This document shows positions 1 through 8,427 of a DNA stretch of 8,427 nt, in pieces. Numbering within the stretch: position 1 is the first letter of the stretch; each line of letters opens with the position of its first letter. This DNA comes from an uncultured Gammaproteobacteria bacterium (lineage in GTDB: Bacteria > Patescibacteriota > Microgenomatia > Daviesbacterales > UBA10151), in the NCBI GenBank assembly GCA_964522265.1, contig CAZFVS010000042.1, positions 1 to 8,427 of the forward strand, in the 5' to 3' direction. Both the position numbers and the translations under genes were made by a program. A model generated the notes under the pieces. That model did not search any database. It had not been told where the DNA came from and worked only from the letters and a program-made list of their open reading frames with translations.

Positions 1-1
1 A

Positions 2-355
2 ATGCATTTTTTAAGAAGAATCCTGGATGTGTTTTTGGGTAAAATGATCAGTATTCTTTTTATGTCTACAACTCTTACTGATGTGAGTTGTACTTTAAGG
101 TTGACTAACAGGAAGGGTTGGAAAAAAATCGCTTCAGAATGCAAGGTAGGTAGTGCCTTGTTTGCCACACAGTGGCTCTTACTTGCTATCAAAAATAATG
201 TTAAATTTATTGAAATCCCGATAAATTTTAGGTCAAGAGTAGGGCAGTCTTCTCTTACTGCAACTTTTTTTGACCAGGCCAAATGGGGTATCAGGATATT
301 TACTTATATCTGGAAAGTTTGGATCTATGCAAGAATGGATAAAAAACTTCACTAA
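2..355 (+). CDS. Glycosyltransferase family 2, Dpm1/GtrB/ArnC-like polyprenyl-phosphate sugar synthase; C-terminal fragment whose 5' end probably lies upstream of the window
   Basis: The frame is open to the window edge, so the ATG at 2 is probably internal. The translation contains 'TDVSCTLRLTNRKGW', which matches the acceptor-loop pattern D-x-S-G-F-R of this class. It also contains 'VKFIEIPINFRSRVGQSSL', matching the I-x-E-V-P-I-x-F-x-x-R-x-x-G-x-S-K signature of polyprenyl-phosphate hexose synthases. A hydrophobic/amphipathic tail (WGIRIFTYIWKVWIY) follows. Stop TAA at 353-355. Confidence 0.7.
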   Translation: MHFLRRILDVFLGKMISILFMSTTLTDVSCTLRLTNRKGWKKIASECKVGSALFATQWLLLAIKNNVKFIEIPINFRSRVGQSSLTATFFDQAKWGIRIFTYIWKVWIYARMDKKLH

Positions 356-2048
356 AATAAAGGTGCAGCTGGTAATTATTGTTTTAATTACCTTTCTGGC
401 TTATTCGAACATTCTGCAGAATGATTTTTTAGCAGATGACAGGGCGTTTATCCTGCAGTGGGACTTGCCCCGTGACATCAGGAATATCCCAAATTTATTT
501 ATCAGTAAAACCAACCCTCCCGGGCTCCCGCAAGACTACCGGCCTGTCAGGACAACCTTACTGGTCTTAAGTTACCAGCTTTGGGGTACAAATCCGGTTG
601 GGTATCATTTTGAATCAATGATAATCCACCTTATTATTACAATTCTGGTCTATTTTATAACCAAGGAATTAGTATTAAGTATTAAGTATCATGTATTACG
701 CAAAGACCCCTTAATACATAATACATACTACATAATACCTTTTCTGACTGCCCTGCTTTTTGGACTGCACCCGATTCATACAGAAGTAGTTGATTATGTA
801 ATGGTTAGCTTTAACACTGTGTCCGTAGCTTTTTTATTGTTGTCCTTCTACTTATACCTGAAAACTTTGAAAAAACTGTCGGTAGCTTTTTTTCTCTTGG
901 CCCTCTTTACGTACGAGATAGCCTTGGTATTGCCATTTCTAATTATGCTCTATGACTTCTGTTTTAAAACCATTAAGAAAAATTATCTAAAAAATTTTTC
1001 TTTAAGATATCTGCCTTACTTTTTTTCGGTATTTTTATTTTTATGGATCAGAGCCGGTTTGGCGGGGATGGGAAATGCAGAGAGGGGGCAATATCTGCTG
1101 GGTAGTTTCTATCTGAATATGTTAATTATGCCAAAATTAATCTGGAAATACATTGAGCTTTTGGTTTTTCCTTTAAACCTCTCGTTTATTCATAGAATTG
1201 CTAAGGGCTTTGAAACTTATCCTACTCCGTATTCAAATTTTGCATCCATTCAAAAAATGTCAATACTTAGTCCTGAAGTTATATTGCCAAGCCTGGTTCT
1301 GCTGGTTTTAGTAATCATTCTGTTTTGGAGTTTAAAAAAATTTCCGGTAATCTTTTTCTGTCTAGGATGGTTTTTTATAAGTATGTTTCCTTTTTTCAAC
1401 CTTATCCCGATAGGCGTCACGTTTAGCGAAAGGTACACATATTTGGCTTCAGTCGGTTTTGTTATTCTCATAACATATCTGTTCCACATCTGTTACTATC
1501 GGATCAGATGGAAGAAATTGGCTGTTTTACTGCTTGTGTTAATTTTAATTTTTTTATTTTTCAGGACGTATATCAGAAATTACGACTGGAGGAATATGGA
1601 GACATTTACAAAAAGTATTTTGAGGGTCAATTCGGAAAGTCTGATAGCCCGTTACAATTTAGCCCTTTATTATAAAGATACTGATCCCGGCCAGGCAGTT
1701 TTAGAGTACCGGAAGCTTTTGGAGATTGACCCCAGAGTTAAAGAGGCTCATTTTGACCTGGCTAATGTTTATTTGGCAACAGGTTACATCGAGCTTGCTG
1801 CACTGGAGTTTAACAGGACTTTAACGCTGGACTCAAATTTTATTGATGCTTATATTGCTTTAGGGCAGATCAATTTATCAAAAGGCCAGCTTAATATAGC
1901 AGAAGAATACTTCAAAAAAGCTTTGAATGTTGATCCAAGAAAATACCTGTTATTTCAGCTGCCGAAGAATGAAAGTGAAATTGCAATATCCCGCTCGCAG
2001 GCACTGGCAGGTTTACAAGCAGTCAAAGAGAAGCTTTCCCGGGAGTAA
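327..2048 (+). CDS. Polytopic GT-C-type glycosyltransferase with three C-terminal TPRs (TMTC-like / PMT_2-TPR family), paralog 1
   Basis: Long ORF with many hydrophobic helices. First-loop acidic motif 'AYSNILQNDFLADDRAFI' (DD at 435-440). 'YRPVR' motif. 'GLHPIHTEVV' (768-785), which matches the HP(I/V)HTEAV motif I recall from TMTC proteins. 'SERYTYLASVGF' followed by a TM helix and 'NYDWRN', then TPRs. All of these are shared with the ORFs at 5004 and 7154. The track start at 270 is a TTG and would overlap the upstream gene by 86 nt. ATG 327 gives an N-terminus (MQEWIKNFTKIKVQLVII) that aligns with paralog 2 (MKISKVNVQLTII). Confidence 0.85.
   Translation: MQEWIKNFTKIKVQLVIIVLITFLAYSNILQNDFLADDRAFILQWDLPRDIRNIPNLFISKTNPPGLPQDYRPVRTTLLVLSYQLWGTNPVGYHFESMIIHLIITILVYFITKELVLSIKYHVLRKDPLIHNTYYIIPFLTALLFGLHPIHTEVVDYVMVSFNTVSVAFLLLSFYLYLKTLKKLSVAFFLLALFTYEIALVLPFLIMLYDFCFKTIKKNYLKNFSLRYLPYFFSVFLFLWIRAGLAGMGNAERGQYLLGSFYLNMLIMPKLIWKYIELLVFPLNLSFIHRIAKGFETYPTPYSNFASIQKMSILSPEVILPSLVLLVLVIILFWSLKKFPVIFFCLGWFFISMFPFFNLIPIGVTFSERYTYLASVGFVILITYLFHICYYRIRWKKLAVLLLVLILIFLFFRTYIRNYDWRNMETFTKSILRVNSESLIARYNLALYYKDTDPGQAVLEYRKLLEIDPRVKEAHFDLANVYLATGYIELAALEFNRTLTLDSNFIDAYIALGQINLSKGQLNIAEEYFKKALNVDPRKYLLFQLPKNESEIAISRSQALAGLQAVKEKLSRE
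672..738. repeat. Imperfect AT-rich inverted repeat (27-nt arms, 23/27 complementary, 13-nt loop 699-711) embedded in-frame in paralog 1
   Basis: I paired 672-698 (gtattaagtattaagtatcatgtatta) with 712-738 (taatacataatacatactacataatac) base by base, and 23 of 27 positions are complementary. The left arm is built from GTATTAA units and the right arm from (T/A)TAATAC units. The segment encodes VLSIKYHVLRKDPLIHNTYYII. Confidence 0.75.
1647..1952 (+). other. Three consecutive 34-aa tetratricopeptide repeats of paralog 1
   Basis: ARYNLALYYKDTDPGQAVLEYRKLLEIDPRVKEA / HFDLANVYLATGYIELAALEFNRTLTLDSNFIDA / YIALGQINLSKGQLNIAEEYFKKALNVDPRKYLL. Each unit is 34 aa and carries the canonical small/large residue pattern (L-G-x-x-Y ... 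A-x-x-x-F/Y-x-x-A-L-x-x-x-P). Confidence 0.85.
2041..2045 (+). promoter_or_regulatory. Shine-Dalgarno-like GGGAG, 5 nt upstream of ATG 2051
   Basis: The sequence reads gggagTAAatATG. The RBS lies in the last codons of the upstream gene, which is consistent with translational coupling. Confidence 0.55.
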
Positions 2049-2050
2049 AT

Positions 2051-2902
2051 ATGGTAACAAAAATAATAGTTTGTCCAAACTGTAAAAACAAATCGAGCAT
2101 AATTTTAAAAGTTGATTCAGGAAAATTCAAAATCTTTTTCTGCCGGCAATGCCTGACCGGTTTTACCTATCCTGCCCCCAAAAATATTGCAAAATATTAT
2201 TCCAAAAAGTATTGGGTACCTAAAGGTTGGATTGGGCAGTTAAAAGTAAAAATTTATGCTTTTTTCCAAAGCAGAAGGTTAAAATGGGTTCAAAAAAAAT
2301 TACACCGGGGAAAAATTTTGGATGTGGGGGCGGGTGAAGGAATTTTCGCAAAGAAGATAGGGGCTCGATTTACGGTAGTTGGTATCGAACCGCCTTTTTC
2401 CAAAATAAAAAATAAACATATAATTAAAGTTGATTTTTTAAAATGGCAAACTAATCAAAAATTTGATGCAATAGTTTTTTGGGAAAGCCTGGAACATACA
2501 AGAGTCCCTCAAAAATATCTTGAAAAAGCATATAATCTGTTGAAAAAAGGAGGCCTGGTTTTTATAGAATATCCTGTCCTTGATTGTTTGGAATCAAAAA
2601 TTTTTGGTAGGTTTTGGTACCATCTTGATTTGCCAAGGCATCTTACTCATTTTACAGAAAAAGGGTTGGAAATTATAACTGCAAAGACAGGTTTTAAAAA
2701 AATTGACAGCAAAGATGTATTTGCCCTTGAATATATGCTGCCCGGTTTTTTATCAAGCGCTTTAAATATTAAACTTAATGAAGGTTCACCTGCGATTTTA
2801 ATTTCATTTGCGGTATTCTTGATACCGGCATTTATTATAGAATGGTTATCTTATCTTTTTAACCAATCACCAATCCGGGTTATGATTGTAAAGAAAGTTT
2901 AA
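2051..2902 (+). CDS. Class I SAM-dependent methyltransferase with an N-terminal 4-Cys zinc ribbon and a C-terminal transmembrane anchor
   Basis: Zinc-ribbon pattern CPNC-x17-CRQC at the N-terminus. Motif I 'ILDVGAGEGIFA' (2315-2341). Post-I acidic 'VVGIEP'. Motif II 'FDAIVFWESLEH'. Motif III 'LLKKGGLVFIEYP'. Hydrophobic C-terminal helix 'AILISFAVFLIPAFIIEWLSYLF'. Confidence 0.85.
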   Translation: MVTKIIVCPNCKNKSSIILKVDSGKFKIFFCRQCLTGFTYPAPKNIAKYYSKKYWVPKGWIGQLKVKIYAFFQSRRLKWVQKKLHRGKILDVGAGEGIFAKKIGARFTVVGIEPPFSKIKNKHIIKVDFLKWQTNQKFDAIVFWESLEHTRVPQKYLEKAYNLLKKGGLVFIEYPVLDCLESKIFGRFWYHLDLPRHLTHFTEKGLEIITAKTGFKKIDSKDVFALEYMLPGFLSSALNIKLNEGSPAILISFAVFLIPAFIIEWLSYLFNQSPIRVMIVKKV

Positions 2903-2908
2903 AAACTT

Positions 2909-5017
2909 ATGACTGAGCCTAAAATAGCAGCAATCCTGCCCGCATATAAAGCAGAAAAAACATTATTGCCCTTTTTAAAAACTTTACCGGCAGGAGTTTT
3001 TGATGAAATTATTTTAGTTGATGATTGCTCACCGGATAAAACTTATGAGATTGCCAAAAAACACCGCGGGATCAAGGTATACCAGAACCCAAAGAATTTA
3101 GGTTATGGGGGGAATGTCAAACAATGTTTGAAAATCGCTTTGAAACATGGGGCGGATGTTATGATTGAAATCCATCCTGATGGTGAATACGGGGCAGATG
3201 GGATTGTTCCGGCGCTTTTGGAAATTAAAAAAGGGGCACAATTTGTACTTGGTAACCGTTTTGCTAAAAACCCCCTAATATCGGGTATGTTTTTATGGAA
3301 GTATGTTTTAATCAGGGTATTAAATTTAATTCATAATCTGATTTTACGGACAAATATTCCCGATTTGCACCAAGGTTTTCGGGTTTATACCCGGCAGCAA
3401 TTAAACAGAGTAAATTTTAAAAAGATGAGTGATGGTTATATTTTTAGTTTTGAAATTATCATAGAGACAATCTCTAAAAAAATGCATATTGCGAGCGTTC
3501 CTGTCAGTATAAAATACAAAGGTGCCAAAAGGGGAGCTTCCTTTAAAAATAGTTTTATATATGGTTTACAAACTCTTGCAATTTGTTTAAGGGGAAACAG
3601 CTATTTTTTAATTCCAATATTTTTAATAGTTGTTCAGGGGATATATTCAATTTCATCAATAGGCGAACTGAGGCTTGAGGAAGCGATTGAATCTATAAGA
3701 AGTGTTTACTGGTTTCAAAATCATCTGGTCTGGAATGGTGGATATACAAATTTAGGATGGTATACGATTTTGGCGGTTGTCTATAATATCTTTGGTTTTA
3801 GTGTTTATAGCGCTAAGTTTGTTAAACTTTTTGTTTACATTTTAGCGCTTTTATGTCTTGCAGCTCTTTTAAAAAAATACTTAGGTGAAAAATTAGCTAT
3901 CGTTCCTCTTTTAATGATTGGATTCTCACCAACCCTCATATATTTAAACAGTTTACAGATATCGCATGGCATAGAGGTAAGTTATTTTTTAATCTGCTCT
4001 TACTTAATTTCTAACTTAAATTTTAAAAAAGGAGCTGAATGGGGATTACAAACAATTCTTGGAATTATAGCTGCAATTGCCGCTCTTTCATATCCGGCAT
4101 TTATTTACTACCTGCCAATCATTAGTTTTTATTATTTATATCAATTAAAAAATCAGTGTAAAAAGGCATCAATAAGCTTAATTGTATTTTGCGGGTATCT
4201 TTTACTTAGTATTTTATATATTAAGAATAGACAAATTCTTATATATGATACAAACAGTAATTTAGGATTATTTAGAGGAGGAGGCAGGTTAGAATTTGAT
4301 TTGGATCTTTTGGTAAGTAACTTTAGAATAATGTTTTCAGATTTATTTAAAATCCCAGTTAGTTATTATTTTGAACCATTAAAAACAGAGTTTTCAGATT
4401 TTTATCCAATGTTTGTAGTAATTTTTGTTATGGTTATGAGTTTAGTGCTTTTTCTTAAAATAAAAAGACTACGGTTTTTTATTGGATTTATTTGGATTTG
4501 TTTTTTAGGTTATTCAATTATTTTAAACTTATTTGGACCTATTGGGTTAGGAGGGGTAAGAAGGGAAACAATTATTCTTACTTTATTTTATTTACTTTTT
4601 GTAATTGTTTGGAAATTTATCTCAAACATAAAGAAATCTTCTTTCGGCCGGAATTTAGTTTTAATAGTTCTTGGTTTATTACTTATACATCACATCTTTG
4701 TTTACCCCCAAAATTTGAAACAATTGAATAAACAGAGTAAATTTGGTAACTGGTTTGCTCCAAATTCGGAACTTAATTTTAAAAGTCAAATCAAAACTAT
4801 TGAAGCAGAAGATCTATGGGTTGATTGCGAGGAAAATGTTAATCCCTATGCGCATTCAAGATGTGCAGGTTTAAGTATAAACTATGCCCTAGTAGCAGGC
4901 GAGTGTTTATGGAACAGGCGGCTTTGTCATAAAGTCATAGCTTTTGATGCAAAAAACCAAAAACATTTTTTGATTAATTTAGATTTTTGGGGGGAGGGAT
5001 CACATGCTGAACCATGA
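2909..5017 (+). CDS. Fusion protein: N-terminal Dpm1-like GT2 domain (about 2909-3595), polytopic PMT_2/ArnT-like GT-C membrane domain (about 3596-4700), and a soluble tail of about 98 aa with 4 Cys (about 4720-5014)
   Basis: GT2 domain: 'AAILPAYKAEKTL', 'IILVDDCSPDKT', 'NLGYGGNVKQC', the DxD-equivalent region 'VMIEIHPDGEY', 'DLHQGFRVYTR', and 'FEIIIE...HIASVPVSIKYKGAKRGASF'. The ORF continues without a stop into at least 10 hydrophobic helices. These begin with 'RLEEAIESIRSVYW' (acidic first loop) and 'NIFGFSVYSAKFVKLFVYILALLCLAALLKKYLGEKLAIVPLLMIGFSPTLIY', which fits the PMT_2 pattern F-G-x-S-x-x-x-x-R/K ... S-P. The tail is WVDCEENVNPYAHSRCAGLSINYALVAGECLWNRRLCH. Confidence 0.8.
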   Translation: MTEPKIAAILPAYKAEKTLLPFLKTLPAGVFDEIILVDDCSPDKTYEIAKKHRGIKVYQNPKNLGYGGNVKQCLKIALKHGADVMIEIHPDGEYGADGIVPALLEIKKGAQFVLGNRFAKNPLISGMFLWKYVLIRVLNLIHNLILRTNIPDLHQGFRVYTRQQLNRVNFKKMSDGYIFSFEIIIETISKKMHIASVPVSIKYKGAKRGASFKNSFIYGLQTLAICLRGNSYFLIPIFLIVVQGIYSISSIGELRLEEAIESIRSVYWFQNHLVWNGGYTNLGWYTILAVVYNIFGFSVYSAKFVKLFVYILALLCLAALLKKYLGEKLAIVPLLMIGFSPTLIYLNSLQISHGIEVSYFLICSYLISNLNFKKGAEWGLQTILGIIAAIAALSYPAFIYYLPIISFYYLYQLKNQCKKASISLIVFCGYLLLSILYIKNRQILIYDTNSNLGLFRGGGRLEFDLDLLVSNFRIMFSDLFKIPVSYYFEPLKTEFSDFYPMFVVIFVMVMSLVLFLKIKRLRFFIGFIWICFLGYSIILNLFGPIGLGGVRRETIILTLFYLLFVIVWKFISNIKKSSFGRNLVLIVLGLLLIHHIFVYPQNLKQLNKQSKFGNWFAPNSELNFKSQIKTIEAEDLWVDCEENVNPYAHSRCAGLSINYALVAGECLWNRRLCHKVIAFDAKNQKHFLINLDFWGEGSHAEP
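4993..4998 (+). promoter_or_regulatory. Strong Shine-Dalgarno-like GGAGGG, 5 nt upstream of ATG 5004
   Basis: The sequence reads ggGGAGGGatcacATG. It lies inside the 3' end of the fusion gene. Confidence 0.55.
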
Positions 5018-7157
5018 AAGACAATTTACAATTTACAATTTTCAATTTTCAATGAAAATTTCAAAAGTGAATGTTCAGTTAACAATAATTATTTTATTGA
5101 CAATTTTCGCTTATTCCAATATTTTCTCAAACGGTTTTGTGATTGATGATAAGAGTTTTATTGGGGGTTGGGAGGGGACTAAAAGTTTAGCAAACATCCC
5201 GAAATTTTTTGAGGGCAATGTTCCGCCGGGTCATGAAGGGGTTTACAGGCCCTTAAGAAGCGTGCTTTATGCAGTATATTACCAGGTGTTTGGCACAAAT
5301 ATTTTTGGTTACCACCTTCATTCTTTATTGGTGCATCTGGCAGCAACTATGCTGGTGTATTTTATAATCCAGGCTATTTTTGCGACATATAAGACTGATA
5401 AGTCATATAAGACCTATATTCCTTTTGTCACTGCCCTTTTTTTTGGCCTCCACCCCATCCATACAGAAACCATTACATATATAGCTTCGGGGATGGATGC
5501 AACAGGTATGATGCTTATGTTTTTATCCTTCTACCTATACCTTCGGGCACAACTCACCCCGGGGGTGAAGAAAATGCAGTTACACCCCCGGGGTGTAATC
5601 CTGGGAGCCTCAGTATTTTCTGCATTGGCAGCCTATTTTACCAATGAAACCACACTTATTTTGCCACTGCTGTTAATGCTGTATGATGTCTGTCTTCAAA
5701 ATCGTAAATCTTCAATCCTAAATCTTAAATCACTTGTAAAATATAGTCCATATTTGCTGGGAGTTATTTTATATTTAGGAATTAGATTTTTCGGTTTGCA
5801 TATCAGCTCAAGAGGGCCGTATCTTGCAGACAGCATCTATTTAACCGTACTCACCATGACTAAAGTGTTTGTAAAATATATCTCCCTTATGTTTTTGCCT
5901 TTAAACCAGGCAAACAACCATGCTGTTTCTAAAGGGATCGAGGCATTTGTTTACAGGGGTTACAGCCCTGATGCAATAAAGGCCCAAACATTATTTGATG
6001 CAGAAATATTACTCAGTGTTGTTGTTATTGTTGCACTTCTCATGTTTGCCTGGAAGATGAAGAAGAAACTACCCATTGTAACTTTTGGGATTGGATGGTT
6101 TTTTATTTCTCTTTTGCCTGTATCTGAAATTGTCCCGCAGGGCTCAATGTTGGGTGAGAGGTTTTTGTATATACCGTCGTTTGGGTTTTGCTTGCTGTTG
6201 GGATTGTTTTTTAGGGAGGTCATACGACGTATCAGACTTATTGGTCTCATAGGACTTATAGGACTGATAGTTTTTTACTCGGTTCAGACTTATCAACGGA
6301 ACAAAGATTGGCATGATGAACTAACTCTTTGGTCTAAAGATATCGCAGTCTATCCTGATGAAAATGCCTACGCATATTTTCAACTGGGGAATGTTTATCT
6401 GGAAAATAACCAGCTGGATGAAGCACTCTCCAACTATAATCGTTCTTTTGAAATCAACCCTCATTTTGCAGTGGCTGTTGCAAGTGCAGGCAGGGTTTAT
6501 GAGCGGCAGGACAATAAAGATGAGGCGGTAAGAAACTATCAAAAAGCCATAGATACAGACCCTAATTTTTGGGAAGGGTATATTATTTTAGGGGCTATAA
6601 ATATTGAGAATGGCAACTTTGATATTGCAAGTAAATATTATCAAAAACTTGCTGCAATTTATCCGCAGTATACTGCTGCTAAAGATATTTTAGAACAGCT
6701 TTCCAGGATCGAACCGGGTACTAAAAATCTCAAAGTAAGAGAGGGTGGTATCTATCAGGCATTCAGTAATGGGGCAGTTGCACTGACATATCCTGCGGGT
6801 TGGAAATTTAGAGACGGCAAGACAGAGTTTAAACTTACAGACAGAGATGAGAAACTAAAGATTGATATTAAAAAAACTGAAACGAAAGAAAGTTCCCTTA
6901 CGGACTATCTTGAATCAAGAAAAGATACTTTTGGGTTATTGAAGAACCAAGGGTCGGCTAAAATACCTCAATTTGACAATTCTTTTGTAAAAGTCTGGCA
7001 GGATCCCGTGGAGGGGGATATTTTAAAATTGCAGTTTTTCCTTTTAAAAGGAAGTGATATTTTAGAGATTTTAGTTTATCCGGCAGATTCGCCTTTGATG
7101 GGTCAATTTAATGAGATTTTAGCAAGTATTAAAATAGTAACATCACCCAAAAAATGA
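5004..7157 (+). CDS. Polytopic GT-C-type glycosyltransferase with three TPRs (TMTC-like), paralog 2, plus an extra C-terminal domain; alternative start ATG 5052
   Basis: Same motif series as paralog 1: 'AYSNIFSNGFVIDDKSFI' (DD 5145-5150), 'YRPLR', 'GLHPIHTETI' (5451-5468), 'GERFLYIPSFGF', 'NKDWHDE', then TPRs. It is collinear with paralog 1 along the whole membrane domain. ATG 5004 has a good SD. ATG 5052 gives an N-terminus that aligns better with paralog 1. Confidence 0.85.
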   Translation: MLNHERQFTIYNFQFSMKISKVNVQLTIIILLTIFAYSNIFSNGFVIDDKSFIGGWEGTKSLANIPKFFEGNVPPGHEGVYRPLRSVLYAVYYQVFGTNIFGYHLHSLLVHLAATMLVYFIIQAIFATYKTDKSYKTYIPFVTALFFGLHPIHTETITYIASGMDATGMMLMFLSFYLYLRAQLTPGVKKMQLHPRGVILGASVFSALAAYFTNETTLILPLLLMLYDVCLQNRKSSILNLKSLVKYSPYLLGVILYLGIRFFGLHISSRGPYLADSIYLTVLTMTKVFVKYISLMFLPLNQANNHAVSKGIEAFVYRGYSPDAIKAQTLFDAEILLSVVVIVALLMFAWKMKKKLPIVTFGIGWFFISLLPVSEIVPQGSMLGERFLYIPSFGFCLLLGLFFREVIRRIRLIGLIGLIGLIVFYSVQTYQRNKDWHDELTLWSKDIAVYPDENAYAYFQLGNVYLENNQLDEALSNYNRSFEINPHFAVAVASAGRVYERQDNKDEAVRNYQKAIDTDPNFWEGYIILGAINIENGNFDIASKYYQKLAAIYPQYTAAKDILEQLSRIEPGTKNLKVREGGIYQAFSNGAVALTYPAGWKFRDGKTEFKLTDRDEKLKIDIKKTETKESSLTDYLESRKDTFGLLKNQGSAKIPQFDNSFVKVWQDPVEGDILKLQFFLLKGSDILEILVYPADSPLMGQFNEILASIKIVTSPKK
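5021..5053. repeat. Tandem 7-8 nt repeat (A)CAATTT(T), about 4.3 copies, between the two candidate starts of paralog 2
   Basis: The units are acaattt (5021-5027), acaattt (5028-5034), acaatttt (5035-5042), caatttt (5043-5049) and caatg (5050-5054). The final partial unit runs into ATG 5052-5054. Confidence 0.8.
5388..5414. repeat. In-frame 9-bp tandem repeat x3 (tataagact / gataagtca / tataagacc) encoding YKT-DKS-YKT
   Basis: 'catataagac' occurs exactly at 5386-5395 and at 5404-5413. 'ataag' recurs with a 9-nt period at 5389, 5398 and 5407. Confidence 0.75.
5555..5595. repeat. Perfect 13-bp GC-rich inverted repeat (CACCCCGGGGGTG ... CACCCCCGGGGTG) with a 15-nt spacer, in-frame inside paralog 2
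   Basis: The reverse complement of 5583-5595 equals 5555-5567 exactly. Each arm is 11/13 G+C against an AT-rich background, and each arm is also nearly self-complementary. The spacer is aagaaaatgcagtta. Confidence 0.85.
6228..6272. repeat. In-frame 9-bp tandem repeat x5 (cgtatcaga cttattggt ctcatagga cttatagga ctgatagtt) encoding RIR-LIG-LIG-LIG-LIV
   Basis: Direct reading of the sequence. The units share the pattern C-T/G-N-A-T-N-G/A-G-N. The array lies in the TM helix that follows the ERFLYIPSFGF motif. Confidence 0.7.
6366..6671 (+). other. Three consecutive 34-aa tetratricopeptide repeats of paralog 2
   Basis: AYAYFQLGNVYLENNQLDEALSNYNRSFEINPHF / AVAVASAGRVYERQDNKDEAVRNYQKAIDTDPNF / WEGYIILGAINIENGNFDIASKYYQKLAAIYPQY. 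Confidence 0.85.
6711..7154 (+). other. Paralog-2-specific C-terminal soluble domain of about 148 aa and unknown function
   Basis: Paralog 1 has no counterpart; its tail after the TPRs is only about 35 aa. The sequence alternates polar and hydrophobic residues and looks beta-rich (AVALTYPAGWKF, EFKLTD, LKIDIKK, FVKVWQDP, LKLQFFLLKG, ILEILVYP). The 'Y-P-x-G-W' opening resembles PsbP/DcrB(DUF1795)-type domains, but that resemblance is weak. Confidence 0.5.
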
Positions 7158-8427
7158 TTGGTCTTATATTGTCAAGGGTTTATCAGTATTTATTGGTTCT
7201 TACGGTAATACTTCTTTTTTACGGAAATACTTTAGGTAACGGATTTGTTTACGATGACCCTGCGTTTATTACGAATAATGACTTAGTTCATAGTTTATCA
7301 AATATCCCAAAAATACTTACTGGATGTTTAATGGGTTTTTCGGGTGCAACCTGCCAGGATGCAGGAGTCTATTATCATCCGTTTTTATTTCTACAGTTTT
7401 TGTTTACTTATCAAATTTCGCCAGATCCATTTTTATTCCATGCAGTAAATTTATTAATTTTATCAGGAACAATCATGCTGGTACTGATTTTTTTTGAAAA
7501 GATTTTTGGAAAAGGATTGTTACCTATTCTGGCGGTGCTGCTAGTACTTATAAATCCTATCAACTCCGAGATTGGTAACTTTGTTTCTGCAGTAAATGAT
7601 CAATACTTGGTGATATTTTTTATTTTAGGCTTTTTAAGCCTGATAAAATTTTCAAAAACAGGAACTAAAAAGTATCTTTATCTGTCTTTATTTTTTTACT
7701 TTCTGGATTTAATAGCCAAAGAATCAGCAGTATTTTTATTTATTCCGGGTCTATTTTACTACAGATTTCTTACAAAATCAAAAAGCAAGCTTCCATTATA
7801 TAAATTAGTCATGTGGTATCTTATCCCGCTCGTGTTCTATTCGGGTTTAAGAATTGTTGTACTGGGAAAGTTGATCCATAATTTAACCGGTTATCATGAT
7901 ATGGATTTTTTTACCCAAATTTTAACCGGAATCTCAATTTACCCATTATATTTATCAAAACTGTTATATCCTTTGCCCCTTAATGCTCAACACGATCCTC
8001 TTGTGATAAGGAGCATGAACCTGAGGTTTTATCTATCTTTAGGGTTTTGGATTGTAAATGGTTGGTTGGCTTATCTTCTAATCAGAAAAAAGCTGTACCG
8101 GATATTATTTGGTTTCAGTTTAATTTTTTTATCGCTTGTGCCGGTGCTTATTTTAATCAATAAAATCGGGCGGTTTATTTTAGCCGAGAGGTATCTATTT
8201 TTACCAAGCATCGGCTTTTCACTGGTTGTTGTTGGATTCATGGTTAAGATTTTAGGAGCACACCTGAAAAATGTTAGGCTAAAATATATTCTTGTTGGGT
8301 TGTTTTTGATATATGTTGCGGGTAGTTGGTGGGTTGTATTCAACAGAAACAGAGACTGGAAGAATGAATTTACTTTTAACAAAAGTATAGCGGCATTCAC
8401 ACAAGATAACTTTGGGGTTTTGTATAA
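7154..8427 (+). CDS. Polytopic GT-C-type glycosyltransferase (TMTC-like), paralog 3, divergent; 3' end beyond the window. It is not in the supplied ORF track because no stop falls in the window
   Basis: I translated the frame by hand from ATG 7154 and found no stop through 8425. The ATG overlaps the TGA of the upstream gene (ATGA, 7154-7157), and the frame is closed upstream by TAA at 7130-7132. It shares the family motifs: 'FYGNTLGNGFVYDDPAFI' (DD 7253-7258), 'AERYLFLPSIGF' and 'NRDWKNE'. The position of HPIHTE is occupied by 'NPINSE' (7553-7570). Confidence 0.8.
   Translation, partial: MIGLILSRVYQYLLVLTVILLFYGNTLGNGFVYDDPAFITNNDLVHSLSNIPKILTGCLMGFSGATCQDAGVYYHPFLFLQFLFTYQISPDPFLFHAVNLLILSGTIMLVLIFFEKIFGKGLLPILAVLLVLINPINSEIGNFVSAVNDQYLVIFFILGFLSLIKFSKTGTKKYLYLSLFFYFLDLIAKESAVFLFIPGLFYYRFLTKSKSKLPLYKLVMWYLIPLVFYSGLRIVVLGKLIHNLTGYHDMDFFTQILTGISIYPLYLSKLLYPLPLNAQHDPLVIRSMNLRFYLSLGFWIVNGWLAYLLIRKKLYRILFGFSLIFLSLVPVLILINKIGRFILAERYLFLPSIGFSLVVVGFMVKILGAHLKNVRLKYILVGLFLIYVAGSWWVVFNRNRDWKNEFTFNKSIAAFTQDNFGVLY

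Follow-up and report, generated by a model that had tools for sequence, protein, structure and literature searches.

TMTC enzymes underlie human brain and hearing disorders and carry 8 or more TPRs. They form CAZy family GT105 and O-mannosylate proteins (PMC7801869, PMC10214176). In 2021 their activity was still being argued from sequence and models, in which the DW motif is a metal ligand and, within the KE motif, the Lys binds phosphate and the Glu binds metal (PMC7801869). No solved TMTC structure was found among PDB releases up to April 2026. The existence of prokaryotic TMTC homologues is already known: full-length examples, with a GT-C domain followed by TPRs and from poorly characterised prokaryotes, are described by Eisenhaber et al. 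(2021; PMC7801869), among them AMJ42_05695 of Deltaproteobacteria bacterium DG_8. The contig described here is a further uncharacterised example. In the literature searched, neither a characterised prokaryotic TMTC relative nor an operon of the present kind was found; the initial annotation, too, was aware of no characterised enzyme of this type. Neither the operon setting of the contig, with its two GT2s, methyltransferase and second type of GT-C, nor a subfamily rich in CPR and DPANN members that carries a PsbP-like domain is mentioned in the searched passages of the 2021 study.

The PMT/POMT enzymes (GT39, including mycobacterial Pmt) likewise combine a GT-C fold and an acidic pair in loop 1 with a polyprenyl-phosphate sugar donor. 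In the three-component systems (GtrA/GtrB/Gtr*, ArnC/ArnT, CsbB/YfhO and GT136 pentofuranose) a polyprenyl-phosphate GT2 is encoded beside an extracytoplasmic GT-C; the known ones modify glycans or lipids, and the classical targets of bacterial GT2 and GT-C pairs are polysaccharides, teichoic acids or lipid A rather than proteins (PMC11127046).

The window, that is, the whole stretch of DNA analysed, is an entire contig of 8427 bp, probably from a CPR bacterium akin to Candidatus Daviesbacteria, and ORFs A and F at its two ends are truncated by them. Six ORFs, A to F, all on the + strand, span the window (Table 1); none of the six frames is interrupted, and the four complete ORFs are intact. 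A and B overlap by 29 nt, gaps of 2 nt and 6 nt separate B from C and C from D, D and E overlap by 14 nt, and E and F share a 4-nt ATGA overlap. This spacing is compatible with translational coupling, in keeping with the coupled, one-strand gene set first annotated. The best reading of the cluster, to which a probability of about 0.5 is assigned, is that it glycosylates targets outside the cytoplasm by means of polyprenyl-phosphate sugars, the likeliest acceptors being secreted or surface proteins.

Table 1. Positions of the ORFs, their parts and a tandem repeat in the window, with the evidence for each
Feature	Position (nt)	Strand	Evidence
A, 3′ end of the gene for a Dpm1/ArnC-type GT2 (C-terminal 117 aa), truncated by the contig end	2–355	+	78% identity to L001 GT2 aa 125–240
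B, TMTC-like GT-C: TM domain (~nt 327–1640), three TPRs, 34-aa tail	327–2048	+	TMTC3 HMM, 84 bits
B TPRs (aa 438–539)	1638–1943	+	Pfam TPR matches
C, SAM-dependent methyltransferase with N-terminal CxxC...CxxC zinc ribbon and hydrophobic C-terminal tail	2051–2902	+	Methyltransf_23, 8e-24
D (ORF 2909–5017), N-terminal part: Dpm1/AglJ/PpgS-type GT2 catalytic domain	2909–3589	+	PF00535, 1e-17
D, C-terminal part: multi-pass membrane protein joined in frame to the GT2; candidate fourth GT-C	3590–5017	+	95% identity to P0241
E (ORF 5004–7157), transmembrane domain of a TMTC-like GT-C with 11 TM helices, predicted N-in/C-out	5004–6338	+	TMTC3 HMM, 116 bits; AF2
Heptanucleotide tandem repeat ACAATTT x 4.7, inside the first 16 codons of E	5021–5053	+	TRF score 52, 96% matches
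E, three TPRs (aa 455–556), then a capping helix	6366–6671	+	Pfam TPR_2, three stretches; AF2 helix pairs 455–552
E, C-terminal PsbP-like beta-rich domain (aa ~572–717)	6717–7157	+	AF2 strands 576–692, pLDDT >90
F, third TMTC-like paralogue, divergent; truncated at the contig end, after RNRDW	7154–8427, continuing	+	TMTC3 HMM, 81 bits

The A-C-D-E-F block is syntenic in Daviesbacteria GCA_016186955.1 (locus L001), where it lies beside nucleotide-sugar modification genes; window genes are 68–95% identical to their orthologues. B has no orthologue in the L001 block and is 34–36% identical to every L001 paralogue. Conservation of the gene block, which had been proposed as a check, extends to close relatives only: a related GT2 lies within 6 kb at 12 of 84 related loci, with none nearby at the other 72, and the methyltransferase recurs at one locus. 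Tandem TMTC-like copies are present at 21 of these loci. Genes for a TMTC-like protein, a D-type membrane protein and a GT2 are also found together at L008, L010 and L011.

B, E and F are diverged paralogues, as had been noted, with pairwise identities of 36% between B and E (E-value 8e-96), 26% between E and F (2e-22) and 24% between B and F (2e-14). The motif series attributed to all three (N-x-F-x-x-DD, YRP-x-R, HPIHTE, ER-x-x-Y-x-x-S-x-GF and N-x-DW) is complete in the translations of B and E, five of five motifs in each, but not in F, which retains DD, ER..(F)..S.GF and RNRDW but has YRPxR replaced by YYHPF and HPIHTE by NPINSE. The acidic pair reads FLADD in B, FVIDD in E and FVYDD in F and is located in the first loop that faces outward; in the family alignment D49 never varies and D48 is conserved to at least 90%. 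P83 of the YRP motif is family-invariant (YYHP in F), and the SHKS that precedes YRP in TMTC is not conserved, the CPR family having HEGV. In the KE(T/Q)xxT motif E215 is invariant, and the Lys is Y in B, N in E and kept in F (AKESAV). The ERxxY segment before the last helix pair reads SERYTYLASVGF in B, GERFLYIPSFGF in E and AERYLFLPSIGF in F, and the TPR region opens with RNYDW, RNKDW and RNRDW, respectively. Across 93 family members and 13 TMTC3 sequences, D49, P83, F147, P151, E215 and P299 are invariant.

The two complete copies do have three TPRs each, as annotated. They do not both end there: B adds its short tail, and E continues into a beta-rich domain of ~145 aa, so that the terminus of E is not a TPR. 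F is 83% identical to a 615-aa L001 orthologue that extends into TPRs, with TPR matches, and a C-terminal domain. The transmembrane domain of E is 73% identical to its orthologue vs 38.5% to paralogue B.

The TMTC3 profile matches E, B and F at the scores given in Table 1 and does not match D. Reciprocally, an HMM of the CPR family matches 52 of 52 named TMTC3 transmembrane domains at no less than 165 bits, the best 15 of the 52 scoring 166–195 bits. BLASTP of E against fish TMTC3 yields collinear HSPs at 3e-10 and 6e-10, in which DD, YRP, HPIHTE, ER.LY.PS.GFC and RN.DW are aligned. As the profile and pairwise scores are far above chance and the same residues stay invariant once TMTC3 is added, B, E and F are, by sequence, genuine but divergent homologues of metazoan TMTC, which upholds their description as TMTC-like.

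This homology covers the whole 11-TM GT-C domain, with a common motif order (DD in loop 1, YRP, HPIHTE, the E of KE(T/Q), ERxxY, RNxDW), TPRs after the last helix on the predicted non-cytoplasmic side, and several paralogues per genome. Identity between TMTC1-4 and the B/E/F family is, however, 19–25%, and two TMTC features are missing from B, E and F. The first is PF08409 (TMTC_DUF1736), a profile suggested for checking in the initial annotation: even with the threshold at E<=10 it matched none of the three, and it is absent from the precomputed Pfam annotations of the 120 family matches listed. The second is the DW motif of loop EL4, which aligns to x-H followed by a 13-residue insertion in the CPR family. 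Additionally, the Lys of KE is absent in B and E, three TPRs in B and E stand against the larger TMTC number, E has an extra PsbP-like domain, and the genes sit in an operon with putative donor synthases; the donor lipid would here be a bacterial polyprenol. Cadherin domains would not be expected in the source organism.

AF2 models of high confidence (pLDDT 93.5–94.3; for the transmembrane domain of E, 93.5 with pTM 0.93) have 11 long helices, and the best solved structures in Foldseek are all GT-C enzymes: ArnT, Pmt4, STT3, AglB and EmbB. Pmt1-Pmt2 is, like Pmt4, among the matches to the E model. The GT-C assignment is thus borne out by predicted structure. ArnT is the nearest solved structure, as for the human TMTCs (PMC7801869), with a likeness at fold level only (13% identity). 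Loops rich in K and R alternate as expected from the positive-inside rule for an N-in, C-out protein; the motifs and TPRs are predicted to lie outside the cytoplasm, with DD and HPIHTE, whose location the initial annotation had wished to see checked, in outward-facing loops of the GT-C model.

Neither PMT (PF02366) nor PMT_2 (PF13231) matched B, E or F at E<=10, and the MIR family gave no match in the Pfam scans; in both respects these proteins differ from PMT/POMT, TPRs taking the place of MIR. The searches did not place the paralogues with O-antigen ligases or polymerases, Wzy_C (PF04932) matching none of the window proteins, nor firmly with lipid A/arabinan-type GT-Cs, the likeness to ArnT being at fold level and B, E and F having no ArnT family match. 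YfhO likewise matched none of the three.

The window copy of the E C-terminal domain has no Pfam match by itself and no PDB sequence match. Among 18 domains homologous to it, 5 are matched by PsbP_2 (PF18933; best 3.7e-6) and one by PsbP (PF01789; 0.011). At least 110 residues follow the third TPR in 40 of the 93 family members; ~30 of these 40 carry a PsbP-like domain and ~10 have further TPRs.

Taken alone, A has no Pfam match. Its full-length L001 counterpart, a GT2 of 241 aa, matches PF00535 at 5e-12, AglJ at 1e-17 and Dol-P-hexose transferase at 1e-12, together with the PDB entries of DPMS (5mlz) and ArnC (9bhc). In D, PF00535 spans aa 9–164 and DPMS 5mlz matches aa 4–200 at 3.8e-8; the NCBIfam matches are AglJ at 2e-17 and PpgS at 1e-16. 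Judged by these matches, both GT2s are nearest to polyprenyl-phosphate sugar synthases (DPMS, ArnC, AglJ, PpgS), in agreement with the two Dpm1-type domains first proposed, at scores so far under the NCBIfam equivalog cutoffs that the sugar cannot be named. The SAM methyltransferase was also correctly recognized: C, 68% identical to its L001 orthologue, has weak Zn-ribbon matches in addition to Methyltransf_23 and ends in the hydrophobic tail AILISFAVFLIPAFIIEWLSYLF.

In the reading preferred here, A and the N-terminal half of D would each transfer one sugar from a nucleotide sugar to polyprenyl phosphate on the cytoplasmic side, and C, as a membrane-tethered methyltransferase, may methylate one such sugar or product. 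A flippase would bring the lipid-linked sugar to the outer face; the GtrA, SMR and MATE families match none of the six window ORFs and, as the contig ends on both sides, the flippase gene could lie outside it. B, E and F, probably joined by the membrane half of D as a fourth GT-C, would then use the lipid-linked sugar outside, where by homology with the TMTC models the outward-loop DD, YRP, HPIHTE, (K/Y/N)E and ERxxY would bind metal, phosphate and sugar. Secreted or surface proteins would be the likeliest acceptors, and the TPRs of each paralogue may select its own clients, as in TMTC1-4.

The donor-synthesis part of this reading is supported by the GT2 matches, the overlapping or closely spaced genes, the L001 synteny and the gene groups at L008, L010 and L011. 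Protein acceptors for B, E and F are plausible, with indirect support from three sides: the closest characterised family, TMTC, modifies proteins; the TPR region of E is 88% identical to its orthologue vs 27% to paralogue B; and in one Microgenomates genome a pilin-like protein, giant LamG surface proteins and a TMEM260-like GT-C with TPRs are encoded next to two TMTC-like genes. The absence of PF08409, the change of DW to x-H, the replaced Lys of KE in B and E, the 72 related loci with no GT2 nearby, ArnT as nearest solved fold and the non-protein targets classical for bacterial GT2 and GT-C pairs all weaken the preferred reading, as do the low GT2 scores, the lack of a flippase gene in the window and the presence of TPRs in polysaccharide export proteins as well.

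The alternative that survives best is that the cluster decorates a non-protein envelope polymer (teichoic-acid-like, a capsule or an S-layer-anchoring polysaccharide) or a lipid, in the manner of Gtr, CsbB-YfhO or ArnC-ArnT; this is rather unlikely. Single sugars would be transferred from polyprenyl-phosphate donors, each GT-C paralogue serving its own linkage or position, while the polymer or its assembly machinery would be docked by the TPR and PsbP-like domains. A GT2 synthase adjoining a GT-C is the hallmark of such systems (PMC11127046), but the window has four GT-C genes and two synthases where the known systems have one each, and holds no GtrA-type flippase gene. ArnT is the top structural match, and ArnC is among the PDB matches of the A-type GT2; by sequence, however, the GT-Cs belong to a TMTC-like lineage with TPRs and stand closer to the protein-specific TMTC than to any other characterised family, ArnT, YfhO and Gtr included. 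L001 lies inside a typical glycan-biosynthesis cluster, surrounded by NTP-transferase, DegT aminotransferase, hexapeptide acetyltransferase, C-methyltransferase and radical SAM genes, and YfhO and Wzy_C genes neighbour the family at L005, yet B, E and F themselves match none of the Wzy_C, YfhO and ArnT families. TPRs occur in polysaccharide proteins of the BcsC, PgaA and LapB types, and the TPR region of E matches BcsC and PgaA models weakly (E-values of 0.02–0.03). TPRs that are conserved in orthologues and divergent in paralogues suit client recognition; recognition of a polymer is also compatible with this pattern.

The membrane half of D had been described as a fourth GT-C-like domain, which is upheld in part. 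In hhalign it aligns with the B/E/F family over 343 columns (78% probability, E-value 1.8e-5), but the resemblance is weak, and PMT_2 is reached at an E-value of 0.002 and 18.7 bits, below the Pfam cutoff of 26.1 bits. No PDB match was found for it. NCBI names the stand-alone 476-aa homologue P0241 a ‘glycosyltransferase family 39 protein’, and the GT39 label is also on family member P0097. Mycobacterial Ppm1 is a polyprenyl-phosphate mannose synthase with a membrane domain, fused or split, and D resembles it in being fused in one organism and divided between two adjacent genes in a relative, L001. The membrane domain of Ppm1 is Lnt-like and N-terminal to the synthase, whereas the partner in D appears GT-C-like and is C-terminal to the GT2.

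Some copies could be non-enzymes, F and the membrane half of D acting as scaffolds, GT2 anchors, donor flippases or regulators, much like the Ppm1 membrane domain, and leaving one or two true transferases. Such a division is improbable. F does substitute R82, H150, H153 and T154, each at least 90% conserved in the family, yet it keeps DD, KE, ER..S.GF and RNxDW, and, 83% identical to its orthologue, it is a distinct subtype under selection. The membrane domain of D, with its lack of a PDB or solid Pfam match, is coupled to a GT2 in L001 and fused to one here, and no other flippase is encoded in the window; nevertheless an acidic EE pair in the first outward-facing loop and an RR are both invariant in its family, as expected of a GT-C, and it aligns with the TMTC-like profile.

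The fusion in D arises by a 5-nt deletion between positions 3589 and 3590 relative to L001, in an A-rich run; the GT2 and the D-type membrane protein are separate, translationally coupled genes in L001, and homologues of the membrane half stand alone in 30 of 30 cases. The orthologous start codon of E is out of frame here, adjoining the heptamer repeat. It is very improbable that these two features, on a contig of just 8.4 kb, mark an assembly artefact, sequencing errors or pseudogenisation and that the operon as read is non-functional, given the six open frames, an in-frame fusion whose topology makes sense (TM1 follows a cytoplasmic GT2), an in-frame ATG at 5004 with a GGAGGG Shine-Dalgarno directly upstream of E, and the identity of the genes to their orthologues.

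Glycosylation of extracytoplasmic proteins thus remains the preferred reading. A narrower form of it, in which B, E and F would be the first protein O-glycosyltransferases of TMTC type from prokaryotes and would form a multi-paralogue surface-protein system with client choice by TPR/PsbP-like modules and possibly a methylated donor, is put forward tentatively. A bacterial homologue of 570–720 residues that keeps most of the proposed ligand-binding residues and is encoded beside likely donor synthases would offer a compact system, complete in itself, in which to reconstitute the reaction, solve a structure and probe the proposed roles of DD, YRP, HPIHTE and ERxxY. If the reading is true, a compact enzyme with its own donor synthase would be a practical model of how GT105 enzymes are built and work, and TMTC-type O-glycosylation would be an ancient prokaryotic invention. 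The family, abundant in CPR, DPANN and other uncultured phyla, would then represent general surface-protein glycosylation (pilins, giant adhesin-like proteins, S-layer). CPR and DPANN organisms live attached to host cells, and the targets would thus bear on how their surfaces are built. The family comprises 51,359 clusters at 50% identity with E<=1e-3 and 19,036 with E<=1e-10, and the HP[IV]HTE signature recurs in GTDB species genomes of many phyla, at 588 loci or more.

The six open reading frames of the window, a complete 8427-bp NCBI metagenomic contig with a GC content of about 35 %, fill it and all lie on one strand. A overlaps B by 29 nt, gaps of 2 and 6 nt separate B from C and C from D, D overlaps E by 14 nt, and E and F meet in an ATGA overlap. 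The six-gene layout and its description as translationally coupled in the initial annotation are correct, with every junction overlapping or abutting within 6 nt. Scans of the window for tRNA genes and Rfam families gave no match, and short minus-strand ORFs within the A-F genes were taken as spurious.

Genes and the C-terminal domain of E in the window, with their coordinates
Feature	Coordinates	Strand	Remarks
A (GT2 fragment)	2-355	+	117 aa; cut by 5′ contig end
B (TMTC-like)	327-2048	+	573 aa
C (methyltransferase)	2051-2902	+	283 aa
D (GT2 and membrane protein)	2909-5017	+	702 aa
E (TMTC-like)	5004-7157	+	717 aa
F (TMTC-like)	7154 to beyond 8427	+	at least 424 aa; cut by 3′ contig end
Predicted PsbP-like beta-rich domain	6717-7157		E residues ~572-717, after the TPRs

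B and E share 36 % identity over 565 residues (E-value 8e-96); F is more distant, with 24 % identity to B (2e-14) and 26 % to E (2e-22). The motif series said to be common to all three copies is present in B and E with all five members, but only in part in F, where YYHPF stands for YRPxR and NPINSE for HPIHTE; FVYDD, AERYLFLPSIGF and RNRDW are retained there. Three TPRs are indeed found in each complete copy, at residues 438-539 of B, followed by a short tail, and at residues 455-556 of E (three stretches of Pfam TPR_2, seen as helix pairs in the AlphaFold2 model). E does not end with them, however, as it adds a beta-rich C-terminal domain of about 145 residues. By homology this C-terminus is probably PsbP-like: 5 of 18 domains homologous to it match PF18933 (Pfam PsbP_2), the best at 3.7e-6, while a PDB sequence search with its profile returned a chance-level match only. 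Among the 93 aligned prokaryotic relatives of E, 40 extend at least 110 residues beyond the third TPR; in about 30 the extension holds a PsbP-like domain, and in about 10 it consists of further TPRs.

Of the Pfam profiles proposed for checking these genes, the TPR profiles (in B and E) and PF00535 (in D) found matches, but PF08409 (TMTC_DUF1736) and PMT_2 gave none against the membrane domains of B, E and F at E-values up to 10, and neither did PMT. Pfam and NCBIfam as a whole recognized only the TPRs, the three membrane domains remaining without a match even at that threshold, and a PDB sequence search with the membrane domain of E found no relative. The TMTC link was therefore tested directly against real TMTC proteins. 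A human TMTC3 sequence, 96 % identical to a database TMTC3, served as seed and retrieved 120 proteins; most bear the name TMTC3 or protein O-mannosyltransferase and contain PF08409, and only the retrieved proteins were used in the tests. BLASTP of the membrane domain of E against a fish TMTC3 gave two collinear matches (3e-10 and 6e-10) covering DD, YRP, HPIHTE, ER.LY.PS.GFC and RN.DW. The HMM built from the 93 relatives of E matched 52 of 52 TMTC3 membrane domains, the best 15 of the 52 at 166-195 bits; in the reverse direction a TMTC3 HMM scored 116 bits for E, 84 for B and 81 for F, with no match to D. D49, P83, F147, P151, E215 and P299 are invariant in the joint alignment of the prokaryotic family and TMTC3.

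Motifs were compared following the scheme set out by Eisenhaber et al. (PMC7801869). M1 (DD) and RNxDW are conserved in the window proteins. The YRP of M2 is conserved in B and E and replaced by YYHP in F, and HPIHTE is identical to the TMTC motif in B and E. The M3 acidic residue is D in E and F, and N in B. In M4 (KE) the Glu is conserved and the Lys is retained in F, being Y in B and N in E. M5 (DW) is replaced by x-H, with a 13-residue insertion, and M7 (ERxxY) is conserved apart from a Y to F change in F. The TMTC-likeness originally read from motifs is thus borne out by BLASTP, reciprocal HMMs and joint-alignment invariants. On this sequence evidence B, E and F are true TMTC homologues, TMTC being the closest characterised family. 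They lie outside Pfam's TMTC definition and are treated here as a divergent TMTC-like lineage, not as certified members of CAZy GT105, the family of the TMTCs (PMC10214176; PMC8724618).

Metagenomic TMTC3-like proteins with PF08409 (P0220, P0240) were considered as possible bacterial members and rejected, since the ORFs on their contigs are sparse, fragmented and eukaryote-typical. PF08409-bearing metagenomic proteins of L002, L003 and L004, on contigs with ORFs of this kind, are 44-50 % identical to human TMTC3 and are probably products of intron-poor eukaryotic genes.

AlphaFold2 with the family alignment modelled full-length E at pLDDT 94.3 and pTM 0.90. Foldseek with this model returned TPR proteins only, so the membrane domain was modelled (pLDDT 93.5, pTM 0.93) and searched alone. 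All credible matches were then GT-C enzymes, ArnT (5f15 and 5ezm) first, followed by Pmt4, STT3, AglB, EmbB and Pmt1-Pmt2, at probability 1.00, E-values of 1e-3 to 1e-1 and 10-15 % identity. No TMTC structure is present in the PDB copy searched; ArnT, the nearest fold for E, is likewise the best template reported for human TMTCs by Eisenhaber et al. (PMC7801869). In the model, the membrane domain is built of 11 long helices. Its short Lys/Arg-rich loops alternate with loops devoid of Lys/Arg, the pattern expected of an N-in, C-out protein, which would place DD, YRP, HPIHTE, E215, ERxxY and, after them, the TPRs on the non-cytoplasmic side. Judging from this topology and from homology to published TMTC models, DD, HPIHTE and ERxxY would line one pocket. 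Where the last transmembrane helix of E begins, a LIG motif is repeated, encoded by a 9-nt tandem repeat at 6235-6270 (4 copies, 77 % matches; E residues 411-422, RLIGLIGLIGLI).

A comprises the C-terminal half of a GT2 that is 241 aa long, and is 78 % identical to its orthologue in L001, the closest locus, from Candidatus Daviesbacteria (GCA_016186955.1); that orthologue matches PF00535, as do residues 9-164 of D (1e-17). Among curated families, both GT2s match best to AglJ, a haloarchaeal Dol-P-hexose transferase and PpgS, all polyprenyl-phosphate glycosyltransferases, and the best PDB matches are the Pyrococcus Dol-P-Man synthase 5mlz and ArnC. Membership of the polyprenyl-phosphate glycosyltransferase subclass is supported by these matches; the scores, all far below equivalog cutoffs, do not name the sugar. 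C matches Methyltransf_23 (8e-24); its N-terminal part contains a four-cysteine segment (CxxC...CxxC) resembling a zinc ribbon, and its C-terminal part a hydrophobic stretch, AILISFAVFLIPAFIIEWLSYLF. The ribbon segment and hydrophobic tail suggest that C is tethered to the membrane.

The anatomy of the cluster most likely fits extracytoplasmic glycosylation from lipid-linked monosaccharides. Cytoplasmic GT2s would load a sugar onto polyprenyl phosphate, the lipid-linked donor would be flipped across the membrane (no flippase is encoded in the window) and the GT-C enzymes would transfer the sugar at the outer face. Three-component systems such as Gtr and ArnC/ArnT (PMC11127046) are established to work in this way, as is O-mannosylation that depends on Dol-P-Man. 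The interpretation first offered for the operon is partly supported, in its GT-C/donor logic and in the TMTC homology. Proteins are the favoured acceptors, at a probability of about 0.5, given that the nearest characterised family is protein-specific, that surface proteins abound around the Microgenomates genes, and that the TPRs diverge in a particular pattern. Between orthologues the TPRs of E are 88 % identical against 73 % for the catalytic domain; between paralogues the figures are 27 % and 38.5 %. Conservation among orthologues with divergence among paralogues is the pattern expected if the TPRs serve paralogue-specific client recognition. The main rival, decoration of a cell-envelope polymer or lipid, is a less probable candidate: such decoration is the classical role of paired GT2 and GT-C genes, the L001 locus has a glycan-cluster setting, and ArnT is the nearest fold. 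A less likely reading is that F or the membrane half of D acts as a non-catalytic partner.

The membrane half of D belongs to a small family of 30 detected proteins, all stand-alone and 440-530 aa long, with an invariant EE pair in the first loop, and its 95 %-identical orthologue is named 'glycosyltransferase family 39 protein' by NCBI. The case for a fourth GT-C-like domain draws on this EE pair and on an hhalign match to the TMTC-like family (78 % probability, E-value 1.8e-5, 343 columns), but the evidence is weak: PMT_2 matches at 0.002, under the Pfam cutoff, and a PDB search with its profile found nothing. Assignment as a fourth GT-C is reasonable, not secure. The description of the operon in the initial annotation is thus confirmed with three corrections, concerning the motifs of F, the C-terminus of E and the strength of the case for D.

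In L001 the equivalent of D is two genes with an ATGA overlap, encoding a 229-aa GT2 and a 476-aa membrane protein, and the membrane half also stands alone in three other loci (L008, L010 and L011). Relative to L001 8565-8577, a 5-nt deletion at 3589|3590 (TTAAAATGAGGGG to TTA-----AGGGG) removes the overlapping stop and start and joins the two in frame as the 702-aa D. A recent gene fusion would account for this, as would an assembly error, the site lying in an A-rich run; artefactual parts of the contig are also among the less likely explanations. Within the first 16 codons of E lies a heptanucleotide repeat (5021-5053, ACAATTT x 4.7, 96 % matches). The start used by the orthologue of E, in an ATGA overlap (ATG 5014 in the window), is out of frame here and meets a stop after 13 codons, and one extra heptamer unit would bring it into frame; E is read instead from ATG 5004, with GGAGGG just upstream. 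The tract may be prone to slippage, but the window has comparable 7-nt tracts at other places too (671-698, 712-738 and 5699-5731).

Prokaryotic TMTC homologues are already known. Eisenhaber et al. report homologues of essentially full length, with TPRs after the transferase domain, from many prokaryotes that are poorly characterised, for example a deltaproteobacterial protein at 24 % identity and an E-value of 3e-47 (PMC7801869). No characterised prokaryotic member, in agreement with the initial annotation, and no description of such an operon were found in open-access papers and preprints. The window thus adds to a functionally uncharacterised kind. What it contributes is the donor-synthase context, a candidate second type of GT-C, the PsbP-like module and a measure of how large the family is. 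Its value lies in a model, compact and encoded in an operon, for enzymes that are important in human disease and lack a solved structure, and in pointing to envelope enzymes of uncultured microbes as a class both very abundant and unexplored.

The scale is evident from a phmmer search of 1.84 billion cluster representatives with the membrane domain of E, which gave 51,359 matches at E-values up to 1e-3, 19,036 at 1e-10 and 871 at 1e-30. The signature [LFI]F[GA]xHP[IV]HTE occurs in GTDB species genomes at no fewer than 599 sites, 588 of them confirmed relatives; the hosts include Patescibacteria, Woesearchaeota, Nitrospirota, Ignavibacteria, Omnitrophota, Planctomycetota, Acidobacteriota, Desulfobacterales and Myxococcota. 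At 21 of 84 loci, at least two TMTC-like ORFs lie within 6 kb, and a related GT2 is present at 12. Among these loci, L001, L008, L010 and L011 also encode the D-type membrane protein, and only L001 has methyltransferase C; woesearchaeotal and altiarchaeotal members are single genes amid housekeeping genes.

Conservation of the gene block is full in L001 and partial in L008, L010 and L011, but the full block was not found elsewhere. L001 has the gene order of the window (GT2, methyltransferase, GT2, membrane protein, E-type, F-type; identities 68-95 %) within a larger sugar-nucleotide gene cluster that also holds three more TMTC-like genes, another GT2 and a fourth ORF with TPR matches only. 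B has no orthologue there (6321-7887), the methyltransferase directly following the first GT2, which marks B as an extra paralogue inserted immediately behind the stop codon of A. The closest relatives point to a Daviesbacteria-like source for the window.

L005 is a contig of 1.13 Mb from Microgenomates, on which a tandem pair of TMTC-like genes precedes one for an 874-aa TMEM260_N (PF11028) GT-C and TPR protein (8508-14560), so that relatives of two distinct families of animal O-mannosyltransferases adjoin in a bacterium. Neighbours include YfhO and Wzy_C genes, a pilin-like N_methyl/LamG protein and giant LamG-domain surface proteins (1946 and 2115 aa). After Daviesbacteria, the closest genome matches to E are L008 and L010, from MAGs labelled 'uncultured Gammaproteobacteria'. 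Their gene content is CPR-like, TMTC-like and D-type genes (42-50 % identity) being arranged in tandem, and these contigs may be mis-binned.

Follow-up and report, generated by a model that had tools for sequence, protein, structure and literature searches.

Synthesis of a lipid-linked sugar donor and transfer of its sugar take place on opposite faces of the membrane. A natural fusion of a Dpm1-like GT2 with a polytopic membrane domain is found in Ppm1 of M. tuberculosis, in which polyprenol-P-mannose synthase is joined to an Lnt-like (apolipoprotein N-acyltransferase-like) domain. In DPMS (PDB 5mlz), GtrB, and ArnC, an N-terminal GT-A catalytic domain is likewise followed by membrane helices, but these are the synthase's own 2 to 4 TM helices and have no transferase function. 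Where a GT2 of this DPMS/GtrB/ArnC class is found with a GT-C enzyme, as in GtrB-GtrA-Gtr* (Shigella/Salmonella), ArnC-ArnE/F-ArnT, GacI/J-GacK-GacL, and CsbB-GtcA-YfhO, the enzymes are separate; three- and four-component systems of this type (GtrB/GtrA/Gtr*, GacI/J/K/L) are described in PMC11127046 and PMC10821137. In the GacJ-GacI and WpsB-WpsA pairs, a TM-less polyprenyl-P sugar synthase needs a membrane partner, and natural fusions occur in some species (PMC10821137). The partner in these pairs is a small 3-TM activator N-terminal to the GT2. An engineered WpsAB fusion lacked activity with the GT2 first and the membrane partner second, but was functional with the order reversed (PMC10821137).

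We analysed a contig of 8427 bp (the whole stretch of DNA, hereafter the window) from a host described as an uncultured groundwater-type, Daviesbacteria-like CPR bacterium. Its central gene lies in a glycan gene cluster, combines the two kinds of enzyme found in the multi-component systems and may share their logic, with a polyprenyl-P-sugar made inside and used outside (PMC11127046, PMC10821137). However, here they form one polypeptide, and no flippase gene is visible in the window. The arrangement also differs from the TM-bearing synthases, in that the TM part is a whole second enzyme; from the GacJ/WpsB type, in that the partner is a 474-aa GT-C domain placed C-terminally; and from Ppm1, which is lineage-fixed, in that the GT2 comes first, the partner is GT-C, and the fusion is a singleton. 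The features of the window are the following.

2..355, + strand: 3'-terminal part of another Dpm1-like GT2 gene, paralogous to the one in the fused ORF (81% nt identity with a 241-aa GT2 of the relative L001, introduced below)
270..2048, + strand: 592-aa polytopic membrane + TPR protein upstream, counted from the listed TTG (ORF list)
2051..2902, + strand: upstream neighbour, Zn-ribbon + class I SAM methyltransferase, 283 aa (PF13489, E 8e-24)
2909..5017, + strand: fused ORF, GT2 + GT-C membrane domain + Cys tail (ORF list)
2909..3592, + strand: GT2 (GT-A fold) polyprenyl-phosphate glycosyltransferase-like domain, residues 1-228 (Pfam, PDB, Foldseek)
3167..3190, + strand: E-I-H-P-D-G-E-Y, residues 87-94, with H-P-D at the DxD position (alignment to 5mlz)
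3578..3604, + strand: fusion junction AICL-R-GNSY, residues 224-232 (DNA alignments, model)
3593..5014, + strand: predicted GT-C-fold polytopic membrane domain, 11 TM helices, N-in/C-out (AlphaFold, Foldseek)
3671..3691, + strand: R-L-E-E-A-I-E, residues 255-261, first extracytoplasmic loop with candidate catalytic E257/E258 (alignment)
3782..3934, + strand: Y-N-I-F-G-F-S ... L-K-K-Y-L-G ... S-P-T block, weak PMT_2 region (alignment)
4724..5014, + strand: 97-aa C-terminal tail, residues 606-702, predicted extracytoplasmic small alpha/beta module (model, alignment)
5004..7157, + strand: downstream neighbour, polytopic membrane + TPR protein, 717 aa, whose start may be ATG 5052 (ORF list)
7154..8427, + strand: 5' portion of a further membrane + TPR gene, the third, cut off by the contig end (comparison)

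The ORF list bears out the initial annotation's single frame at 2909-5017: an unbroken 702-codon ATG-to-TGA frame with its TGA at 5015-5017, the product of which is also present as an NCBI protein entry (P0055). Between 3450 and 3760 the two other forward frames contain 10 and 6 stops, as expected in DNA this AT-rich (26-36% G+C around the fused ORF). From codon 192 to codon 288 there is no in-frame ATG, GTG, or TTG; separate translation of the membrane domain in the window is thereby ruled out, and the domain depends on the fusion. The full-length fused protein is modeled with pLDDT 91.2 and pTM 0.83.

The first half had been called a Dpm1-like GT2, and each comparison agrees. Pfam PF00535 matches residues 9-164 (E 1.2e-17, 64.8 bits against a gathering threshold of 23.3, profile positions 3-163 of 168), the best PDB sequence match by phmmer is the Pyrococcus furiosus DPMS 5mlz (E 1.7e-7), and DPMS, ArnC, and GtrB occupy Foldseek ranks 1-14. 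Judged by these closest structures and sequences, the half belongs to the polyprenyl-phosphate glycosyltransferases of the DPMS/GtrB/ArnC class. Its nearest NCBIfam resemblances are to AglJ, PpgS, and Dol-P hexose transferase, and it does not belong to the named NCBIfam equivalogs (63.7, 60.9, and 36.8 bits against cutoffs of 325, 370, and 375). The E-I-H-P-D-G-E-Y segment, reported earlier as an atypical DxD region, is present; its H-P-D aligns with D-A-D of 5mlz and stands where the GT2s of the multi-component systems have D-x-D. The departure is not decay, however: P90 and D91 (the second Asp) are invariant, H-P-D-G-E-Y is conserved across the orthologous GT2 subfamily, and the first DxD position is His throughout that subfamily and Glu or Asp in paralogs. 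On this alignment, H-P-D is a conserved subfamily trait. Elsewhere, at the point where the GT2 half of the fused protein ends, its orthologs carry on with a hydrophobic helix and then another module. In the homologs of ~530 aa (P0010-P0035) the aligned order is GT2, hydrophobic helix, Zn-ribbon, methyltransferase, and the reverse reading of these proteins, methyltransferase before GT2, was rejected.

The membrane half (residues 229-702) is modeled by AlphaFold with pLDDT 88.9 and pTM 0.91. The predicted topology, 11 TM helices running N-in/C-out, agrees with a positive-inside tally in which the short cytoplasmic loops are K/R-rich. GT-C enzymes make up all of the top 26 PDB matches in Foldseek (prob 0.98-1.0, TM up to 0.54), and transporters and flippases score about 0.1; a flippase or acyltransferase identity is therefore ruled out, and by its model the half is a GT-C fold. 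ArnT (GT83), PMT (GT39), ALG12/ALG3/ALG9, and STT3/PglB/AglB share this fold with it (TM-scores 0.4-0.54, probability about 1.0) and, like it, carry acidic residues in the first outer loop, although sequence identity to the solved GT-C enzymes is 8-13%. Indeed, a profile of 31 membrane-family sequences found no match among all PDB chains even at E<=10, so the family can be placed only by its fold. In contrast to the GT-C enzymes of the multi-component systems, it belongs to an uncharacterised family, mostly from CPR genomes, with >100 clusters at 50% identity and stand-alone orthologs of about 460-515 aa. Pfam PMT_2 (PF13231) is sub-threshold on the fused protein (17.7-18.7 bits against 26.1, stretch 287-434) and reaches E<=0.1 in 6 of the 31 family members (best 1e-6); NCBI names an ortholog 'glycosyltransferase family 39 protein'. 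A luminal MIR domain is the mark of true PMTs; the fused protein has no Pfam match to one, and its large outer loop is only about 60 aa. Neither Pfam nor NCBIfam finds a CN-hydrolase/Lnt-like domain in the fused protein, which sets it apart from a Ppm1-type fusion.

The initial annotation had described a polytopic GT-C transferase-like domain with an acidic first loop, an F-G-x-S...S-P segment and a soluble four-cysteine tail of about 98 aa. All of these hold, and the non-GT match that would have spoken against them is not seen. In the RLEEAIE loop at residues 255-261, E257 and E258 (E29 and E30 in domain numbering) are invariant in 31 homologs, and R255 (R27) and E261 (E33) are nearly so. YNIFGFS lies at 292-298 and FSPT at 339-342, with Y64, G68, S112, and P113 (domain numbering) among the invariant columns. 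The tail measures 97 aa and has exactly four cysteines, C640, C652, C666, and C673; all four are invariant in a 13-sequence alignment, and two stay nearly invariant among 31 sequences. This four-Cys module is peculiar to the window's membrane family when set against ArnT, PMT, ALG, and STT3. Fold and context together suggest that, on the outer face, the GT-C half would draw its sugar from a polyprenyl-(pyro)phosphate-linked donor.

The origin of the fusion emerges from the closest relative, a Candidatus Daviesbacteria MAG (GCA_016186955.1, here L001), which is 95% identical in aa sequence over the membrane half (P0001) and 88% over the GT2. There the halves are separate genes, a GT2 of 229 aa at 7315-8004 and a membrane gene of 476 aa at 8001-9431, overlapping by 4 bp as ATGA. 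The same split junction appears in L006, an independently made Logan assembly 99.97% identical to L001; with all other family members stand-alone as well, an error in the split state of L001 was rejected. In DNA alignments the window lacks exactly 5 bp (AAATG) relative to L001 and L006, between 3589 and 3590, where TTAAAATGAGGGG of the split relatives becomes TTAAGGGG. Within 3560-3640 the fused sequence includes TTGTTTAAGGGG, and the junction residues at 3578-3604 are YGLQTLAICLRG followed by NSYFLIPIFL. Since this loss deletes both the TGA stop and the ATG start and corrects the one-base frame offset, one 5-bp deletion accounts for the fusion. No adaptation of the sequence around the junction was found beyond the deletion itself. 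In the model, a helix at 212-228 breaks at G229-N230 and resumes as a helix at 231-249, leaving essentially no linker between GT2 and GT-C.

It could be that the organism still has two ATGA-overlapping genes and that the assembler introduced the 5-bp gap, for example through strain heterogeneity. Only a single short contig (8427 bp) shows the fused state, and every relative is split. Nearby, at 5048, another indel against L001 changes the frame within a short tandem repeat and might point to problems in the local assembly. However, a 5-bp deletion in non-repetitive DNA is untypical of short-read or homopolymer errors. Within coding sequences every remaining indel against L001 has a length divisible by 3, which speaks against a generally noisy contig, and both frame-changing indels fall at gene boundaries, where they are tolerated, as real selection-filtered mutations would. 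Moreover, only 49 of the 2112 possible 5-bp deletions in the L001 gene pair (2.3%) leave one uninterrupted ORF. The deletion is probably real, since a random error would rarely land among these positions and a mutation filtered by selection would; we regard an artefact as unlikely.

Is the fused state found anywhere else? An exhaustive search of 1.84 billion representatives gave no protein spanning both halves among the best 150 of 11,635 matches, and word-indexed searches gave none among 36 and 22 matches. All 43 members of 10 clusters are unfused (<=525 aa). The window's own 702-aa protein sits in a cluster represented by a split protein. At about 20 further ortholog or paralog loci, the stop-to-stop frames leave no space for a GT2. 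Neither exact-protein look-ups (the 702-aa product, P0055, the neighbouring methyltransferase) nor two JGI metagenome scans with junction-flanking patterns nor the gene-position index returned a second copy, and the fused state thus rests on one contig in one assembly. A limited open-access literature search found no described natural GT2-GT-C fusion, and fusions of other GT2 and GT-C families may exist in databases. The initial annotation had proposed looking for the fusion in orthologs; the nearest ortholog is split, none of about 60 further relatives and their loci is fused, and fused orthologs in independent lineages, which would mark a conserved bifunctional GT2-GT-C family, did not appear in these sequence searches.

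These results bear on the proposal, also made in the initial annotation, that an adaptive fusion channels polyprenyl-P-sugar from GT2 to GT-C, with the membrane domain possibly aiding translocation. The model is topologically coherent and of high confidence, an ATGA overlap in the ancestor hints that expression was coupled and that the two proteins may form a complex, and GT2s of the DPMS/ArnC/GtrB class naturally bear C-terminal TM helices. Against this, conservation is zero, both among the matches above and in close relatives; the fused gene is one 5-bp deletion away from a 95%-identical split ortholog; and it has neither a linker nor any further adaptation at the junction. With synthesis and transfer on opposite faces, tethering alone cannot channel substrate without a flipping step. 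The channelling and translocation idea is left unsupported, the homologs all being encoded as two genes, and we consider such an evolved bifunctional enzyme very improbable.

In many relatives (P0010-P0035) the orthologous GT2 carries at its C-terminal end the Zn-ribbon + methyltransferase module that in the window is the upstream neighbour. The 592-aa membrane + TPR gene is absent at the matching position in L001, and the third membrane + TPR gene overlaps the one before it by ATGA. Gene pairs with a 4-nt overlap are described as translationally coupled and often encoding complex subunits (PMC10666635). Outside the Daviesbacteria pair there is no conserved adjacency of this GT2 type and the membrane family, and a conserved two-gene GT2/GT-C module beyond that pair was rejected, the adjacency being absent in the other loci. 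The suggestion that the GT2 makes the donor for the adjoining GT-C accordingly draws on adjacency and the ATGA overlap in one lineage.

A damaging fusion was also weighed, that is, a recent loss-of-function allele lacking one or both activities and tolerated through paralog redundancy. The zero-length linker fits it, as does the inactive WpsAB fusion in the same GT2-first order (PMC10821137). The locus is rich in paralogs (the second GT2 at 2-355 and three membrane + TPR genes), the membrane family occurs elsewhere as tandem paralogs, and further Dpm1-like GT2s are present in the cluster, together with several more GT-C candidates. Yet both halves are intact, with 702 codons free of stops in AT-rich DNA, and the invariant family residues are all kept. 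Between the membrane half and its L001 counterpart, 40 codon differences are synonymous and 25 non-synonymous, and no stop has arisen; the pattern is mostly synonymous, although it cannot date the deletion. On balance, loss of function seems unlikely to us.

We therefore favor, as the likely explanation, that two neighbouring genes of a multi-component extracytoplasmic glycosylation pathway fused in frame very recently and within a single lineage, in a Daviesbacteria-like CPR bacterium. Points against it are the restriction of the fused state to one assembly, the near-zero linker, the lack of conserved adjacency outside the Daviesbacteria pair, and the lack of a visible flippase gene in the window. 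The most plausible view of the fusion is that of a tolerated accident tethering two enzymes that cooperate, rather than an evolved channelling device. Known relatives keep separate genes, here joined by a 5-base loss at the stop/start overlap, which argues for a one-off recent event and not an evolved two-in-one enzyme. In the ancestral state, a TM-less GT2 (229 aa) and a GT-C protein (476 aa) would have been encoded by genes overlapping as ATGA. Loss of AAATG would have stripped the first gene of its TGA and the second of its ATG and realigned the frame, so that the last amphipathic helix of the GT2 would lead through a two-residue Gly-Asn turn into TM1 of the GT-C domain. Because the GT-C N-terminus is predicted to be cytoplasmic, the fusion is topologically allowed; it also imitates the natural arrangement of DPMS, GtrB, and ArnC, with TM helices after the catalytic domain. 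The cytoplasmic GT2 would then move a sugar from a nucleotide sugar to polyprenyl phosphate, a protein encoded outside the window would flip the lipid-linked sugar, and the GT-C domain would pass the sugar to some cell-surface acceptor via the invariant Glu-Glu of its first outer loop, perhaps assisted by an outer tail that disulfides would stabilise. The domain identities, the 5-bp difference, and the absence of the fusion from the other sequences compared are direct results; in this scheme we infer the activity of the fused protein, its reaction chemistry and its topology from sequence and models.

For annotation the case is a caution: what looks like a remarkable bifunctional architecture is a singleton that a single mutation separates from an ordinary two-gene state. 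The fusion is probably genuine, with a topology that can be tolerated; it lends no support to evolved substrate channelling and gives no basis for a new enzyme class. It does exemplify the one-step fusion of ATGA-overlapping, translationally coupled genes, which needs no more than a deletion across the overlap whose length is 2 mod 3. It is conceivable, though we would not count on it, that the deletion is real and that the 702-aa protein keeps both activities, as a natural single-chain polyprenyl-P-sugar synthase and GT-C transferase. If so, this would be a 'Rosetta-stone' fusion caught at birth, implying that the cytoplasmic N-terminus of the GT-C protein is the usual docking site of the TM-less GT2, and the fused protein would be a ready construct for studying the coupling of donor synthesis, flipping, and transfer. 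For glycobiology the result is a small one: the fusion ties a TM-less DPMS/GtrB-like GT2 to a specific GT-C partner and points to a physical or functional pairing only hinted at by adjacency.

The window is an entire contig of 8427 bp, and the 702-codon frame described in the initial annotation is present in it, uninterrupted, at 2909..5017 on the forward strand. The surrounding DNA has a G+C content of 26-36%, and there are many stops in the other two forward frames around the junction. As claimed, the GT2 domain is complete (PF00535, residues 9-164, E 1.2e-17), and the junction of AICLRG with NSYF lies at residues 224-232. The polytopic half (residues 229-702) carries the features ascribed to it: the loop R-L-E-E-A-I-E at residues 255-261, the Y-N-I-F-G-F-S and F-S-P-T segments, and a tail, here of 97 residues, with exactly four cysteines. 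No in-frame start codon occurs from codon 192 to codon 288, so only the fusion can yield the membrane domain complete with TM1 and its invariant Glu-Glu loop.

The GT2 half (residues 1-228) is similar to enzymes that charge polyprenyl phosphate with a sugar. By sequence, its top PDB match is the dolichyl-phosphate mannose synthase of P. furiosus (E 1.7e-7); by structure, the AlphaFold model of this half has DPMS, ArnC and GtrB as its first 14 matches. The closest NCBIfam resemblances are to AglJ, PpgS and dolichyl-phosphate hexose transferase, all far under the equivalog cut-offs. The DxD region had been called atypical, and H-P-D indeed aligns with D-A-D in the PDB sequence alignment. However, this is a family trait rather than decay, since E-[IL]-H-P-D-G-E-Y is conserved across the orthologous GT2 subfamily and its second Asp is invariant. 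In most cases the orthologous GT2 (P0010-P0035; loci L017-L019) forms the N-terminus of a protein of ~530 aa, in which it is followed by a hydrophobic helix, a CxxC...CxxC zinc ribbon, a SAM methyltransferase and a C-terminal hydrophobic helix. The zinc-ribbon methyltransferase of the window and of L001, the locus of the closest relative, is a separate gene upstream of GT2, so that identical modules occur in a permuted gene order.

The membrane half matches Pfam PMT_2 only below threshold (17.7-18.7 bits vs 26.1), and a 31-sequence profile of its family has no PDB match by sequence. Its AlphaFold model is of high confidence (pLDDT 88.9, pTM 0.91), and all 26 of its best structural matches are GT-C glycosyltransferases (ALG12, STT3, AglB, ArnT, Pmt4, Emb, PglB, ALG3/9 and AftA; probabilities 0.98-1.0, TM-scores up to 0.54), while transporters and flippases score a TM of ~0.1. 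The original domain assignments are therefore correct at the level of fold, but membership in PMT_2/GT39 proper is not established. Among 31 homologs, E257 and E258 of the first loop are invariant; the homolog alignments also show S340-P341 and several further positions to be invariant and the four tail cysteines to be conserved. The model helices give 11 TM helices with the N-terminus in and the C-terminus out, and short cytoplasmic loops rich in K/R. This layout places the Cys-rich tail outside the cell, a predicted location consistent with disulfides.

The membrane family is a divergent GT-C family found mostly in CPR genomes. A few loci lie in contigs labelled Acidobacteriota or Gammaproteobacteria; labels at L007/L004, L010, L012, L013 and L016 (the last a weak match, E 2e-4) include "uncultured Gammaproteobacteria," "Solibacteraceae," "Acidobacteriota" and "Pyrinomonadaceae" MAGs. 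The labels may reflect a spread of the family outside CPR or a mis-binning of those contigs. Two or three paralogs often share one gene cluster, as in L008 (3977-7576), L010 (3989-9386, adjacent in tandem) and L004 (547-2073, 7654-8076), and the L001 contig carries a second and a third ~10-20 kb downstream.

The membrane half has its closest relative in a Candidatus Daviesbacteria MAG: P0001, a stand-alone protein of 476 aa with 95% identity that carries the name "glycosyltransferase family 39 protein". At its locus, L001, three genes encode a methyltransferase (289 aa), GT2 (7315-8004, 229 aa) and, at 8001-9431, the membrane protein; the second and third overlap by ATGA. Base-by-base alignment shows that the window is short of exactly five bases at this point (TTGCTTAAAATGAGGGG in L001 vs TTGTTTA-----AGGGG). 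The deletion takes out the stop of GT2 (TGA) together with the start of the membrane gene (ATG) and compensates the one-base frame offset, so that the fused protein lacks the last Lys of GT2 and the initiator Met of its partner and nothing else. The same split junction appears in L006, a Logan assembly obtained independently for the L001 population (99.97% identity).

The fusion is not conserved. With the whole 702-aa protein as query, phmmer found 11,635 matches among 1.84 billion cluster representatives; none of the best 150, which were inspected (E <= 2e-41), spans both halves, each covering either ~1-230 or ~227-702. Two word-indexed searches (36 and 22 matches) likewise returned no fused protein. 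Clustering had subsumed the window's protein itself under P0001, so we examined the members of the ten multi-member clusters; none of the 43 exceeds 525 aa. At the loci of some 20 other orthologs and paralogs, no more than ~35 codons precede the membrane domain in the stop-to-stop frame, with one exception, where there are 137 codons that lack GT2 similarity. Nor is the membrane family consistently adjacent to a window-type GT2 at the loci examined. Every homolog examined thus has the two halves in separate genes, the outcome that the initial annotation had named as refuting its reading.

Such a singleton might be an assembly artefact, which we regard as unlikely. Over the 3.3 kb compared with L001, at about 87% identity, all other in-coding indels are multiples of three, so the contig is not generally noisy; the sole other frame-changing indel, of 20 bp, falls right where the next gene begins, within a short tandem repeat. 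The membrane half differs by 40 synonymous and 25 non-synonymous codons, with no stops. Loss of 5 bp in non-repetitive sequence would be an atypical error. Moreover, of the 2112 ways to delete 5 bp from the L001 gene pair, only 49 (2.3%) give one uninterrupted ORF, and the observed one falls among them, as expected for a selection-filtered mutation and not for a randomly placed error. Exact-protein look-ups and JGI metagenome scans with junction-flanking patterns found no second copy of the fused junction.

The neighbouring genes are as follows.

2-355, 3' part of a paralogous GT2, which directly adjoins the methyltransferase in L001
270-2048, polytopic membrane + TPR gene (592 aa), between the paralogous GT2 and the methyltransferase
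5004-7157, membrane + TPR gene, next after the fused ORF
7154-8427, third membrane + TPR gene

Since its flanking genes are directly adjacent in L001, the 592-aa gene was either inserted in the window or lost from L001. Identity to L001 over the methyltransferase gene region (2040-2925) is mosaic (~58% at 2040-2330, 99% at 2478-2628, ~57% at 2778-2925), which suggests recombination between related strains. At 5004-5070 (L001 9428-9470) the 20-bp insertion lies inside a CAATTT(T) tandem repeat. There the L001-type start (ATG at 5014, ATGA overlap) meets a stop, so the gene starts at ATG 5004 or ATG 5052, and its N-terminus must be remodelled relative to L001. Pfam recognises only TPRs in the three membrane + TPR proteins, which share an N-terminal motif, F-x-x-D-D-x-x-F-I, directly behind the first hydrophobic helix; they may be TMTC/PMT-like GT-C enzymes with putative TPR acceptor-binding domains.

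With its two Dpm1-like GT2s, its GT-C, one methyltransferase and three polytopic membrane + TPR proteins, the window is a cluster of parts like those of three-/four-component glycosylation systems, in which a GT2 makes polyprenyl-P-sugar at the cytoplasmic face, a small flippase carries it across and a GT-C enzyme hands the sugar on to a glycan or protein at the surface (PMC11127046, PMC10821137). No flippase is visible within the window. The ancestral 4-nt overlap implies translational coupling of the GT2 and GT-C genes, as is often seen where two genes encode subunits of one complex (PMC10666635). Since the N-terminus of the GT-C is predicted to be cytoplasmic, the topology permits the fusion, which reproduces the native layout of DPMS, GtrB and ArnC, a catalytic domain and then TM helices. 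In the full-length model, which is confident (pLDDT 91.2, pTM 0.83), helix 212-228 is followed by a Gly-Asn break and TM1 (231-249). This predicted lack of a linker, and the inactivity of a GT2-first fusion in the WpsA/WpsB system (PMC10821137), argue against the fusion being easily tolerated. The initial annotation had proposed substrate channelling and a role in translocation. Tethering alone does not suffice to channel a substrate whose route leads across the membrane, and conservation lends these ideas no support.

Both halves are new representatives of kinds already known, one a DPMS/GtrB/ArnC-class GT2 with an H-P-D motif, the other a divergent GT-C. The novelty lies in the single-chain arrangement, a singleton one mutation from the ordinary two-gene state, which does not amount to a new enzyme class. 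It deserves to be recorded as a gene fusion caught at birth, and it hints that GT2 and GT-C work together.
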